In this document: piece by piece, positions 1 through 64,000 of the stretch
How the letters are laid out: each line of letters opens with the position of its first letter
How positions within the stretch are numbered: the stretch's first letter is position 1
DNA from: Escherichia coli
GTDB lineage: Bacteria > Pseudomonadota > Gammaproteobacteria > Enterobacterales > Enterobacteriaceae
Direction: 5' to 3' (one strand)
DNA: 64,000 bases
Assembly (NCBI RefSeq): GCF_048403405.1
Contig: NZ_CP183129.1
Notes under the pieces: generated by a model
Told to the model about the DNA's origin: nothing
The model's input: the letters and a program-made list of their open reading frames with translations, nothing else
Database searches by the model: none
Translations under genes and position numbers: made by a program

Positions 1-10
1 TAATAATGTT

Positions 11-142
11 ATGAAAAAGAAACCGGTTGCGCAGTTGGAGCGTCAGCATTCACTGCTGGAAAATCCATGTGCTTATGGGTTGTTATCGCAGTTCCAGGCT
101 GCGATAGTCGTTAACTGTTTTACACTTAATAAAATAATTTGA
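11..142 (+). CDS. yqgB: small protein (43 aa), YqgB-like, immediately upstream of speA
   Basis: ATG at 11, 43 sense codons, TGA at 140-142, 8 nt before the speA ATG; translation [43 protein letters not shown]; below ORF-track cutoff; name from recalled K-12 gene order. Confidence 0.55.
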
Positions 143-150
143 GGTTCGCT

Positions 151-2127
151 ATGTCTGACGACATGTCTATGGGTTTGCCTTCGTCAGCGGGCGAACACGG
201 TGTACTACGCTCCATGCAGGAGGTTGCAATGAGCTCCCAGGAAGCCAGCAAGATGCTGCGTACTTACAATATTGCCTGGTGGGGCAATAACTACTATGAC
301 GTTAACGAGCTGGGCCACATTAGCGTGTGCCCGGACCCGGACGTCCCGGAAGCTCGCGTCGATCTCGCGCAGTTAGTGAAAACTCGTGAAGCACAGGGCC
401 AGCGTCTGCCTGCACTGTTCTGTTTCCCGCAGATCCTGCAGCACCGTTTGCGTTCTATTAACGCCGCGTTCAAACGTGCGCGGGAATCCTACGGCTATAA
501 CGGCGATTACTTCCTCGTTTATCCGATCAAAGTTAACCAGCACCGCCGCGTGATTGAGTCCCTGATTCATTCGGGCGAACCGCTGGGCCTGGAAGCCGGT
601 TCCAAAGCGGAGTTGATGGCGGTGCTGGCACATGCTGGCATGACCCGTAGCGTCATCGTCTGCAACGGTTATAAGGACCGCGAATATATCCGTCTGGCAT
701 TAATTGGCGAGAAGATGGGCCACAAGGTCTATCTGGTCATTGAGAAGATGTCAGAAATTGCCATTGTGCTGGATGAAGCAGAACGTCTGAATGTCGTTCC
801 TCGTCTGGGCGTGCGTGCACGTCTGGCTTCGCAGGGCTCCGGTAAATGGCAGTCCTCCGGCGGGGAAAAATCGAAGTTCGGCCTGGCGGCGACTCAGGTA
901 CTGCAACTGGTTGAAACCCTGCGTGAAGCCGGGCGTCTCGACAGCCTGCAACTGCTGCACTTCCACCTCGGTTCGCAGATGGCGAATATTCGCGATATCG
1001 CGACAGGCGTTCGTGAATCCGCGCGTTTCTATGTTGAGCTGCACAAGCTGGGCGTCAATATTCAGTGCTTCGACGTCGGCGGCGGTCTGGGCGTGGACTA
1101 TGAAGGCACCCGTTCGCAGTCCGACTGTTCGGTGAACTACGGCCTCAATGAATACGCTAACAACATCATCTGGGCGATTGGTGATGCGTGTGAAGAAAAT
1201 GGTCTGCCACATCCGACAGTAATCACCGAGTCGGGTCGCGCGGTGACTGCGCATCACACCGTGCTGGTGTCAAATATCATCGGCGTGGAACGTAACGAAT
1301 ACACGGTGCCGACCGCACCTGCAGAAGACGCACCGCGCGCCCTGCAAAGCATGTGGGAAACCTGGCAGGAGATGCACGAACCGGGAACTCGTCGTTCTCT
1401 GCGTGAATGGTTACACGACAGCCAGATGGATCTGCACGATATTCATATCGGCTACTCTTCCGGCACCTTTAGCCTGCAAGAACGTGCATGGGCAGAACAA
1501 CTCTATCTGAGCATGTGCCATGAAGTGCAGAAGCAACTGGATCCGCAAAACCGTGCGCATCGTCCGATTATCGATGAATTGCAGGAACGTATGGCTGACA
1601 AAATGTACGTAAACTTCTCGCTGTTCCAGTCGATGCCGGATGCGTGGGGGATCGACCAGTTGTTCCCGGTTCTGCCGCTGGAAGGGTTGGATCAAGTGCC
1701 GGAACGTCGCGCTGTGCTGCTGGATATTACCTGTGACTCTGACGGTGCTATTGATCACTATATTGATGGTGATGGTATTGCCACGACAATGCCAATGCCG
1801 GAGTACGATCCAGAGAATCCGCCGATGCTCGGTTTCTTTATGGTCGGCGCATATCAGGAGATCCTCGGCAATATGCACAACCTGTTCGGTGATACCGAAG
1901 CGGTTGACGTGTTCGTGTTCCCTGACGGTAGCGTAGAAGTAGAACTGTCTGACGAAGGCGATACCGTGGCGGACATGCTGCAATATGTACAGCTCGATCC
2001 GAAAACGCTGTTAACCCAGTTCCGCGATCAAGTGAAGAAAACCGATCTTGATGCTGAACTGCAACAACAGTTCCTTGAAGAGTTCGAGGCAGGTTTGTAC
2101 GGTTATACCTATCTTGAAGATGAATAA
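151..2127 (+). CDS. speA: biosynthetic arginine decarboxylase (658 aa)
   Basis: ORF-track 139..2127 begins at TTG; internal ATG at 151 gives [23 protein letters not shown]..., the PLP-dependent arginine decarboxylase N-terminus and length as I recall for E. coli SpeA. Confidence 0.93.
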
Positions 2128-2144
2128 TTAAGATTATTCCGCTG

Positions 2145-2185
2145 GCGGGTCAATTTATTTACGTAAATCGGCCCGCTTTCTTTTT
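2145..2185 (+). terminator. hairpin plus T-tract downstream of speA
   Basis: GCGGG...ATTTACGTAAAT (perfect palindrome)...CCCGC followed by TTTCTTTTT, 18 nt after speA stop. Confidence 0.5.
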
Positions 2186-2272
2186 ATATATTCTTAAAAA
2201 TAATTTAGCTGCTTTTCTTATTAAATAATCCCCCTACAATCGCTGCATTAATTAAATACAGAGGGAACGGTT

Positions 2273-3004
2273 ATGAAAAAAGGGAAAGTACGTAGCGCGT
2301 TGATAGCATTAGCCGTGCTGCTGGCCGGTTGTTCCAGTAATGCGCAGTATAATAGCAGTGCATCAGGCAATGTCGGCACCGCCTGGGGTGGGGATGTACA
2401 CTCATCGGTTCAGGGCGTATCTGCTGAGCGAGCCTGGCGCGATCCGGCAGAGATGATCGTTATTAGTTATTCGACTAATGTTCCTTCCGGCTATGACCGC
2501 GTTTATAGCATTCGTATTAACGAACTGGAATATGCTATTCGCGATGGTAATTTTAATTCTCTACCTATTACGCGTGTTTATGATTCATCCAATAATGAAC
2601 CACGCTATATTGTCCATGCCAGAGTCGGAATGAATTATCAATTATATGTCCGTAATTACAGTCGTAACACCAACTACGAGATCGTTGCTACGGTTGATGG
2701 CCTGGATGTGCTGAACGGCAAGCAAGGTTCGCTGAATAACAACGGCTATATTGTGAATGCCGGAGATTCGTTAGCGATTAAAGGATTCCGCAAAGATAAA
2801 CATACCGAAGCGGCTTTTCAGTTCGCCAACGTTGCTGATTCCTACGCAGCCAATTCGGCGCAAGGCGATGTGCGTAATACCGGGGTAATCGGCTTTGCCG
2901 CCTTTGAATTACAAGGCCCGGCGCAAAACGCGATGCCACCGTGCTCTGGACAAGCCTTTCCGGCAGATAACAATGGCTATGCACCGCCACCGTGCCGGAA
3001 ATAG
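2273..3004 (+). CDS. predicted lipoprotein of unknown function (243 aa)
   Basis: ORF-track 243 aa; N-terminus MKKGKVRSALIALAVLLAGC has a signal peptide with lipobox LAGC and Ser at +2; SD GAGGGA 7 nt upstream; mature part rich in Asn/Tyr/Ser; visibly AT-richer than flanking genes; no family recognised by eye. Confidence 0.75.
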   Translation: MKKGKVRSALIALAVLLAGCSSNAQYNSSASGNVGTAWGGDVHSSVQGVSAERAWRDPAEMIVISYSTNVPSGYDRVYSIRINELEYAIRDGNFNSLPITRVYDSSNNEPRYIVHARVGMNYQLYVRNYSRNTNYEIVATVDGLDVLNGKQGSLNNNGYIVNAGDSLAIKGFRKDKHTEAAFQFANVADSYAANSAQGDVRNTGVIGFAAFELQGPAQNAMPPCSGQAFPADNNGYAPPPCRK

Positions 3005-3072
3005 CAACCTCGCTTGATGCCTCGTCCATTTAAGGCGATAATTAGCGCAAACTTGTGTTTCGCAAATCCAAC

Positions 3073-3111
3073 CCTTCCTCGTCGGGCCTAACGACGCGGA
3101 AGGGTTTTTTT
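3073..3111 (+). terminator. rho-independent terminator between lipoprotein gene and speB
   Basis: CCCTTCCTCGTC-GGGCCTAAC-GACGCGGAAGGG (12-bp stem, one mismatch) followed by TTTTTTT. Confidence 0.65.
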
Positions 3112-3139
3112 ATATCGACTTTGTAATAGGAGTCCATCC

Positions 3140-4060
3140 ATGAGCACCTTAGGTCATCAATACGATAACTCACTGGTTTCCAACGCCTTTGGTTTTTTAC
3201 GCCTGCCGATGAACTTCCAGCCATATGACAGCGATGCTGACTGGGTGATTACTGGCGTGCCGTTCGATATGGCCACTTCTGGTCGTGCGGGGGGACGCCA
3301 CGGTCCGGCAGCGATCCGTCAGGTTTCGACGAATCTGGCCTGGGAACACAATCGCTTCCCGTGGAATTTCGACATGCGTGAGCGCCTGAATGTCGTGGAC
3401 TGCGGCGATCTGGTATATGCCTTCGGCGATGCCCGTGAGATGAGCGAGAAGCTGCAGGCGCACGCCGAGAAGCTGCTGGCTGCTGGTAAGCGTATGCTCT
3501 CCTTCGGTGGTGACCACTTTGTTACGCTGCCGCTGCTGCGTGCTCATGCGAAGCATTTCGGCAAAATGGCGCTGGTACACTTTGACGCCCACACCGACAC
3601 CTATGCGAACGGTTGTGAATTTGACCACGGCACCATGTTCTATACCGCGCCGAAAGAAGGTCTGATCGACCCGAATCATTCCGTGCAGATTGGTATTCGT
3701 ACTGAGTTCGATAAAGACAACGGCTTTACCGTGCTGGACGCCTGCCAGGTGAACGATCGCAGCGTGGATGACGTTATCGCCCAAGTGAAACAGATTGTGG
3801 GTGATATGCCGGTTTACCTGACCTTTGATATCGACTGCCTGGATCCTGCTTTCGCGCCGGGAACCGGTACGCCAGTAATTGGCGGCCTGACCTCCGATCG
3901 CGCTATTAAACTGGTACGCGGCCTGAAAGATCTCAACATTGTTGGGATGGACGTAGTGGAAGTGGCTCCGGCATACGATCAGTCGGAAATCACCGCTCTG
4001 GCTGCGGCGACGCTGGCGCTGGAGATGCTGTATATCCAGGCGGCGAAAAAGGGCGAGTAA
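3140..4060 (+). CDS. speB: agmatinase (agmatine ureohydrolase), 306 aa
   Basis: ORF-track 306 aa [27 protein letters not shown]...; arginase-family Mn-binding motifs (GGDH, DAHTD, DIDCLDP). Confidence 0.93.
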
Positions 4061-4061
4061 G

Positions 4062-4096
4062 CGCCGGATAAGATGCGTTATGCGTCAAATCCGGCG
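4062..4096. repeat. REP-like palindromic element between convergent speB and loiP
   Basis: CGCCGGATaagatgcgttatgcgtcaaATCCGGCG inverted repeat; no T-tract. Confidence 0.4.
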
Positions 4097-4107
4097 TAAT
4101 AAAATGC

Positions 4108-4866
4108 TTACTTAACTCCATCCGCGCTCATACGATCGCGAATATGCTGGGCGCGTTCGGCGGATGCTGGATGGTCGTCAAACATTGAGCTTTGACGGCC
4201 TTCTTCCAGCTTCGCCAGTTTTTCAAAGCTGGTGGCAAGACCTGCCGGGTTGATGCCGCGTTGGCGCAGAAGATCGTAAGAATAATCATCGGCTTCTGCT
4301 TCCTGGCGCTGGGAGAATTGCGAATTAACTAATTTCTCGCCCAGATCACCGAGTTGTGATTGAGATAAACTGCCGACAATCCCGCCCGCAGAGGCCGCAG
4401 CTACTCGCACGGCATTTGTACCAAGTGCCACCTGCATCCCTTTTTTCACATGGCCTAACGCCACGTGCCCCATCTCGTGACCGATCACCGCTTCGACTTC
4501 GTTATCCGTCATCATATCCATCAGCCCGCTATAGACGCGGATACAACCGTTAGCCATTGCAAAGGCGTTCACATCCTTCGCCATATACACTTTGTAATTC
4601 ACCGGCTGACCGTTGATATTGTTGCCTAGCGCATTGGCAATAGTTGTCAGACGTTTAGCGTATTCGCTATTGGCTGGCGCAATCGTCGCCTTGCTGTCCA
4701 TCTCCTGACATGCCTGATCGCTCAGGGTTTTCACCTGCGCATCACTCAAACTGTAAGCCTGAAAAGCTTCCGCTCCTGATGAGAGCAGTCCGTTGGAGTC
4801 CATATTCTGGCAACCGGTCAGTACCGTTGCCACGCTCATTGCTACCAATAAGGCGCGAATTTTCAT
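4108..4866 (-). CDS. loiP: lipoprotein metalloprotease LoiP (M48 family), 252 aa
   Basis: ORF-track 4108..5085 (325 aa) is an N-terminal over-extension; internal Met gives MKIRALLVAMSVATVLTGCQ (lipobox) and the HEMGH zinc motif. Confidence 0.88.
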   Translation of the reverse strand: MKIRALLVAMSVATVLTGCQNMDSNGLLSSGAEAFQAYSLSDAQVKTLSDQACQEMDSKATIAPANSEYAKRLTTIANALGNNINGQPVNYKVYMAKDVNAFAMANGCIRVYSGLMDMMTDNEVEAVIGHEMGHVALGHVKKGMQVALGTNAVRVAAASAGGIVGSLSQSQLGDLGEKLVNSQFSQRQEAEADDYSYDLLRQRGINPAGLATSFEKLAKLEEGRQSSMFDDHPASAERAQHIRDRMSADGVK

Positions 4867-5143
4867 GTTTTCTCTTCCGCACAAGGTCAGGATTATTCTA
4901 AAAATGCGCCGTTTGCAGGTGAATCGACGCTTAGTCTCAGTATAAGGAAAAGCGCAGCGGACGGGCGAGTAGATTGCGCAACATGCGAGCATGATCCAGA
5001 GATTTCTGAAGCGGCAAAAGGATGTTCCATGTACATGACGCGCGGCTTGCGGTAAATTGTTGGCAAATTTTCCGGCGTAGCCCAAAACGCGCTGTCGTCA
5101 AGTCGTTAAGGGCGTGCCCTTCATCATCCGATCTGGAGTCAAA

Positions 5144-7135
5144 ATGTCCTCACGTAAAGAGCTTGCCAATGCTATTCGTGCGCTGAGCATGGACGCAGTA
5201 CAGAAAGCCAAATCCGGTCACCCGGGTGCCCCTATGGGTATGGCTGACATTGCCGAAGTCCTGTGGCGTGATTTCCTGAAACACAACCCGCAGAATCCGT
5301 CCTGGGCTGACCGTGACCGCTTCGTGCTGTCCAACGGTCACGGCTCCATGCTGATCTACAGCCTGCTGCACCTCACCGGTTACGATCTGCCGATGGAAGA
5401 ACTGAAAAACTTCCGTCAGCTGCACTCTAAAACTCCGGGCCACCCGGAAGTGGGTTACACCGCTGGTGTGGAAACCACTACAGGTCCGCTGGGTCAGGGT
5501 ATTGCCAATGCAGTCGGTATGGCGATTGCAGAAAAAACGCTGGCGGCGCAGTTTAACCGTCCGGGCCACGACATCGTCGACCACTACACCTACGCCTTCA
5601 TGGGCGACGGCTGCATGATGGAAGGCATCTCTCACGAAGTTTGCTCTCTGGCGGGTACGCTGAAGCTGGGTAAACTGATTGCGTTCTACGATGACAACGG
5701 TATTTCTATCGATGGTCACGTTGAAGGCTGGTTCACCGACGACACCGCAATGCGTTTCGAAGCCTACGGCTGGCACGTTATTCGCGACATCGACGGTCAT
5801 GACGCAGCATCCATCAAACGCGCAGTAGAAGAAGCGCGCGCAGTGACCGACAAACCGTCCCTGCTGATGTGCAAAACCATCATCGGTTTCGGTTCCCCGA
5901 ACAAAGCCGGTACGCACGACTCCCACGGTGCGCCGCTGGGCGACGCTGAAATCGCCCTGACCCGCGAACAGCTGGGCTGGAAATATGCACCGTTCGAAAT
6001 CCCGTCTGAAATCTATGCTCAGTGGGATGCGAAAGAAGCAGGCCAGGCGAAAGAATCCGCATGGAACGAGAAATTCGCTGCTTACGCGAAAGCTTATCCG
6101 CAGGAAGCCGCTGAATTTACCCGCCGTATGAAAGGCGAAATGCCGTCTGACTTCGACGCCAAAGCGAAAGAGTTCATCGCTAAACTGCAGGCTAATCCGG
6201 CGAAAATCGCCAGCCGTAAAGCGTCTCAGAATGCTATCGAAGCTTTCGGTCCGCTGTTGCCGGAATTCCTCGGCGGCTCTGCTGACCTGGCACCGTCTAA
6301 CCTGACCCTGTGGTCTGGTTCTAAAGCAATCAACGAAGATGCTGCGGGTAACTACATCCACTACGGTGTTCGCGAGTTCGGTATGACCGCGATTGCTAAC
6401 GGTATCTCCCTGCACGGTGGTTTCCTGCCGTACACCTCCACCTTCCTGATGTTCGTGGAATACGCACGTAACGCCGTACGTATGGCTGCGCTGATGAAAC
6501 AGCGTCAGGTGATGGTTTACACCCACGACTCCATCGGTCTGGGCGAAGATGGCCCGACTCACCAGCCAGTAGAGCAGGTCGCTTCACTGCGCGTGACCCC
6601 GAACATGTCCACATGGCGTCCGTGTGACCAGGTTGAATCCGCGGTCGCGTGGAAATACGGCGTTGAGCGTCAGGACGGCCCGACTGCGCTTATCCTCTCC
6701 CGTCAGAACCTGGCGCAGCAGGAGCGTACTGAAGAGCAGCTGGCAAACATCGCGCGCGGTGGTTATGTGCTGAAAGACTGTGCCGGTCAGCCGGAACTGA
6801 TCTTCATCGCGACCGGTTCGGAAGTTGAACTGGCGGTTGCCGCCTACGAAAAACTGACAGCCGAAGGCGTGAAGGCGCGCGTGGTTTCCATGCCGTCTAC
6901 CGACGCGTTCGACAAGCAGGATGCGGCTTACCGTGAATCCGTCCTGCCGAAAGCGGTTACTGCACGCGTTGCGGTAGAAGCGGGTATTGCTGACTACTGG
7001 TACAAGTATGTTGGCCTGAACGGTGCTATCGTCGGCATGACCACCTTCGGTGAATCTGCTCCGGCAGAGCAACTGTTTGAAGAGTTTGGTTTCACCGTTG
7101 ACAACGTTGTTGCGAAAGCCAAAGCGCTGCTGTAA
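5144..7135 (+). CDS. tktA: transketolase 1 (663 aa)
   Basis: [40 protein letters not shown]...; ORF-track begins 30 nt upstream at GTG; ATG at 5144 has the canonical N-terminus. Confidence 0.95.
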
Positions 7136-7156
7136 TCAGTAAGACGTTTTGTGAGA

Positions 7157-7183
7157 AGGGCCGCGAAAGCGGCCCTTTTTTTA
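7157..7183. terminator. bidirectional terminator between convergent tktA and SPFH gene
   Basis: AGGGCCGC-GAAA-GCGGCCCT stem-loop followed by TTTTTTT on plus strand; A-rich on the other side. Confidence 0.6.
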
Positions 7184-8089
7184 CTTAGTAGAGATAAACG
7201 GAACTGTACTGCCGGGGATCATGGTATCGGGTAGCTTACCGTCCCAACGCTCAGCAGTGGTGAGGGCAACAAGTCCGGGATTATCCCGCAGAGCTTCACC
7301 GCGCAGGCGGATAGCTTCTGCTTCAGCCGCACTTTTTAAACGAATAGTTTCAGCCTCTGCCGCGCCTCTTACGCGAATGGTCTCAGCTTCTGCTTTGGCC
7401 GCTGCAAGTTTACTGTCTGCTTCTGCCTGGGCCTGAGTTACCGCTATTTGCGCCTGGATTTTCTCTGTTTCCAGATTTTGCTTACGCGTGGCAATTGCAA
7501 CTTCCGCTTTCATTCGGTCTTCAATCGACTTTTCATAAGCGTCAGAAAAGTCAATATTTTCAATCTGGACCCCGTCAATCACCACCGGACCAACAACGGC
7601 TTTACGCATAGCATTTTGCAGATCCTGAACCAATTTTGTACGATCCTGTACGGCGCTGATGGCGGTATATTGGCCGAAAACGTTCTCCAGTTGAGTTGGC
7701 AACTGACGGACAATCAGACGATCTTTTAATGCTTCAATGGTGTTGTAGGTGGTATAAACCGCGCCTGCTTCTGAAGGTTTAATGTGGAAGCTGACTGATA
7801 CTGTCATTTGTGCCGGTTGCTGGTCGCGGCTGTAGGCCTGTAATCCTTGATAAACCACAGCCTGATTACGCGTGGAAATTTTCTCCACGCTTTCCATAAA
7901 AGGGATCTTAAAACCCAGACCCGGCTCGGCAACTTTTACGATTTTTCCGTAGCGCAGCAAAATGCCGCGTTCACCTTCATTAACGGTGTAATACGAGAGA
8001 AATGGCAGCACAACCACGGCAAGCACGCCAATGACGATAGCAATAGATTTTTGTGGGCGAAATGAGGTTATTGAAACAGGTGCTTTCAT
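7181..8089 (-). CDS. SPFH/band-7 (prohibitin/flotillin-like) membrane protein, 302 aa
   Basis: ORF-track 302 aa; N-terminal TM segment (IAIVIGVLAVVVLPFLSYY) then PHB-type core (EGERGILLRYGK...FKIPFMESV); C-terminal Ala/Glu-rich repeats AEAETIRVRGA/AEAETIRLKSA/AEAEAIRLRGE; SD AAGGAAG 6 nt upstream of ATG. Confidence 0.8.
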   Translation of the reverse strand: MKAPVSITSFRPQKSIAIVIGVLAVVVLPFLSYYTVNEGERGILLRYGKIVKVAEPGLGFKIPFMESVEKISTRNQAVVYQGLQAYSRDQQPAQMTVSVSFHIKPSEAGAVYTTYNTIEALKDRLIVRQLPTQLENVFGQYTAISAVQDRTKLVQDLQNAMRKAVVGPVVIDGVQIENIDFSDAYEKSIEDRMKAEVAIATRKQNLETEKIQAQIAVTQAQAEADSKLAAAKAEAETIRVRGAAEAETIRLKSAAEAEAIRLRGEALRDNPGLVALTTAERWDGKLPDTMIPGSTVPFISTK

Positions 8090-8465
8090 GACAATCTTCC
8101 TTGAGTAAAGTGTGGGAATATGTCACATGAGGTGAGGAGAAAACAGCCGACAGGTGAGAATTCAGAATCTATAAAGGGGTATAGCGAAAAAACATTGCAT
8201 TAAAAAGTATGCTTTCGGACATTCAATAAATAAATAGAGACATGCATCACAAATACAATAACAAACAAAATGTTGATTTTGTGATAAACATAACAAATAC
8301 AAAGTTGACTTTGTAAGTATTTATTTCATGTTGTTGTTATTTAAAGTTTTATTATTTTTGTTCATGGGGTTTTTCTTCTCGCGTACCCAATTGCTTTCAT
8401 TAAACCGCACGAGTATTTTATTTTTACCGCCGGACGGTACCCTAAAAATAAAATAAGGATAATTT

Positions 8466-8909
8466 ATGCGGCTTAGTGATTATTTTCCAGAATCATCAAT
8501 CTCAGTTATACATTCAGCAAAAGATTGGCAGGAAGCTATCGATTTCTCGATGGCATCATTGCTGGATAAAAACTATATCAGCGAGAATTACATTCAGGCA
8601 ATTAAAGATTCCACCATTAACAATAGCCCTTATTATATTCTCGCGCCAGGTGTGGCAATGCCTCATGCGCGACCGGAATGTGGGGCGCTTAAAACCGGGA
8701 TGTCTTTGGCGTTACTTAAACAAGGCGTTTATTTTCCGGGGAATGACGAACCGATTAAATTACTCATCGGGCTTTCTGCTGCCGATGCCGATTCGCACAT
8801 TGGCGCTATTCAGGCGTTAAGTGAATTACTGTGCGAAGAAGAAATACTCGAACAACTCTTAACAGCATCATCAGAAAAACAATTAGCGGACATTATCAGC
8901 CGCGGATAA
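8466..8909 (+). CDS. cmtB: PTS mannitol-like EIIA component (cryptic), 147 aa
   Basis: 147 aa; PTS EIIA (mannitol/fructose type) fold with H-containing motif MPHARPE; position and length match recalled cmtB. Confidence 0.88.
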   Translation: MRLSDYFPESSISVIHSAKDWQEAIDFSMASLLDKNYISENYIQAIKDSTINNSPYYILAPGVAMPHARPECGALKTGMSLALLKQGVYFPGNDEPIKLLIGLSAADADSHIGAIQALSELLCEEEILEQLLTASSEKQLADIISRG

Positions 8910-8936
8910 TTACTCTCTCCTCTACAGGATAATATT

Positions 8937-10325
8937 ATGGAAAACAAGTCTGCTCGTGCAAAGGTCCAGGCTTTTGGGGGTTTTTTGACGGCAATGGTCA
9001 TCCCCAATATCGGTGCTTTTATTGCCTGGGGCTTTATAACTGCGTTATTTATTCCCACCGGTTGGCTGCCGAATGAACATTTCGCCAAAATTGTCGGCCC
9101 GATGATTACCTATTTATTGCCCGTGATGATTGGTTCTACCGGTGGTCACCTGGTCGGCGGTAAACGCGGCGCGGTCATGGGCGGAATTGGTACGATTGGT
9201 GTGATCGTCGGCGCAGAGATCCCGATGTTCCTTGGCTCGATGATTATGGGGCCGCTCGGTGGTCTGGTGATTAAATATATCGACAAGGCGCTGGAAAAAC
9301 GCATACCTGCCGGTTTTGAGATGGTTATCAATAACTTCTCATTAGGTATCGCGGGGATGCTCCTTTGTCTGCTGGGTTTTGAAGTTATCGGCCCGGCGGT
9401 GTTAATTGCCAATACTTTCGTCAAAGAGTGTATCGAGGCGCTGGTACATGCGGGTTATCTGCCTCTGCTGTCAGTCATCAATGAACCGGCGAAAGTGCTT
9501 TTCCTCAATAATGCGATCGATCAGGGCGTCTATTATCCGCTGGGAATGCAACAGGCTTCGGTTAACGGTAAATCTATCTTCTTTATGGTGGCGTCCAATC
9601 CTGGGCCTGGCTTAGGGCTGCTGCTGGCGTTTACCTTGTTTGGTAAAGGGATGAGTAAACGTTCTGCGCCCGGGGCGATGATTATTCACTTCCTCGGTGG
9701 GATCCACGAACTGTATTTCCCGTATGTGCTGATGAAGCCGCTGACCATTATTGCCATGATTGCGGGCGGTATGTCTGGCACCTGGATGTTTAACTTACTG
9801 GACGGTGGTCTGGTGGCTGGCCCAAGTCCGGGGTCTATCTTTGCTTACCTGGCGCTGACGCCGAAAGGCTCATTCCTGGCGACAATTGCTGGTGTTACGG
9901 TAGGTACCCTGGTGTCCTTTGCTATCACTTCGCTGATACTGAAGATGGAAAAAACGGTGGAAACGGAGAACGAAGATGAGTTTGCTCAGTCAGCCAATGC
10001 GGTTAAGGCGATGAAACAAGAGGGTGCATTCTCGTTAAGCCGGGTTAAGCGTATCGCCTTTGTTTGCGATGCGGGGATGGGCTCCAGCGCGATGGGCGCG
10101 ACCACCTTCCGTAAACGCCTGGAAAAGGCGGGGCTGGCAATAGAAGTAAAACATTACGCGATAGAAAACGTGCCTGCGGATGCCGATATCGTCGTTACTC
10201 ATGCCAGTCTGGAAGGGCGCGTGAAACGTGTGACGGATAAACCGCTGATATTGATTAATAACTATATTGGCGATCCAAAACTCGACACTTTATTTAATCA
10301 ATTAACCGCCGAACATAAAAACTGA
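8937..10325 (+). CDS. cmtA: PTS mannitol-like EIICB component (cryptic), 462 aa
   Basis: 462 aa polytopic membrane protein with C-terminal EIIB-like domain (FVCDAGMGSSAMG); MtlA homolog; order cmtB-cmtA. Confidence 0.88.
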   Translation: MENKSARAKVQAFGGFLTAMVIPNIGAFIAWGFITALFIPTGWLPNEHFAKIVGPMITYLLPVMIGSTGGHLVGGKRGAVMGGIGTIGVIVGAEIPMFLGSMIMGPLGGLVIKYIDKALEKRIPAGFEMVINNFSLGIAGMLLCLLGFEVIGPAVLIANTFVKECIEALVHAGYLPLLSVINEPAKVLFLNNAIDQGVYYPLGMQQASVNGKSIFFMVASNPGPGLGLLLAFTLFGKGMSKRSAPGAMIIHFLGGIHELYFPYVLMKPLTIIAMIAGGMSGTWMFNLLDGGLVAGPSPGSIFAYLALTPKGSFLATIAGVTVGTLVSFAITSLILKMEKTVETENEDEFAQSANAVKAMKQEGAFSLSRVKRIAFVCDAGMGSSAMGATTFRKRLEKAGLAIEVKHYAIENVPADADIVVTHASLEGRVKRVTDKPLILINNYIGDPKLDTLFNQLTAEHKN

Positions 10326-10339
10326 TTGCCGAGGTAAAA

Positions 10340-11617
10340 ATGAAAACCAAAGTTGCTGCTATTTATGGCAAGCGGGATATCCGTCTGCGCGAATTTGAAC
10401 TGCCAGAAATTACCGATAATGAACTGCTGGTGAGTGTAATTTCTGACAGCGTCTGTTTATCGACCTGGAAAGCGGCGTTACTCGGTAGTGAACATAAACG
10501 CGTACCCGACGATTTAGAAAATCATCCGGTCATTACCGGGCATGAATGTGCCGGGGTTATTGTTGAAGTGGGTAAAAATCTCACTGGCAAATATAAAAAA
10601 GGCCAGCGTTTTGTATTGCAACCGGCGATGGGGTTACCAAGCGGATATTCAGCGGGCTACAGCTACGAATATTTTGGCGGCAATGCCACTTATATGATTA
10701 TTCCCGAAATCGCCATTAATTTGGGCTGCGTATTACCGTATCACGGCTCTTATTTTGCTGCGGCGTCGCTGGCAGAGCCTATGTGCTGCATTATTGGCGC
10801 TTATCATGCCAATTATCACACCACGCAATATGTTTATGAGCATCGCATGGGCGTTAAACCTGGCGGCAATATTGCGCTGCTGGCATGTGCTGGTCCGATG
10901 GGCATTGGCGCTATCGATTATGCTATTAACGGCGGCATACAACCGTCGCGGGTGGTGGTGGTCGATATCGACGACAAACGCCTGGCGCAGGTACAAAAGC
11001 TGCTGCCGGTGGAACTGGCGGCCAGTAAAGGCATTGAGCTGGTGTATATGAATACCAAAGGGATGAGCGATCCGGTCCAGACGCTGCGGGCGCTGACGGA
11101 TGATGCCGGATTTGATGACGTATTTGTCTATGCAGCGGTGCCTTCAGTCGTCGAGATGGCTGATGAATTACTGGCGGAAGATGGCTGCCTGAACTTCTTT
11201 GCCGGGCCGACGGATAAAAACTTCAAAGTGCCGTTTAATTTCTACAACGTCCATTACAACAGCACGCATGTCGTCGGTACGTCCGGCGGTTCAACGGACG
11301 ACATGAAAGAGGCGATTGCGCTTAGCGCCACAGGGCAGTTGCAGCCGTCGTTTATGGTGACCCATATCGGTGGGCTGGATGCGGTGCCTGATACCGTGCT
11401 CAATCTGCCGGATATCCCCGGCGGTAAAAAACTCATTTATAACGGCGTCACCATGCCGCTCACTGCCATTGCCGATTTTGCCGAAAAAGGCAAAACCGAT
11501 CCGCTGTTTAAAGAGCTGGCGCGGCTGGTTGAGGAAACGCACGGCATCTGGAATGAGCAGGCCGAGAAATATCTGCTGGCGCAATTTGGCGTTGATATCG
11601 GGGAGGCCGCACAATGA
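10340..11617 (+). CDS. yggP: zinc-type polyol/sugar-phosphate dehydrogenase family protein, 425 aa
   Basis: 425 aa; MDR alcohol dehydrogenase-like Cys/His motifs (GHECAG); order and length match recalled yggP. Confidence 0.8.
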   Translation: MKTKVAAIYGKRDIRLREFELPEITDNELLVSVISDSVCLSTWKAALLGSEHKRVPDDLENHPVITGHECAGVIVEVGKNLTGKYKKGQRFVLQPAMGLPSGYSAGYSYEYFGGNATYMIIPEIAINLGCVLPYHGSYFAAASLAEPMCCIIGAYHANYHTTQYVYEHRMGVKPGGNIALLACAGPMGIGAIDYAINGGIQPSRVVVVDIDDKRLAQVQKLLPVELAASKGIELVYMNTKGMSDPVQTLRALTDDAGFDDVFVYAAVPSVVEMADELLAEDGCLNFFAGPTDKNFKVPFNFYNVHYNSTHVVGTSGGSTDDMKEAIALSATGQLQPSFMVTHIGGLDAVPDTVLNLPDIPGGKKLIYNGVTMPLTAIADFAEKGKTDPLFKELARLVEETHGIWNEQAEKYLLAQFGVDIGEAAQ

Positions 11618-12579
11618 TGTCCCTGGCGTGGCCATTATTTCGCGTTACGGAACAGGCAGCGTTGGCTGCCTGGCCGCAAACCGGATGTGGCGACAAAAAT
11701 AAAATTGATGGCCTGGCGGTCACCGCGATGCGCCAGGCATTAAACGACGTCGCTTTTCGTGGGCGAGTGGTTATCGGCGAGGGAGAGATTGACCATGCGC
11801 CGATGCTGTGGATTGGCGAAGAGGTGGGCAAAGGCGATGGGCCAGAAGTCGATATCGCGGTTGACCCGATTGAAGGTACGCGGATGGTGGCGATGGGGCA
11901 GAGCAATGCGCTGGCGGTCATGGCTTTCGCCCCTCGAGATAGCCTGTTACACGCGCCCGATATGTATATGAAAAAACTGGTTGTTAATCGGCTGGCGGCG
12001 GGCGCGATTGATCTGTCCATGCCTCTGGCGGACAACTTGCGCAACGTGGCGAAAGCGTTAGGCAAACCGCTGGACAAGCTGCGTATGGTTACGCTGGATA
12101 AACCGCGCCTGAGTGCCGCAATTGAGGAAGCAACACAGCTGGGCGTGAAGGTTTTTGCCCTGCCGGATGGCGATGTCGCCGCCAGCGTGCTGACCTGCTG
12201 GCAGGATAATCCTTACGATGTGATGTACACCATCGGCGGTGCGCCAGAAGGCGTGATTTCTGCCTGTGCCGTTAAAGCATTAGGCGGGGATATGCAGGCC
12301 GAGCTGATTGACTTTTGTCAGGCTAAAGGGGATTACACGGAAAATCGGCAGATTGCAGTGCAGGAGCGCAAGCGTTGCAAGGAAATGGGCGTTGACGTTA
12401 ACCGTGTGTACTCGCTCGATGAACTGGTGAGGGGGAACGATATCCTCTTTAGCGCTACGGGCGTGACGGGCGGCGAGCTAGTGAACGGTATCCAACAGAC
12501 GGCGAATGGGGTGCGGACGCAGACATTACTGATCGGCGGCGCGGACCAAACGTGTAATATAATAGACTCCCTGCATTGA
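11614..12579 (+). CDS. yggF: class II fructose-1,6-bisphosphatase (GlpX family), 321 aa
   Basis: 321 aa; GlpX-like sequence; 4-bp overlap with yggP stop. Confidence 0.82.
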   Translation: MMSLAWPLFRVTEQAALAAWPQTGCGDKNKIDGLAVTAMRQALNDVAFRGRVVIGEGEIDHAPMLWIGEEVGKGDGPEVDIAVDPIEGTRMVAMGQSNALAVMAFAPRDSLLHAPDMYMKKLVVNRLAAGAIDLSMPLADNLRNVAKALGKPLDKLRMVTLDKPRLSAAIEEATQLGVKVFALPDGDVAASVLTCWQDNPYDVMYTIGGAPEGVISACAVKALGGDMQAELIDFCQAKGDYTENRQIAVQERKRCKEMGVDVNRVYSLDELVRGNDILFSATGVTGGELVNGIQQTANGVRTQTLLIGGADQTCNIIDSLH

Positions 12580-12600
12580 TGGTGATCTATCGGAAGACCA

Positions 12601-13110
12601 ATGGCGACGCTGACAGAAGATGATGTGCTTGAGCAACTGGAGGCACAGGACAATTTATTTTCATTTATGAAAACTGCGCATACCATTTTGCTCCAGGGGA
12701 TACGCCAGTTTCTGCCGTCGCTGTTTGTCAATAACGATGAAGAGATCGTGGAATATGCAGTGAAGCCGTTACTCGCCCAAAGCGGCCCGCTTGACGATAT
12801 TGATGTTGCGCTGCGTTTGATTTATGCGCTGGGGAAAATGGATAAATGGCTGTACGCCGATATCACGCATTTTTCCCAGTTCTGGCATTACCTGAACGAA
12901 CAGAATGAAATGCCCGGATTTGCCGATGACATGACCTGGGATTTTATTAGCAACGTCAATAGCATAACCCGCAATGCGACTCTCTATGACGCGTTGAAAG
13001 CGATGAAGTTCGCCGATTTCGCCGTCTGGTCAGAGGCGCGTTTTAGCGGGATGGTCAAAACGGCGCTGACGCTGGCAGTAACGACAACCTTAAAGGAATT
13101 AACGCCGTGA
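12601..13110 (+). CDS. yggD: MtlR-family protein (recalled as fumarase D / YggD), 169 aa
   Basis: 169 aa; position/length match recalled yggD. Confidence 0.75.
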   Translation: MATLTEDDVLEQLEAQDNLFSFMKTAHTILLQGIRQFLPSLFVNNDEEIVEYAVKPLLAQSGPLDDIDVALRLIYALGKMDKWLYADITHFSQFWHYLNEQNEMPGFADDMTWDFISNVNSITRNATLYDALKAMKFADFAVWSEARFSGMVKTALTLAVTTTLKELTP

Positions 13111-13820
13111 AAATCGAACTGACGGTGAATGGACTAAAGGTACAGGCGCAGTACTCTGATGATGAAATTGAGAATGTTCATAAACCGCTACTGCGTATGC
13201 TGGCGGCCTTACAGACGGTAAATCCGCAGCGGCGTACGGTGGTTTTTCTTTGCGCTCCGCCTGGTACAGGAAAATCGACTCTGACCACCTTCTGGGAATA
13301 TCTTGCGCAACAAGACCCCGAACTGCCCGCTATTCAGACGCTGCCGATGGATGGTTTTCATCATTACAATAGCTGGCTGGATGCGCATCAATTGCGCCCC
13401 TTCAAAGGCGCACCAGAGACATTTGACGTTGCGAAACTGGCGGAAAATCTGCGCCAGGTAATGGAAGGGGATTGTACGTGGCCGCAGTACGATCGACAAA
13501 AGCATGATCCTGTTGAAGATGCGCTGCACGTTACCGCACCCCTCGTCATCGTCGAAGGAAACTGGCTATTACTGGATGATGAAAAGTGGCAGGAGTTGGC
13601 ATCTTTCTGCGATTTTTCTATTTTTATTCATGCACCTGCTCAAATTCTGCGGGAGCGCTTGATTAGTCGTAAAATTGCGGGAGGATTATCGCGGCAAGAA
13701 GCCGAAGCTTTTTATGCCCGAACCGATGGTCCCAATGTCGAGCGTGTGCTGGTGAATAGTCGTCAGGCCAATCTGATATTAGAGATGACCGAAGAAGGCA
13801 GATATCACTTCAAAAGCTGA
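13107..13820 (+). CDS. yggC: P-loop nucleoside/nucleotide kinase-like protein, 237 aa
   Basis: 237 aa; Walker A motif APPGTGKST; 4-bp overlap with yggD. Confidence 0.78.
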   Translation: MKIELTVNGLKVQAQYSDDEIENVHKPLLRMLAALQTVNPQRRTVVFLCAPPGTGKSTLTTFWEYLAQQDPELPAIQTLPMDGFHHYNSWLDAHQLRPFKGAPETFDVAKLAENLRQVMEGDCTWPQYDRQKHDPVEDALHVTAPLVIVEGNWLLLDDEKWQELASFCDFSIFIHAPAQILRERLISRKIAGGLSRQEAEAFYARTDGPNVERVLVNSRQANLILEMTEEGRYHFKS

Positions 13821-14104
13821 CAATTTATTCCAGTTATTGCAGGGGTATTATTACGCCAGCCTGGAATAAAGCCCCCTACAAAAGGGGATAAAAGTGTGAT
13901 GTAAGTCAGATAAATGTCTTCTTCGGCTGGACAATCATTCCTTTTATTCCACGTTTCGCTTATCCTAGCTGAAGCGTTTCAGTCGATTAAATGTTCGACA
14001 ATTAACCAATCAGTCGCAGTTTGCGACAGGTAAGGTTTCCCCGGACGATTTGCTGGATTACTCTGTCTGGCAAATTTGCTCAGGGAAAACCTTGCAGGAG
14101 ATCT

Positions 14105-15124
14105 ATGACCGTACGCGTAGCGATAAATGGCTTCGGTCGCATCGGGCGTAATGTGGTTCGTGCTTTGTATGAATCCGGACGCCGGGCGGAAATTACCGTG
14201 GTGGCAATCAACGAACTGGCGGATGCTGCGGGCATGGCGCATTTGTTGAAATATGACACCAGCCATGGCCGTTTTGCATGGGAAGTACGACAGGAACGCG
14301 ATCAACTTTTTGTTGGTGATGACGCCATCCGCGTATTGCATGAACGTTCACTGCAATCGCTCCCCTGGCGTGAACTTGGCGTTGATGTAGTCCTCGACTG
14401 CACCGGCGTATATGGCTCCCGCGAGCATGGCGAAGCGCATATTGCCGCCGGGGCCAAAAAAGTGCTCTTTTCACATCCTGGCAGTAACGATCTCGACGCG
14501 ACCGTTGTTTACGGCGTCAATCAGGATCAACTTCGTGCGGAACACCGCATCGTTTCTAACGCTTCCTGTACCACGAATTGCATAATTCCCGTCATCAAAT
14601 TGTTAGATGATGCGTACGGTATTGAGTCCGGCACTGTGACCACAATTCACTCCGCCATGCACGATCAACAGGTTATTGATGCATACCATCCTGACCTGCG
14701 TCGCACCCGGGCAGCCAGCCAGTCGATCATTCCGGTCGATACTAAACTGGCCGCCGGTATCACACGATTTTTTCCGCAATTTAACGATCGCTTTGAAGCG
14801 ATTGCGGTACGTGTGCCAACCATAAATGTGACGGCAATCGATTTAAGCGTGACGGTGAAGAAACCTGTAAAAGCCAATGAAGTCAACCTGTTGCTGCAAA
14901 AAGCAGCACAAGGTGCATTTCATGGTATAGTTGACTATACGGAATTGCCGTTGGTCTCTGTAGATTTTAACCACGATCCGCACAGTGCCATTGTCGATGG
15001 CACCCAAACCCGGGTCAGTGGCGCACACCTGATCAAAACGTTGGTCTGGTGCGATAACGAATGGGGCTTTGCTAACCGAATGCTCGACACGACGTTAGCT
15101 ATGGCTACTGTTGCTTTCAGGTAA
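14105..15124 (+). CDS. epd: erythrose-4-phosphate dehydrogenase, 339 aa
   Basis: ATG at 14105 gives [25 protein letters not shown]... (GAPDH family); ORF-track start 14021 is an over-extension. Confidence 0.9.
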
Positions 15125-15173
15125 GACGCAAGCAGCGTCTGCAAAACTTTTAGAATCAACGAGAGGATTCACC

Positions 15174-16337
15174 ATGTCTGTAATTAAGATGACCGATCTG
15201 GATCTTGCTGGGAAACGTGTATTTATCCGTGCGGATCTGAACGTACCAGTAAAAGACGGGAAAGTAACCAGCGACGCGCGTATCCGTGCTTCTCTGCCGA
15301 CCATCGAACTGGCCCTGAAACAAGGCGCAAAAGTGATGGTAACTTCCCACCTGGGTCGTCCTACCGAAGGCGAGTACAACGAAGAATTCTCTCTGCTGCC
15401 GGTTGTTAACTACCTGAAAGACAAACTGTCTAACCCGGTTCGTTTGGTTAAAGATTACCTCGACGGCGTTGACGTTGCTGAAGGTGAACTGGTTGTTCTG
15501 GAAAACGTTCGCTTCAACAAAGGCGAGAAGAAAGACGACGAAACTCTGTCCAAAAAATACGCTGCACTGTGTGACGTGTTCGTAATGGACGCATTCGGTA
15601 CTGCTCACCGCGCGCAGGCTTCTACTCACGGTATCGGTAAATTTGCTGATGTTGCGTGCGCAGGTCCGCTGCTGGCAGCTGAACTGGACGCGCTGGGTAA
15701 AGCACTGAAAGAACCTGCTCGCCCGATGGTGGCTATCGTTGGTGGTTCTAAAGTATCTACCAAACTGACCGTTCTGGACTCCCTGTCTAAAATCGCTGAC
15801 CAGCTGATTGTTGGTGGTGGCATCGCTAACACCTTTATCGCGGCACAAGGCCACGATGTGGGTAAATCTCTGTACGAAGCTGACCTGGTTGACGAAGCTA
15901 AACGTCTGCTGACCACCTGCAACATCCCGGTTCCGTCTGATGTTCGCGTAGCAACCGAGTTCTCTGAAACTGCACCGGCTACCCTGAAATCTGTTAACGA
16001 TGTGAAAGCTGACGAGCAGATCCTGGATATCGGTGATGCTTCCGCTCAGGAACTGGCTGAAATCCTGAAGAATGCGAAAACCATTCTGTGGAACGGTCCG
16101 GTTGGCGTGTTCGAATTCCCGAACTTCCGCAAAGGTACTGAAATCGTGGCTAACGCTATCGCAGACAGCGAAGCGTTCTCCATCGCTGGCGGCGGCGACA
16201 CTCTGGCAGCAATCGACCTGTTCGGCATTGCTGACAAAATCTCCTACATCTCCACTGGCGGCGGTGCATTCCTCGAATTCGTGGAAGGTAAAGTACTGCC
16301 TGCAGTAGCGATGCTCGAAGAGCGCGCTAAGAAGTAA
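15174..16337 (+). CDS. pgk: phosphoglycerate kinase, 387 aa
   Basis: [25 protein letters not shown]...; ORF-track start 15111 is over-extended. Confidence 0.95.
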
Positions 16338-16551
16338 AAAAATCACAGGGCAGGGAAACCTGCCCTTGTTGCAGCGCGCTTTTAAAGCACGCACTTTTTC
16401 ATACTCTAAATAATTCGAGTTGCAGGAAGGCGACAAGAGAGTGAATCCCATGAGCTTACATAAGTAAGTGACTGAGGTGAGCGAACGCAGACGCAGCACA
16501 TGCAACTTGAAGTATGACGAGTATAAGGCCCGACGATACAGGACAAGAGAC

Positions 16552-17631
16552 ATGTCTAAGATTTTTGATTTCGTAAAACCTGGCGTAATCACTGGTGATG
16601 ACGTACAGAAAGTTTTCCAGGTAGCAAAAGAAAACAACTTCGCACTGCCAGCAGTAAACTGCGTCGGTACTGACTCCATCAACGCCGTGCTGGAAACCGC
16701 TGCTAAAGTTAAAGCGCCGGTTATCGTTCAGTTCTCCAACGGTGGTGCTTCCTTTATCGCTGGTAAAGGCGTGAAATCTGACGTTCCGCAGGGCGCTGCT
16801 ATCCTGGGCGCGATCTCTGGTGCGCATCACGTTCACCAGATGGCTGAACATTATGGTGTTCCGGTTATCCTGCACACCGACCACTGCGCGAAGAAACTGC
16901 TGCCGTGGATCGACGGTCTGCTGGACGCGGGTGAGAAACACTTCGCTGCTACCGGTAAGCCGCTGTTCTCTTCTCACATGATCGACCTGTCTGAAGAATC
17001 TCTGCAAGAGAACATCGAAATCTGCTCTAAATACCTGGAGCGCATGTCCAAAATCGGCATGACTCTGGAAATCGAACTGGGTTGCACCGGTGGTGAAGAA
17101 GACGGCGTAGACAACAGCCACATGGACGCTTCTGCACTGTACACCCAGCCGGAAGACGTTGATTACGCATACACCGAGCTGAGCAAAATCAGCCCGCGTT
17201 TCACCATCGCTGCGTCCTTCGGTAACGTACACGGTGTTTACAAGCCGGGTAACGTGGTTCTGACTCCGACCATCCTGCGTGATTCTCAGGAATATGTTTC
17301 TAAGAAACACAACCTGCCGCACAACAGCCTGAACTTCGTATTCCACGGTGGTTCCGGTTCTACTGCTCAGGAAATCAAAGACTCCGTAAGCTACGGCGTA
17401 GTGAAAATGAACATCGATACCGATACCCAATGGGCAACCTGGGAAGGCGTTCTGAACTACTACAAAGCGAACGAAGCTTACCTGCAGGGTCAGCTGGGTA
17501 ACCCGAAAGGCGAAGATCAGCCGAACAAGAAATACTACGATCCGCGCGTATGGCTGCGTGCCGGTCAGACTTCGATGATCGCTCGTCTGGAAAAAGCATT
17601 CCAGGAACTGAACGCGATCGACGTTCTGTAA
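16552..17631 (+). CDS. fbaA: fructose-bisphosphate aldolase class II, 359 aa
   Basis: MSKIFDFVKPGVITGDDVQKVFQVAKENNFALPAVNCVG...; ORF-track start 16468 over-extended. Confidence 0.95.
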   Translation: MSKIFDFVKPGVITGDDVQKVFQVAKENNFALPAVNCVGTDSINAVLETAAKVKAPVIVQFSNGGASFIAGKGVKSDVPQGAAILGAISGAHHVHQMAEHYGVPVILHTDHCAKKLLPWIDGLLDAGEKHFAATGKPLFSSHMIDLSEESLQENIEICSKYLERMSKIGMTLEIELGCTGGEEDGVDNSHMDASALYTQPEDVDYAYTELSKISPRFTIAASFGNVHGVYKPGNVVLTPTILRDSQEYVSKKHNLPHNSLNFVFHGGSGSTAQEIKDSVSYGVVKMNIDTDTQWATWEGVLNYYKANEAYLQGQLGNPKGEDQPNKKYYDPRVWLRAGQTSMIARLEKAFQELNAIDVL

Positions 17632-17655
17632 GTCATTCCTTTCTGCTTATCTCAA

Positions 17656-17680
17656 GGCCCGCTCTGCGGGTCTTTTTTTC
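17656..17680 (+). terminator. fbaA terminator
   Basis: GGCCCGC-TCT-GCGGGTC hairpin followed by TTTTTTT. Confidence 0.55.
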
Positions 17681-17821
17681 GCCAAAAGCAAGGTGATGCA
17701 GATGAGAAATCTGTGATCTATTTGGCAAAATTATGCTTTATTGTTTACCCTTGTCAGACTGCCCGTCATAAGGCGGCGGAGTGTATTTCTCCATTTTGAG
17801 TCAGTTGAAAAGGAATATTGA

Positions 17822-18682
<861 letters not shown>

Positions 18683-18690
18683 TCAACGCT

Positions 18691-18735
18691 GAGGCCAGAT
18701 AATACTCTCTGGCCTCTCTCTTATTAGTTTTTCTG
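18691..18735 (+). terminator. mscS terminator
   Basis: GAGGCCAG-ataatactct-CTGGCCTC hairpin followed by T-rich tract. Confidence 0.55.
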
Positions 18736-18820
18736 ATTGCCAATTAATATTATCAATTTCCGCTAATAACAATCCCGCGATATAGTCTCTGCATCAGATA
18801 CTTAATTCGGAATATCCAAC

Positions 18821-19456
18821 GTGTTTTCTTATTACTTTCAAGGTCTTGCGCTTGGCGCAGCTATGATCCTACCGCTCGGTCCACAAAATGCTTTTGTGAT
18901 GAATCAGGGCATTCGTCGTCAGTACCACATTATGATTGCCTTACTTTGCGCTATCAGCGATTTGGTCCTGATTTGCGCCGGGATTTTTGGTGGCAGCGCG
19001 TTATTGATGCAGTCGCCGTGGTTGCTGGCGCTGGTCACCTGGGGCGGCGTAGCCTTCTTGCTGTGGTATGGTTTTGGCGCTTTTAAAACAGCGATGAGCA
19101 GTAATATTGAGTTAGCCAGTGCCGAAGTCCTGAAGCAAGGCAGATGGAAAATTATCGCCACCATGCTGGCAGTGACCTGGCTGAATCCGCATGTTTACCT
19201 GGATACTTTTGTTGTACTGGGCAGCCTTGGCGGGCAACTTGATGTGGAACCAAAACGTTGGTTTGCGCTCGGGACTATTAGCGCCTCTTTCCTGTGGTTC
19301 TTTGGTCTGGCTATTCTCGCAGCCTGGCTGGCACCGCGCCTGCGCACGGCAAAATCACAACGCATTATCAATCTGGTTGTGGGATGTGTTATGTGGTTTA
19401 TTGCCTTGCAGCTGGCGAGAGACGGTATTGCTCATGCACAAGCCTTGTTCAGTTAG
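18821..19456 (+). CDS. argO: arginine exporter (LysE family), 211 aa
   Basis: 211 aa, GTG start; hydrophobic LysE-type sequence [25 protein letters not shown]... Confidence 0.85.
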
Positions 19457-19548
19457 GCGCTATCTGATGGAAAAATAAAACAGAGGCGCTAAGCTTGCCT
19501 CCAGAGGTCCTGAATTTTAGGCAAGTCAATTAACACGGAGAGACTAAC

Positions 19549-20289
19549 GTGAAGTTCAAAGTTATCGCCCTGGCGGCATTAATGGGTATTAGCGGGATGG
19601 CAGCGCAGGCTAACGAATTGCCGGATGGACCGCATATTGTCACCTCCGGTACGGCAAGCGTGGATGCGGTGCCAGACATTGCCACTCTTGCGATTGAAGT
19701 CAACGTGGCCGCGAAGGATGCCGCTACTGCCAAGAAACAGGCGGATGAGCGCGTCGCACAATACATTTCCTTCCTTGAACTCAATCAGATCGCGAAAAAA
19801 GATATCAGCTCAGCGAACTTACGCACCCAGCCAGATTATGATTATCAGGATGGTAAAAGTATCCTGAAAGGCTACCGTGCTGTGAGAACGGTGGAAGTCA
19901 CGCTCCGTCAGTTAGACAAACTGAATTCCTTGCTGGATGGCGCGCTGAAGGCGGGTCTTAACGAAATTCGTTCTGTGTCGCTGGGCGTGGCGCAGCCGGA
20001 TGCCTATAAAGACAAAGCGCGTAAGGCAGCGATTGATAACGCGATTCATCAGGCGCAGGAACTGGCGAACGGCTTTCATCGTAAACTGGGGCCGGTATAT
20101 AGCGTGCGCTACCATGTTTCCAACTATCAGCCCAGCCCAATGGTGCGGATGATGAAAGCCGATGCCGCGCCGGTGTCCGCCCAGGAAACTTACGAGCAGG
20201 CCGCTATTCAGTTTGATGATCAGGTCGATGTGGTCTTCCAGTTAGAACCTGTGGATCAACAACCCGCTAAAACACCTGCAGCACAATAA
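19549..20289 (+). CDS. yggE: periplasmic DUF541/SIMPL-family protein, 246 aa
   Basis: 246 aa, GTG start, signal peptide MKFKVIALAALMGISGMAAQA; position matches yggE. Confidence 0.85.
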   Translation: MKFKVIALAALMGISGMAAQANELPDGPHIVTSGTASVDAVPDIATLAIEVNVAAKDAATAKKQADERVAQYISFLELNQIAKKDISSANLRTQPDYDYQDGKSILKGYRAVRTVEVTLRQLDKLNSLLDGALKAGLNEIRSVSLGVAQPDAYKDKARKAAIDNAIHQAQELANGFHRKLGPVYSVRYHVSNYQPSPMVRMMKADAAPVSAQETYEQAAIQFDDQVDVVFQLEPVDQQPAKTPAAQ

Positions 20290-20456
20290 TATTTATAGCC
20301 CGACGTATTCGTCGGGCTAATGCCTTTACCCGATATTGCCTCCTTTTTCTGTAATTTTCTGTAAAACCATGACGTAATCACCTATCTTTGCTCGCGGTTT
20401 CATCAAGGATAGGCTGACTGAAACGGTTAAGCGGACAAGGATGCGGGGGAGCGGGG

Positions 20457-21353
20457 ATGGACATTTTTATTTCGAAAAAGATGCGCAATTTCATTTTATT
20501 AGCGCAAACCAATAATATTGCCCGGGCGGCAGAAAAAATCCATATGACGGCTTCGCCATTTGGTAAAAGCATTGCCGCGCTGGAAGAACAAATTGGCTAT
20601 ACGCTATTTACCCGCAAAGATAATAATATCAGCCTCAATAAAGCCGGACAGGAACTGTATCAAAAACTGTTCCCGGTTTATCAACGACTTTCTGCGATTG
20701 ATAATGAAATCCATAACTCAGGGCGTCGTTCACGAGAAATTGTGATTGGCATAGATAATACTTATCCGACAATTATTTTTGATCAGTTGATTAGTCTCGG
20801 AGATAAGTATGAAGGCGTGACCGCCCAGCCAGTTGAGTTCAGCGAAAACGGCGTTATCGATAATCTTTTTGACCGTCAGTTAGATTTTATTATCTCCCCA
20901 CAGCATGTATCTGCACGAGTTCAGGAACTGGAAAACCTGACTATCAGTGAACTACCACCGCTGCGATTGGGCTTTCTCGTTTCTCGCCGTTATGAAGAGC
21001 GACAAGAGCAAGAGCTGCTTCAGGAGCTACCCTGGCTGCAAATGCGCTTTCAGAACCGGGCCAACTTCGAAGCAATGATTGATGCGAATATGCGACCTTG
21101 TGGGATCAATCCCACCATTATTTATCGTCCCTACAGTTTTATGGCCAAAATCAGCGCCGTGGAGCGCGGACATTTTCTGACGGTGATCCCGCATTTTGCC
21201 TGGCGACTGGTGAATCCGGCAACGCTGAAATATTTTGATGCGCCGCACAGGCCGATGTATATGCAGGAATATCTTTATTCAATCAGAAATCATCGTTATA
21301 CCGCCACGATGCTTCAGCATATTGCTGAAGATCGTGACGGGACGAGTCATTAA
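20457..21353 (+). CDS. ygfI: LysR-family transcriptional regulator, 298 aa
   Basis: 298 aa; N-terminal HTH (IARAAEKIHMTASPFGKSIAALEEQIG); convergent with scpC, 4-bp overlap. Confidence 0.8.
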   Translation: MDIFISKKMRNFILLAQTNNIARAAEKIHMTASPFGKSIAALEEQIGYTLFTRKDNNISLNKAGQELYQKLFPVYQRLSAIDNEIHNSGRRSREIVIGIDNTYPTIIFDQLISLGDKYEGVTAQPVEFSENGVIDNLFDRQLDFIISPQHVSARVQELENLTISELPPLRLGFLVSRRYEERQEQELLQELPWLQMRFQNRANFEAMIDANMRPCGINPTIIYRPYSFMAKISAVERGHFLTVIPHFAWRLVNPATLKYFDAPHRPMYMQEYLYSIRNHRYTATMLQHIAEDRDGTSH

Positions 21354-22828
21354 CCCAGCATCGAGCCGGTTGCAATTAAATTACGGTGTAAATCGAAGAC
21401 GTGGCTAAGATCGTGGTGAATATGTCCGCCGGGCGCATTTTCCAGATAGCGATGCAGATAATCCCGATACATAGGATGTGCACAATTATCAATGATAGTG
21501 CGGGCGCGTTGAAGCGGGGAAAGACCACGCAGATCGGCGATGCCTTGTTCGGTGATGATCACTTTGACGCTGTGTTCGCTGTGATCAACATGGCTGCACA
21601 TTGGCACGACGGTTGAGATCTTGCCTTCTTTAGCAATCGACGGGGCCATAAAGATCGACAGATACGCGTTGCGTTCAAAATCACCGCTGCCACCGATGCC
21701 GTTCATCAGATCGACCCCGGCTACGTGCGTTGAGTTGGCATGCCCGTAAATATCAAACTCCAGGCCGACGTTCAGAGCGATGACGCCCAGACGACGGATG
21801 ATTTCCGGGTTATTGGAAATTTCCTGCGGACGCAACACAATGCGGCTGGCAAAGTAATCCATATTGTCGTAAATCTTGCGCAGGGAATCGGCCGAGATAG
21901 TCAGGCTGGAGGCGCTGGCCCCGCTGATTTTGCCGGTTTCCAGTAAATGCACCACCGATTCCTGTAGCACTTCCGAATACATCATAAACGGAGGAATTTC
22001 CGGGTTTTCCCCTAGTCGCGCCATGACTGCATTATTGATGTTGCCTACGCCACTTTGCAGCGGCAGAAATTCCGGCGGAATACGCCCATGCGCCATTTCC
22101 TGCAACAAGAACGTGACCACGTTATCGGCAATCTGCTGGCACATGGGATTTTGCTTATCCAGCATATTACCGGCGTCAGGCAAGTTGGTTTCCACGACGG
22201 CGACAATCTTTTTCGGATCGATTTGCACATAGCGGGTACCGACGCGATCCATTGCATGGAAGATCGACACGCTATTGCGCCGCGGTGGCGCGCCAGGAAT
22301 CACAATATCTGCCAGTTCTGCAACGCGCGGATCGTGATAGTGATTAAGTTCAATGATCACTTTCTTCGCTCGCAGCAGCCAGGTCGGCGCATTACCGATC
22401 CCGCTGGTTAACCAGACTCGACCATCCGGTGCCAGTGCCGATGCTTCGATGACGGCAACATCAATGTCGCCGAAGAAACCGTAATTGACCATTTGCGCCA
22501 CTTCGCTCAAATGCAGGTCAACGAAACTCACCGCGCCCTGATTGATCTTTTTACGTAAACCGGACGATGTTTGATATGGCGCACGCCAGGAAACAGCATC
22601 GGCGTCAGAAAGTACATCGTCAGCGGCGGCGCTGATTGACGCCCCCGTCAGCAGGCGAATTTGATACGGCTTTTTGGCCTCATGCTGTTCGTTAGCTCTG
22701 CGGGCAATCGCGGTGGGTAAGGCTTTCGGCGAACCCGCTGGGGTAAAGCCGCTAAATGCCACCATGTCGTTATGCTGGATAATTTCTGCCGCTTCATCGG
22801 CGGTCATCCTTGTCCACTGAGTTTCCAT
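21350..22828 (-). CDS. scpC: propionyl-CoA:succinate CoA-transferase, 492 aa
   Basis: 492 aa METQWTRMTADEAAEIIQHNDMVAFSGF...; acetyl-CoA hydrolase/transferase family; last gene of sbm operon. Confidence 0.9.
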   Translation of the reverse strand: METQWTRMTADEAAEIIQHNDMVAFSGFTPAGSPKALPTAIARRANEQHEAKKPYQIRLLTGASISAAADDVLSDADAVSWRAPYQTSSGLRKKINQGAVSFVDLHLSEVAQMVNYGFFGDIDVAVIEASALAPDGRVWLTSGIGNAPTWLLRAKKVIIELNHYHDPRVAELADIVIPGAPPRRNSVSIFHAMDRVGTRYVQIDPKKIVAVVETNLPDAGNMLDKQNPMCQQIADNVVTFLLQEMAHGRIPPEFLPLQSGVGNINNAVMARLGENPEIPPFMMYSEVLQESVVHLLETGKISGASASSLTISADSLRKIYDNMDYFASRIVLRPQEISNNPEIIRRLGVIALNVGLEFDIYGHANSTHVAGVDLMNGIGGSGDFERNAYLSIFMAPSIAKEGKISTVVPMCSHVDHSEHSVKVIITEQGIADLRGLSPLQRARTIIDNCAHPMYRDYLHRYLENAPGGHIHHDLSHVFDLHRNLIATGSMLG

Positions 22829-22851
22829 TTTAACTCCTTCGTTCGCAGGGA

Positions 22852-23637
22852 TTAATGACCAACGAAATTAGGTTTACGTTTTTCGAGGAAAGCGTTCATC
22901 CCTTCCTGGTAATCTTCGCTGTCATAAACCGCGCGGCGCATCCCCTGAATACGTTCAAATTCATCGGAGTTCATGGTGTGTGCTTCGCCCAGTACACGCA
23001 GCTCTTCTTTGATAACGGCAATGGCTAACGGCGCTTTCTCAGAGATGTGGTGCGCCATTTGTAAGGTGAAATCTTCCAGTTCTTCCACTTCCACAACATG
23101 GTTGAGGATGCCGACAGCCAGCGCGCGCTGGGCGGTGATTGGCGAAGCGGTAAAAATCAGCTCTTTGACAATGTGGAAGCCCGCGTCGCGGGTCAGGTTG
23201 TGAATGCCGACCAGGTTATACGGGACACCGAGGTTTACAGGTGTCATTGAGAAGGTTGAGGTACTGGCGGCGATAATCAGATCGGAACTCATGATCATTT
23301 CAAATGCGCCACCCCAAACACTACCTTCCACCATCGAAATGATCGGTTTCGGGAATTTTTGGATCATGCGGGTGATTTGACGCAATGGATCATCATAGGA
23401 GAGCGGATCGCGACCGCCAGACGGCAGTTCGTGAATATCGTGACCTGCGGAGAAGACTTTGGATCCACTCGGCGCGCGCAAAATGATACAGCGAATTTCC
23501 GGCCGGTTGAGATCGCTTAACGCCTGCATAAGATCATCAATAAAGACTTTACTTAAGGCATTAAGTTTTCGGCCATAGTTAAACTCAATGACCGCCACTT
23601 TGTTGATAGTGACAACGTTCACATACTGATAAGACAT
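22852..23637 (-). CDS. scpB: methylmalonyl-CoA decarboxylase (crotonase fold), 261 aa
   Basis: Internal ATG gives MSYQYVNVVTINKVAVIEFNYGRKLNAL... 261 aa; ORF-track 275 aa is over-extended. Confidence 0.9.
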   Translation of the reverse strand: MSYQYVNVVTINKVAVIEFNYGRKLNALSKVFIDDLMQALSDLNRPEIRCIILRAPSGSKVFSAGHDIHELPSGGRDPLSYDDPLRQITRMIQKFPKPIISMVEGSVWGGAFEMIMSSDLIIAASTSTFSMTPVNLGVPYNLVGIHNLTRDAGFHIVKELIFTASPITAQRALAVGILNHVVEVEELEDFTLQMAHHISEKAPLAIAVIKEELRVLGEAHTMNSDEFERIQGMRRAVYDSEDYQEGMNAFLEKRKPNFVGH

Positions 23638-23647
23638 AAAAATTCCT

Positions 23648-24643
23648 TTAATCAAAATATTGCGTCTGGATAAATTCACTGAGCTGCCGCAGGCCGGTGC
23701 GCGGTGAGAGCGTATTGTTTTTGACCGCTAAAAGCGTCTGGCGGTAATAGCGATCGAAATCTTCATTCGCGAACAGGTGATTCAGTACTTCTTCTTCGGT
23801 TTGTTTACGCAGCCATTCCACCGATTGTTGTTGCCGCACTTGTTGTAATCGACCACTGGCAGTTAGCGCGGTTTTGAAGTCGATGATGGCGTGCCAGATC
23901 TCATCGATTCCACGTTTTTCCAGTGCGCTACAAGTCAGAACCCGTGGCTGCCATTCGTCGTATTTACGTCGCAGAATATGCAGAGCACTCTCGTACATAT
24001 GCCGGGCAATGGCGACATTGGTATGGTTATCGCCATCGTCTTTGTTGATAACGATCAGATCTGCCACTTCCATCAGCCCCTTTTTAATGCCCTGCAGATC
24101 ATCGCCGCCACCGGCAATTTGCAACGAGATAAAACAGTCCACCATGCGGGCGACTTCCGTTTCTGACTGCCCGACGCCAACCGTTTCGACAATCACTACG
24201 TCATAACCCGCCGCTTCGCATAACAGCATTAATTCCCGCGCTCGCTGACTGGCACCGCCCAGATGGCCGGAGGAGGGTACCGGGCGAATAAACGCCGCCT
24301 CGGCACGCGCAAGGTCATTCATGCGGGTTTTATCCCCGAGAATGCTACCGCCAGTGACCGGGCTGCTGGGATCGACCGCAATAACCGCAACCTTTAATCC
24401 CTCACGAATCAACAACATGCCAAAGGCTTCAAGAAAGGTACTTTTCCCCGCGCCGGGTGTGCCGGTAACGCCCAGTCGCAGGGCGTTACCACAGAACGGC
24501 ATAATGGCGTCAAGCAGCTGAGTACTTAGCGCCTGATGACGCGGGTGACGGCTTTCCACCAACGTCATGGCCTGGGCAAGCGTGGCACGCTCACCCTTAC
24601 GTAAGCGGCGAATACTTTCTGCCAGCGTGGCTTCATTAATCAT
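23648..24643 (-). CDS. argK: MeaB-type GTPase chaperone of methylmalonyl-CoA mutase, 331 aa
   Basis: 331 aa; P-loop GTPGAGKST; 8-bp overlap with scpA. Confidence 0.9.
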
Positions 24644-26780
24644 GATGCTGGCTTATCAGATTCAGTGCGTCGCGCACGCTGTCGAGCATAGGTGTACCTG
24701 GACCATAAATCGCCGCCACGCCGCGCTCTTGCAGGAAGGCGTAATCCTGCGGCGGAATGACGCCACCGGCGACTACGCAGATATCTTCGCGTCCCCATTT
24801 TTTCAGCGCTTCGACCAGTTCCGGGATCAGCGTTTTATGACCGGCAGCCAGTGAGGATGCGCCCACTACGTGAACGTCATTTTCTACTGCCAGGCGGGCG
24901 ATCTCTTCAGGTGTAGAGAACATCGGGCTTAAATCTACGTCGAAACCGAGGTCGGAATAGGCGCTGGCGATCACTTTCGCGCCGCGATCGTGCCCATCCT
25001 GACCCATTTTAGCGATCAGAATGCGCGGGCGACGACCATTGTCGGCAAGGAACAGCTCCGTTTGCGCAACAATGGCATCGAACTCGGAGGCCGATTTCTC
25101 AGACTGATGATAGCTTTGCGCAATCACGCCGGTAACACACTGGCTTGGCACCAGATAACGGTCGAAAGCGGCTTCCAGCGCATCGGAAATTTCACCCAGG
25201 GTGGCGCGAACGCGAGCGGCATTAACAGCGGCAGCCAGCAGGTTTTCGTTATGCTGTGCGGCGTGAGTCAGGGCGTTCAACGCGGCGGTTACGGCGGCAT
25301 CATCACGGGTGGCGCGAATGCGTTCCAGCGAAGCAATTTGCTCGTTACGCACCATCACGTTGTCGATCTCAAGGACGTCGGTTTCGTCTTCGTGATCCAG
25401 TTTGTACTTGTTGACACCAACGATGACACGCTTGCCCTGGTCGATCAGCGACTGTTCGCGCGCTGAGGCCTCTTCGATCATTCGTTTTGGCAGACCTGCT
25501 TCGATCGCTTTCGCCATACCACCGGCTTCGTCGATCTGTTGGATAATAGCTCTGGCTTGTTTGACGATTTGATCGGTCAGCGACTCAACGTAATAGGATC
25601 CGGCCAGTGGATCGACGGTGCGGCAGAGTTCTGATTCTTCCTGAATGATGATCTGGGTATTGCGGGCAATGCGTGCTGAGAAATCGGTAGGCAAACCAAG
25701 CGCTTCGTCAAAGGCGTTGGTATGCAGTGACTGAGTACCGCCCAGCGTTGCAGCCAGTGCTTCAATGGTGGTGCGGATAACGTTGTTATACGGATCCTGT
25801 TCAGTCAGGCTCCAGCCTGAGGTCTGGCAGTGGGTACGCAGCGCCAGTGATTTCGGATCCTGTGCGCCAAATCCACTGACCGCTTCGCTCCATAAATAAC
25901 GTGCCGCACGCAACATGGCGACGTTCATAAACAGATCCATGCCAATGCCGAAGAAGAACGACAGGCGAGGAGCGAAGTCATCAATTTTCAGCCCGGCGGA
26001 GATTGCTGCTTTGATGTACTCAATCCCATCAGCGAGCGTAAATGCTACCTGCTGCACGCAGTTGGCACCCGCTTCACCCATATGGTAACCGCTGATACTG
26101 ATGGTATTAAATCGCGGCATGTTGCCGGAACACCAGGCGATGATGTCTGCGATAATACGCATTGACGGTTTTGGCGGGTAAATATAGGTGTTGCGGCAAA
26201 GATACTCTTTGAGGATATCGTTTTGAATAGTGCCGGTCAGTTTATCGGGTGTAACACCTTGCTCTTCTGCGGCGACAATATAAAACGCCAGTACTGGTAG
26301 TACTGCGCCATTCATGGTCATCGAAACCGACATTTTATCCAGCGGGATCTGGTCGAACAGGACTTTCATATCTTCCACGGTGTCGATAGCAACGCCCGCT
26401 TTGCCGACGTCGCCCGCCACGCGCGGGTTATCGGAGTCGTAGCCTCGGTGGGTGGCAAGGTCAAACGCAACGGAAAGACCTTTTTGCCCGGCGGCCAGGT
26501 TACGGCGATAAAAAGCGTTGGACTCTTTTGCTGTTGAAAAACCAGCATACTGACGGATGGTCCACGGTTGGGCGGTATACATAGTGGCACGCGGGCCACG
26601 AACGTAGGGGGGCAAACCAGGAAGGGTACCTGTCACCTCCAGATTATCGAGATCGGCTTCGGTATACAGCGGCTTGATGGCGATCCCTTCCGCGGTTTGC
26701 TGAACCAGCGAGTCGACAGTTTTCTCCCGACGGCTCAATTCCTTGTTGGCAAGCTGTTGCCACTCCTGCACGTTAGACAT
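24636..26780 (-). CDS. scpA: methylmalonyl-CoA mutase (B12-dependent), 714 aa
   Basis: [26 protein letters not shown]... 714 aa; ORF-track starts 7 codons upstream. Confidence 0.93.
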
Positions 26781-26945
26781 TATTTGCTCCGTAAAACGCA
26801 ATCAAAATGAGGGTATTTGCGCTTACGGTGAGCTTTTTACGTGGGTTTGTCGCCAGCAAAAAAAATGCATTCAGACGTCGTTTTTTGCCGCCTGAGATTT
26901 GTCTATTTTGTGATGTGATTCAAGGAATACAAAAAGACGTGCGGA

Positions 26946-26974
26946 TAATGCCTGATATGTGCTATCAGGCATTA
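26946..26974. terminator. palindromic hairpin downstream of argP
   Basis: TAATGCCTGATA-tgtgc-TATCAGGCATTA perfect 12-bp inverted repeat just 3' of argP stop. Confidence 0.45.
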
Positions 26975-26983
26975 TTTGATGGA

Positions 26984-27877
26984 TTAATCCTGACGAAGGA
27001 CTTTGTGACCATAATCGAGTAACGCATCAGTGACTTTACGCATCATGCGGCTTTCAGGAGCAAAGCGGTGCCAGTAGAGCATCCGTCGTTGAAATAGCCC
27101 AGGCGTTAAGTCAATCAGTTCACCGCTGGCCAGCTCTTTCTCGATTTGCAGGTGCGGGATCATACAGCAGGTGGTGCCCTGGCGAGCAAGTTGCACGAAC
27201 GCTTCTGAAGAATTAACGATATGGCAGGGTACGCTGCCAGGAGGCAGATCGAAGTTTTGCTGCAAAAAGGCCTGGTGCATATCGTCAAGATGGTCAAAGG
27301 CGACCACTGGCGCTTTCAATAATGCCGAACGCGTTACGCCGTTAGGGAAATATTTTTCGGCAAACGGTTTTGAGCTGACGAACAGATAGTCGAGCGCACC
27401 AAGTTTATCGACAAGACAACTCGGCAGTGCCTGATGTTGAATACTCACCGCGCCGACCACTTCGCCGCGGCGCAGACGTTCCTGAGTGCGGGTTTCATCT
27501 TCTACCTGCAAGTTGAGGCGGATAGGCGAATCAGCCAACACAGGAGCCAGTGCCGGAAGCAACCACGTCGCCAGACTGTCGGCGTTGACCGCCAGTGAAA
27601 GCAGCAGCGGAGTCGAACCGGTTTGTTCATCGCCCAGCCACTCTTCTTCCAGCAACTCCACCTGGCGCAGCAGTGCCAGCAGTTTTTGCCCTTGTTCCGT
27701 CGGGCGCGGCGGTACGGTACGCACCAACAGCGGCTGCCCGAACATATTTTCCAGTTGCTTAATGCGCTGTGAGACGGCTGATTGTGTAATGCACAGCTTT
27801 TGTGCCGCGCGCTCAAATCCTCGTTCACGTATCACCGCATCCAGTGCCTGTAATGTTCTGTAGTCCGGGCGTTTCAT
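26984..27877 (-). CDS. argP: LysR-family regulator ArgP/IciA, 297 aa
   Basis: Internal ATG gives [43 protein letters not shown]...; 297 aa. Confidence 0.9.
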
Positions 27878-28304
27878 TGCTGTTGTCTGCTCCTGGTAAA
27901 TGCTTTTTCCTGCACTATGACACAATTTTGTGTCAGGTTGCATATACCGAAGCCGTCGGCGGGTAACATTTGTATTCGTGGTTAAACGCGCAGCTTAAAA
28001 GATCAGGGATTTGCGCTAATGCATTTCGCTCAGCGAGTTCGCGCCCTGGTTGTGTTGAATGGCGTGGCGTTATTGCCCCAATTTGCCTGTAAACAGGGGC
28101 TTGCGAACGGTGAACTGGTGCGCCTGTTTGCACCGTGGAGCGGCATACCCAGATTGTTGTATGCCTTATTTGCGGGGCGAAAGGGGATGCCTGCCATTGC
28201 GCGATATTTTATGGATGAGTTAACCACGCGGCTTGCCAACGGGGTCTGAATCGCTTTTTTTGTATATAATGCGTGTGAAATTTCATACCATAGGCGAAAC
28301 GATC

Positions 28305-28964
28305 ATGACGCAGGATGAATTGAAAAAAGCAGTAGGATGGGCGGCACTTCAGTATGTTCAGCCCGGCACCATTGTTGGTGTAGGTACAGGTTCCACCGCC
28401 GCACACTTTATTGACGCGCTCGGTACAATGAAAGGCCAGATTGAAGGGGCCGTTTCCAGTTCAGATGCTTCCACTGAAAAACTGAAAAGCCTCGGCATTC
28501 ACGTTTTTGATCTCAACGAAGTCGACAGCCTTGGCATCTACGTTGATGGCGCAGATGAAATCAACGGCCACATGCAAATGATCAAAGGCGGCGGCGCGGC
28601 GCTGACCCGTGAAAAAATCATTGCTTCGGTTGCAGAAAAATTTATCTGTATTGCAGACGCTTCCAAGCAGGTTGATATTCTGGGTAAATTCCCGCTGCCA
28701 GTAGAAGTTATCCCGATGGCACGTAGTGCAGTGGCGCGCCAGCTGGTGAAACTGGGCGGTCGTCCGGAATACCGTCAGGGCGTGGTGACCGATAATGGCA
28801 ACGTGATCCTCGACGTCCACGGCATGGAAATCCTTGACCCGATAGCGATGGAAAACGCCATAAATGCGATTCCTGGCGTGGTGACTGTTGGCTTGTTTGC
28901 TAACCGTGGCGCGGACGTTGCGCTGATTGGCACACCTGACGGTGTCAAAACCATTGTGAAATGA
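28305..28964 (+). CDS. rpiA: ribose-5-phosphate isomerase A, 219 aa
   Basis: [39 protein letters not shown]...; ORF-track start 28233 (TTG) over-extended. Confidence 0.95.
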
Positions 28965-29220
28965 TCTGACGGGGGAACCTCCCCCCGTTAAAAAAATTCT
29001 CTTCATTAAATTTGGTGACATGTGTCACGTTTTTACCTGGCTATTGTCGATTGCTCTAAATAAACCATCTAAACCAGCATATTCATCCAAGAAATACCTT
29101 TGCGTGATATTTCCTCAACATCGCGACGCAAACGTTCATATTGCCGCAATATTATTTTTTGATATGTTGAAAGGCGGATGCAAATCCGCACACAACATTT
29201 CAAAAGACAGGATTGGGTAA

Positions 29221-30453
29221 ATGGCAAAGGTATCGCTGGAGAAAGACAAGATTAAGTTTCTGCTGGTAGAAGGCGTGCACCAAAAGGCGCTTGAAAGCCT
29301 TCGTGCAGCTGGTTACACCAACATCGAATTTCACAAAGGCGCGCTGGATGATGAACAATTAAAAGAATCCATCCGCGATGCCCACTTCATCGGCCTGCGA
29401 TCCCGTACCCATCTGACTGAAGACGTGATCAACGCCGCAGAAAAACTGGTCGCTATTGGCTGTTTCTGTATCGGAACAAACCAGGTTGATCTGGATGCGG
29501 CGGCAAAACGCGGGATCCCGGTATTTAACGCACCGTTCTCAAATACGCGCTCTGTTGCGGAGCTGGTGATTGGCGAACTGCTGCTGCTATTGCGCGGCGT
29601 GCCGGAAGCCAATGCTAAAGCGCACCGTGGCGTGTGGAACAAACTGGCGGCGGGTTCTTTTGAAGCGCGCGGCAAAAAGCTGGGTATCATCGGCTACGGT
29701 CATATTGGTACGCAATTGGGCATTCTGGCTGAATCGCTGGGAATGTATGTTTACTTTTATGATATTGAAAACAAACTGCCGCTGGGCAACGCCACTCAGG
29801 TACAGCATCTTTCTGACCTGCTGAATATGAGCGATGTGGTGAGTCTGCATGTACCAGAGAATCCGTCCACCAAAAATATGATGGGTGCGAAAGAGATTTC
29901 GCTAATGAAGCCCGGCTCGCTGCTGATTAATGCTTCGCGCGGTACTGTGGTGGATATTCCGGCGCTGTGTGACGCGCTGGCGAGCAAACATCTGGCGGGG
30001 GCGGCAATCGACGTATTCCCGACGGAACCGGCAACCAATAGCGATCCATTTACCTCTCCGCTGTGTGAATTCGACAACGTCCTTCTGACGCCACACATTG
30101 GCGGTTCGACTCAGGAAGCGCAGGAGAATATCGGCCTGGAAGTTGCGGGTAAATTGATCAAGTATTCTGACAATGGCTCAACGCTCTCTGCGGTGAACTT
30201 CCCGGAAGTCTCGCTGCCACTGCACGGTGGGCGTCGTCTGATGCACATCCACGAAAACCGTCCGGGCGTGTTAACTGCGCTGAACAAAATCTTCGCCGAG
30301 CAGGGCGTCAACATCGCCGCGCAATATCTGCAAACTTCCGCCCAGATGGGTTATGTAGTTATTGATATTGAAGCCGACGAAGACGTTGCCGAAAAAGCTC
30401 TGCAGGCAATGAAAGCTATTCCGGGTACCATTCGCGCCCGTCTGCTGTACTAA
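29221..30453 (+). CDS. serA: D-3-phosphoglycerate dehydrogenase, 410 aa
   Basis: 410 aa MAKVSLEKDKIKFLLVEGVHQKALESLRAAGYTNIEFHKGALDDEQ... Confidence 0.95.
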   Translation: MAKVSLEKDKIKFLLVEGVHQKALESLRAAGYTNIEFHKGALDDEQLKESIRDAHFIGLRSRTHLTEDVINAAEKLVAIGCFCIGTNQVDLDAAAKRGIPVFNAPFSNTRSVAELVIGELLLLLRGVPEANAKAHRGVWNKLAAGSFEARGKKLGIIGYGHIGTQLGILAESLGMYVYFYDIENKLPLGNATQVQHLSDLLNMSDVVSLHVPENPSTKNMMGAKEISLMKPGSLLINASRGTVVDIPALCDALASKHLAGAAIDVFPTEPATNSDPFTSPLCEFDNVLLTPHIGGSTQEAQENIGLEVAGKLIKYSDNGSTLSAVNFPEVSLPLHGGRRLMHIHENRPGVLTALNKIFAEQGVNIAAQYLQTSAQMGYVVIDIEADEDVAEKALQAMKAIPGTIRARLLY

Positions 30454-30473
30454 TTCCCCTTCTCTGAAAATCA

Positions 30474-30506
30474 ACGGGCAGGTCACTGACTTGCCCGTTT
30501 TTTTTA
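30474..30506 (+). terminator. serA rho-independent terminator
   Basis: ACGGGCA-ggtcactgact-TGCCCGT hairpin followed by TTTTTTTT. Confidence 0.7.
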
Positions 30507-30639
30507 TCCCTTCTCCACACCGTTGCCGCGTTGCGCATTCTACTTTGCGAGTCTGCTCCAGAAAATAAATCAAAGTCAGATCAATGCGTTGTGTTTATTT
30601 AATGGGGATTTACGATGGCAGGACAGCATGGGGCTGTAA

Positions 30640-30785
30640 CGGTAAAGCCCTCACCGAAGCGAGGGCTTAAAGGAGAAGGGTTATGATGCGACTTGTCATC
30701 ATACTGATTGTACTGTTACTCATAAGTTTGCCAGCTTATTAACAGTCAGTCACAGGGGAGGAGTAATCCTCCCTTACCCTTACTC
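30640..30785 (-). ncRNA. sibC: SibC-like antisense sRNA (antitoxin to ibsC); boundaries approximate
   Basis: Minus-strand promoter-like TTGACA (plus 30813-30818), 17-bp spacer, TAATTT (plus 30789-30794); hairpin GCCCTC-accgaagc-GAGGGC at 30647-30666 as candidate 3' end; fully antisense to ibsC. Confidence 0.45.
30683..30742 (+). CDS. ibsC: type I toxin IbsC-like hydrophobic peptide (19 aa)
   Basis: ATG ATG CGA CTT ... TAT TAA encodes MMRLVIILIVLLLISLPAY; SD AGGAGAAGGG upstream; lies in the serA-ygfA spacer where I recall the ibsC/sibC locus. Confidence 0.6.
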   Translation: MMRLVIILIVLLLISLPAY

Positions 30786-30842
30786 ACTAAATTAGGTTAA
30801 AGAATCAACGATGTCAATCAGGGCGATGCAGGTGTGTCGCCC

Positions 30843-31391
30843 TCACCACTCCCAGACTTTCGACGGTGTAACCACCGCAGGAAGAGGGATATCCCACTCT
30901 TCAACGGGGAGTTTTTCCACCAACTGACAATCATGCGCATAACCCACCGGTTGCATTTTATAGTGCTGCCAGTTTTGTAAGGTCCGATCATAAAAACCAC
31001 CGCCCATTCCCAGGCGCTGGCCGTACTCATCAAAGGCGACCAGCGGTGTGATCAACACGTCTAATCGGGAAAGGGGGAGCACGTCACGCACATCCAGTTT
31101 TGGCTCATGGATCTTCAACCTGTTCATCACCAGTTCGCTTTGCGGATGGTAATTCAGGAACAGCAAATTACCGGCACTAAAGGGATGCAAAACTGGAAGA
31201 TATACGCGCTTACCGGCGCGCCAGAGTTGTTCTATGAGTGGCTGGGTGTCGAGTTCGCCATCAAAAGAGAGGAATACAGCAACCGTATGTGCCATCATCA
31301 CTGGGGGATAAGTCATCATCCGGGTAGCAGCTTGTTGACCCATTTTCAGCTGTTGTTCCGGCGTTAACGCACGACGACGTTGCCGAATCAT
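30843..31391 (-). CDS. ygfA: 5-formyltetrahydrofolate cyclo-ligase family protein, 182 aa
   Basis: Internal ATG gives MIRQRRRALTPEQQLKMGQQAATRMMTYPPV...; start chosen downstream of the 6S RNA 3' end; ORF-track 248 aa overlaps ssrS and is over-extended. Confidence 0.85.
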   Translation of the reverse strand: MIRQRRRALTPEQQLKMGQQAATRMMTYPPVMMAHTVAVFLSFDGELDTQPLIEQLWRAGKRVYLPVLHPFSAGNLLFLNYHPQSELVMNRLKIHEPKLDVRDVLPLSRLDVLITPLVAFDEYGQRLGMGGGFYDRTLQNWQHYKMQPVGYAHDCQLVEKLPVEEWDIPLPAVVTPSKVWEW

Positions 31392-31465
31392 TTTGCGGAT
31401 TTCTTGTCGAGATAATGTCAGTGGGAGTTCTGGTAGTTGCGTCATGGCTGGTGCCAGATAAGAAG

Positions 31466-31649
31466 GGAATCTCCGAGATGCCGCCGCAGGCTGTAACCCT
31501 TGAACCCTTGGTTCAAGGTGAATGTGTCGTCGCAGTTTTAAGGCTTCTCGGACGGACCGAGCATGCTCACCAACCGCGGAGCGCCACATTCTTGTGGTAT
31601 GAAATATCGGCTCAGGGGACTGGCCCGCTTGCGAACATCTCAGAGAAAT
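31466..31649 (-). ncRNA. ssrS: 6S RNA
   Basis: Reverse complement of 31466-31649 reads AUUUCUCUGAGAUGUUCGCAAGCGGGCCAGUCCCCUGAGCCGAUAUUUCAUACCACAAGAAUGUGGCGCUCCGCGGUUGGUGAGCAUGCUCGG...GGAGAUUCC, matching E. coli 6S RNA from memory; sits between zapA and ygfA. Confidence 0.92.
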
Positions 31650-31690
31650 TTTGTCTTCACGGTTACTCTACCACAGTAAACCGAAAAGTG

Positions 31691-32086
<396 letters not shown>

Positions 32087-32187
32087 CTATAGCTACCCTG
32101 ATGAGAAGAGACAAGCCCTTTTCTGGTCCACCAGGGCCCAAAGTGGTAGCATATCATGAATATTCCTCCCTTTGACGACGAATGCTT

Positions 32188-32766
32188 ATGTCTATACAGA
32201 ACGAAATGCCTGGTTACAACGAAATGAACCAGTATCTGAACCAACAAGGGACGGGTCTGACCCCAGCTGAGATGCATGGTTTAATCAGCGGGATGATATG
32301 TGGCGGTAACGATGACAGCTCATGGCTGCCGCTACTTCACGACCTGACGAACGAAGGCATGGCTTTCGGTCATGAGCTGGCACAGGCACTGCGTAAAATG
32401 CACTCTGCCACCAGCGATGCCCTCCAGGATGACGGCTTCCTTTTTCAGCTTTATCTGCCTGATGGCGATGATGTCAGCGTTTTCGATCGGGCTGATGCGC
32501 TGGCAGGTTGGGTTAATCACTTCCTGCTTGGTCTTGGCGTTACGCAACCGAAGCTGGACAAAGTGACCGGCGAAACCGGTGAAGCCATCGACGATCTGCG
32601 TAACATCGCGCAGTTGGGCTACGACGAAGACGAAGATCAGGAAGAGCTTGAAATGTCGCTTGAAGAGATCATCGAATACGTTCGTGTTGCCGCGCTGTTA
32701 TGCCACGACACCTTTACTCATCCGCAACCGACCGCGCCAGAAGTACAAAAACCGACTCTACACTAA
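32188..32766 (+). CDS. ygfB: UPF0149 family protein YgfB, 192 aa
   Basis: [40 protein letters not shown]...; ORF-track begins 2 codons upstream. Confidence 0.85.
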
Positions 32767-32791
32767 AAACAAAAAACGTAAGGAGAGTGTT

Positions 32792-34117
32792 ATGAGTGAG
32801 ATATCCCGGCAAGAGTTTCAGCGTCGCCGTCAGGCCCTGGTGGAGCAAATGCAACCCGGCAGCGCCGCGCTGATTTTTGCTGCACCAGAAGTAACACGTA
32901 GCGCCGACAGCGAATACCCCTATCGTCAGAACAGTGACTTCTGGTACTTCACCGGCTTTAACGAACCGGAAGCGGTGCTGGTGCTGATTAAAAGCGATGA
33001 CACTCATAACCACAGCGTTTTGTTTAACCGCGTTCGCGACCTGACGGCAGAGATCTGGTTTGGTCGTCGCTTAGGTCAGGATGCCGCGCCAGAGAAACTG
33101 GGTGTTGATCGCGCTCTGGCATTCAGCGAAATTAATCAGCAACTTTATCAACTACTTAATGGTCTGGATGTGGTTTACCACGCCCAGGGCGAATATGCAT
33201 ATGCTGATGAAATCGTGAACAGTGCGCTGGAAAAACTGCGTAAAGGCTCGCGGCAAAATCTTACCGCACCGGCAACGATGATCGACTGGCGTCCCATTGT
33301 TCATGAAATGCGCCTGTTCAAATCGCCGGAAGAGATTGCCGTACTTCGCCGCGCGGGGGAAATTACCGCCCTGGCGCATACCCGGGCGATGGAAAAATGC
33401 CGTCCGGGAATGTTCGAGTACCATCTGGAAGGCGAAATTCACCACGAATTTAACCGCCACGGTGCGCGTTATCCGTCCTACAACACCATCGTCGGCAGCG
33501 GTGAAAACGGCTGCATTCTGCACTACACCGAAAACGAGAGTGAACTGCGTGACGGTGACCTGGTGTTGATTGACGCGGGTTGTGAATACAAAGGTTACGC
33601 GGGCGATATTACCCGCACCTTCCCGGTCAACGGCAAATTCACTCAGGCCCAGCGTGAAATCTACGACATTGTGCTGGAGTCTCTTGAAACCAGCCTGCGC
33701 CTGTATCGTCCGGGAACTTCCATGCAGGAAGTCACTGGTGAAGTGGTGCGTATCATGGTTAGCGGCCTGGTAAAACTCGGCATCCTGAAAGGTGATGTTG
33801 ATGAACTGATCGCTCAGAACGCCCATCGTCCTTTCTTTATGCATGGCCTTAGCCACTGGTTAGGACTGGATGTCCATGACGTTGGCGTTTATGGTCAGGA
33901 TCGCTCGCGCATTCTGGAACCGGGGATGGTACTGACCGTAGAGCCTGGTCTGTATATCGCGCCGGATGCGGATGTGCCAGAACAATATCGCGGTATCGGC
34001 ATTCGTATTGAAGACGACATTGTGATTACCGAAACCGGCAACGAAAACCTCACCGCCAGCGTGGTGAAAAAGCCGGAAGAAATCGAAGCGTTGATGGCTG
34101 CTGCGAGAAAGCAATGA
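32792..34117 (+). CDS. pepP: Xaa-Pro aminopeptidase (aminopeptidase P II), 441 aa
   Basis: MSEISRQEFQRRRQALVEQMQPGSAALIFAAPEVTRSADSEYPYRQ...; ORF-track start 32579 over-extended. Confidence 0.95.
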   Translation: MSEISRQEFQRRRQALVEQMQPGSAALIFAAPEVTRSADSEYPYRQNSDFWYFTGFNEPEAVLVLIKSDDTHNHSVLFNRVRDLTAEIWFGRRLGQDAAPEKLGVDRALAFSEINQQLYQLLNGLDVVYHAQGEYAYADEIVNSALEKLRKGSRQNLTAPATMIDWRPIVHEMRLFKSPEEIAVLRRAGEITALAHTRAMEKCRPGMFEYHLEGEIHHEFNRHGARYPSYNTIVGSGENGCILHYTENESELRDGDLVLIDAGCEYKGYAGDITRTFPVNGKFTQAQREIYDIVLESLETSLRLYRPGTSMQEVTGEVVRIMVSGLVKLGILKGDVDELIAQNAHRPFFMHGLSHWLGLDVHDVGVYGQDRSRILEPGMVLTVEPGLYIAPDADVPEQYRGIGIRIEDDIVITETGNENLTASVVKKPEEIEALMAAARKQ

Positions 34118-35292
34118 GCGTAATCATCGTCGGTGGCGGCATGGCGGGCGCGACGCTGGCGCTGGCTATTTCCCGGTTAAGTCACGGGGCGCTGCCGGTA
34201 CATTTGATTGAAGCGACTGCGCCAGAGTCACATGCTCATCCGGGCTTTGATGGACGAGCTATTGCGCTGGCGGCGGGTACCTGTCAGCAACTGGCGCGCA
34301 TCGGCGTTTGGCAATCTCTGGCGGATTGCGCAACCGCCATCACCAGCGTGCATGTCAGCGATCGTGGTCACGCTGGATTTGTCACCCTCGCCGCAGAAGA
34401 TTACCAACTGGCGGCGCTGGGACAGGTTGTCGAATTGCACAATGTCGGGCAACGGCTGTTTGCATTGCTGCGTAAAGCACCTGGCGTAACGCTGCATTGC
34501 CCTGATCGCGTGGCTAACGTTGCCCGTACTCAGAGTCACGTTGAAGTGACGCTGGAGTGTGGCGAAACGCTGACGGGCCGCGTGCTGGTAGCCGCTGATG
34601 GCACCCATTCAGCGTTAGCCACTGTGTGCGGCGTTGACTGGCAGCAGGAGCCTTACGAACAACTGGCTGTGATTGCCAACGTTGCGACTTCCGTTGCGCA
34701 CGAAGGGCGCGCTTTTGAACGCTTTACGCAACATGGCCCGCTGGCGATGTTGCCGATGTCTGACGGACGCTGTTCGCTGGTCTGGTGTCATCTACTGGAA
34801 CGGCGCGAAGAGGTACTGTCGTGGAGCGACGAGAAGTTTTGCCGTGAACTCCAGTCGGCCTTTGGTTGGCGACTTGGGAAAATTACCCACGCTGGTAAAC
34901 GCAGTGCTTATCCGCTGGCGTTAACCCGCGCCGCCAGACCTATTACCCATCGTACCGTGCTGGTGGGCAATGCGGCGCAAACTCTGCACCCGATTGCCGG
35001 GCAAGGGTTCAACCTCGGTATGCGGGATGTCATGAGCCTTGCGGAAACCTTGACTCAGGCGCAGGAGCGCGGAGAAGACATAGGTGATTACGGCGTATTG
35101 TGCCGTTATCAGCAGCGTCGACAGAGCGATCGCGAAGCAACCATCGGTGTCACGGACAGCCTTGTACATCTTTTTGCCAACCGTTGGACGCCGCTGGTTG
35201 TCGGGCGCAACATCGGGCTGATGACGATGGAATTATTTACCCCGGCACGCGATGTGCTGGCGCAGCGCACCCTCGGTTGGGTGGCGCGTTGA
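34114..35292 (+). CDS. ubiH: 2-octaprenyl-6-methoxyphenol hydroxylase (FAD monooxygenase), 392 aa
   Basis: 392 aa MSVIIVGGGMAGATLALAISRLSHG...; 4-bp overlap with pepP. Confidence 0.9.
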   Translation: MSVIIVGGGMAGATLALAISRLSHGALPVHLIEATAPESHAHPGFDGRAIALAAGTCQQLARIGVWQSLADCATAITSVHVSDRGHAGFVTLAAEDYQLAALGQVVELHNVGQRLFALLRKAPGVTLHCPDRVANVARTQSHVEVTLECGETLTGRVLVAADGTHSALATVCGVDWQQEPYEQLAVIANVATSVAHEGRAFERFTQHGPLAMLPMSDGRCSLVWCHLLERREEVLSWSDEKFCRELQSAFGWRLGKITHAGKRSAYPLALTRAARPITHRTVLVGNAAQTLHPIAGQGFNLGMRDVMSLAETLTQAQERGEDIGDYGVLCRYQQRRQSDREATIGVTDSLVHLFANRWTPLVVGRNIGLMTMELFTPARDVLAQRTLGWVAR

Positions 35293-35314
35293 AGGCGGTT
35301 TTAAGGAATAAACA

Positions 35315-36517
35315 ATGCAAAGTGTTGATGTAGCCATTGTTGGCGGCGGCATGGTGGGGCTGGCGGTTGCCTGCGGCTTACAGGGGAGCGGCTTACGCGT
35401 TGCCGTACTGGAGCAGCGCGTACCGGAACCTCTGGCGGCGAATGCACCACCACAACTGCGCGTTTCGGCTATCAATGCCGCCAGCGAAAAATTACTCACC
35501 CGTCTTGGCGTCTGGCAGGACATTCTCTCTCGTAGGGCCAGTTGTTATCACGGTATGGAAGTGTGGGACAAAGACAGCTTTGGTCACATTTCGTTTGACG
35601 ATCAAAGCATGGGCTATAGCCATCTTGGGCATATCGTTGAAAACTCAGTGATTCACTACGCGCTGTGGAACAAAGCGCAGCAGTCGTCAGATATCACTCT
35701 GTTGGCCCCCGCAGAATTACAGCAGGTCGCCTGGGGAGAAAATGAAACCTTCCTGACGCTGAAAGATGGCAGCATGTTAACGGCGCGTCTGGTGATTGGC
35801 GCGGACGGCGCTAATTCCTGGTTGCGCAACAAAGCCGATATTCCGCTGACTTTCTGGGATTATCAGCATCACGCGCTGGTAGCGACCATTAGCACGGAAG
35901 AACCGCATGATGCGGTGGCGCGGCAGGTTTTCCATGGCGAAGGCATTCTGGCCTTTTTACCGCTTAGCGATCCGCATCTTTGCTCGATTGTCTGGTCACT
36001 GTCGCCAGAGGAAGCGCAGCGGATGCAGCAGGCAAGTGAAGACGAATTTAATCGCGCGTTAAATATCGCTTTTGATAATCGCCTTGGCTTATGCAAGGTT
36101 GAGAGTGCGCGTCAGGTGTTCCCACTGACGGGGCGTTATGCGCGCCAATTTGCCGCGCACCGTCTGGCGTTGGTGGGCGACGCCGCGCATACCATTCACC
36201 CGCTGGCGGGGCAGGGCGTTAATCTCGGCTTTATGGATGCTGCAGAGCTGGTTGCTGAACTGAAACGGTTGCATCGTCAGGGGAAAGACATCGGGCAGTA
36301 CATTTATCTGCGTCGCTATGAGCGTAGCCGCAAGCACAGTGCGGCGCTGATGCTGGCTGGTATGCAGGGATTCCGCGATCTGTTTTCCGGTACCAATCCG
36401 GCGAAAAAACTGCTGCGTGATATTGGTTTGAAACTGGCCGACACGCTTCCTGGCGTTAAACCACAACTTATCCGCCAGGCAATGGGATTAAACGATTTGC
36501 CTGAATGGCTGCGTTAA
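35315..36517 (+). CDS. ubiI: 2-octaprenylphenol hydroxylase (VisC/UbiI), 400 aa
   Basis: 400 aa MQSVDVAIVGGGMVGLAVACGLQGSGLRVAVLEQ... Confidence 0.9.
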   Translation: MQSVDVAIVGGGMVGLAVACGLQGSGLRVAVLEQRVPEPLAANAPPQLRVSAINAASEKLLTRLGVWQDILSRRASCYHGMEVWDKDSFGHISFDDQSMGYSHLGHIVENSVIHYALWNKAQQSSDITLLAPAELQQVAWGENETFLTLKDGSMLTARLVIGADGANSWLRNKADIPLTFWDYQHHALVATISTEEPHDAVARQVFHGEGILAFLPLSDPHLCSIVWSLSPEEAQRMQQASEDEFNRALNIAFDNRLGLCKVESARQVFPLTGRYARQFAAHRLALVGDAAHTIHPLAGQGVNLGFMDAAELVAELKRLHRQGKDIGQYIYLRRYERSRKHSAALMLAGMQGFRDLFSGTNPAKKLLRDIGLKLADTLPGVKPQLIRQAMGLNDLPEWLR

Positions 36518-36560
36518 AAATTTCTCTTCTGCTGTTTATTTGATACCCATCACACTTTCA

Positions 36561-36589
36561 TCTCCCGGTTTTTTCGCCGGGAGATTTTC
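36561..36589 (+). terminator. ubiI terminator
   Basis: TCTCCCGG-ttttttcg-CCGGGAGA hairpin followed by TTTTCC. Confidence 0.6.
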
Positions 36590-36599
36590 CTCATTTGAA

Positions 36600-36964
36600 A
36601 TAAACTAATTTCACCTCCGTTTTCGCATTATATTTTCTAATGTCATGATTTTTTGATTTAGTGTTTTTTGACAATTTTTTAGTTCTTAATATTGCATTAA
36701 TCAAATTAACTTTCTCATCTGTTTATCTTTATATAGAGATTTGTTCATTTTTTGGTTTTTTATTCTGTTGTGATTTTGGCGTTTTTTAACCATAAGCTAA
36801 TGTGATGATCAATTTTACCTTATGGTTAACAGTCTGTTTCGGTGGTAAGTTCAGGCAAAAGAGAACGATTGCGTTGGGGACCGGGAGTGGCTCCGATGCT
36901 GGGTTTCGTGGTGATAATTTCGCCATGGAAAAGTTGTCAGCCCCGCTTATTCAATGAGGACAAG
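36600..36964 (+). promoter_or_regulatory. gcvTHP control region (very AT-rich upstream region)
   Basis: About 360 bp of AT-rich sequence with multiple T-tracts upstream of gcvT; the gcv promoter is known to carry GcvA/Lrp/CRP/PurR sites but individual sites were not mapped here. Confidence 0.45.
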
Positions 36965-38059
36965 ATGGCACAACAGACTCCTTTGTACGAACAACACACG
37001 CTTTGCGGCGCTCGCATGGTGGATTTCCACGGCTGGATGATGCCGCTGCATTACGGTTCGCAAATCGACGAACATCATGCGGTACGTACCGATGCCGGAA
37101 TGTTTGATGTGTCACATATGACCATCGTCGATCTTCGCGGCAGCCGCACCCGGGAGTTTTTGCGTTATCTGCTGGCGAACGATGTGGCGAAACTCACCAA
37201 AAGCGGCAAAGCCCTTTACTCGGGGATGTTGAATGCCTCTGGCGGTGTGATAGATGACCTCATCGTCTACTACTTTACTGAAGATTTCTTCCGCCTCGTT
37301 GTTAACTCCGCCACCCGCGAAAAAGACCTCTCCTGGATTACCCAACACGCTGAACCTTTCGGCATCGAAATTACCGTTCGTGATGACCTTTCCATGATCG
37401 CCGTGCAAGGGCCGAATGCGCAGGCAAAAGCTGCCACACTGTTTAATGACGCTCAGCGTCATGCGGTGGAAGGGATGAAACCGTTCTTTGGCGTGCAGGC
37501 GGGCGATCTGTTTATTGCCACCACCGGTTACACCGGTGAAGCGGGCTACGAAATTGCGCTGCCCAATGAAAAAGCGGCCGATTTCTGGCGCGCGCTGGTG
37601 GAAGCGGGCGTTAAGCCATGCGGTCTGGGCGCGCGTGACACGCTGCGTCTGGAAGCGGGCATGAATCTTTATGGTCAGGAGATGGACGAAACCATCTCTC
37701 CGTTAGCCGCCAACATGGGCTGGACTATCGCCTGGGAACCAGCAGATCGTGACTTCATCGGTCGTGAAGCCCTGGAAGTGCAGCGTGAACATGGCACAGA
37801 AAAACTGGTTGGTCTGGTGATGACTGAAAAAGGCGTGCTGCGTAATGAACTGCCGGTACGTTTTACTGATGCGCAGGGCAACCAGCATGAAGGCATTATC
37901 ACCAGCGGTACTTTCTCCCCGACGCTGGGTTACAGCATTGCGCTGGCGCGTGTGCCGGAAGGTATTGGTGAAACGGCGATTGTGCAAATTCGCAACCGTG
38001 AAATGCCGGTTAAAGTGACGAAACCTGTTTTTGTGCGTAACGGTAAAGCCGTCGCGTGA
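36965..38059 (+). CDS. gcvT: glycine cleavage system T protein (aminomethyltransferase), 364 aa
   Basis: [52 protein letters not shown]... Confidence 0.95.
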
Positions 38060-38082
38060 TTTACTTTTTTGGAGATTGATTG

Positions 38083-38472
38083 ATGAGCAACGTACCAGCA
38101 GAACTGAAATACAGCAAAGAACACGAATGGCTGCGTAAAGAAGCCGACGGCACTTACACCGTTGGTATCACCGAACATGCCCAGGAGCTGTTAGGCGATA
38201 TGGTGTTTGTTGACCTGCCGGAAGTGGGCGCAACGGTTAGCGCGGGCGATGACTGCGCGGTTGCCGAATCGGTAAAAGCGGCGTCAGACATTTATGCGCC
38301 AGTAAGCGGTGAAATCGTGGCGGTAAACGACGCACTGAGCGATTCCCCGGAACTGGTGAACAGCGAACCGTATGCAGGCGGCTGGATCTTTAAAATCAAA
38401 GCCAGCGATGAAAGCGAACTGGAATCACTGCTGGATGCGACCGCATACGAAGCATTGTTAGAAGACGAGTAA
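38083..38472 (+). CDS. gcvH: glycine cleavage system H protein (lipoyl carrier), 129 aa
   Basis: [49 protein letters not shown]...; lipoyl-lysine context ESVKAASD. Confidence 0.95.
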
Positions 38473-38590
38473 CGGCTTTATTCCTCTTCTGCGGGAGAGG
38501 ATCAGGGTGAGGAACTTTTACGCCTCACCCTCACTCTCTTCGCAAGGAGAGAGGTTCACAATTCACTGCACGTTTCAGGAACCATCGCTC

Positions 38591-41464
38591 ATGACACAGA
38601 CGTTAAGCCAGCTTGAAAACAGCGGCGCTTTTATTGAACGCCATATCGGACCGGATGCCGCGCAACAGCAAGAAATGCTGAATGCCGTTGGCGCACAATC
38701 GTTAAACGCGCTGACCGGCCAGATTGTGCCGAAAGATATTCAGCTTGCGACCCCGCCGCAGGTTGGCGCACCGGCGACCGAATACGCCGCGCTGGCGGAA
38801 CTCAAGGCTATTGCCAGTCGCAATAAACGCTTCACGTCTTACATCGGCATGGGTTACACCGCCGTGCAGCTACCGCCGGTTATCCTGCGTAACATGCTGG
38901 AAAATCCGGGCTGGTATACCGCGTATACTCCGTATCAACCTGAAGTCTCCCAGGGCCGCCTTGAAGCACTGCTCAACTTCCAGCAGGTAACGCTGGATTT
39001 GACCGGGCTGGATATGGCCTCTGCTTCTCTTCTGGACGAGGCCACCGCTGCCGCCGAAGCAATGGCGATGGCGAAACGCGTCAGCAAACTGAAAAATGCC
39101 AACCGCTTCTTTGTTGCTTCTGACGTCCATCCGCAAACGCTCGATGTGGTCCGTACTCGTGCTGAAACCTTTGGTTTTGAAGTGATTGTCGATGATGCGC
39201 AAAAAGTGCTCGACCACCAGGACGTCTTCGGCGTGCTGTTACAGCAGGTCGGCACTACTGGTGAAATTCACGACTACACCGCGCTTATTAGCGAACTGAA
39301 ATCACGCAAAATTGTGGTCAGTGTCGCCGCCGATATTATGGCGCTGGTGCTGTTAACTGCGCCGGGTAAACAGGGCGCGGATATTGTTTTTGGTTCGGCG
39401 CAACGCTTTGGCGTACCGATGGGTTACGGTGGCCCACACGCGGCATTCTTTGCGGCGAAAGACGAATACAAACGCTCAATGCCGGGCCGTATTATCGGTG
39501 TATCGAAAGATGCAGCTGGCAACACCGCTCTGCGCATGGCGATGCAGACTCGCGAGCAACATATTCGTCGTGAGAAAGCGAACTCCAACATTTGTACTTC
39601 CCAGGTGCTGCTGGCAAACATCGCCAGCCTGTATGCCGTTTATCACGGCCCGGTTGGCCTGAAACGTATCGCTAACCGCATTCACCGTCTGACCGATATC
39701 CTGGCGGCAGGCCTGCAACAAAAAGGTCTGAAGCTGCGCCATGCGCACTATTTCGACACTCTGTGTGTGGAAGTGGCCGACAAGGCGGGCGTACTGGCGC
39801 GTGCCGAAGTGGCTGAAATCAACCTGCGTAGCGATATCCTGAACGCGGTTGGGATCACCCTTGATGAAACCACCACGCGCGAAAACGTGATGCAGCTTTT
39901 CAGCGTACTGCTGGGGGATAACCACGGACTGGACATCGACACGCTGGACAAAGACGTGGCTCACGATAGCCGCTCTATTCAGCCTGCAATGTTGCGCGAC
40001 GACGAAATCCTCACCCATCCGGTGTTTAATCGCTACCACAGCGAAACCGAAATGATGCGCTATATGCACTCGCTGGAGCGTAAAGATCTGGCGCTGAATC
40101 AGGCGATGATCCCGCTGGGTTCCTGCACCATGAAACTGAACGCCGCCGCCGAGATGATCCCCATCACCTGGCCGGAATTTGCCGAACTGCACCCGTTCTG
40201 CCCGCCGGAACAGGCCGAAGGTTATCAGCAGATGATTGCGCAACTGGCTGACTGGCTGGTGAAACTGACCGGTTACGACGCCGTTTGTATGCAGCCGAAC
40301 TCTGGCGCACAGGGCGAATATGCGGGCCTGCTGGCGATTCGTCATTATCATGAAAGCCGCAACGAAGGGCATCGCGATATCTGCCTGATCCCGGCTTCTG
40401 CGCACGGAACTAACCCCGCTTCTGCACATATGGCAGGAATGCAGGTGGTAGTTGTGGCATGTGATAAAAATGGCAACATCGATCTGACTGACCTGCGCGC
40501 GAAAGCGGAACAAGCGGGCGATAATCTCTCCTGCATCATGGTGACTTATCCTTCCACCCACGGCGTGTACGAAGAAACGATCCGTGAAGTGTGTGAAGTC
40601 GTGCATCAGTTCGGCGGTCAGGTTTACCTTGATGGCGCGAACATGAACGCCCAGGTCGGCATCACCTCACCGGGCTTTATTGGCGCGGACGTCTCGCACC
40701 TTAACCTGCATAAAACTTTCTGCATTCCGCACGGTGGCGGCGGCCCAGGTATGGGACCGATCGGCGTGAAAGCGCATCTGGCACCGTTTGTGCCAGGTCA
40801 TAGCGTGGTACAAATTGAAGGCATGTTAACCCGTCAGGGCGCGGTTTCTGCGGCACCGTTCGGTAGCGCATCCATTCTGCCAATCAGCTGGATGTACATC
40901 CGCATGATGGGCGCAGAAGGGCTGAAAAAAGCAAGCCAGGTGGCAATCCTCAACGCCAACTATATTGCCAGCCGCCTGCAGGATGCCTTCCCGGTGCTGT
41001 ATACCGGTCGCGACGGTCGCGTGGCGCACGAATGTATTCTCGATATTCGCCCGCTGAAAGAAGAAACCGGCATCAGCGAACTGGATATTGCCAAGCGTCT
41101 GATCGACTACGGTTTCCACGCGCCGACGATGTCGTTCCCGGTGGCGGGTACGCTGATGGTTGAACCGACTGAATCTGAAAGCAAAGTGGAACTGGATCGC
41201 TTTATCGACGCGATGCTGGCTATCCGCGCAGAAATTGACCAGGTGAAAGCCGGTGTCTGGCCGCTGGAAGATAACCCGCTGGTGAACGCGCCACACATTC
41301 AGAGCGAACTGGTCGCCGAGTGGGCGCATCCGTACAGCCGTGAAGTTGCAGTATTCCCGGCAGGCGTGGCAGACAAATACTGGTCGACAGTGAAACGTCT
41401 GGATGATGTTTACGGCGACCGTAACCTGTTCTGCTCCTGCGTACCGATTAGCGAATACCAGTAA
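38591..41464 (+). CDS. gcvP: glycine dehydrogenase (decarboxylating) P protein, 957 aa
   Basis: [51 protein letters not shown]...; ORF-track start 38507 over-extended. Confidence 0.95.
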
Positions 41465-41486
41465 TTTACTGATTCGACTATCTTCT

Positions 41487-41508
41487 AAAGGCGCTTCGGC
41501 GCCTTTTT
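41487..41508. terminator. gcvP terminator (candidate bidirectional, shared with convergent bglA)
   Basis: AAAGGCGC-TTCG-GCGCCTTT with GNRA-like tetraloop and T-tract; A-tract on the other side. Confidence 0.7.
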
Positions 41509-41627
41509 AGCTTGTTAATAAAGTGCGCTTTGTGTGTCGGATGAAGCGTAAATATAAACTCCTGGAGTTCAATATATGACAGGAGCGCCAGGCCTGATGA
41601 GCGGAGCACATCAGGCACATCGGCTAA

Positions 41628-43088
<1,461 letters not shown>

Positions 43089-43105
43089 TTACAGGAAATA
43101 GTACC

Positions 43106-43417
43106 ATGCAGCCAAACGACATCACTTTTTTTCAACGTTTCCAGGATGACATTCTGGCTGGGCGTAAAACCATCACCATCCGCGACGAGTCTGAATCGCA
43201 CTTCAAAACGGGTGATGTGCTTCGTGTCGGGCGTTTTGAAGATGACGGTTATTTTTGCACGATTGAAGTCACCGCAACCTCAACCGTAACGCTGGATACA
43301 CTGACGGAAAAACATGCAGAGCAGGAAAATATGACCCTGACTGAACTGAAAAAGGTCATTGCCGACATCTATCCCGGTCAGACACAGTTTTATGTGATTG
43401 AATTTAAATGTCTTTAA
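43106..43417 (+). CDS. yqfB: ASCH-domain protein YqfB (recalled as N4-acetylcytidine amidohydrolase), 103 aa
   Basis: 103 aa [51 protein letters not shown]... Confidence 0.85.
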
Positions 43418-43577
43418 ATTGAACTCACACCTGTTAGTTGAAATTTTGCATTTAATTTCATGATTTTTCGGAGATTAGTCCCAAATCAGAATTTATTTTA
43501 GCTAACAGGTGTTCACTGGAACTATTCTCAGTTACGCTGGAGAGGTTTACACGTGCGTGTACGTTTCTCCGGAGTAA

Positions 43578-44240
<663 letters not shown>

Positions 44241-44276
44241 TGGGTGTGCCTTTGTAGGCCTGAAAAGACACACCCG

Positions 44277-44310
44277 CGTCGCATCAGGCGATAAATGCCT
44301 GATGCGACAC
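44277..44310. repeat. REP-like palindromic element between convergent yqfA and ygfZ
   Basis: GCGTCGCATCAGGCG-ataaat-GCCTGATGCGACAC, REP-type imperfect palindrome; preceded by hairpin GGGTGTG...CACACCC (44242-44275). Confidence 0.5.
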
Positions 44311-44316
44311 AGAGAT

Positions 44317-45297
44317 TTACTCTTCGAGCGAATACGGCAGCGGCTCGATACGCAATGTATTCGCATCGTCACGCACGCGGAAGATGCTGTCCGGTTCCAT
44401 ATCGTTATTCATAACGACCTGTACCACGACCTGACCATCTTCCAGTTTGACCGCAGCCAGCACCGTACCGGTACGACGCCAGTTCTCGCCCATTTTCAGC
44501 TCTAAGTCTTCACCGGCTTCCGGCAGTCGGCTGGCGCTACCCGTCAGCAACCAGAGCGCGCGTTTGTTGGCACCACGGAATTTAGCTCGCGCCACCATCT
44601 CTTGTCCGGTATAGCAGCCTTTTTTAAAGCTAATGCCGCCCAGCGCCTGGAGGTTGGTCGCCTGTGGGATAAACTGCCCGCTGTTGGCGGCATCAATCAC
44701 CGGGAAACCCGCTTCAATGTTTAATGCCAGCCACTGTTGGCTATTGTTCAGTTCCGCTTCACCGCGCAGTTTATCGGTCAGCATATTGGCAGTGGCTTCA
44801 TCGGTTACGATCAGGAAACGTTCTGCAGGGTGTTCAAACCATAGCAAAGTGGTCGCGCCTTCTTTAACTACCTGTTTTTCTTTCGAAGGCAGTTCACTAA
44901 AGATATTTGCCAGCGCGGCGCGCGCCTGAAAACCGGCAACACCAAGCAGCACACGCTCGTCGTCTGGCGCGATGATCACTTTAGAGAATACCGCATATTT
45001 TTTCAGTTCAGTCAGCTGCGATTCACGCACGCTGCGCCGTTCAATCCATGCAAAGCCATCGCCGTCGCGGAACAGACGTAAATTGCTCCACATTTTACCT
45101 TTGGCGTCGCAATGGGCGGCGAGCAGGTGCTGATCTTCTGTCATCTGGCTGACATCTGCTGTCACCTGACCCTGCATATATTTTTCGCTGTCCGCGCCAG
45201 TAATGGTGGCAAGCGCCCAGTCATCAAGCGTCATCAGCGTCAGCGGTAAACGGGCAGAAGCCGTAGGCTGACGGGGAGGAAAAGGTGTAAAAGCCAT
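44317..45297 (-). CDS. ygfZ: folate-binding Fe-S cluster repair/assembly protein YgfZ, 326 aa
   Basis: 326 aa [49 protein letters not shown]... Confidence 0.9.
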
Positions 45298-45527
45298 AAT
45301 AGAGTCCTGAGTTGCTTAACGGCGTATTAATCACTAATGGTAAAAGAGCTATGAGGCAATGCAAGTGCTTTCACTACGCGATCTGTGCCTTCTGCGAGGC
45401 GACTTCCAAAAAAATGAAGCCCTTGAATTGTTGTGAATTAATTTCGCGATCGCGATGGTGTTTACTGATATTCCCGCAAAAGAAGTCGAAAAACACGTTA
45501 CAATAGCGGGGTACTGGATTTTCGTGA

Positions 45528-46194
<667 letters not shown>

Positions 46195-46233
46195 AGATGA
46201 CGGCAAAGCATATGCGCTAAGCCGTCAGTGACA

Positions 46234-46755
46234 TCAGGCGTAATGCTCTGCCATTTCGTTGAGGATTTGTTCACACCAGCTCTGAATACGCTCGTCGCTA
46301 AGGTCATACTGGTTAGTTTCGTCCAGCGCCAGCCCCACGAACAGTTGCCCGTCAGCAATCACCGGTTTCGGGCTGGTAAATTCATACCCTTCCGTTGGCC
46401 AGTAGCCGACGAACTTCACGCCTTTGGTCGAGAGTTTGTCATGCAGCATACCGAGCGCATCGAGGAACCACTCGCCGTATCCCAGTTGATCGCCAAGCCC
46501 ATACAGCGCAACAATTTTACCTTCAAGGTTCAGGTCGTCGAGCTGATCCCAGACGGCTTCCCAGTCTTCCTGGATTTCACCAAAATCCCAGGTCGGGATA
46601 CCCAGAATGAGCACATCGTACTGCTCCATTAATTTCGGGGAGTCGTCCTTGAGGTTATGTAAGGTCACCAGTTCTGGGCCGATAATATCGCGGATTTTTT
46701 CTGCCGCCATTTCGGTGTAACAGGTGCTGGAACCGTAAAAAAGACCCATATTCAT
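46234..46755 (-). CDS. fldB: flavodoxin 2, 173 aa
   Basis: 173 aa [38 protein letters not shown]...; flavodoxin FMN-binding N-terminus. Confidence 0.9.
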
Positions 46756-46866
46756 AACGTAAGCTTCTCGATTCTGCTGTGGCTTTTGCGGCTAGTGTAT
46801 CAGAATCGCTTTAGTCACGGCACAATAAGGCATAATGGATCAAATGAGTGACCATAAGGGGCGCAA

Positions 46867-47763
46867 GTGAAACAGGATCTGGCACGCATCGAGCAGTTTC
46901 TTGATGCTCTGTGGCTGGAAAAAAATCTGGCTGAAAATACGTTGAACGCATACCGTCGCGATCTGTCAATGATGGTGGAGTGGTTGCATCACCGCGGGTC
47001 GACGCTGGCGACGGCGCAAAGTGACGATTTGCAGGCATTACTGGCAGAACGGCTGGAGGGCGGGTATAAAGCCACCAGCTCAGCGCGTTTGCTGAGTGCA
47101 GTGCGTCGATTGTTCCAGTATCTTTATCGCGAAAAGTTTCGTGAAGACGATCCCAGTGCGCATCTCGCTTCACCGAAATTGCCCCAGCGTTTGCCAAAAG
47201 ATTTAAGCGAAGCGCAGGTCGAACGTTTATTGCAGGCACCATTAATTGATCAGCCACTGGAGCTACGCGATAAAGCCATGCTTGAAGTGTTGTATGCTAC
47301 CGGACTGCGTGTCTCTGAACTGGTCGGGCTGACAATGAGTGATATCAGCCTGCGTCAGGGCGTAGTGCGGGTCATTGGTAAAGGCAACAAAGAGCGCCTG
47401 GTGCCGTTAGGTGAAGAGGCGGTTTACTGGCTGGAAACCTATCTGGAACATGGGCGTCCGTGGCTGCTGAATGGTGTGTCAATTGACGTGTTGTTTCCCA
47501 GCCAGCGTGCGCAGCAGATGACGCGACAGACCTTCTGGCACCGCATTAAACATTATGCCGTGCTGGCGGGTATCGACAGCGAAAAGCTGTCACCGCATGT
47601 GTTGCGTCACGCTTTTGCCACTCATTTATTAAATCATGGTGCGGATTTACGCGTGGTGCAGATGCTACTGGGCCACAGCGATCTCTCCACCACGCAAATT
47701 TATACGCATGTCGCTACCGAGCGTCTGCGGCAACTTCATCAACAGCATCACCCGCGGGCGTGA
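46867..47763 (+). CDS. xerD: site-specific tyrosine recombinase XerD, 298 aa
   Basis: 298 aa, GTG start; R..HxxR..Y catalytic residues (LRHAFATHLL, IYTHV); conserved xerD-dsbC-recJ context. Confidence 0.95.
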   Translation: MKQDLARIEQFLDALWLEKNLAENTLNAYRRDLSMMVEWLHHRGSTLATAQSDDLQALLAERLEGGYKATSSARLLSAVRRLFQYLYREKFREDDPSAHLASPKLPQRLPKDLSEAQVERLLQAPLIDQPLELRDKAMLEVLYATGLRVSELVGLTMSDISLRQGVVRVIGKGNKERLVPLGEEAVYWLETYLEHGRPWLLNGVSIDVLFPSQRAQQMTRQTFWHRIKHYAVLAGIDSEKLSPHVLRHAFATHLLNHGADLRVVQMLLGHSDLSTTQIYTHVATERLRQLHQQHHPRA

Positions 47764-47787
47764 TGTCTGAAAAGAACGGGAAGATTT

Positions 47788-48498
47788 ATGAAGAAAGGTT
47801 TTATGTTGTTTACTTTGTTAGCGGCGTTTTCAGGCTTTGCTCAGGCTGATGACGCGGCAATTCAACAAACGTTAGCCAAAATGGGCATCAAAAGCAGCGA
47901 TATTCAGCCCGCGCCCGTAGCTGGCATGAAGACAGTTCTGACTAACAGCGGTGTGTTGTACATCACCGATGATGGTAAACATATCATTCAGGGGCCAATG
48001 TATGACGTTAGTGGCACAGCTCCGGTCAATGTCACCAATAAGATGCTGTTAAAGCAGTTGAATGCGCTTGAAAAAGAGATGATCGTTTATAAAGCGCCGC
48101 AGGAAAAACACGTCATCACCGTGTTTACTGATATTACCTGTGGTTACTGCCACAAACTGCATGAGCAAATGGCAGACTACAACGCACTGGGGATCACCGT
48201 GCGTTATCTTGCTTTCCCGCGCCAGGGGCTGGACAGCGATGCAGAGAAAGAAATGAAAGCTATCTGGTGTGCGAAAGATAAAAACAAAGCGTTTGATGAT
48301 GTGATGGCAGGTAAAAGCGTCGCACCAGCCAGCTGCGACGTGGATATTGCCGACCATTACGCACTTGGCGTCCAGCTTGGCGTTAGCGGTACACCGGCAG
48401 TTGTGCTGAGCAATGGCACACTTGTTCCGGGTTACCAGCCGCCGAAAGACATGAAAGAATTCCTCGACGAACACCAAAAAATGACCAGCGGTAAATAA
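47788..48498 (+). CDS. dsbC: periplasmic disulfide isomerase DsbC, 236 aa
   Basis: 236 aa; signal peptide; active-site CGYC. Confidence 0.95.
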   Translation: MKKGFMLFTLLAAFSGFAQADDAAIQQTLAKMGIKSSDIQPAPVAGMKTVLTNSGVLYITDDGKHIIQGPMYDVSGTAPVNVTNKMLLKQLNALEKEMIVYKAPQEKHVITVFTDITCGYCHKLHEQMADYNALGITVRYLAFPRQGLDSDAEKEMKAIWCAKDKNKAFDDVMAGKSVAPASCDVDIADHYALGVQLGVSGTPAVVLSNGTLVPGYQPPKDMKEFLDEHQKMTSGK

Positions 48499-48503
48499 TT
48501 CGC

Positions 48504-50237
48504 GTGAAACAACAGATACAACTTCGTCGCCGTGAAGTCGATGAAACGGCAGACTTGCCCGCTGAATTGCCTCCCTTGCTGCGCCGTTTATACGCCAGCC
48601 GGGGAGTACGCAGTGCGCAAGAACTGGAACGCAGTGTTAAAGGTATGTTGCCCTGGCAGCAACTGAGCGGCGTCGAAAAGGCCGTTGAGATCCTTTACAA
48701 CGCTTTTCGCGAAGGAACGCGGATTATTGTGGTCGGTGATTTCGACGCCGACGGCGCGACCAGCACGGCTCTAAGCGTGCTGGCGATGCGCTCGCTTGGT
48801 TGCAGCAATATCGACTACCTGGTACCAAACCGTTTCGAAGACGGTTACGGCTTAAGCCCGGAAGTGGTCGATCAGGCCCATGCCCGTGGCGCGCAGTTAA
48901 TTGTTACCGTGGATAACGGTATTTCCTCCCATGTGGGGGTTGAACACGCTCGCTCGTTGGGCATCCCGGTTATTGTTACCGATCACCATTTGCCGGGCGA
49001 AACATTACCCGCGGCGGAAGCGATCATTAACCCTAACTTGCGCGACTGTAATTTCCCGTCGAAATCACTGGCAGGCGTGGGTGTGGCGTTTTATCTGATG
49101 CTGGCGCTGCGCACCTTTTTGCGCGATCAGGGCTGGTTTGATGAGCGCGGCATCGCAATTCCTAATCTGGCAGAACTGCTGGATCTGGTCGCGCTGGGGA
49201 CAGTAGCGGACGTCGTGCCGCTGGACGCTAATAATCGCATTCTGACCTGGCAGGGGATGAGTCGCATCCGTGCCGGAAAGTGCCGTCCGGGGATTAAAGC
49301 GCTGCTGGAAGTGGCCAATCGCGATCCACAAAAACTCGCCGCCAGCGATTTAGGTTTTGCGCTGGGGCCACGTCTCAATGCTGCCGGGCGACTGGACGAT
49401 ATGTCCGTTGGCGTGGCGCTGTTGCTGTGCGACAACATCGGCGAAGCGCGCGTGCTGGCAAATGAACTCGATGCGCTAAACCAGACGCGAAAAGAGATCG
49501 AACAGGGAATGCAAGTTGAAGCCCTGACCTTGTGCGAGAAACTGGAGCGCAGCCGCGACACGCTACCCGGCGGGCTGGCAATGTATCACCCCGAATGGCA
49601 TCAGGGCGTTGTCGGTATTCTGGCTTCGCGCATCAAAGAGCGTTTTCACCGTCCGGTTATCGCCTTTGCGCCAGCAGGTGATGGTACGCTGAAAGGTTCC
49701 GGTCGCTCCATTCAGGGGCTGCATATGCGTGATGCGCTGGAGCGATTAGACACACTCTACCCTGGCATGATGCTGAAGTTTGGCGGTCATGCGATGGCGG
49801 CGGGTTTGTCGCTGGAAGAGGATAAATTCGAACTCTTTCAACAACGGTTTGGCGAACTGGTTACTGAGTGGCTGGACCCTTCGCTATTGCAAGGCGAAGT
49901 GGTGTCAGACGGTCCGTTAAGCCCGGCCGAAATGACCATGGAAGTGGCGCAGCTGCTGCGCGATGCTGGCCCGTGGGGGCAGATGTTCCCGGAGCCGCTT
50001 TTTGACGGTCATTTCCGTCTGCTGCAACAGCGGCTGGTGGGCGAACGTCATTTGAAAGTGATGGTCGAACCGGTCGGCGGCGGTCCACTGCTGGATGGTA
50101 TTGCTTTTAATGTCGATACCGCCCTCTGGCCGGATAACGGCGTGCGCGAAGTGCAACTGGCTTACAAGCTCGATATCAACGAGTTTCGCGGCAACCGCAG
50201 CCTGCAAATTATCATCGACAATATCTGGCCTGTCTGA
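48504..50237 (+). CDS. recJ: ssDNA 5'-3' exonuclease RecJ, 577 aa
   Basis: 577 aa, GTG start; DHH motifs (VVGDFDADG, DHH at TDHHLPG). Confidence 0.95.
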   Translation: MKQQIQLRRREVDETADLPAELPPLLRRLYASRGVRSAQELERSVKGMLPWQQLSGVEKAVEILYNAFREGTRIIVVGDFDADGATSTALSVLAMRSLGCSNIDYLVPNRFEDGYGLSPEVVDQAHARGAQLIVTVDNGISSHVGVEHARSLGIPVIVTDHHLPGETLPAAEAIINPNLRDCNFPSKSLAGVGVAFYLMLALRTFLRDQGWFDERGIAIPNLAELLDLVALGTVADVVPLDANNRILTWQGMSRIRAGKCRPGIKALLEVANRDPQKLAASDLGFALGPRLNAAGRLDDMSVGVALLLCDNIGEARVLANELDALNQTRKEIEQGMQVEALTLCEKLERSRDTLPGGLAMYHPEWHQGVVGILASRIKERFHRPVIAFAPAGDGTLKGSGRSIQGLHMRDALERLDTLYPGMMLKFGGHAMAAGLSLEEDKFELFQQRFGELVTEWLDPSLLQGEVVSDGPLSPAEMTMEVAQLLRDAGPWGQMFPEPLFDGHFRLLQQRLVGERHLKVMVEPVGGGPLLDGIAFNVDTALWPDNGVREVQLAYKLDINEFRGNRSLQIIIDNIWPV

Positions 50238-50328
50238 CGAATTTAGTATGTATAAAATTGAGCCGGGATCCGGTACAATCCCGCTCTTATCACCGCATTT
50301 TGACTAGCTCAATAAAAGAAATCAGACC

Positions 50329-51427
50329 ATGTTTGAAATTAATCCGGTAAATAATCGCATTCAGGACCTCACGGAACGCTCCGACGTTCTTAGGGGGTAT
50401 CTTTGACTATGACGCCAAGAAAGAGCGTCTGGAAGAAGTAAACGCCGAGCTGGAACAGCCGGATGTCTGGAACGAACCCGAACGCGCACAGGCGCTGGGT
50501 AAAGAGCGTTCCTCCCTTGAAGCCGTTGTCGATACCCTCGACCAAATGAAACAGGGGCTGGAAGATGTTTCTGGTCTGCTGGAACTGGCTGTAGAAGCTG
50601 ACGACGAAGAAACCTTTAACGAAGCCGTTGCTGAACTCGACGCTCTGGAAGAAAAACTGGCGCAGCTTGAGTTCCGCCGTATGTTCTCTGGCGAATATGA
50701 CAGCGCCGACTGCTACCTCGATATTCAGGCGGGCTCTGGCGGTACGGAAGCACAGGACTGGGCGAGCATGCTTGAGCGTATGTATCTGCGCTGGGCAGAA
50801 TCGCGTGGTTTCAAAACTGAAATCATCGAAGAGTCGGAAGGTGAAGTGGCGGGTATTAAATCCGTGACGATCAAAATCTCCGGCGATTACGCTTACGGCT
50901 GGCTGCGTACAGAAACTGGCGTTCACCGCCTGGTGCGTAAGAGCCCGTTTGACTCCGGCGGTCGTCGCCACACGTCGTTCAGCTCTGCGTTTGTTTACCC
51001 GGAAGTTGATGATGATATTGATATCGAAATCAACCCGGCGGATCTGCGCATTGACGTTTATCGCGCGTCCGGCGCGGGCGGTCAGCACGTTAACCGTACC
51101 GAATCTGCGGTGCGTATTACTCACATCCCGACCGGGATCGTGACCCAGTGCCAGAACGACCGTTCCCAGCACAAGAACAAAGACCAGGCCATGAAGCAGA
51201 TGAAAGCGAAGCTTTATGAACTGGAGATGCAGAAGAAAAATGCCGAGAAACAGGCGATGGAAGATAATAAATCCGACATCGGCTGGGGCAGCCAGATTCG
51301 TTCTTATGTCCTTGATGACTCCCGCATTAAAGATCTGCGCACCGGGGTAGAAACCCGCAACACGCAGGCCGTGCTGGACGGCAGCCTGGATCAATTTATC
51401 GAAGCAAGTTTGAAAGCAGGGTTATGA
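50329..51427 (+). CDS. prfB: peptide chain release factor 2 with programmed +1 ribosomal frameshift (365 aa)
   Basis: Frame-0 ORF from ATG 50329 ([25 protein letters not shown]) hits in-frame TGA at 50404-50406 within AGGGGGTATCTTTGAC; the +1 frame from 50405 continues as [22 protein letters not shown]... to the end of the ORF-track ORF (50546..51427); GGQ motif present. Confidence 0.92.
50390..50410 (+). promoter_or_regulatory. prfB autoregulatory frameshift site (internal SD + CUU UGA C)
   Basis: AGGGGG (SD-like) 3 nt upstream of CTT TGA C at 50401-50407. Confidence 0.9.
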
Positions 51428-51436
51428 GGAACCAAC

Positions 51437-52954
51437 ATGTCTGAACAACACGCACAGGGCGCTGACGCGGTAGTCGATCTTAACAATGAACTGAAAACGC
51501 GTCGTGAGAAGCTGGCGAACCTGCGCGAGCAGGGGATTGCCTTCCCGAACGATTTCCGTCGCGATCATACCTCTGACCAATTGCACGCAGAATTCGACGG
51601 TAAAGAGAACGAAGAACTGGAAGCGCTGAACATCGAAGTCGCCGTTGCTGGCCGCATGATGACCCGCCGTATTATGGGTAAAGCGTCTTTCGTTACCCTG
51701 CAGGATGTGGGTGGCCGCATTCAGCTGTACGTTGCCCGTGACGATCTGCCGGAAGGCGTTTACAATGAGCAGTTCAAAAAATGGGACCTCGGCGACATCC
51801 TCGGCGCGAAAGGTAAACTGTTCAAAACCAAAACCGGCGAACTGTCTATCCACTGCACCGAGCTGCGTCTGCTGACCAAAGCACTGCGTCCGCTGCCGGA
51901 CAAATTCCACGGCTTGCAGGATCAGGAAGCGCGCTATCGTCAGCGTTATCTGGATCTCATCTCTAACGATGAATCCCGCAACACCTTTAAAGTGCGCTCG
52001 CAGATCCTCTCTGGTATTCGCCAGTTCATGGTGAACCGCGGCTTTATGGAAGTTGAAACGCCGATGATGCAGGTGATCCCTGGCGGTGCCGCTGCGCGTC
52101 CGTTTATCACCCACCATAACGCGCTGGATCTCGACATGTACCTGCGTATCGCGCCGGAACTGTACCTCAAGCGTCTGGTGGTTGGTGGCTTCGAGCGTGT
52201 ATTCGAAATCAACCGTAACTTCCGTAACGAAGGTATTTCCGTACGTCATAACCCAGAGTTCACCATGATGGAACTCTATATGGCTTACGCAGATTACAAA
52301 GATCTGATCGAGCTGACCGAATCGCTGTTCCGTACTCTGGCACAGGATATTCTCGGTAAGACGGAAGTGACCTACGGCGACGTAACGCTGGACTTCGGTA
52401 AACCGTTCGAAAAACTGACCATGCGTGAAGCGATCAAGAAATATCGCCCGGAAACCGACATGGCAGATCTGGACAACTTCGACTCTGCGAAAGCGATTGC
52501 TGAATCTATCGGCATCCACGTTGAGAAGAGCTGGGGTCTGGGCCGTATCGTTACCGAGATCTTCGAAGAAGTGGCAGAAGCACATCTGATTCAGCCGACC
52601 TTCATTACTGAATATCCAGCAGAAGTTTCTCCGCTGGCGCGTCGTAACGACGTTAACCCGGAAATCACAGACCGCTTTGAGTTCTTTATCGGTGGTCGTG
52701 AAATCGGTAACGGCTTTAGCGAGCTGAATGACGCGGAAGATCAGGCGCAACGCTTCCTGGATCAGGTTGCCGCGAAAGATGCAGGTGACGACGAAGCGAT
52801 GTTCTACGACGAAGATTACGTCACCGCACTGGAACATGGCTTACCGCCGACAGCAGGTCTGGGAATTGGTATCGACCGTATGGTAATGCTGTTCACCAAC
52901 AGCCATACCATCCGCGACGTTATTCTGTTCCCGGCGATGCGTCCGGTGAAATAA
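51437..52954 (+). CDS. lysS: lysyl-tRNA synthetase (constitutive), 505 aa
   Basis: 505 aa [53 protein letters not shown]... Confidence 0.95.
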
Positions 52955-52973
52955 GCATTACGTTATGCTCACA

Positions 52974-52998
52974 ACCCCGGCAAATGTCGGGGTTTTTT
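52974..52998 (+). terminator. lysS terminator
   Basis: ACCCCGG-caaatgt-CGGGGT followed by TTTTTT; overlaps the 3' end of convergent idi. Confidence 0.65.
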
Positions 52999-53545
52999 AA
53001 TTGTGCTGCGCGAAAGCAGACAACAATTTTCTTGCTTCACTATTGGCTGCCTGCATCACCATCCACGGACTGAACGCCCACGGCGTGGCATCAATACCGC
53101 GTAATACATCTGCTAAATCACACCATTGATAATCCATCACTTCATCATCGTTGATCTGTAATGCACTGGTCGTGCGTGCGGCAAATACCGGACACACTTC
53201 ATTTTCCACAATGCCATTCGGATCGGTGGCGCGATAGCGAAAGTCAGGATAGATAGATTCAGGAGGCGTAATTTCCACGCCAAGCTCATAACGGCAACGG
53301 CGGATCACCGCGTCTTCGTTGCTTTCTCCCTGTTGTGGGTGCCCACAAACCGAGTTAGTCCACACGCCAGGCCATGCTTTTTTGCTCAGTGTGCGGCGGG
53401 TAACTAATAATTGCCCCTTGGCATTAAACAGCCAACTGGAGAACGCGAGATGTAAGAGGGTGTCTGCCGTGTGTGCGGCATACTTTTCCAGCGTACCCGT
53501 GGGAACTCCCTGTGCATTCAATAAAATGACGTGTTCCGTTTGCAT
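52997..53545 (-). CDS. idi: isopentenyl-diphosphate delta-isomerase (Nudix), 182 aa
   Basis: 182 aa [51 protein letters not shown]... Confidence 0.9.
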
Positions 53546-53667
53546 AATTTCTCACATGTAATTCTAATCACTCATCATTATAGATAATTGAAGAGTGAAA
53601 TGATTAACCAAGTGAGCGTTTATCGACAACCGCCCGTTTTGAGCGGATGTCGACAGGTAAAAACCAT

Positions 53668-53793
53668 TTAAAAAAGCAGCATCATATATTTGAAGCGACT
53701 TTCAATGGCCATTGCAACACAGTCAGAAATGACAGGAATAGAGAGAGTAAAAAGCAACAACAGACTGAATATAGCGCGCATTAAAAGATTCAT
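53668..53793 (-). CDS. small hydrophobic protein (41 aa), possibly YqfG-like
   Basis: Minus-strand ATG (plus 53791-53793) 1 nt after the uacT stop; 41 codons to TAA (plus 53668-53670): MNLLMRAIFSLLLLFTLSIPVISDCVAMAIESRFKYMMLLF; below ORF-track cutoff; I recall a 41-aa small protein near idi in K-12 but cannot verify. Confidence 0.4.
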   Translation of the reverse strand: MNLLMRAIFSLLLLFTLSIPVISDCVAMAIESRFKYMMLLF

Positions 53794-53794
53794 A

Positions 53795-55243
53795 TTATTC
53801 TCCATGCTCATTTTTCTTCAGCTTGCGCATCAGAAGCCACATACGTACTGTCCTGACTTTTAAATCTTTATCAGAGACGGATTCCTTCACCAGATCAGCA
53901 TGATGCTGATAGCCATTAAAGAAGACGTTCAGCACAACGGCGCTAAGGGTTGCGAGCATAATGCCGCTATGCAGCAACGGTTGCAGTACGGCCGGTAACT
54001 TAGAAAAGAAATCGTGAGAGAGCGTCGGAGTCATGCCAACGCCGAGACTGATCGCCACAATATAGAGGTTGTAACGATTGGTGGTGTAGTTACAGCGCGA
54101 CAGAATTCGAATCCCTGTCGCCAGTACCATGCCGAACATCACCAGCCCAGCACCGCCCAGCACAAATTGCGGAATGGAGGCGACCAGCACCGCCATTTTT
54201 GGCACCATGCCAAACAGGATTAATATAATTCCCGAAGAAATACACACCCAGCGGCTATGAACGCGCGTCACGCTAACCAGGCCAACGTTTTGAGAAAATG
54301 ACGTGTGGGGAAAGCTGTTAAACGTTCCGCCTATCATTGTCCCTACGCCATCGACACGCAGCCCGCGAATAATATCGTGTGAAGAGAGTTTACGACCGAC
54401 TATTTCACCCAGTGCCAGGAACATCCCCATCGACTCGATAAACACGATGATTAACACGGCAGTCATGGTCAGAATGGAAACGGGATCGAAAATCGGCATA
54501 CCAAATGACATCGGCGTGACAATCGCAAACCATGAAGCATCATGTAGCCCGGATAAATTGACTTCATTCATCATCCACGAAAGTAAAAAGCCAAATACAA
54601 TCCCCAGTAATACGGCGACGTTGGACATAAATCCTTTCGCATAGCGAGTAATGAGCAAGATAAAAATTAAGACGGCAAAGGAGATACCTAAATAAACGGG
54701 ATTACCATATTGCGGATTCCCTTTACCTCCGGCGGCCCAGTCAATACCCACCTGAATGATGCTAAGCCCGATAGAAGTAATCACAACACCGGTAACCAGT
54801 GGCGGGAATAAAGGCATCAAGCGACCGATAAGTGGCGCTAATAATGTGGTGATAAAACCCGCGGCGATAGTGGCACCGAATATCCCCAGCAGGCCGATAT
54901 CCGGGTTCATGCCAATGGCTATCATTGGTGTTACAGCGGCGAAGGTCACCGACATAATCACCGGCAGGCGGATCCCCATAAAGCGGCCGATACCGATACA
55001 TTGCAATAATGTGACGATCCCGCAGCAAAAGAGATCCGAGCTAATGAGCATCGCAATAGCTTCTTTTGAGAGGCCCAGTCGGTCACCAATCATAAGAGGA
55101 ACAGCGACTGCACCTGCGTACATGACAAGGACGTGTTGCAGACCGAGTATGATCAGCTTTCCTGGTGATAATATGCGGTCAACCTCATCAGTTGGGCGGT
55201 CTTGCCCTGAAGATGAGGGAAGTTGGGAATCTATGGCGCTCAT
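53795..55243 (-). CDS. uacT: uric acid/xanthine permease (NCS2/NAT family), 482 aa
   Basis: Internal ATG gives MSAIDSQLPSSSGQDRPTDEVDRILSPGKLIILGLQHVLVMYAGAVAVPL...; ORF-track 525 aa over-extended. Confidence 0.88.
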   Translation of the reverse strand: MSAIDSQLPSSSGQDRPTDEVDRILSPGKLIILGLQHVLVMYAGAVAVPLMIGDRLGLSKEAIAMLISSDLFCCGIVTLLQCIGIGRFMGIRLPVIMSVTFAAVTPMIAIGMNPDIGLLGIFGATIAAGFITTLLAPLIGRLMPLFPPLVTGVVITSIGLSIIQVGIDWAAGGKGNPQYGNPVYLGISFAVLIFILLITRYAKGFMSNVAVLLGIVFGFLLSWMMNEVNLSGLHDASWFAIVTPMSFGMPIFDPVSILTMTAVLIIVFIESMGMFLALGEIVGRKLSSHDIIRGLRVDGVGTMIGGTFNSFPHTSFSQNVGLVSVTRVHSRWVCISSGIILILFGMVPKMAVLVASIPQFVLGGAGLVMFGMVLATGIRILSRCNYTTNRYNLYIVAISLGVGMTPTLSHDFFSKLPAVLQPLLHSGIMLATLSAVVLNVFFNGYQHHADLVKESVSDKDLKVRTVRMWLLMRKLKKNEHGE

Positions 55244-55678
55244 CAGTGTTTCTCCTTTCGCCCGCCAGAGTAAAAAGCAACCGTTTACGTTAATGAAACT
55301 GTCTAAACACATGCTCGTGGAGTGCCAGTTTTTGCGAGGAAGGGGAGTTAGAGACAGGAATTGCGGAGGCAATCACATAATCGTGGTTAAACCACGAAAA
55401 TGAGAAGAGAACCTGACAATGGAATTATCTGTAATTTTCTCATATTGATATTTCATTAATCATTCTGGCATGTCGCACTCTCGCATTTAATCGTTTTTAT
55501 CTGGATAGCGCTCTTTTGGTCGGCAATGTTGAAGTAATGAAAGCGGCACAGATTGAGGGGCAATAATTTGAACTCAGTCGCAAAATTATAATTAAATCGG
55601 CCATGCTACCTAATATATGCCCATTTATTGCATCGCGAAATTTGAGAAGACATAACTCATTAAATGAAAGGGATGCAA

Positions 55679-57598
55679 ATGAATAAGTTTATCGCTGCTG
55701 AAGCTGCGGAATGTATAGGCTGTCATGCTTGTGAAATTGCCTGTGCGATGGCACATAATCAAGAAAACTGGCCGCTGAGTCACAGTGACTTTCGACCGCG
55801 TATCCACGTTGTAGGGAAAGGCCAGGCTGCGAATCCGGTGGCCTGCCATCACTGCAACAATGCCCCTTGCGTTACGGCTTGTCCGGTTAATGCTCTGACT
55901 TTCCAGCCCGATAGCGTACAACTGGACGAGCAAAAATGTATTGGTTGTAAAAGATGCGCAATCGCTTGCCCCTTTGGCGTCGTTGAGATGGTCGATACGA
56001 TTGCGCAGAAATGCGACCTTTGTAACCAGCGCAGTTCCGGCACGCAAGCCTGTATTGAAGTCTGCCCAACACAGGCGTTACGGCTGATGGACGATAAAGG
56101 GTTGCAGCAGATAAAGGTGGCCCGCCAGCGCAAAACGGCAGCAGGAAAAGCGTCATCAGACGCTCACCCATCTCGCAGTGCAGCGTTGCTCCCCGTTAAC
56201 TCGCGTAAAGGCGCAGATAAAATTTCAGCGAGTGAACGGAAAACCCACTTTGGCGAAATCTATTACGGGCTGGATCCACAACAAGCGACTTATGAGAGTG
56301 ACCGCTGTGTTTATTGCGCCGAAAAAGCTAACTGCAACTGGCATTGCCCGCTGCATAACGCTATTCCGGATTACATCCGTCTGGTGCAGGAAGGAAAGAT
56401 TATTGAAGCGGCAGAACTTTGCCACCAGACCAGTTCCTTACCAGAAATCTGCGGCAGGGTATGTCCACAGGACCGTCTTTGTGAAGGCGCATGTACTTTG
56501 AAAGATCACTCTGGCGCAGTCACTATCGGTAATCTGGAACGCTACATCACCGATACCGCGCTGGCGATGGGCTGGCGTCCCGATGTCAGCAAAGTTGTTC
56601 CCCGTAGCGAAAAAGTGGCGGTGATTGGCGCAGGGCCTGCAGGGTTAGGGTGTGCTGATATTCTGGCGCGCGCAGGAGTTCAGGTTGATGTCTTTGATCG
56701 CCATCCAGAAATTGGCGGTATGCTGACTTTTGGCATACCTCCTTTCAAACTCGATAAAACGGTATTAAGCCAGCGGCGAGAGATATTCACCGCAATGGGA
56801 ATCGACTTTCATCTTAATTGTGAAATTGGCCGCGATATTACCTTTGGCGATTTAACTTCTGAATATGATGCAGTTTTCATCGGCGTGGGGACTTACGGGA
56901 TGATGCGAGCAGATCTGCCGCATGAAGATGCGCCCGGTGTCATTCAGGCTCTACCGTTCCTGACTGCCCATACCCGCCAGCTCATGGGGTTGCCGGAGTC
57001 TGAAGAGTATCCGCTGACGGATGTGGAAGGTAAGCGAGTCGTGGTATTGGGCGGTGGCGATACGACCATGGATTGTTTGCGGACTTCCATCCGCCTCAAT
57101 GCCGCCAGCGTGACCTGCGCGTATCGTCGTGATGAAGTCAGTATGCCGGGCTCGCGCAAAGAGGTGGTCAATGCGCGCGAGGAAGGTGTCGAGTTTCAGT
57201 TCAATGTTCAGCCGCAATATATCGCTTGTGACGAAGATGGGCGTTTAACTGCGGTGGGCCTGATTCGTACAGCCATGGGTGAGCCGGGGCCGGATGGTCG
57301 CCGTCGTCCTCGTCCGGTAGCGGGTTCAGAGTTTGAATTGCCCGCCGATGTTCTCATTATGGCCTTTGGTTTCCAGGCGCATGCCATGCCGTGGTTGCAG
57401 GGCAGCGGAATTAAACTCGATAAATGGGGCCTGATTCAAACCGGTGACGTCGGGTATTTACCTACCCAGACGCATCTGAAAAAAGTCTTTGCTGGTGGTG
57501 ATGCTGTTCATGGCGCGGATCTGGTTGTCACTGCAATGGCCGCAGGAAGGCAGGCGGCGCGCGATATGTTAACTCTGTTTGATACGAAGGCATCGTGA
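55679..57598 (+). CDS. ygfT: Fe-S ferredoxin domain fused to pyridine-nucleotide-disulfide oxidoreductase (GltD-like), 639 aa
   Basis: [26 protein letters not shown]... multiple CxxCxxCxxxCP motifs then NAD/FAD Rossmann GxGxxG ([12 protein letters not shown]). Confidence 0.85.
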
Positions 57599-58086
57599 TG
57601 AAATCGTTAATTATCGTTAATCCGGCTGACTGTATTGGCTGCCGTACTTGTGAAGTAGCCTGTGTGGTCGCTCACCCTTCAGAACAGGAGTTGAATGCCG
57701 ATGTCTTTTTACCCCGGCTGAAGGTACAGCGACTGGACAGCATCAGTGCGCCGGTGATGTGCCATCAGTGTGAAAACGCCCCTTGTGTTAGCGCTTGCCC
57801 CGTGGGGGCGCTGACGATGGGCGAGCAGGTGGTGCAGGCCAATTCTGCCCGTTGTATTGGCTGTCAGAGTTGCGTCAGTGCGTGCCCGTTTGGGATGATA
57901 ACCATTCAGTCGTTGCCGGGGGATACCCGGCAACAAATTGTGAAATGCGATCTCTGTGAACAGCGGGAAGAGGGGCCAGCCTGCGTTGAATCTTGCCCGA
58001 CACAGGCGCTGCAGTTGCTTACTGAAAGAGAACTCAGGCGAGTCCGCCAGCAGCGTATTGTTGCCAGCGGTAAGAATCCTCTGTGA
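57595..58086 (+). CDS. ygfS: 4Fe-4S ferredoxin-type protein, 163 aa
   Basis: 163 aa with four CxxCxxC(x)nCP clusters; 4-bp overlap with ygfT. Confidence 0.85.
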
Positions 58087-58121
58087 AAGAAATCTCCGCG
58101 CTGAAAGGCGCGGAGAATCTA

Positions 58122-59489
58122 TTAGATTGCCCAACCACCCGCGTAAAATGCGACCAGTGCGGCAGTAATGATCACCGTACCAATATTCAGCTTTTGCCAT
58201 TCGCGTGCAAAGACGCGGCCTACGACCAGTGTCACAAAGCCCAGCATAATACCGGTAACGATATTACAAGTCAGAACGATGAACACGGCACACACCAGGC
58301 CAGCCATTGCGTCAATAAAATCATTGAAATCCAGCTTCGAGACGTTACTTAACATCAGCAAACCTACGTACATCAGAGCGGGTGCAGTGGCGTAACCAGG
58401 GATCAAAAATGACAACGGTGATAAGAACAAAATCAGCAGGAATAACGCCCCCACTACGGTTGCGGTCAATCCTGTTTTACCCCCGGCGGCGGTTCCTGCC
58501 GCTGATTCGATATAAACCGCTGCGGGCGCTGCGCCCACCAGGCCGGAGAATATTGAACTTACTGAGTCACTGGTCAGGGCTTTGCCGCCGTTGATGATCT
58601 GGTTGTCTTTATCCAACAAATTCGCCTGACCGGCGACGGCACGGATGGTACCAGTGGCGTCGAACACTGCGGTCATCACCAATGCTAGTACACTCGGAAG
58701 TACAGTTGGCTGGAGTGCGCCCATAATATCGAGGCTGAAAATCAGAGACTTACCATCTTCGCCAGTCAGGCTTGGCATCGCCACCAGACCGTGGTATTTC
58801 ACCGCTGGATCAAAGATTAAGCCGATGATCGAAATTGCAATAATCACCAACAAGATCCCGCCTGGTACGCGGCACTTTTCCAGACCGAAGATGACCGCCA
58901 GCCCCAGCAAGCTCATCATCACCGGGAAGGAGGTAAACGCACCGAGCGCCACTGGCAAGCCTTCAATCGGGTTTTTGATAACCATTCCCACACCGTTAGC
59001 AGCAATCAGCAGCAGAAACAGGCCGATACCGATACCTGTACCGTGAGCTATCCCCATCGGTAAATTACGTAAGATCCAGGTACGCACACCGGTTACGGAA
59101 ATGGCGGTGAAGATGACGCCCATCAGAAAGACCGCGCCCAGTGCGACAGGAACGCTAATTTGTTGCCCGAGAACCAGACTGAATGCGGTAAACGCCGTCA
59201 AGGAAATCGCGCAACCAATCGCCATTGGCAAATTGGCCCATAATCCCATCAGCAACGAGCCGAAGCCCGCGACCAGACAGGTGGCAACAAACACAGCTGC
59301 GGGAGGAAAACCTGCTTTGCCCAGCATTCCCGGAACGACGATAACGGAATAAACCATGGCCAGAAAGGTCGTTAAGCCAGCCAGTACTTCCTGACGAACG
59401 GTACTGCCACGAGCGGTAATTTTAAAATAATTATCCAGCGCGCCCTGTGGCTTTGGTGCGTCCGGTGTTTGTAGGATGTCTCCAGACAT
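58122..59489 (-). CDS. ghxQ: guanine/hypoxanthine permease (NCS2/AzgA-like), 455 aa
   Basis: 455 aa polytopic membrane protein [47 protein letters not shown]... Confidence 0.85.
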
Positions 59490-59524
59490 AATGATGTCCT
59501 CACGAGGATGTTAAAGTTTTATTA

Positions 59525-60844
59525 TTAGTTGCGTTCGTACACCAGACGACCATCAACGTAGGTGCGGTAGATCGAACGGTCATCGCCCAACGTCATCATC
59601 ACGAACAATTTGTCGACTAAAGAAACAGAGTTGTCATAGCGCAGCTGCTGTAGCGGAGTGGCGGTGGGTTCCATCACCACGAAATCAGCCTCTTTGCCAG
59701 GTAAAAAGTTGCCAATCAAATCGTCAAGGCCCAGAGATTTCGCTCCGCCGAGCGTGGCCAGGTAAAATGCTTCATATGCCGAGAGGCGATAGCCTTGTAG
59801 TTGCAACACTTTGTAGGCTTCGTTTAGCGTTTGCAGCATGTTGAAAGTTGTTCCGGCACCGATATCCGTTCCCATGCCCACTTTGACTTTCTTCTGCCAT
59901 GCTTTTTTCAAGTTGAATAAGCCGCTGCCGAGGTAAAGGTTGGAGGTCGGACAGAAAGCAATGCTGGATTTGGTTTCGCTGAGACGATCCCACTCTTTTT
60001 CTTCGAGATGGACGCAGTGAGCAAAGACACAGTTTTTACCGGTCAGGCCGTACTGATGGTAAACATCCAGATAGCCATCATGTTCAGGATAAAGTTCTTT
60101 CACCCAGGCAATTTCATCTTTGTTTTCACAGAGATGGGTATGTACCCACGTATCCGGATATTCTTCTTTCAGGCGTTGCGCCATCGCCATCTGTTCAGGA
60201 GATGAGGTAGGGGCGAAGCGTGGCGTAATCGCATACAACAGACGACCATTTTTGTGCCAGCGTTCAATCAGTTCTTTGCTTTGGTGATAGCTGCTTTCGG
60301 CAGTGTCGAGCAGATAATCCGGTGCGTTTCGGTCCATCATCACTTTACCGGCAATCATACGCATATTGATATGACTGGCGGCTTCAAACAGCGCATCAAC
60401 GGATTGCGGATGAACAGTGCCAAACACCAGCGCCGTGGTGGTTCCGTTACGTAAAAGCTGCTTGATGAAGAACGCCGACATCTCGCGGGCGTACTCTAAA
60501 TCCTCATAACGACGTTCAGTAGGGAAGGTGTGTTTATTCAACCACTCCAGCAATTGTTCACCATAGGCCCCCACCATTTCACTTTGCGGATAATGGATAT
60601 GTGTATCGACAAAGCCCGGTACTATCAGTTTGCCGCGATAGTCGCGCACGCGAATGGTGTCAGGAATTTGATGTTTTCCGTCTTCCCATTCGCCAAACCA
60701 TTCCACTTTTCCCTGTTTAATGAGTAATAAACCATCCTCAATAAACCGCAGCGCAGAGGCAATCTCTTCCGGGTTGTCGACCGTACGCGTGACATCAATA
60801 AAACTGCCTCGTACCGCTTTTAACGTGTGTTCTCCTGACATCAT
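59525..60844 (-). CDS. guaD: guanine deaminase, 439 aa
   Basis: Internal start MMSGEHTLKAVRGSFIDVTRTVDNPEEIASALRFIEDGLLLIKQGKVEW...; amidohydrolase HxH motif (DTHIHYPQ). Confidence 0.9.
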   Translation of the reverse strand: MMSGEHTLKAVRGSFIDVTRTVDNPEEIASALRFIEDGLLLIKQGKVEWFGEWEDGKHQIPDTIRVRDYRGKLIVPGFVDTHIHYPQSEMVGAYGEQLLEWLNKHTFPTERRYEDLEYAREMSAFFIKQLLRNGTTTALVFGTVHPQSVDALFEAASHINMRMIAGKVMMDRNAPDYLLDTAESSYHQSKELIERWHKNGRLLYAITPRFAPTSSPEQMAMAQRLKEEYPDTWVHTHLCENKDEIAWVKELYPEHDGYLDVYHQYGLTGKNCVFAHCVHLEEKEWDRLSETKSSIAFCPTSNLYLGSGLFNLKKAWQKKVKVGMGTDIGAGTTFNMLQTLNEAYKVLQLQGYRLSAYEAFYLATLGGAKSLGLDDLIGNFLPGKEADFVVMEPTATPLQQLRYDNSVSLVDKLFVMMTLGDDRSIYRTYVDGRLVYERN

Positions 60845-60858
60845 TGACTCCTTTACTG

Positions 60859-62259
60859 TTAATCCATCTCTTCCGCTGAGGTAATACCAGGCAGAACGTT
60901 TTCCTGTCGGTAGCCACCAGGGAGGATAATATTTAATAAAATCGCAGTTAACCCGCCAGCACAAATAGGGTTTTCAACTAATACATAAATAGAGGCTGGC
61001 AATATTTTAAAAATTTCGGGATCGTAGGAGACGCCAAGCCCTAAACCTAAAGAAGTGGCGACAATAAGTGTTTCACGGCGCTTTAAACCGTTGGTGATGA
61101 TGATGCGAATCCCAGCGATAGCAATCATGGAAAACATCAACGTCATTGCGCCTCCCAGAACTGCCGAGGGTATGGTTGTGAAGAAGCCGCCAATCATCGG
61201 AAACAAGCCGAGGATAACCAGCATTACCGCGATGGTTCGCCCGACATAACGTGAAGCGACGCCAGTCATCTGAATAACCCCATTATTTTGCGCAAACGTG
61301 GTTAAGGGTAATGAACCGACAGCGGAGGCGATAACAGAAACCAGACCATCTGCCAGCACGCCGCCTTTCAGTCGGGACTGATACTCTTCCCCCTGAATAG
61401 GGCGGCGAGAAACCATTGCCGTGGCGGTGATATCGCCGACAGCTTCCAGCACGCTAAGCAAATAAATCGTGCCAACCACCAGGAACTGATGGAAGCTGAA
61501 ACTAAACCCGTATTTGAATGGATGCGGGATGGTGATTAACGGCAAATTGCGCATACTGCTGAAATCCACCATACCCAGGCATAACGACGCGATATAACCG
61601 ACGCATAGCCCAATGGCGATCCCTCCCATGCGTAGCAACGGACTGCGACAGCAGTTAAAGCCGATCACCACAATCAAAACCAATAAACCAACGCCGAGAT
61701 GTTCGTAATTGCCGAACGTACCGCTGCTTTTGGCTGCAAATCCTCCACCAAAATCGATAATGCCGACTTTAATCAGGCTTAAGCCGATCATCAGTACCAC
61801 AATACCGCTGACGGTAGGCGTAATAACCCGACGTAAATAGGGCAAGATAAATGAAGATCCGACAACCAGAAATGCGCCAACGAAGGAGACGCCGAGAAGC
61901 GACGACATGATTAACTCTTCGTGAAAACCGTCGCTTTTCATGCTGCTGCCCAGCGCAATCATGACCGTAACAAATGAAAAATTGACTGACTGAATTGAGA
62001 GTAGGCCAGAACCGACGATGCCGTAGCGGTTTACTTGTAACCAGGTACCAATACCAGAGGCGATCATCGCCATAGAAACAAGATAGGCGGTTGTTTCAGC
62101 GGAAAGCTGTAAGGCCGCACCCACGATTAACGCGGGGGTTACCATCGGAACGAAAATTGCCAACAGATGGGTAATGGCACCAACGAGAGCCTGATGAAAG
62201 GGAGGGCGATCCTCCAGTTCAAATATAAGGTCAGAACCTGCATGGTTTATATCAGACAT
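60859..62259 (-). CDS. xanQ: xanthine permease (NCS2/NAT), 466 aa
   Basis: Internal ATG gives MSDINHAGSDLIFELEDRPPFHQALVGAITHLLAIFVPMV...; ORF-track 485 aa over-extended. Confidence 0.85.
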   Translation of the reverse strand: MSDINHAGSDLIFELEDRPPFHQALVGAITHLLAIFVPMVTPALIVGAALQLSAETTAYLVSMAMIASGIGTWLQVNRYGIVGSGLLSIQSVNFSFVTVMIALGSSMKSDGFHEELIMSSLLGVSFVGAFLVVGSSFILPYLRRVITPTVSGIVVLMIGLSLIKVGIIDFGGGFAAKSSGTFGNYEHLGVGLLVLIVVIGFNCCRSPLLRMGGIAIGLCVGYIASLCLGMVDFSSMRNLPLITIPHPFKYGFSFSFHQFLVVGTIYLLSVLEAVGDITATAMVSRRPIQGEEYQSRLKGGVLADGLVSVIASAVGSLPLTTFAQNNGVIQMTGVASRYVGRTIAVMLVILGLFPMIGGFFTTIPSAVLGGAMTLMFSMIAIAGIRIIITNGLKRRETLIVATSLGLGLGVSYDPEIFKILPASIYVLVENPICAGGLTAILLNIILPGGYRQENVLPGITSAEEMD

Positions 62260-62423
62260 CCCTTCACTCCTTTTAAAGTAAATTTGATCATCTGAATCAG
62301 TAAAATAAATTCCCACGAATTTGGGGCGCAGGACGCCTTGAGAACGGCTTATCTCATTTTCGCAGTCACTATTTAGTCATCGTCCAAACAGAGAAACAGG
62401 CCGCCGAAGCGGCCATTTATTAT

Positions 62424-64000
62424 TTATATTTTTTCCAGCGCGGTGAGTATTTTCTCCGGTGTGAAATGCCATTCGCGTAACCAGATGCCGCATGCATCGT
62501 GAATTGCGGTAGCAATCGCCGGAGCTGCGCCATTTACACCGATTTCCGAGATCGATTTCGCCCCGAACGGGCCGACTTTATCGTCGCTCGGCACCAGCAC
62601 AGCGCGGAAATCACGCGGAATATCGCCTATTTTCGGTGCGCCGTAACTGCGTAAATCACGCGTTAACGGGTGACCTTCGGCGTCATAAATGATTTCTTCG
62701 CTCATACTGTGGCCGATTGCACGAAGGGTGGCACCGTAGATTTGTCCCAACGCTAACTCTGGATTGACCGGTGTACCGCAATCCAGCAAGGCGTAGAATT
62801 TATCCAGGCGGATTTCCCCCGTACGCGTGTTGACGGCAACTTCAGCAAAGTTTGCGCCATACGGGAAGGCGAAATCAGGCGTGATATAACTGCCAGTTCC
62901 CACCAGTGAACCAAAGCCGGTGCCGGTTTCGCCTTTATGGGCAATATCCCCGAAACTAACTTCGCCTTTCTTGCCGCGTACGACGCCCGGCGTTGCTAGT
63001 TGGACATCTGCCACTGGCTCACCCAACATTTGCGCACCGTGGAACAGAATTTTCTCCCGCAGATTTTCTGCTGCCAAGCGCGCCGCGTTACCCGAGAAGC
63101 AAGTACCGGACGAGGCATATGCGCCTTTATCAAACAACGCATGATCGGTATCACCGGAGATAACATGCACGTCCTGCGGTGGGCAGTGCAGCACTTCTGC
63201 TGCCAGTTTCGTCACCACCGTATCCAGACCAGTACCAATATCCGCACCGCCAGAATGAACGATAAAGGTACCGTCTGATTCCAGTTTGATCATGCAGTTA
63301 GCCTGATCGATATCTGGGATCCCTGATTTCTGCATGATAATGGCGACGCCACGACCGATGTGCCAGTCACCGTTTTGTGGTTTTGGTGAAGACCATTGGA
63401 TCATCTCGCGACCCTGACGCAGGATCTCTTCCAGTGCGCAGCTGGCGGCGGAAGGAACGGAGGTCGGCGCTTTACCTTCACCGATTGCACCGAGAATTTT
63501 CAGCTCTTGCCCTTCGTGTACCCGGTTACGTTCGATAATTTCCAGTTGGTCGATCTGTAACTGTTCAGCCAGTTCCGCTAATGCCATGGTGATAGCGAAG
63601 TTACCTTTCGGTGCGCCATAACCCTGATAAGCACCATTTGGGCAAATGTTGCTGTAGTAGGTGGTGACCTGGAAATCGACGTTATCGCACGGATATAACG
63701 GCAGCGACAGCGCCGGTCCGTTACACGGTACGGTGAGTGAGTGGTTGCCGTAAGGGCCAGTGTTGGCGCGGAAATCCATCTTCACTGCCGTCAGGCGACC
63801 ATCTTTTTTCGCTCCCAGTTTGACGGTGACTTTCGCGACGTGACGAGAGGTGTTAGCAATAAACTCTTCTTCACGGGTGTAGCGGAACAGTACCGGACGC
63901 CCGGTCACGCAGGTTGCCCAGGCGCACACTTCTTCCAGCAGGATGTCCTGTTTAGACCCAAAACCGCCGCCAACTCGCTCTTTAATGACATGAACTTTAT
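62424..64000 (-). CDS. xdhD: molybdopterin-dependent xanthine dehydrogenase-family protein, C-terminal part (gene continues past window end)
   Basis: ORF-track 62424..63929 (501 aa) is the C-terminal part of an aldehyde oxidase/xanthine dehydrogenase Mo-binding subunit; full protein is much longer so the 5' end lies beyond 64000. Confidence 0.8.
   Translation of the reverse strand, partial: KVHVIKERVGGGFGSKQDILLEEVCAWATCVTGRPVLFRYTREEEFIANTSRHVAKVTVKLGAKKDGRLTAVKMDFRANTGPYGNHSLTVPCNGPALSLPLYPCDNVDFQVTTYYSNICPNGAYQGYGAPKGNFAITMALAELAEQLQIDQLEIIERNRVHEGQELKILGAIGEGKAPTSVPSAASCALEEILRQGREMIQWSSPKPQNGDWHIGRGVAIIMQKSGIPDIDQANCMIKLESDGTFIVHSGGADIGTGLDTVVTKLAAEVLHCPPQDVHVISGDTDHALFDKGAYASSGTCFSGNAARLAAENLREKILFHGAQMLGEPVADVQLATPGVVRGKKGEVSFGDIAHKGETGTGFGSLVGTGSYITPDFAFPYGANFAEVAVNTRTGEIRLDKFYALLDCGTPVNPELALGQIYGATLRAIGHSMSEEIIYDAEGHPLTRDLRSYGAPKIGDIPRDFRAVLVPSDDKVGPFGAKSISEIGVNGAAPAIATAIHDACGIWLREWHFTPEKILTALEKI

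Follow-up and report, generated by a model that had tools for sequence, protein, structure and literature searches.

The inverted repeat between yqfB and trhA of Escherichia coli: probably a pair of FabR-type operator boxes rather than an RNA element

In Escherichia coli the 163-nt intergenic spacer between yqfB and trhA contains a perfect 11-nt inverted repeat, and the question raised by this locus is whether the two arms pair with each other in a transcript or serve as protein-binding sites in DNA. The first-pass annotation of the window, the 64-kb stretch of E. coli DNA analysed here, had allowed for both, listing a terminator or small RNA of yqfB, a 5′-UTR element of yqfA and a pair of protein-binding sites as candidate roles. 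The analysis favours the last of these: we put the probability that the arms of the repeat belong to two FabR-type operator boxes in the trhA regulatory region, and do not form an RNA element, at roughly 60%. The genes and the arms of the repeat are the following.

yqfB, 43106-43417, plus strand: N4-acetylcytidine amidohydrolase, the upstream gene (open reading frame and annotation)
trhA (formerly yqfA), 43581-44240, plus strand: PAQR-family membrane homeostasis protein, the regulated gene (open reading frame, annotation and PMC9017321)
5′ arm ACACCTGTTAG, 43427-43437: perfect 11/11 match with the 3′ arm
3′ arm CTAACAGGTGT, 43502-43512: separated from the 5′ arm by a 64-nt spacer

The neighbouring genes on the minus strand are bglA on the upstream side and ygfZ on the downstream side. 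The 11/11 repeat ACACCTGTTAG / CTAACAGGTGT noted earlier was confirmed, with the 3′ arm at the position given for it; the 5′ arm lies one base further to the left, and the spacer is 64 nt instead of the ca. 63 nt estimated. The inner repeat TGAAATT / AATTTCA, claimed to lie within the loop, is also present (43439-43445 and 43454-43460, with an 8-nt loop), and there is indeed no T-run 3′ of position 43512. If mismatches are allowed, the repeat grows to 18 nt with 89% complementarity (43427-43444 / 43495-43512). Perfect inverted repeats with arms of 11 nt or more and a spacer no longer than 100 nt occur eight times in the 64-kb window, compared to 1.2 ± 0.8 times in first-order Markov shuffles. 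One such repeat anywhere in the window is unremarkable; inside a 163-nt intergenic region it is not expected.

The 3′ arm belongs to known biology, as it lies in the published FabR operator by which trhA is coupled to unsaturated fatty-acid synthesis. FabR (YijC) belongs to the TetR family of repressors, and unsaturated acyl thioesters enhance its binding. Its site in trhA is at the promoter, and it represses this gene as well as fabA and fabB; the trhA box is the third established FabR target of E. coli (PMC4804515, PMC9017321). As cited in these two papers, the inclusion of yqfA/trhA in the FabR regulon was based on phylogenetic footprinting and binding studies. Direct repression of yqfA by FabR was found in Salmonella by ChIP and transcriptomics (PMC4804515), and mutation of fabR in Klebsiella derepresses yqfA (PMC11481535). 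In E. coli, a 3-nt mutation of the trhA FabR box gave higher expression and loss of control by both FabR and oleate, and the position of the box relative to the mapped trhA transcription start fits repression (PMC9017321). The mutagenesis primer used in that study corresponds to positions 43487-43522 of the window and converts ACA to GTG at 43505-43507, within the 3′ arm. That the 3′ arm is a FabR operator can thus be regarded as virtually certain, and on this side the earlier proposal of protein-binding sites coincides with a validated FabR box core.

Proximal box O1 AGCTAACAGGTGTTCACT, 43500-43517, no strand assigned: FabR operator of the trhA/yqfA promoter, including the 3′ arm 43502-43512

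O1 conforms to the 18-bp imperfect-palindrome consensus AGCkwACAnnTGTwnrCT of the fabA/fabB type; it is identical to the K-12 fabA box AGCGTACACGTGTTAGCT at 13 of 18 positions (counted by hand) and resembles the K-12 fabB box GGCGTACAAGTGTACGCT. The ACAnnTGT core within an AGC...CT frame occurs in 79 of the 80 Enterobacterales species whose loci were retrieved with TrhA, and in the same proportion (79/80) the box is kept together with about 30 nt of flanking sequence on each side. The ACA core is invariant over the 79 proximal boxes and the fabA and fabB boxes. With a symmetrised FabR position weight matrix (PWM), derived from 32 unique orthologous boxes together with those of fabA and fabB, O1 scores 24.9 and ranks first among the 63,983 positions of the window, a result that is not fully independent since the matrix was trained mostly on trhA proximal boxes. 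The second-best match in the window, AGCGTACCCGTGGGAACT at 53490-53507 (score 9.5), has no ACAnnTGT core.

The 5′ arm is found in a second sequence that resembles a FabR box, the centre of which lies 78 bp upstream of that of O1 in this strain.

Distal box O2 AACTCACACCTGTTAGTT, 43422-43439, plus strand: FabR-like box including the 5′ arm 43427-43437, candidate auxiliary operator
Single-nucleotide polymorphism, 43429: A in this strain and G in most E. coli, changing ACG to ACA

O2 ranks third among the 63,983 window positions. The allele of this strain has a PWM score of 10.6 (p = 3.8e-5, from 262,234 background 18-mers), and the K-12 allele scores 5.4 (p = 2.2e-4, same background), or 0.6 in the window PWM scan. 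The two halves differ in quality: the right half matches the FabR consensus well, whereas the left flank is degenerate. The perfect 11/11 match exists because of the G-to-A substitution at 43429, and it is a minority allele in E. coli: A is found in 145 of 5,426 complete genomes (2.7%), whereas G (ACGCCTGTTAG) is found in at least 5,106 of them (ca. 94%), including K-12, LF82 and O157-type strains. E. albertii also has G at the equivalent position.

Across species, the distal box shows a distinct pattern of constraint. In an alignment of 39 species, the columns A, C, purine, T, G, T and then G at position 16 of O2 are invariant or nearly so, with a mean identity of 0.93 for the core columns and 0.50 for the central dinucleotide; the flanking and inter-site columns are near saturation, with an identity of about 0.56. 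A fixed core around a free centre is what the FabR core ACAnnTGT (PMC4804515) and the protein contacts would lead one to expect. The footprint AC[A/G]nnTGTnnG was found in 36 of the 80 Enterobacterales species, in a single orientation and with the main core 75-78 bp further downstream, against a chance expectation of 0.023 per region, and the O2-O1 spacing is almost free of indels across the 39 aligned species. Core Enterobacteriaceae thus share the place of O2, its orientation and its contact-type positions. Bonferroni-significant PWM matches in the distal zone occur in 26 of 79 species, all of them at 75-78 or 65-66 bp. Some distal boxes are near consensus, for example TGCGTACACCTGTTAGTT in Kluyvera, which is identical to the fabA box at 15 of 18 positions (counted by hand), and AGAGAACACCTGTTAGTT in Yokenella; that of Enterobacter wuhouensis is near consensus too. 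In 16 of the 39 aligned species the left core reads ACG instead of ACA.

The distal box is not linked to the upstream gene. yqfB adjoins trhA in just 33 of the 80 species. In Superficieibacter, Enterobacter and Phytobacter it is absent, yet O2 keeps its distance from O1; the distal box goes with trhA, not with yqfB. Loci with an altered context upstream of trhA include L004, L012, L024, L026, L029 and L033, among others, and in several Enterobacter, Superficieibacter and Phytobacter genomes a divergent gene for an RpiR-like regulator takes the place of yqfB while the trhA regulatory layout is kept. A smaller class of loci (L035, L040, L051, L052, L057, L058 and L062) has a second FabR-like box at 64-66 bp amid unrelated upstream DNA, for example AGCTTACGGCTGTACTCA in L051. 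Nothing was found between the two spacing classes, 75-78 bp (36 species) and 64-66 bp; they are about 11 bp apart, i.e. one helical turn, and this suggests that both boxes have to lie on the same face of the helix, although the classes comprise few independent lineages. The symmetry of the main box does not depend on the presence of its distal partner, as in species without O2 it is no more symmetric than in the others (6.02 vs 6.00, p = 0.98). Motif discovery on the Salmonella intergenic region led to a report of one site per target (PMC4804515), and O2 is not mentioned in the literature searched, a body of work to which the main binding study, Feng and Cronan 2011, does not belong. O2 may be a new element of trhA control. 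Judged from its sequence and conservation, we rate the chance that the 5′ arm is a functional auxiliary site for FabR at somewhat less than even, and we refer to it as a putative site; to this extent the conserved FabR-like box around the 5′ arm also agrees with the protein-binding alternative of the first-pass annotation.

A competing explanation is that the arms pair in RNA, so that read-through transcripts or the 3′-UTR of yqfB would carry a stem-loop acting as 3′-end stabiliser, processing site or attenuator between the two genes. Folding of both strands, which had been suggested together with this idea, gave stable structures (-30.8 kcal/mol, z -4.7 for the plus strand; -24.4 kcal/mol, z -3.3 for the minus strand). 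Orthologous regions also fold well, with a median z of -3.6 and both cores paired in the minimum free energy structure of 36 of 39 species, and the commonest substitutions in the distal arm (A/G opposite U, C/U opposite G) are compatible with wobble pairing on the plus strand. Furthermore, no intrinsic terminator is recognisable behind yqfB, which makes read-through plausible. However, the FabR operator is a near-palindrome and any two copies of it are mutual inverted repeats, so that complementarity of the arms arises automatically and the low folding energies of the region follow from pairing of the two copies; we therefore rejected low z-scores as evidence for an RNA structure. Conservation of pairing and covariation, proposed earlier as a check, do not support a helix either: over the 39 species the 11-bp helix with the inner hairpin is paired in 72.7% of cases, compared to 72.5% in shuffles, with covariation values of 0.084 and 0.085, and the extended 18-bp helix in 85.0% compared to 84.8%, a control of low power, as the 3′ arm hardly varies. 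More telling are the positions that are free of operator constraint. The pairs of the central dinucleotide form in 21 and 23 of the 39 species (54-59%) and are broken in 16-18 of 39, which is the random expectation for a base opposite G or U.

Other observations point in the same direction. The inner palindrome, noted at first as nested in the loop, is found in Escherichia only and pairs in 49.8% of cells across the 39 species; it is probably incidental. Searching Rfam at a permissive E-value gave sub-threshold chance matches only, none near a gathering score. No terminator-like site was detected in the region 43000-43700, and the repeat itself has a 64-nt loop and no T-run: it resembles intrinsic terminators and 3′-UTR stem-loops in being an inverted repeat directly after a stop codon, but differs in loop length and in the absence of a T-tract and of a GC-rich, short-loop stem. 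For K-12 positions 3043100-3043399, the Term-seq tables of Adams et al. 2021 contain no 3′ end. Moreover, the 3′ arm lies within promoter DNA upstream of the trhA transcription start, and the distal element is kept where no co-directional gene is located upstream. Pairing of the arms in RNA is thus quite improbable as their function, and very likely the repeat does not function as an RNA helix at all; the terminator, small RNA and 5′-UTR interpretations found no support.

inner palindrome TGAAATT-N8-AATTTCA, 43439-43460, no strand assigned: Escherichia only

Two further explanations accept the proximal operator and concern the distal element only. The latter could be functional and yet unrelated to FabR, as the target of another protein or as a second upstream promoter, with a coincidental likeness to a FabR box. 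A -35-like TTGAAA is indeed present at 43438-43443, the ACG core is found in many species including most E. coli, the conserved TGAAA flank and TGATTT block fall outside the FabR 18-mer, and in K-12 O1 is sufficient to explain all the FabR regulation that has been measured. Against this stands the pattern of conservation: the conserved AC-purine, TGT and G16 correspond to the FabR core, while the variable positions are its free central dinucleotide, and near-consensus FabR boxes occur at exactly this position in several genera. The consensus scan also gave no sigma-70 promoter here. FadR, Cra, CRP, TyrR, ArgR and PhoP were considered as alternative ligands of the distal box and rejected, as comparison by eye with their consensus sequences gave no better or convincing match. 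We consider a distal element for something other than FabR unlikely. Still less probable is that the distal arm has no function and that its resemblance to a FabR box arose by chance and was sharpened by one substitution in this lineage. The rarity of the perfect match among E. coli genomes (2.7%), the poor scores of the K-12 allele (0.6 and 5.4) and the ca. 1.2 repeats of this kind expected per 64 kb would agree with such an origin, but not the near-invariant core columns in 39 species from more than 10 genera next to flanks of ca. 0.56 identity, the constant spacing of 75-78 bp, in which indels are all but absent, or the recurrence of the element in unrelated upstream contexts.

If the repeat is indeed a pair of FabR-type boxes, O2 would be a weaker and asymmetric box of which the 5′ arm is the better half; it would face the same side of the helix as O1 and act as an auxiliary operator. 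Bound FabR at O2 would raise the occupancy at O1, either by cooperative binding or through a small DNA loop. The FabR reporter of PMC9017321 includes O2, its primer starting at 43325. Mutation of O1 alone abolishes all FabR control in this K-12 reporter, from which it follows that O2 is at most auxiliary. The frequent ACG left core and the degenerate flank of the left half-site also argue against an auxiliary role. To our knowledge, dimers of TetR-family proteins are not classic loop formers.

The DNA around and between the boxes contains several conserved blocks that bear on this arrangement.

block TAATTTCATGATT, 43453-43465, minus strand: between the boxes, similar to the reverse complement of the IHF consensus WATCAANNNNTTR, candidate bend site
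A/T tract TTTATTTT, 43490-43499, plus strand: directly 5′ of O1
promoter-proximal block GGAACTATTCTCAGTTACGCT, 43518-43538, plus strand: consensus CTGgAAtcATTCTCaGTTA..cTag across 80 species
-10 candidates TATTCT, 43523-43528, and TACGCT, 43533-43538, plus strand: within block GGAACTATTCTCAGTTACGCT

The first of these blocks, TAAnnnn[T/A]TGATw, resembles the IHF consensus WATCAANNNNTTR and keeps a constant place, 51-52 bp on the 5′ side of the O1 core. With at most one mismatch to this consensus it is present in 36 of the 39 species, nine of them without mismatch, compared to 12% (perfect 0.7%) in shuffles; the E. coli block has one mismatch. A possible DNA-bending site would thus be located between the boxes, and a bend at this block may aid formation of an O2-O1 loop. 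The complete model, in which a weak same-face O2 at 77 or 66 bp and an IHF-type bend allow FabR to form a tight repression loop on two operators, with A or G at 43429 tuning trhA repression between E. coli lineages, we hold to be rather doubtful. The A/T tract has a mean identity of 0.84 across the 80 species and is also conserved in those without a distal box. Since a consensus scan of 43000-43700 gave no strong sigma-70 match, the trhA promoter hexamers listed above stay candidates; searches of the Cappable-seq and Kim 2012 supplements gave nothing for this locus. A third FabR box at 43544 (GGTTTACACGTGCGTGTA) was considered and rejected in view of its PWM score of -4.3.

Two other features of the spacer were noted. 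A small open frame ATG...TAG (MIFRRLVPNQNLF, 43460-43501) spans the inter-box region and stops inside the FabR box; no Shine-Dalgarno sequence was seen by eye, its length is not kept in Citrobacter, and it is probably a chance frame in AT-rich DNA. The 5′-UTR of trhA contains an imperfect inverted repeat (43532-43577, 22 nt, 73% complementary) with GGAGAG...TTCTCC adjoining the Shine-Dalgarno sequence GGAG. As RNAalifold gave no consensus structure for it over 39 species, this repeat seems confined to Escherichia.

Similar to O1, the FabR operators of fabA and fabB are 18-bp imperfect palindromes with an ACAnnTGT core; they respond to the same repressor and belong to the same regulon, and their frame is AGC...GCT. 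The right half-site of O1 is TGTTCACT, compared to TGTTAGCT or TGTACGCT in the fabA/fabB operators. In O2 the good half is the right one, TGTTAGyT, and it is reverse-complementary to the good left half of O1, AGCTAACA, which accounts for the match between the two arms. In fabA and fabB the FabR box is located directly 3′ of a sequence that we take to be the FadR activator site. Unlike these promoters, trhA has no FadR-like site that could be recognised by eye and possesses a second FabR-like box 78 bp upstream. A related regulator is DesT of Pseudomonas aeruginosa, a FabR-type TetR protein that controls desCB and fabAB. Its operator, like that of FabR, is a palindrome read by a TetR-family repressor that senses fatty acyl thioesters and serves unsaturated fatty-acid homeostasis, but both the organism and the operator sequence are different.

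In its layout the trhA region has similarities to looping systems with a main and an auxiliary operator, such as lac O1/O3, gal OE/OI with HU, ara O2/I1 and deo. Common features are a strong operator at the promoter with a weaker site of the same type tens of bp upstream, a conserved spacing, which for trhA falls into classes one helical turn apart (ca. 77 vs 66 bp), and a possible site for an architectural protein between the operators. There are also differences: for the trhA pair, looping and cooperativity are a prediction from sequence, FabR as a TetR-family protein is not known to form higher-order oligomers, and a loop of 78 bp would be very tight unless a bending protein takes part.

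Binding of FabR to O2, if it occurs, could help to explain two earlier observations. According to PMC4804515, citing Feng and Cronan 2011, FabR shows 'complex binding' and flanking DNA is important; an additional box could contribute to both. According to PMC9017321, trhA is repressed no less effectively than fabB although its main operator is less canonical, and an occupied O2 could be part of the reason why O1 gives fabB-like repression. The trhA promoter would then also illustrate how a TetR-family regulator can act through an auxiliary operator. At the K-12 fabB locus (L082) a FabR-like sequence GGGAAACAGGTGTACCCT with a PWM score of 10.1 was found 157 bp upstream of the fabB FabR box. It is the next-best match in 3.5 kb, a marginal result with about 0.14 such matches expected by chance, and a possible hint that other FabR targets, too, have auxiliary sites.

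For genome scans, the locus illustrates that two copies of a palindromic operator can mimic a stable long-range RNA helix, with z-scores that are strongly negative and even 'conserved'. Two observations were made further downstream in the window. The tables of Adams et al. 2021 list a position of strong signal antisense to yqfA (K-12 3042772 (+), corresponding to ca. 43957 of the window, minus strand), which is probably the Rho-dependent end of read-through from ygfZ. Between trhA and ygfZ lies another inverted repeat, GTCGCATCAGGC / GCCTGATGCGAC (44278-44308, in the region 44257-44333); this region has a sub-threshold Rfam match to naRNA4, and the repeat looks like a REP element.

Follow-up and report, generated by a model that had tools for sequence, protein, structure and literature searches.

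An intact programmed +1 frameshift site in the single-copy prfB gene of an Escherichia coli chromosome

Main

At position 50329 of the window (the whole 64-kb stretch of Escherichia coli DNA analysed here), a reading frame opens and ends after only 25 codons. The open reading frame (ORF) list shows no full-length gene at this point, only the 25-aa piece and a separate 293-aa piece (50546..51427). Do these two pieces belong to one gene for release factor 2 (RF2), joined by a programmed +1 frameshift, or do they mark a pseudogene, a sequencing error or two independent genes? The first-pass annotation had proposed the frameshift and had warned that naive ORF calling would mis-annotate prfB, a warning that the ORF list, from which the gene is missing, bears out. 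We conclude, with a probability of about 98%, that 50329-51427 on the plus strand is the single-copy prfB gene of E. coli with its programmed +1 frameshift site intact, and our analyses turned up no evidence against this reading. The locus is the known RF2 system itself rather than a relative of it, and the site is an already known, textbook case.

Results

Anatomy of the site at codon 26

Frame 0 opens with the ATG at 50329-50331, and the resulting ORF (50329..50406) runs for 25 codons before a TGA. The local plus-strand sequence is AGGGGG TAT CTT TGA C at 50392-50407, read in frame as CTT AGG GGG TAT CTT TGA C. The stop of frame 0 at codon 26, with AGGGGG 5' of CTT TGA C, can thus be read directly in the sequence, and every element described in the first-pass annotation as part of an intact site lies, to the base, where it had been placed:

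50329..50403, plus strand: prfB segment 1, codons 1-25 in frame 0 (ORF list and translation; aligns with residues 1-25 of the solved E. coli RF2)
50392..50398, plus strand: internal Shine-Dalgarno-like AGGGGG(T), 3 nt 5' of the CTT codon (sequence; consensus AGGGGG in PMC12421855)
50401..50404, plus strand: slippery CTT-T, on which tRNA-Leu would move from CUU to UUU in the P site (sequence; mechanism from PMC12421855)
50404..50406, plus strand: in-frame TGA at codon 26, the RF2-specific sensor stop (ORF list and sequence)
50407..50407, plus strand: C after the stop (TGA-C), a weak termination context (sequence; PMC12421855)

The AGGGGG proper occupies 50392-50397 and is separated from CTT by a 3-nt TAT spacer. 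The CTT codon (Leu, 50401-50403) lies directly 5' of the stop and forms the slippery CTTT together with T 50404, and C 50407 also completes GAC (Asp26), the first codon to be read in the +1 frame. Four elements make up the published cassette, namely a TGA at codon 26, an AGGGGG-like Shine-Dalgarno element, a CTT codon that gives rise to the slippery CTTT, and a C after the stop; the consensus for the second of these is purine-rich and sits 3 nt 5' of the slippery sequence and 6 nt 5' of the stop (PMC12421855). All four (early TGA, CTTT, Shine-Dalgarno-like element with its 3-nt spacer, TGA-C) are present here.

The 16-nt sequence AGGGGGNNNCTTTGAC occurs once in the 64-kb window when both strands are searched with one mismatch allowed, against a chance expectation of 0.05 matches; at least one match appeared in 4 of 100 shuffles. 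Position is the stronger argument against chance, as the pattern falls exactly where two reading frames homologous to RF2 meet. Pairing of the site with the 3' tail of E. coli 16S rRNA is predicted at -11.7 kcal/mol, among the strongest 0.075% of plus-strand 10-mers in the window; the window contains no rRNA gene, and the tail used in this calculation is the general E. coli one. Rfam searches of the whole window at gathering thresholds, and of 50150-50700 at permissive E-values, assigned the site no family and returned only chance-level matches there, because the signal is a linear motif that is not modelled as a structured RNA. The window contains no tRNA genes.

The joined product is full-length RF2

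Joining 50329-50403 to 50405-51427, as the first-pass annotation had suggested, yields 1098 nt that encode 365 aa and a stop. The features of the second segment are as follows:

50405..51427, plus strand: prfB segment 2, codons 26-365 in the +1 frame and the TGA stop at 51425-51427 (translation, profile matches, PDB alignment and RefSeq join)
50942..50950, plus strand: SPF tripeptide, residues 205-207, the RF2 motif for stop-codon recognition (read from the translation)
51065..51067, plus strand: codon 246, GCG (Ala), the canonical non-K-12 residue (differs from 1ml5; G to A at 51065 in XL1-Blue)
51077..51085, plus strand: GGQ motif, residues 250-252, for peptidyl-tRNA hydrolysis (translation; PMC5373646)

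The joined product matches the NCBIfam prfB model TIGR00020 with 525.9 bits over residues 12-362 (cut-off, 370 bits); RF1 models reach 304-306 bits on the same product, under their own cut-offs of 400-423. Both the PCRF and the RF-1 domains of Pfam are present. Homology to the N terminus of RF2, on which the first-pass annotation had staked its reading, begins at residue 1. The two best PDB matches, E. coli RF2 chains 1gqe and 1ml5, align with residues 1-365 and run straight across the junction at 25/26, each with a single substitution (L297V against 1gqe and A246T against 1ml5). Past the junction, the +1 frame stays open and encodes the rest of RF2, with the homology unbroken in the PDB alignment. 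Thr246 (ACG), found in K-12, gives an RF2 of lower activity, and the canonical Ala246 gives a more active one (PMC5373646).

These alignments bear on the possibility that the locus holds two genes, a 25-codon leader ORF and a shorter RF2 of 293 aa that is translated from the internal ATG at 50546 with no frameshift. The +1 frame is open from 50351, and ATG 50546 is indeed its first start codon of any kind (ATG, GTG or TTG), as such an arrangement would need. However, homology to RF2 is unbroken from residue 1 in the PDB alignment, or from residue 12 in TIGR00020, and takes in residues 26-72, a segment encoded 5' of that ATG and conserved at the protein level in Citrobacter. The 15 nt 5' of ATG 50546, GATACCCTCGACCAA, show by eye no GGAGG-like Shine-Dalgarno sequence, and the 293-aa product would miss most of RF2 domain 1. 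We therefore regard internal initiation as very improbable.

Conservation of prfB and its frameshift site

Of 5,425 complete E. coli genomes, 5,400 match the window without a single difference over the 70 nt at 50340-50409, a stretch that includes the cassette, and each E. coli genome has exactly one copy of prfB. The gene in the window differs from that of BL21 at 10 nt and from that of E302 at 19, with no amino-acid change in either case. Such nucleotide changes without amino-acid change within E. coli indicate, at the level of sequence comparison, that prfB is under purifying selection. Citrobacter youngae ATCC 29220 likewise has the cassette 63 nt from the ATG, with TGA again at codon 26, and the joined product has the same length (365 aa), 355 of its 365 residues being identical to those encoded in the window. 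Codons that differ between the two prfB genes comprise 79 synonymous and 10 non-synonymous cases, and 50383-50412 contains no difference at all. What we observe directly is how the site is built, what the joined product is and how well the site is conserved.

The same comparisons decide whether prfB is a pseudogene, broken by a real 1-nt insertion that leaves the locus without a functional RF2. ORF calling gives the picture expected of such a lesion, with one frame closed by TGA after 25 codons and a second ORF of 293 aa. The interruption, however, matches the canonical recoding cassette base for base and recurs unchanged in the 5,400 E. coli genomes and in C. youngae, and both segments appear to be under strong purifying selection (10-19 nt but 0 aa changes within E. 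coli; 79 against 10 codons relative to Citrobacter). Termination at UGA needs RF2, and there is a single prfB copy per E. coli genome from which it could come. Moreover, a full-length RF2 of 365 aa is already known for E. coli B, and it is the identical protein. The conservation pattern in E. coli and C. youngae therefore excludes a decaying pseudogene; the first-pass annotation was right to call the gene intact, and we give its inactivation by insertion next to no credence.

An extra T at 50404, introduced by sequencing or assembly into an otherwise uninterrupted gene, would produce the same two pieces. Homopolymer errors do occur, and one genome, E. coli O145 RM8995-C1, has only four G in the Shine-Dalgarno-like element and carries prfB in one frame. 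Yet 5,400 genomes sequenced independently of one another have this T as well, the site has long been known from experiment (PMC12421855), and the outlier is the genome with four G, not the window. A sequencing error is thus as negligible a prospect as a pseudogene, and we reject both, together with internal initiation, on the evidence given for each.

Two genomes depart from the common form of the gene. RM8995-C1 (NZ_CP031355.1) reads AGGGG, with four G instead of five, at the equivalent of 50392-50397; its prfB is thus in a single frame, and the annotation (WP_105166511.1) is that of a normal CDS with no frameshift. The missing G may stem from a homopolymer error in sequencing or from an assembly error, or else RF2 autoregulation may have been lost, in nature or in the laboratory. 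In E. coli NIPH17_0036 (NZ_AP024561.1), the middle of prfB, at the equivalent of 50669-50734, contains scrambled bases and two deletions, one of 9 nt and one of 17 nt. The record lists this prfB, whose frameshift cassette is intact, as a pseudogene ('PCRF domain-containing protein'). The mid-gene scramble may be an assembly artefact.

Proposed frameshift mechanism

The programmed frameshift would work here as in published experiments on the identical K-12/B sequence of E. coli, from which we infer both slippage and autoregulation. A ribosome starting at ATG 50329 would translate 25 codons and arrive with CUU (Leu25) in its P site and UGA (codon 26) in its A site. With RF2 plentiful, UGA would be read and a 25-residue peptide released. 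With RF2 scarce, the poor context UGA-C would keep the ribosome waiting; base pairs would form between the AGGGGG(U) 3 nt upstream and the anti-Shine-Dalgarno tail of 16S rRNA, tRNA-Leu in the P site would slip from CUU to UUU (+1), and GAC (Asp) would be read, leading to the full 365-aa RF2. Termination that depends on RF2 would compete with this slip, and RF2 would in this way limit its own synthesis. Experimental reports on the identical E. coli sequence describe +1 shifting whose efficiency falls as RF2 rises (summarised in PMC12421855). The first-pass interpretation of the locus as the RF2 autoregulatory recoding site is supported by the four cassette elements, the RF2 product and the 'programmed frameshift' label in RefSeq.

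Annotation and relation to known prfB genes

RefSeq records a two-piece prfB CDS with the remark "programmed frameshift" (WP_001701073.1) in the 100%-identical DNA of E. coli TUM14771 and 4621, and BL21(DE3) encodes the same protein as the prfB of the window (WP_001701073.1). The stretch 50200-51500 is 100% identical in six complete genomes, and the window is a piece of E. coli chromosome. The gene order xerD-dsbC-recJ-prfB-lysS-idi is the standard neighbourhood, with the following gene downstream:

51437..52954, plus strand: lysS (lysine--tRNA ligase), downstream neighbour, starting 9 nt past the prfB stop

Compared with E. coli B / BL21(DE3) (WP_001701073.1), the locus has the same protein, cassette, codon-26 position and gene neighbourhood. 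It differs by synonymous changes only (10), including C to T at 50410, and by its divergence in a 40-bp upstream patch that covers the recJ stop and intergenic region. K-12 prfB (WP_010723217.1; PDB 1ml5) has the same cassette and length and 364 of 365 residues in common, its RF2 carrying Thr246 where that of the window carries Ala246. C. youngae ATCC 29220 shares the cassette, its offset, the TAT codon for Tyr27, the tandem frame-0 stop and the 365-aa product, and its upstream patch is nearly identical; across the gene, identity is 91.4% in nucleotides and 355/365 in amino acids. In-frame prfB genes, for example those of Actinomycetota, encode members of the same RF2 family but lack the premature TGA, the Shine-Dalgarno-like element and the slippery CTTT, all three of which are present in the window. 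In a published survey spanning 12,753 genomes, prfB is in frame and without the frameshift motif in 36% (PMC12421855).

The relevance of the site is one of annotation only. A caller blind to recoding would produce a 25-codon stub and a truncated 293-aa ORF, or would label an essential translation factor a pseudogene; modern pipelines such as NCBI's PGAP already handle the site. Its confirmation brings no new biology, and shows only that the strain has normal signals for RF2 autoregulation and the fully active Ala246 variant of RF2.

Allelic variation around the frameshift site

Two codons past the sensor stop, a synonymous variant creates another stop in frame 0:

50410..50412, plus strand: second frame-0 TGA, from the synonymous TAT allele of Tyr27

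With T at 50410, the Tyr27 codon is TAT, as against TAC in K-12 and BL21, and frame 0 reads TGA CTA TGA. The 70 nt at 50376-50445 recur unchanged in about 997 of the 5,425 E. coli genomes, among them that of the type strain ATCC 11775, suggesting that these genomes share the TAT allele. C. youngae also carries TAT at Tyr27 and with it the tandem stop. The variant is probably a neutral synonymous polymorphism.

Near prfB, most of the divergence of the window from typical E. coli falls in the 40-bp patch at 50231-50271, which takes in the final two codons of recJ, its stop codon and the first part of the recJ-prfB spacer. Relative to the allele common in E. coli, roughly 14 positions are changed, and the C terminus of RecJ reads ...WPV rather than ...WPI. 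The patch allele occurs in only 13 of the 5,425 complete E. coli genomes. A scan of genome contigs found a 22-mer from the patch in one species representative, C. youngae ATCC 29220, which differs from the window at 2 positions across the patch; the patch may represent an ancestral state or may have been imported as a short segment. Two nucleotides separate its end from a conserved TACAAT (50274-50279) in the prfB leader. A sigma-70 promoter scan of the recJ-prfB spacer gave no convincing promoter, and we assigned none at TACAAT because the hexamer at the -35 position is poor. A terminator-like match on the minus strand (50283-50264), which arises from the palindrome CCGGGATCCGG in the patch, was discarded as being at chance level (1 found, 2.1 expected). 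That either the patch or the tandem stop TGA-CTA-TGA measurably changes prfB-lysS transcription or the fate of ribosomes reading through the sensor stop, and so retunes RF2 homeostasis in this lineage, strikes us as highly improbable.

Lineage and other features of the window

Across the 25 kb at 39001-64000, an identity of 99% or more to the window is reached by only 8 of the 5,425 complete E. coli genomes, which places the strain in a rare lineage of the species. For six of them (4621, MS 69-1, TUM1226, GN02461, TUM14771 and record OX030728) the identity over this region is listed as 100.0%; of the remaining matching records, all but four lie in the 95-99% band.

Between speA and speB, a 243-aa ORF (2273-3004, plus strand) has a lipoprotein-like N terminus (…LLAGCSS…), matches no Pfam family and is annotated as 'hypothetical protein' or 'membrane protein'. 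Its G+C content (0.45-0.47) is lower than that of its flanks. A 1,011-bp query spanning the ORF is matched over at least 80% of its length in 3,550 of 5,425 E. coli genomes, and other E. coli genomes that were sampled match only its speB end. Strain 4621, otherwise near-identical, has an insertion of ~1.4 kb between speA and this ORF that contains an IS110-family 'RNA-guided transposase' and is absent from the window (1-2264 compared).

Two structured RNAs are standard E. coli features. One is a SIB RNA (Rfam RF00113, 138 bits; 30667-30817, minus strand), opposite which the plus strand encodes an Ibs type I toxin of 19 codons (30683-30742); the other is the 6S RNA, its gene ssrS being located at 31466-31649 on the minus strand (RF00013, 140 bits).

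Follow-up and report, generated by a model that had tools for sequence, protein, structure and literature searches.

YqfG, a small membrane protein encoded directly behind the urate permease gene uacT in enterobacteria, and its possible role as a permease partner

Introduction

It is not obvious why a reading frame of 41 codons should begin a single nucleotide after the stop codon of a urate permease gene, nor whether its product has anything to do with that permease. The question is raised by a stretch of 64 000 nucleotides of Escherichia coli DNA (RefSeq assembly GCF_048403405.1, contig NZ_CP183129.1), referred to here as the window. An initial annotation had pointed to a hydrophobic 41-codon ORF lying 1 nt past the uacT stop, in the spacer between uacT and idi and on the same strand as both; its coordinates, strand and spacing have been verified in the sequence. 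The features with which we are first concerned are as follows.

53668..53793, minus strand: yqfG, 41 codons plus stop, for a small single-helix inner-membrane protein (from the ORF list and RefSeq identity)
53795..55243, minus strand: uacT (ygfU), urate/H+ symporter of 482 aa (from the ORF list and the RefSeq annotation of the identical locus, WP_001295374.1)
52997..53545, minus strand: idi, isopentenyl-diphosphate isomerase of 182 aa (from the ORF list and RefSeq annotation)
53800..53803, minus strand: Shine–Dalgarno sequence GGAG of yqfG, 6 nt before its ATG and within the last uacT codons, GGA GAA TAA (read from the sequence)

Below, we describe the identity of the gene, the selection acting on it, what is known of its product, and the setting in which its homologues are found. 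The proposal that emerges, that YqfG is an accessory partner of the permease, is a tentative one and is weighed against its rivals as the evidence is given.

Identity of the gene

The uacT stop codon TAA occupies 53797..53795 and is followed by a single base (53794) and then by the yqfG ATG at 53793..53791; the frame closes with a TAA at 53670..53668, and its product is MNLLMRAIFSLLLLFTLSIPVISDCVAMAIESRFKYMMLLF. The spacer between uacT and the start of idi at 53545 is 249 nt long, uacT, yqfG and idi are all on the minus strand, and lysS, on the plus strand, is convergent with them.

The ORF corresponds to a gene already on record for E. coli, yqfG, and is not new as a feature. The initial annotation had considered, without being able to confirm it, that it might be a small protein located near idi in K-12; this was right, RefSeq annotating the ORF as yqfG, ‘protein YqfG’. 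The product is 100% identical to RefSeq WP_001050745.1 (yqfG of locus L002). The YqfG of K-12 (b4684; WP_001010156.1) comes from the same uacT–yqfG–idi locus, has the same strand and the same length of 41 aa, and agrees at 40 of 41 residues (97.6%), with L3 here and F3 in K-12; the product of the window is thus an allelic variant. K-12 BW2952 and strain 118UI share the layout, with uacT ending at 1606, yqfG at 1608–1733, the antisense YqfH frame at 1730–1801 and idi starting at 1856 (locus positions).

A 401-nt region was matched in 5392 of 5426 complete E. coli genomes, 5350 of which have a single place covering at least 80% of the query. The yqfG locus is single-copy (a median of one place per genome among these complete genomes), and the annotation ‘yqfG: protein YqfG’ was present on 29 of 29 full-length rows sampled across the ranking. 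The region is without a match in 34 of the 5426 genomes, and a partial match in HUM3355 keeps 34 bp, inside idi. Rare E. coli and Shigella alleles of yqfG carry frameshifts or in-frame indels (for example P0064/P0086 and P0043/P0083), and duplications give YqfG variants of 43 and 45 aa (P0018 and P0024, among the E. coli population protein clusters). Searches of Pfam, NCBIfam, PADLOC, PDB sequences and Rfam returned nothing meaningful for the yqfG region, the only hits being ComGG (E = 0.2) and, at 20 bits where the gathering score is 100, an Enterococcus sRNA.

Translation start and coupling to uacT

The Shine–Dalgarno sequence of yqfG lies inside the permease gene, and the orthologues have an SD-like purine run at the equivalent site: GGTGA in E. 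albertii and the cryptic clades, AGGA in Citrobacter, GAGGA in contig L091 and AGGAG in Kluyvera. Translational coupling to uacT is inferred from the 1-nt or overlapping junctions combined with this internal SD. That the ORF is yqfG and that it is translationally coupled to uacT are, taken jointly, very probable.

A 47-aa version beginning at an upstream in-frame ATG (start 53811) was considered and rejected. From E. coli (MSMENN) to E. albertii (MSMVND) and Citrobacter (MNK), the extension changes in ways that are synonymous in the uacT frame. Because it is not conserved as protein, the annotated ATG is taken as the real start.

Selection on the coding sequence

The 3 kb around yqfG hold 47 ORFs of 20 aa or more. 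The length of the ORF is therefore not significant by itself, and the case for the gene rests on comparison with other genomes. The orthologue set (n = 12) includes E. coli K-12, the E. coli locus L082 (in which uacT is unusually diverged from the window, with dS 0.31), E. albertii, four cryptic-clade Escherichia, Citrobacter sp. R56, C. amalonaticus, C. enshiensis and one metagenomic contig. Conservation of the reading frame in close relatives had been set as a test of the ORF. All 12 orthologues have exactly 41 codons and an ATG 1 nt past the permease stop, so that the ORF stands. Variable sites number 22, 10 and 35 at codon positions 1, 2 and 3, respectively, an excess at third positions. 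Comparison of yqfG with the window by the method of Nei and Gojobori gave the following values.

E. albertii: dN/dS 0.03, with 7 synonymous changes and 1 non-synonymous change (binomial P = 1.6e-4)
Cryptic clades: dN/dS 0.12–0.14
Within and to the Citrobacter-type group: dN/dS 0.10–0.39

Within Escherichia, the range for yqfG is thus 0.03–0.14; in the same genomes it is 0.07–0.16 for idi and 0.01–0.04 for uacT. Four of the five other frames contain stops in all sequences. The fifth, frame -2, is antisense and locked in codon phase with yqfG; it is mostly free of internal stops, with a stop in L086, and its dN/dS reaches 1.18 at the Escherichia–Citrobacter distance. Its low dN/dS at short distance is explained by the coincidence of its third codon positions with those of yqfG. 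Two antisense ORFs that overlap yqfG, at 53690..53863 (plus strand, 57 aa) and 53647..53784 (plus strand, 45 aa), were considered as genes and rejected, neither being coding-like at greater divergence; the former owes its lack of internal stops in most Escherichia solely to a codon phase that mirrors yqfG.

Short ORFs abound in this AT-rich stretch, and yqfG might be taken for a chance ORF in a non-coding spacer. That explanation is refuted by the comparison, with its conserved frame and low dN/dS, by a motif shared across several genera (see below) and by experimental work on the protein, and we regard its probability as negligible. yqfG is a real coding gene under purifying selection.

YqfG as a membrane protein

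Akiyama et al. 2015 (PMC4597795) present YqfG as a small membrane protein to which no function had been assigned, and credit Hemm et al. 2008 with its discovery. TMHMM predicts a type II, N-in/C-out arrangement (PMC4597795), and the topology assigned to YqfG combines this prediction with N-terminal fusions whose N-terminus is forced to stay inside. An HA-MBP-YqfG fusion is integral to the membrane and is cut by RseP, remaining uncut by the inactive E23Q mutant; without RseP, it accumulates at full length (PMC4597795). Substitutions at I8 and L12 that destabilise the helix alter this cleavage (PMC4597795), and the residue numbers used in that study (I8, L11–L13, F15) match the YqfG sequence of the window. 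A later study places YqfG in class I of the RseP substrates, with cleavage observed whether RseP was supplied from a plasmid, from the chromosome or as the purified enzyme (Yokoyama et al. 2023, PMC10470546). These results on membrane integration and cleavage come from tagged constructs of the K-12 allele (PMC4597795, PMC10470546). The status of YqfG as an RseP substrate tells us how the protein is removed, not what it does.

The initial annotation had described a hydrophobic, TM-like small protein with a possible ‘lipobox-like SDC’; the first part of this description holds and the second does not. A lipobox follows the rule [LVI][ASTVI][GAS]C, which an Asp at -1 violates. In YqfG, the sequence is I-S-D-C, with Asp at just that position, and the cysteine is confined to Escherichia, all homologues from other genera having Gly, Ser or Ala in place of Cys25. 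A precursor of a lipoprotein or secreted peptide, with the N-terminal half as a signal peptide processed at SDC, would account for the basic N-terminus (R6), the hydrophobic stretch and the Cys at position 25. Against it stand the broken rule and the loss of Cys25 outside Escherichia, the full-length HA-MBP-YqfG seen without RseP together with its integral type II behaviour (PMC4597795), and searches of NCBIfam and Pfam that gave no lipoprotein match. Processing of this kind is extremely improbable, and published experiments handle YqfG as an uncleaved type II membrane protein (PMC4597795).

The family across Enterobacterales

A protein search with the single sequence found homologues in Escherichia and Shigella only. 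The view of yqfG as an Escherichia-only orphan did not survive a tblastn search of UacT loci and searches with profiles. The former brought to light relatives of YqfG in Kluyvera (31% identity) and in Citrobacter sp. R56 (54%); the latter, for which two large protein collections were used, yielded more clusters, with proteins of 38–41 aa annotated ‘hypothetical’. Those with species names belong to Klebsiella michiganensis, K. oxytoca and K. pasteurii (more than 1000 contigs), the Enterobacter cloacae complex and Citrobacter spp., and also to Apirhabdus apintestini / Erwinia sp. HR93. The family spans at least six enterobacterial genera and is without a Pfam or NCBIfam model.

Some members share only about 26–30% identity. 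P20, R33 and F34 nevertheless do not vary in an alignment of 33 sequences, and R6 and L14 hardly vary. The arginines R6 and R33 lie 26 residues apart, roughly one bilayer span of helix, with P20 mid-helix.

Genomic context behind the permease

In every context examined, the sORF lies directly 3' of a Xan_ur_permease gene of 482–490 aa. The junction and the downstream neighbour vary as follows.

Escherichia and Citrobacter: 1-nt spacer to the permease gene, idi downstream
Contig L091: 1-nt spacer, AraC-type regulators downstream and rha-like genes beyond
Klebsiella-type and Enterobacter-type loci L094, L095 and L098: ATGA overlap, 718-aa molybdopterin oxidoreductase downstream
Loci L096 and L097: 4 nt, 718-aa molybdopterin oxidoreductase downstream
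Locus L099: 51 nt, molybdopterin oxidoreductase downstream, with a gene call ending early at 139 aa
Kluyvera: 66 nt with its own AGGAG, terminator-like GC hairpin and T-run downstream

The divergent upstream neighbour is often a Fer4/Pyr_redox protein of 640–646 aa, which corresponds to YgfT/UacF of the formate-dependent urate pathway (PMC12507026). The Klebsiella-type and Enterobacter-type permeases have 44–46% identity to E. coli UacT, which is below that of UacT homologues from Burkholderiales, and share with it the C-terminal tail VRTVRMWLLxRKV.

There is some further detail at these loci. The cytoplasmic tail of UacT, VRTVRMWLL(M/L)RK(L/V), encoded at 53798..53860 on the minus strand, is nearly unchanged in L094, L096 and L098 despite the overall identity of 44–46%. 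In L094 to L099 (the K. oxytoca group, Enterobacter and others), the oxidoreductase gene starts 18–34 nt after the permease–sORF pair and encodes a protein of about 718 aa with an Fe4S4 N-terminus; these clusters also hold genes resembling those for xanthine dehydrogenase and YgfT/UacF. The same permease–oxidoreductase pair is found, without the sORF, in Serratia oryzae (L006). In C. freundii (L005), uacT abuts lysS in convergent orientation, and yqfG and idi are both missing; in the C. amalonaticus group, the order is uacT–yqfG–idi–lysS as in E. coli.

A search with the family HMM found no sORF in the UacT loci of C. freundii, Serratia oryzae, Pluralibacter, Hafnia, Edwardsiella, Aeromonas and Burkholderiales. 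As UacT orthologues occur without it, the small protein must be dispensable for the permease in general.

These observations bear in both directions on the suggestion that YqfG is a genuine small membrane protein whose function is unrelated to UacT, its position reflecting inherited order or a convenient site of translation. The several lineages that bear UacT and no sORF are in keeping with such a protein, as is the fact that the literature assigns YqfG no function. The adjacency, however, survives divergence of the permease to 44–46% identity, which neutral order rarely does; it is kept while the downstream neighbour varies among three unrelated gene types; and the junction is tight, by a 1-nt spacer or an ATGA overlap, in most lineages. 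We consider a function unrelated to UacT quite possible, with a chance that approaches an even one.

The hairpin, yqfH and the idi promoter

Three further features lie at, or just beyond, the end of yqfG.

53621..53655, minus strand: stem-loop UGUCGACA-U-CCGCUC-aaaac-GGGCGG-U-UGUCGAUA, starting 13 nt past the yqfG stop
53600..53629, minus strand: reported idi sigma-70 promoter, TTGTCG-18-AATCAT, its motif located in the window
53600..53671, plus strand: yqfH, a 23-aa antisense sORF, MINQVSVYRQPPVLSGCRQVKTI, RefSeq ‘protein YqfH’, with a 4-nt overlap with the 3' end of yqfG and spanning the hairpin

The hairpin is an interrupted stem of 14 bp with an MFE of -24.1 kcal/mol (z = -4.95), a value that none of 200 shuffles equalled. 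Among nine Escherichia and Citrobacter sequences, pairing is kept in 88.9% of cells, against at most 59% with the partner slid, and four pairs have changed on both sides. In Escherichia, the hairpin is without a U-tract, and a terminator scan gave no call there. It is probably the 3' end of the uacT–yqfG transcript, acting as a terminator or stabiliser.

A constitutive RpoD promoter directed toward idi is listed for the yqfG–idi spacer in a Genomic SELEX table (Shimada et al. 2014, PMC3946193); a simple promoter scan of the window made no call at this site. The -35 element TTGTCG falls within the 3' arm of the hairpin, and formation of the hairpin and use of the idi promoter might interfere with each other. 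Because the hairpin follows yqfG and idi has a separate promoter, yqfG is grouped with uacT and not with idi.

With yqfG so tightly coupled to the uacT stop and a strong hairpin soon after it, it could be that the act of translation matters and not the peptide, the ribosomes protecting the 3' end of the uacT mRNA, blocking Rho termination or tuning read-through into idi. The amino acid sequence, however, is itself under selection: dN/dS lies well under 1, and even at about 26–30% identity P20, R33 and F34 do not vary. The ORF also persists at loci with a gene other than idi downstream, and the peptide is membrane-inserted and a specific RseP substrate (PMC4597795, PMC10470546). Such a role for translation as such is improbable.

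The 23-aa yqfH was reported by VanOrsdel et al. 2018 (PMC6001520). It is not conserved: L082 and L003 have a frameshift in it, in the cryptic clades a stop interrupts it at codon 18, and Citrobacter lacks it. Such sequence conservation as it has is probably a by-product of the hairpin, although detections of yqfH by tagging and MS have been published. The presence of an antisense sORF and transcript that overlap the 3' end of yqfG also invites comparison with type I toxins of the Hok/Ldr/Ibs style, with antisense control exerted from the yqfH side; YqfG is small and hydrophobic, and its susceptibility to RseP is common to HokB and HokE (PMC10470546). Yet yqfG is a single-copy gene that is inherited vertically and keeps its place behind one permease gene; the antisense overlap amounts to 4 nt, and yqfH is not conserved. 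In the RseP study, growth inhibition was reported for HokA and none for YqfG (PMC10470546), and a PADLOC search gave no match. A toxin-like peptide is thus very improbable.

Structure models

AlphaFold2 (AF2) models YqfG alone as one continuous helix of residues 3–40, with a mean pLDDT of 84 that is best in the first 30 residues. Its association with the permease was modelled as a linker fusion, UacT-(GS)15-YqfG, using a paired alignment of 10 fused sequences (the query and nine orthologous pairs) with 34 permease-only sequences. The permease core had pLDDT 80–93; the UacT tail appeared as a low-confidence helix. For the YqfG part, the pLDDT values were 59/74/72/58 in the fusion against 91/94/87/66 alone, with pLDDT as the sole readout of this linker fusion. 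Judged by pLDDT, the fusion model contains no sign of a confident docking of YqfG on UacT; this fits a function unrelated to the permease, but by itself speaks neither for nor against binding.

A possible role for YqfG

The preferred reading nonetheless places YqfG beside the permease. It is predicted to form a single TM helix in the inner membrane, with the N-terminus, on the R6 side, in the cytoplasm and the conserved C-terminal S-R-F...LLF end toward the periplasm. yqfG would be the last cistron of the uacT transcription unit, the end of which we infer from the hairpin and the separate idi promoter. Ribosomes finishing uacT may re-initiate at yqfG, and coupling of this kind would lead to co-production of the small protein with the permease. 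RseP, whose cleavage of YqfG is published, would then remove unassembled YqfG.

From sequence and gene order, YqfG may be an accessory or modulatory partner of the permease, a proposal to which we give somewhat less than an even chance. In a fuller scheme, the family would supply UacT-type NCS2/NAT urate permeases with a dedicated partner of one helix: its synthesis would be coupled to theirs, it would bind them within the membrane via P20 and R33–F34 and tune their stability or transport cycle, and RseP would clear the unassembled copies. This scheme is put forward tentatively, as conceivable and appreciably short of an even chance.

A connection between YqfG and UacT was absent from the literature searched, and no small partner of any NCS2/NAT permease was described there. 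What is added here is the family-wide link of YqfG to urate-type permeases, in clusters for purine and urate catabolism, which gives rise to a testable hypothesis of function. If the dedicated-partner scheme were true, YqfG would be the first small-protein subunit for the NCS2/NAT family and would itself have gained a function. The matter is of some relevance to engineered probiotics that over-express YgfU/UacT against hyperuricaemia.

Comparison with known systems

As a type II protein with a tiny periplasmic part, YqfG resembles further RseP substrates, a set of small membrane proteins and remnant signal peptides with YkgR, Blr, YshB, HokB and HokE (PMC10470546); it is unrelated to them in sequence and genomic context. 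A second comparison is with small proteins that act beside larger ones in the membrane.

Several transporters and enzymes of the membrane have small single-TM partners: KdpF in KdpFABC, CydX with CydAB, AcrZ with AcrB, and MgtS with MgtA and PitA. YqfG is without sequence similarity to any of these four. Like them, it has fewer than 50 aa, consists of one hydrophobic helix and is dispensable in some lineages. With KdpF and CydX it has more in common, the likeness being in genetic architecture only: each is encoded in the same operon as a large membrane protein, and for YqfG, whose operon with uacT is a probable one, the arrangement is kept across taxa in the contexts sampled.

Follow-up and report, generated by a model that had tools for sequence, protein, structure and literature searches.

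The ygfT-ygfS gene pair of Escherichia coli, a possible electron module between formate and anaerobic urate degradation

Anaerobic urate degradation by gut Enterobacteria influences urate levels in the host, and the purine cluster described here is being used to engineer uricolytic probiotics. The enzymatic pathway was resolved in 2025, and it consumes four reducing equivalents. XdhD copurifies with YgfM, an FAD subunit of its own; in vitro, XdhD-YgfM converts urate to yanthine with NADH, without YgfT or YgfS. YgfK, which contains an FAD/NAD(P)H domain of its own, likewise works with pyridine nucleotide in vitro. In formate hydrogenlyase, FdhF (formate dehydrogenase H [FDH-H]) is bound directly by HycB, a four-cluster subunit that relays its electrons, and HycB falls in one group of E. 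coli paralogues with HydN, YsaA, HyfA, AegA, YgfS, and YgfT. [quoted passage not shown] An initial annotation of the DNA studied here described the physiological reaction of the pair as not firmly established, a statement that is outdated in overlooking the genetics in that report (formate, FDH-H, aegA, and ygeV). The ygfT-ygfS pair is already known: it is annotated and has a published genetic role. What is new here is the synteny of fdhF with ygfT-ygfS outside E. coli and a conserved palindrome, TCTCA/TATCA-N3-TGAGA/TGATA, upstream of ygfT and in the other sigma-54 promoter regions of the cluster.

The locus and the architecture of its products

The window, meaning the whole 64,000-nucleotide stretch of E. 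coli DNA that we analyzed, carries the pair and its neighbors as follows.

53795-55243, minus strand: uacT (RefSeq annotation)
55679-57598, plus strand: ygfT (= uacF) coding sequence, 639 amino acids (RefSeq annotation, NCBIfam NF009451, Pfam)
57598-58086, plus strand: ygfS coding sequence, 162 amino acids (RefSeq annotation, 16 Cys in four motifs)
58122-59489, minus strand: ghxQ (RefSeq annotation)
59525-60841, minus strand: guaD (RefSeq annotation)
60859-62259, minus strand: xanQ (RefSeq annotation)
From 62424, past the window end, minus strand: xdhD (RefSeq annotation)

RefSeq puts ygfT and ygfS at exactly the coordinates that the initial annotation had given for the pair (55679-58086), and all of the flanking genes named there (uacT, ghxQ, guaD, xanQ, and xdhD) are present. 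Positions 55000 to 59000 of the window are 100% identical to several RefSeq E. coli strains, and this segment has a match in 5330 of the 5426 complete E. coli genomes. The RefSeq product name of ygfT is formate-dependent uric acid utilization protein YgfT; the protein has 6 amino acid differences from that of K-12 and scores 1497.4 bits against the NCBIfam equivalog NF009451 (cutoff, 1154) over residues 1 to 639 of 639. Both ygfT and ygfS are true conserved genes rather than chance open reading frames. Zero Pfam matches were returned for two antisense open reading frames (57709-58200 and 55625-56047, minus strand) and an internal one (56178-56501), and an Rfam scan of 55000-58400 gave zero matches.

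Pfam and the cysteine motifs divide YgfT into these regions.

55679-56098, plus strand: Fer4_11/Fer4_7, a HycB/HydN-type ferredoxin domain, YgfT residues 1 to 140 (Pfam, Cys motifs)
56240-56572, plus strand: Fer4_20 (PF14691), YgfT residues 188 to 298 (Pfam, E 2e-37)
56612-57547, plus strand: Pyr_redox_2 (PF07992), FAD and NAD(P)H domains, YgfT residues 312 to 623 (Pfam)

YgfT has six four-cysteine motifs in all, four of the CxxCxxCxxxC(P) type in the ferredoxin domain (C12-22, C56-68, C87-97, and C112-129) and two [4Fe-4S] motifs of the GltD/DPD type in Fer4_20 (C210/213/219/223 and C258/262/268/272), a domain that aligns with the cluster region of A. brasilense GltD. Across 41 homologues, 23 of the 24 motif cysteines never vary, and the remaining one, C258, is at least 90% conserved; the nucleotide-site residues comprise GAGPAG (317-322), GGGDT (458-462), and an invariant Y482-R483-R484. 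The NADPH-site stretch is nearly identical to that of the NADPH-dependent A. brasilense GltD. By sequence, the top solved homologue of the N-domain is HycB of formate hydrogenlyase (7z0s_B; E 1.9e-30), and this domain is 46% identical to YgfS, 48% identical to the AegA N terminus, and 39% identical to HydN. Residues 171 to 639 are 60% identical to E. coli GltD, YgfT scores 850 bits against the TIGR01318 profile (cutoff, 483), and its AF2 model (pLDDT 81) superimposes with a TM score of 0.89 on both NfnB (5jca_L) and GltD (6s6s_E). Pfam domains cover all of YgfT except a linker (residues 141 to 187), with no DHO_dh/FMN domain among them. As predicted from its sequence, YgfT is composed of electron-carrier modules only, with predicted cofactors and without a catalytic domain. 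These domains and motifs agree with the initial annotation, which had described a fusion of ferredoxin-like Cys clusters to a GltD-type domain and had counted four Fe-S motifs in YgfS.

The 16 cysteines of YgfS fall into four 4-Cys motifs, and all 16 are invariant in 9 orthologues. HycB is the top solved homologue by sequence here too (7z0s_B; E 4.5e-31), and YgfS is predicted to be a free-standing ferredoxin of the HycB/HydN group with four [4Fe-4S] clusters. We rejected an assignment as HydN itself, since YgfS scores 137.8 bits against the HydN equivalog NF007658, under its cutoff of 260, and is a paralogue instead. The two genes overlap by one base within TGATG, an arrangement that predicts translational coupling of ygfS to ygfT, and a stop/start overlap (TGATG or ATGA) is kept in 9 orthologous ygfT-ygfS pairs. 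YgfS is not an indispensable adaptor, because ygfT is kept and ygfS is gone in Citrobacter sp. R56, Atlantibacter, and Arsenophonus.

For the YgfT family search, we used the best 150 representatives at 50% identity. Among these, P0121 was the sole match to start at residue 1 of YgfT, so the fused architecture marks a narrow family. A YgfS-like gene lies downstream of P0121, yet the context is nonuricolytic. A YgfT search of genome contigs gave 12 loci, from which L012 to L015 were dropped as ordinary gltD (64 to 87% identical to GltD). One related pair, L029, is in a nonuricolytic context.

Regulatory elements around the pair

The following elements were located upstream of, within, and downstream of the pair.

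55438-55450, no strand assigned: palindromic element TCTCATATTGATA, consensus T[A/C]TCA-N3-TGA[T/G]A (k-mer comparison)
55617-55632, plus strand: sigma-54-type -24/-12 element ATGCCCATTTATTGCA (ChIP-seq site OS32, orthologue alignment)
55667-55673, plus strand: Shine-Dalgarno-like AAAGGGA, 5 nt 5' of the ygfT ATG (read from sequence)
55956-55971, no strand assigned: PurR-box-like GCGCAATCGCTTGCCC inside ygfT (published ChIP-chip motif, reverse complement)
58093-58116, no strand assigned: GC-rich hairpin between convergent ygfS (plus) and ghxQ (minus) (terminator scan)

The -24/-12 element ATGCCCATTTATTGCA corresponds to the sigma-54 ChIP-seq site OS32 (TATGCCCGTTTATTGCA), which was assigned to ygfT with a low motif score of 4.5 (Bonocora et al. 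2015). Its -12 element, TTGCA, is canonical, and its -24 doublet is TG where GG is canonical; GG is replaced by TG or CG in all orthologues aligned. In 10 of the 11 aligned genera, the G, the C, and the TTGCA are retained, at a fixed distance of ~42 to 47 nt from the ATG. The orthologue alignment also shows conservation of the A(A/G)GGA block within the Shine-Dalgarno-like sequence. Scanned for the sigma-70 consensus, 55200-58200 yielded no more sites than shuffled sequence did. A ygeV mutant is reported to have lowered ygfT expression, and the published YgeV iModulon lists ygfT, without ygfS, together with xdhABC, ygeWXY, hyuA, ygfK, ssnA, ygfM, xdhD, and uacT. That membership alongside xdhD, the strong induction of ygfT by uric acid, and the published PurR and sigma-54 sites at ygfT support a functional place in the purine/urate cluster; the initial annotation had named a lack of co-regulation with the purine genes as what would count against its reading.

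The palindrome TCTCATATTGATA lies in the divergent uacT-ygfT intergenic region, ~229 bp 5' of the ygfT ATG and ~180 bp upstream of the -24/-12 element, and it is a candidate site for an upstream activator, presumably YgeV, the sigma-54 activator of the cluster. No exact inverted repeats common to the four sigma-54 promoter regions were enumerated under half-site and gap settings that were too strict, and the shared palindrome was then found by k-mer comparison of the promoter regions. The exact 12-mer CTCATATTGATA occurs in 3 copies in 46 kb of K-12, all of them intergenic and 5' of xdhA, ygeW, and ygfT; the chance expectation in 46 kb is 0.27 even with one mismatch permitted. A palindromic variant is also present upstream of ygfK. 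In all orthologous uricolytic loci scanned, variants lie 170 to 270 bp upstream of ygfT, with further copies in the upstream regions of ygeV-ygeW, ygfK, and xdh-like genes wherever a locus has these. The palindrome was not found at the aegA locus or at L029.

A PurR ChIP-chip region named ygfT-ygfS has been published with a motif of which GCGCAATCGCTTGCCC is the reverse complement (Cho et al. 2011); this sequence overlaps the codons for C93-A-I-A-C-P98 of YgfT. The hairpin between ygfS and ghxQ has a 9-bp stem with 7 G-C pairs and a T-rich tail on the minus (ghxQ) strand only, and it was the sole convincing terminator in the terminator scan. It is probably a shared terminator, which the ygfTS transcript would use as well.

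Gene neighborhood and a proposed path of electrons

Gene-neighborhood analysis was one of the checks that the initial annotation had suggested. Synteny of ygfT with uricolytic genes is kept across at least 10 genera. Of the 13 orthologous loci sampled outside E. coli, 6 have fdhF adjacent to ygfT-ygfS, 3 of them as a ygfT-ygfS-fdhF operon; the remaining 7 have no nearby fdhF. A selenocysteine fdhF (86 to 93% identical) is next to uacT in Klebsiella aerogenes, Salmonella diarizonae, and Cedecea colo. The operons of Erwinia oleae, a Pantoea sp., and an Erwinia sp. instead contain a Cys-type fdhF (61 to 62% identical), with an 8-nt overlap or a 14-nt gap, and the E. oleae FdhF scores 892 bits against TIGR01591 (cutoff, 666). 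E. coli's own fdhF is ~1.27 Mb from the pair.

We propose, at a confidence evenly poised between acceptance and doubt, that ygfT-ygfS is a soluble electron module that carries the reducing power of formate into reductive anaerobic urate degradation. Formate would be oxidized by FdhF, which would hand its electrons to a HycB-like [4Fe-4S] chain formed by YgfS, by the N-domain of YgfT, or by both. From there, electrons would cross both GltD-type clusters and reach the YgfT FAD, which would reduce NAD(P)+, most likely NADP+, and the NAD(P)H would be spent by XdhD-YgfM (urate to yanthine) and by YgfK (dearomatization of yanthine). The pair would be transcribed from a weak, noncanonical sigma-54 promoter under YgeV, together with xdhABC, ygeWXY, ygfK-ssnA-ygfM-xdhD, and uacT. 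The electron source, which the initial annotation overlooked, is likely formate dehydrogenase H, as the gene neighborhood supports. That annotation spoke of a module feeding or draining XdhD; we read the direction as feeding, that is, reduction, and not draining. An electron-transfer module in the purine cluster stands, in that the proteins are carriers only and ygfT is co-regulated. A specific link to XdhD is not supported: XdhD-YgfM acts in vitro without YgfT or YgfS.

Somewhat more tentatively, FdhF, YgfS, and YgfT may together constitute a dedicated soluble formate:NAD(P)+ (or formate:urate-pathway) oxidoreductase, a third physiological FDH-H complex beside FHL-1 and FHL-2. E. coli would lend it the single selenocysteine FdhF, Erwinia and Pantoea would have hard-wired a Cys-type FdhF into the operon, and YgeV would switch on the whole uricolytic regulon, ygfTS included, via the palindrome. 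If YgfT-YgfS does join FDH-H to the pathway, then the module would set how many electrons reach the pathway, and with that the flux, and co-expressing it in engineered strains would make sense. It would also give a function to the AegA/YgfT family, long uncharacterized, and to FdhF a further role beyond formate hydrogenlyase.

The CO2/formate couple (about -420 mV) lies below that of NAD(P)+/NAD(P)H (-320 mV), so transfer from formate to NAD(P)+ would run downhill. A comparable beta subunit is present in the NADP-dependent formate dehydrogenase of Moorella, which we did not count as evidence, and a literature search for an enzyme combining a formate dehydrogenase with HycB-like and GltD-like parts returned nothing relevant. 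Two published results for AegA, the YgfT paralogue, count against the FdhF path: AegA showed no interaction with FdhF in a bacterial two-hybrid assay, and deletion of aegA left FDH-H dye-linked activity unchanged. By analogy, the usual direction of GltD-type modules also speaks against a formate-to-NAD(P)+ path, as they normally run from NADPH to the Fe-S clusters, the reverse of what we propose. Moreover, XdhD-YgfM runs on NADH alone in vitro, so the ygfTS module is not obligatory for the chemistry. The proposal is also weakened by the loss of ygfS where ygfT is retained, by the distance between E. coli fdhF and the pair, and by the absence of ygfS from the iModulon list.

It is possible, if unlikely, that electrons pass from FDH-H through the YgfS and YgfT clusters straight to the Fe-S centers of XdhD, YgfK, or both without free NAD(P)H, from a donor of lower potential than NADH and with the FAD/NAD(P)H site of YgfT as a side outlet or inlet. 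A direct connection of this kind was the original idea of the initial annotation, and the predicted total of ten [4Fe-4S] clusters is large for a plain formate:NADP+ reductase. The separable extra ferredoxin YgfS could dock a second partner, and in every uricolytic locus examined ygfTS has molybdo-enzyme genes as neighbors. With the xanthine/urate couple at about -360 mV, below NADH, urate reduction by NADH is not strongly favorable, which favors the direct connection. Iwadate and Kato (2019), as cited in a later paper, also permit transfer directly to uric acid. However, XdhD (via YgfM) and YgfK own FAD entry sites for which pyridine nucleotide suffices in vitro, and the strict conservation of the YgfT NADPH site in the 41 homologues argues that this site is used. 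Less probable still is that YgfT runs in the GltD direction, oxidizing NAD(P)H and passing electrons through its clusters to YgfS and on to XdhD, YgfK, or another acceptor, as GltD serves GltB and as DPD does internally; in that case formate would be needed indirectly, for instance by way of induction or of cellular redox state. All characterized nonbifurcating GltD-like modules run this way, the GltD-like part of YgfT has its NADPH site intact, and both the two-hybrid and activity results for AegA and the 7 loci without a nearby fdhF fit such a direction. What it leaves unexplained is the repeated, independently arranged recruitment of fdhF to ygfTS, the HycB-type ferredoxin homology, and the reported dependence on formate and FDH-H, and its presumed acceptors already own NAD(P)H entry sites.

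Nfn-like bifurcation or confurcation, in which the YgfT FAD would split or merge electrons between low-potential Fe-S carriers (formate/FdhF) and a higher-potential partner, strikes us as very improbable. The nearest structural match of the modeled C-terminal module is a bifurcating subunit, NfnB (5jca_L), modules like GltD are found as well in two bifurcating complexes, NfnABC and StnABC, and a review by Vanoni raised the possibility for AegA. Nonetheless, no NfnA-like ([2Fe-2S] plus FAD) or other second-branch gene lies beside ygfTS in E. coli or the 13 loci, and the identity is 60% to nonbifurcating GltD versus 34 to 37% to NfnB (fold alignment). We give the least credence of all to a role unrelated to purines, such as a cryptic glutamate-synthase-like or selenium/selenate activity whose position in the cluster is accidental. 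Older annotations as "glutamate synthase small chain" and "putative oxidoreductase" would suit it, as would the L029 pair, with its nonuricolytic context and without the shared palindrome. It is opposed by the uricolytic synteny, by the cis element common to the other cluster promoters, by the urate induction of ygfT and its place in the YgeV iModulon, and by the absence of a gltB-like partner from the 44-kb neighborhood.

Comparison with known systems

YgfT and E. coli GltD are 60% identical over ~450 residues; YgfT shares with GltD both [4Fe-4S] motifs, the FAD site, and the NADPH site, and the fold superimposes with a TM score of 0.89. Unlike GltD, YgfT carries an additional four-cluster ferredoxin domain at its N terminus and lacks a GltB partner; its electron partner is different, its direction of flow is probably different, and its genomic context is urate catabolism rather than nitrogen assimilation. 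No gltB-like gene was found in the 44-kb neighborhood or in any orthologous locus, and the true gltD is located elsewhere as a gene of its own. We rejected ygfT-ygfS as a glutamate synthase (GltBD) for want of a GltB-type large subunit.

NfnB of NfnAB and the GltD-like subunits of NfnABC and StnABC are the top structural matches of YgfT residues ~180 to 630 (5jca_L, E 4e-44; 9bov_A; 8oh5_C). They have the cofactor set predicted for YgfT, FAD and two [4Fe-4S] clusters, and NfnB-type proteins link NADP(H) with low-potential Fe-S carriers, as the formate-to-NAD(P)+ module proposed here would. YgfT differs in having only 34 to 37% identity to NfnB and no NfnA-type second subunit. An Nfn-type bifurcating NADPH:ferredoxin oxidoreductase was a candidate identity that failed on the NfnA-like subunit.

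YgfK, which is encoded in the same cluster and co-induced, and DPD have the Fer4_20 plus Pyr_redox_2 module in common with YgfT (34% identity for YgfK). Unlike YgfT, both have an extra FMN/TIM-barrel catalytic domain that reduces the heterocycle. The absence of this domain makes YgfT a carrier and not a substrate reductase, and a DPD/YgfK-type heterocycle reductase was rejected on the lack of an FMN-binding TIM barrel in Pfam.

HycB, HydN, and YsaA, four-cluster ferredoxins associated with FDH-H, share the four 4-Cys motifs of YgfS and the YgfT N-domain, with 36 to 40% identity for HycB and HydN, and the ferredoxin parts of YgfS and YgfT also resemble the HycB3/4 proteins of HDCR. YgfS is shorter than HycB, without the long HycB insert between the third and fourth motifs, and it is encoded with a flavoprotein rather than a hydrogenase.

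AegA (E. coli b2468) has the same architecture as YgfT, in which a GltD-like module comes after the four-cluster ferredoxin domain, with 48% identity in the N-terminal domain and 60% in the C-terminal part. Unlike ygfT, aegA is monocistronic, lies beside narQ and far from the purine cluster, and has neither an adjacent YgfS-like gene nor the shared palindrome; its induction by urate is modest, whereas that of ygfT is strong. Both proteins carry the NCBIfam name formate-dependent uric acid utilization protein, and later papers cite both as required for formate-dependent urate degradation.

The ygfT-ygfS gene pair and its predicted cofactors

The initial annotation placed ygfT-ygfS at 55679-58086 among purine genes. 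RefSeq gives exactly these coordinates, and the neighbors are the genes that it listed:

ygfT, 55679-57598, plus strand, 639 amino acids
ygfS, 57598-58086, plus strand, 162 amino acids
uacT, 53795-55243, minus strand, divergent from ygfT
ghxQ, 58122-59489, minus strand, convergent with ygfS
guaD, 59525-60841, minus strand
xanQ, 60859-62259, minus strand
xdhD, from 62424 past the window end, minus strand
GC-rich hairpin, 58093-58116, between ygfS and the convergent ghxQ

ygfT and ygfS share a single base (TGATG). The region 55000-59000 is E. coli chromosome, 100% identical to several RefSeq strains, with a match in 5,330 of 5,426 complete E. coli genomes. There was no match in 96 genomes and less than 80% coverage in a further 152, so the pair is near-core and not universal; one genome carried a plasmid copy. 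Compared with K-12, YgfT has six differences and YgfS has three. One of those in YgfT is C196Y (window 56264-56266; Tyr in this strain, Cys in K-12), just N-terminal of the first GltD-type cluster motif, at a residue that is not a conserved cluster ligand. Antisense ORFs across the pair had no Pfam match, an Rfam search of 55000-58400 gave no match, and we saw no further feature on either strand of the ygfT-ygfS region. Elsewhere in the window, RefSeq annotates prfB (about 50329-51427) with a programmed frameshift and, at 53600-53793 between idi and uacT, the very small proteins YqfH (23 aa) and YqfG (41 aa).

YgfT has the following organization:

residues 1-140, ferredoxin domain with four CxxCxxCxxxC(P)-type motifs
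residues 141-187, basic linker, unmatched in Pfam
residues 188-623, GltD-like module
residues 188-298, Fer4_20, with two more four-Cys motifs
residues 312-623, FAD/NAD(P)H domain with two dinucleotide folds

Among 41 homologs (53 to 93% identity), 23 of the 24 motif cysteines were invariant and C258 was at least 90% conserved. The FAD motif G317-x-G-x-x-G322, the second glycine motif G458-G459-x-D461, and Y482-R483-R484 were also invariant. Over the C-terminal part, identity is 60% with both E. coli GltD and the paralog AegA and 34% with YgfK; the nucleotide-site stretch there is near-identical to that of the NADPH-dependent GltD of Azospirillum. The AlphaFold2 model (mean pLDDT, 81; pTM, 0.73) superposed on NfnB (5jca_L) and GltD (6s6s_E) with a TM score of 0.89; no solved chain among the matches listed in the structure search covered the whole fusion.

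YgfS has 16 cysteines in four motifs, invariant across nine orthologs. Its identity is 46% with the YgfT N-terminal domain and 45% with the corresponding domain of AegA; with HydN and HycB it is 40% and 36%, respectively. Among solved structures, HycB of formate hydrogenlyase (7z0s_B; E about 1e-30) was the top sequence homolog of YgfS and of the YgfT N-terminal domain alike, and the HDCR HycB3/4 proteins came next. HycB is the FdhF-binding subunit and holds four [4Fe-4S] clusters. From the Cys, FAD, and NAD(P)H motifs and the HycB homology, we predict that YgfT and YgfS together carry ten [4Fe-4S] clusters plus a single FAD and a single NAD(P)H site; they have no catalytic substrate domain. 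In each of nine pairs examined, the ygfT stop and the ygfS start overlap (TGATG or ATGA), and the two genes are thus coupled in translation. The ygfS gene is lost and ygfT kept in Citrobacter sp. R56 (L008 11911-11975), Atlantibacter (L026 11944-12000), and Arsenophonus (L019 11950-12518), with only 55 to 65 bp left between ygfT and ghxQ in the first two; some lineages can therefore dispense with YgfS.

fdhF beside ygfT-ygfS in other genera

According to papers that cite Iwadate and Kato (J Bacteriol 2019), urate degradation by E. coli at low oxygen depends on formate and formate dehydrogenase H (FDH-H, the product of fdhF) and involves aegA, ygfT (since renamed uacF), and ygeV, the gene of a sigma-54 activator. 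As cited there, AegA and YgfT were proposed to move electrons from formate dehydrogenase to NADP+ or urate. The earlier remark that the physiological reaction is not firmly established was thus half right, as it missed these genetics.

We annotated 13 loci with YgfT orthologs outside E. coli by tblastn with E. coli reference proteins. All sit in a uricolytic or purine cluster except that of Arsenophonus, and 6 of the 13 have fdhF beside ygfT-ygfS, with two arrangements among them. In Klebsiella aerogenes, Salmonella enterica subsp. diarizonae, and Cedecea colo, fdhF adjoins uacT, across the divergent promoter region from ygfT-ygfS; it is selenocysteine-type (TGA at codon 140), with products 92%, 93%, and 86% identical to E. 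coli FdhF, respectively. In Erwinia oleae, Pantoea sp. BAV 3049, and Erwinia sp. BNK-24-b, a Cys140-type fdhF (61 to 62% identical) follows ygfS on the same strand after an 8-nt overlap or a 14-nt gap, which indicates a ygfT-ygfS-fdhF operon. The E. oleae protein scored 892 bits (cutoff, 666) against the NCBIfam formate dehydrogenase alpha equivalog.

Selenocysteine-type fdhF next to uacT (Klebsiella, Salmonella diarizonae, Cedecea): L018 5781-7928; L022 2538-4685; L024 5736-7883
Cysteine-type fdhF in ygfT-ygfS-fdhF operons (Erwinia, Pantoea): L020 12456-14606; L023 12452-14602; L025 12440-14590

Chance hardly accounts for two independent arrangements in six of the sampled lineages; they fit both the HycB-type homology and the reported FDH-H dependence. 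Other observations cut the other way: fdhF was not found within 10 kb in the Escherichia, Citrobacter, Atlantibacter, Mixta, Buttiauxella, Serratia, and Arsenophonus loci, E. coli fdhF lies about 1.27 Mb from ygfT-ygfS, ygfS has been lost in places, and AegA gave two-hybrid signals with HydN, YsaA, and HycB and none with FdhF.

At most non-Escherichia loci, ygfT adjoins a molybdo-enzyme other than XdhD-YgfM (L018 1881-5596; L020 5950-9642; equivalents in L021, L023, L024, L025, and L027). It consists of a fused XdhA+XdhB-like protein (990 to 1,076 aa, about 29% identical to XdhA) and a small [2Fe-2S] subunit, and presumably does the work of XdhD-YgfM in urate reduction in these species. In Arsenophonus apicola (L019 7967-11950), a xanthine/uracil-family permease gene and a ygfT ortholog (65% identical) form a divergent pair with no other uricolytic gene within 10 kb, which raises the question of a role for YgfT on its own.

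Co-regulation and a candidate operator

Urate strongly induces ygfT and ygfK and only modestly aegA (Liu et al.). The YgeV iModulon groups ygfT with xdhABC, ygeWXY, hyuA, ygfK, ssnA, ygfM, xdhD, and uacT, ygfT expression is reportedly lower in a ygeV mutant, and sigma-54 ChIP-seq sites have been assigned to ygfT, xdhA, ygeW, and ygfK. Co-regulation with the purine genes, which the initial annotation had set as a test, is therefore borne out, xdhD included.

Upstream of and within ygfT we located the following elements:

55617-55632, sigma-54-type promoter element of ygfT, ATGCCCATTTATTGCA, corresponding to the published sigma-54 ChIP motif
55438-55450, palindromic element, TCTCATATTGATA, about 180 bp upstream of the -24/-12 element
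55275-55290, PurR-box-like sequence, AAGCAACCGTTTACGT, 32 nt upstream of the uacT start

In 10 of 11 genera, the -12 TTGCA and the -24 G and C sit at a constant 42 to 47 nt from the ygfT ATG; the leading G of the -24 GG doublet is T or C in every one of the 11 aligned. This noncanonical -24 fits the weak published ChIP-seq signal. By sequence alone the element is only a candidate sigma-54-dependent promoter, but the ChIP and ygeV data support that assignment.

The palindrome recurs across the cluster. K-12 has exactly three copies of the 12-mer CTCATATTGATA in 46 kb, always intergenic and upstream of xdhA, ygeW, and ygfT (0.27 occurrences expected even with one mismatch), and the ygfK upstream region has the perfect palindrome TATCATAATGATA. 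The form T[A/C]TCA-N3-TGA[T/G]A lies in K-12 (L005) as follows:

12126-12137, upstream of xdhA
17943-17955, upstream of ygeW
27791-27803, upstream of ygfK
43161-43173, upstream of ygfT

A degenerate version, T[A/C/T]TCA-N3-TGA[T/G/A]A, was found 170 to 270 bp upstream of ygfT in all orthologous uricolytic loci scanned, and also between ygeV and ygeW and upstream of ygfK or the xdh-like operon where loci hold these. The scan found none in the aegA locus or at a nonuricolytic ygfT/ygfS-like pair (L029), and one degenerate TTTCA-type match each in the fdhF and hyc loci. We infer that the palindrome is likely the operator of YgeV; we found no description of it in the papers that we read.

The PurR-box-like AAGCAACCGTTTACGT shares 13 of the 16 positions of the PurR consensus and is similar to the boxes that Cho et al. 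(2011) give for PurR. It falls just outside the PurR ChIP-chip region that they assigned to ygfT-ygfS and is a possible PurR operator for uacT. Their PurR motif for this region (55956-55971) is inside ygfT, about 280 bp into the coding sequence over the C93-P98 codons. Because it coincides with the codons of the Fe-S ligand motif C-A-I-A-C-P, constraint on the protein, and not PurR binding, may be why it is conserved.

Proposed electron flow and comparison with known systems

The best-supported reading, earlier proposed from genetics and now backed by synteny, is to our minds an even call: FdhF would oxidize formate and pass electrons to the HycB-like cluster chain (YgfS and/or the YgfT N-terminal domain), then through the two GltD-type clusters to FAD and NAD(P)+, and the reduced nucleotide would serve XdhD-YgfM and YgfK. 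The strict conservation of the GltD-type site suggests NADP+ as the acceptor. The cofactor motifs, homologies, co-regulation, urate induction, and fdhF synteny are observed, whereas the acceptor, the flow direction, and the contact with FdhF are inferred. The proposed direction would be downhill, since CO2/formate lies at about -420 mV and NAD(P)+/NAD(P)H at -320 mV.

The initial annotation had the module feeding or draining XdhD. A module that serves the cluster stands, given its carrier motifs, YgeV iModulon membership, and urate induction, and an unrelated function is very improbable. XdhD as a direct partner fares less well. Li et al. (2025) described a reductive pathway in which XdhD, which copurifies with YgfM, uses NADH to convert urate to 2,8-dioxopurine (yanthine), which YgfK dearomatizes, for a net four-electron reduction. 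A direct Fe-S wire into XdhD or YgfK has its appeal, as urate reduction by NADH is thermodynamically marginal; however, XdhD(-YgfM) and YgfK have their own NAD(P)H entry sites, functional in vitro, and we consider such a wire unlikely. Flow in the forward GltD direction, from NAD(P)H through Fe-S to an acceptor, would leave the recruitment of fdhF unexplained and is more doubtful, and Nfn-like bifurcation, for which no second-branch subunit is encoded nearby, is quite improbable.

The pair is already known, as annotated genes with a published genetic role. New here are the repeated synteny with fdhF and a candidate operator for YgeV, both of which make the biochemical question directly testable.

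YgfT belongs to the YgfT/AegA family (NF009451 score above cutoff). In a search of 1.84 billion proteins clustered at 50% identity, only one of the best 150 representatives matched YgfT from residue 1, again with a YgfS-like gene next downstream; by this measure the fused architecture is taxonomically narrow. At L029 (10001-12544), a YgfT/AegA-like protein (670 aa, 55% identical) and a YgfS-like ferredoxin (170 aa) are encoded near ftsYEX, rpoH, dcrB, and tusA, with no shared palindrome, so the two-gene unit occurs outside the urate cluster as well. YgfT carries a bona fide GltD-like module but is not a glutamate synthase subunit, lacking a GltB partner, nor a DPD/YgfK-type reductase, lacking the FMN domain, nor an Nfn enzyme, lacking NfnA. 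YgfS scored below the HydN cutoff and is not HydN itself, but a ferredoxin of the HycB/HydN group.
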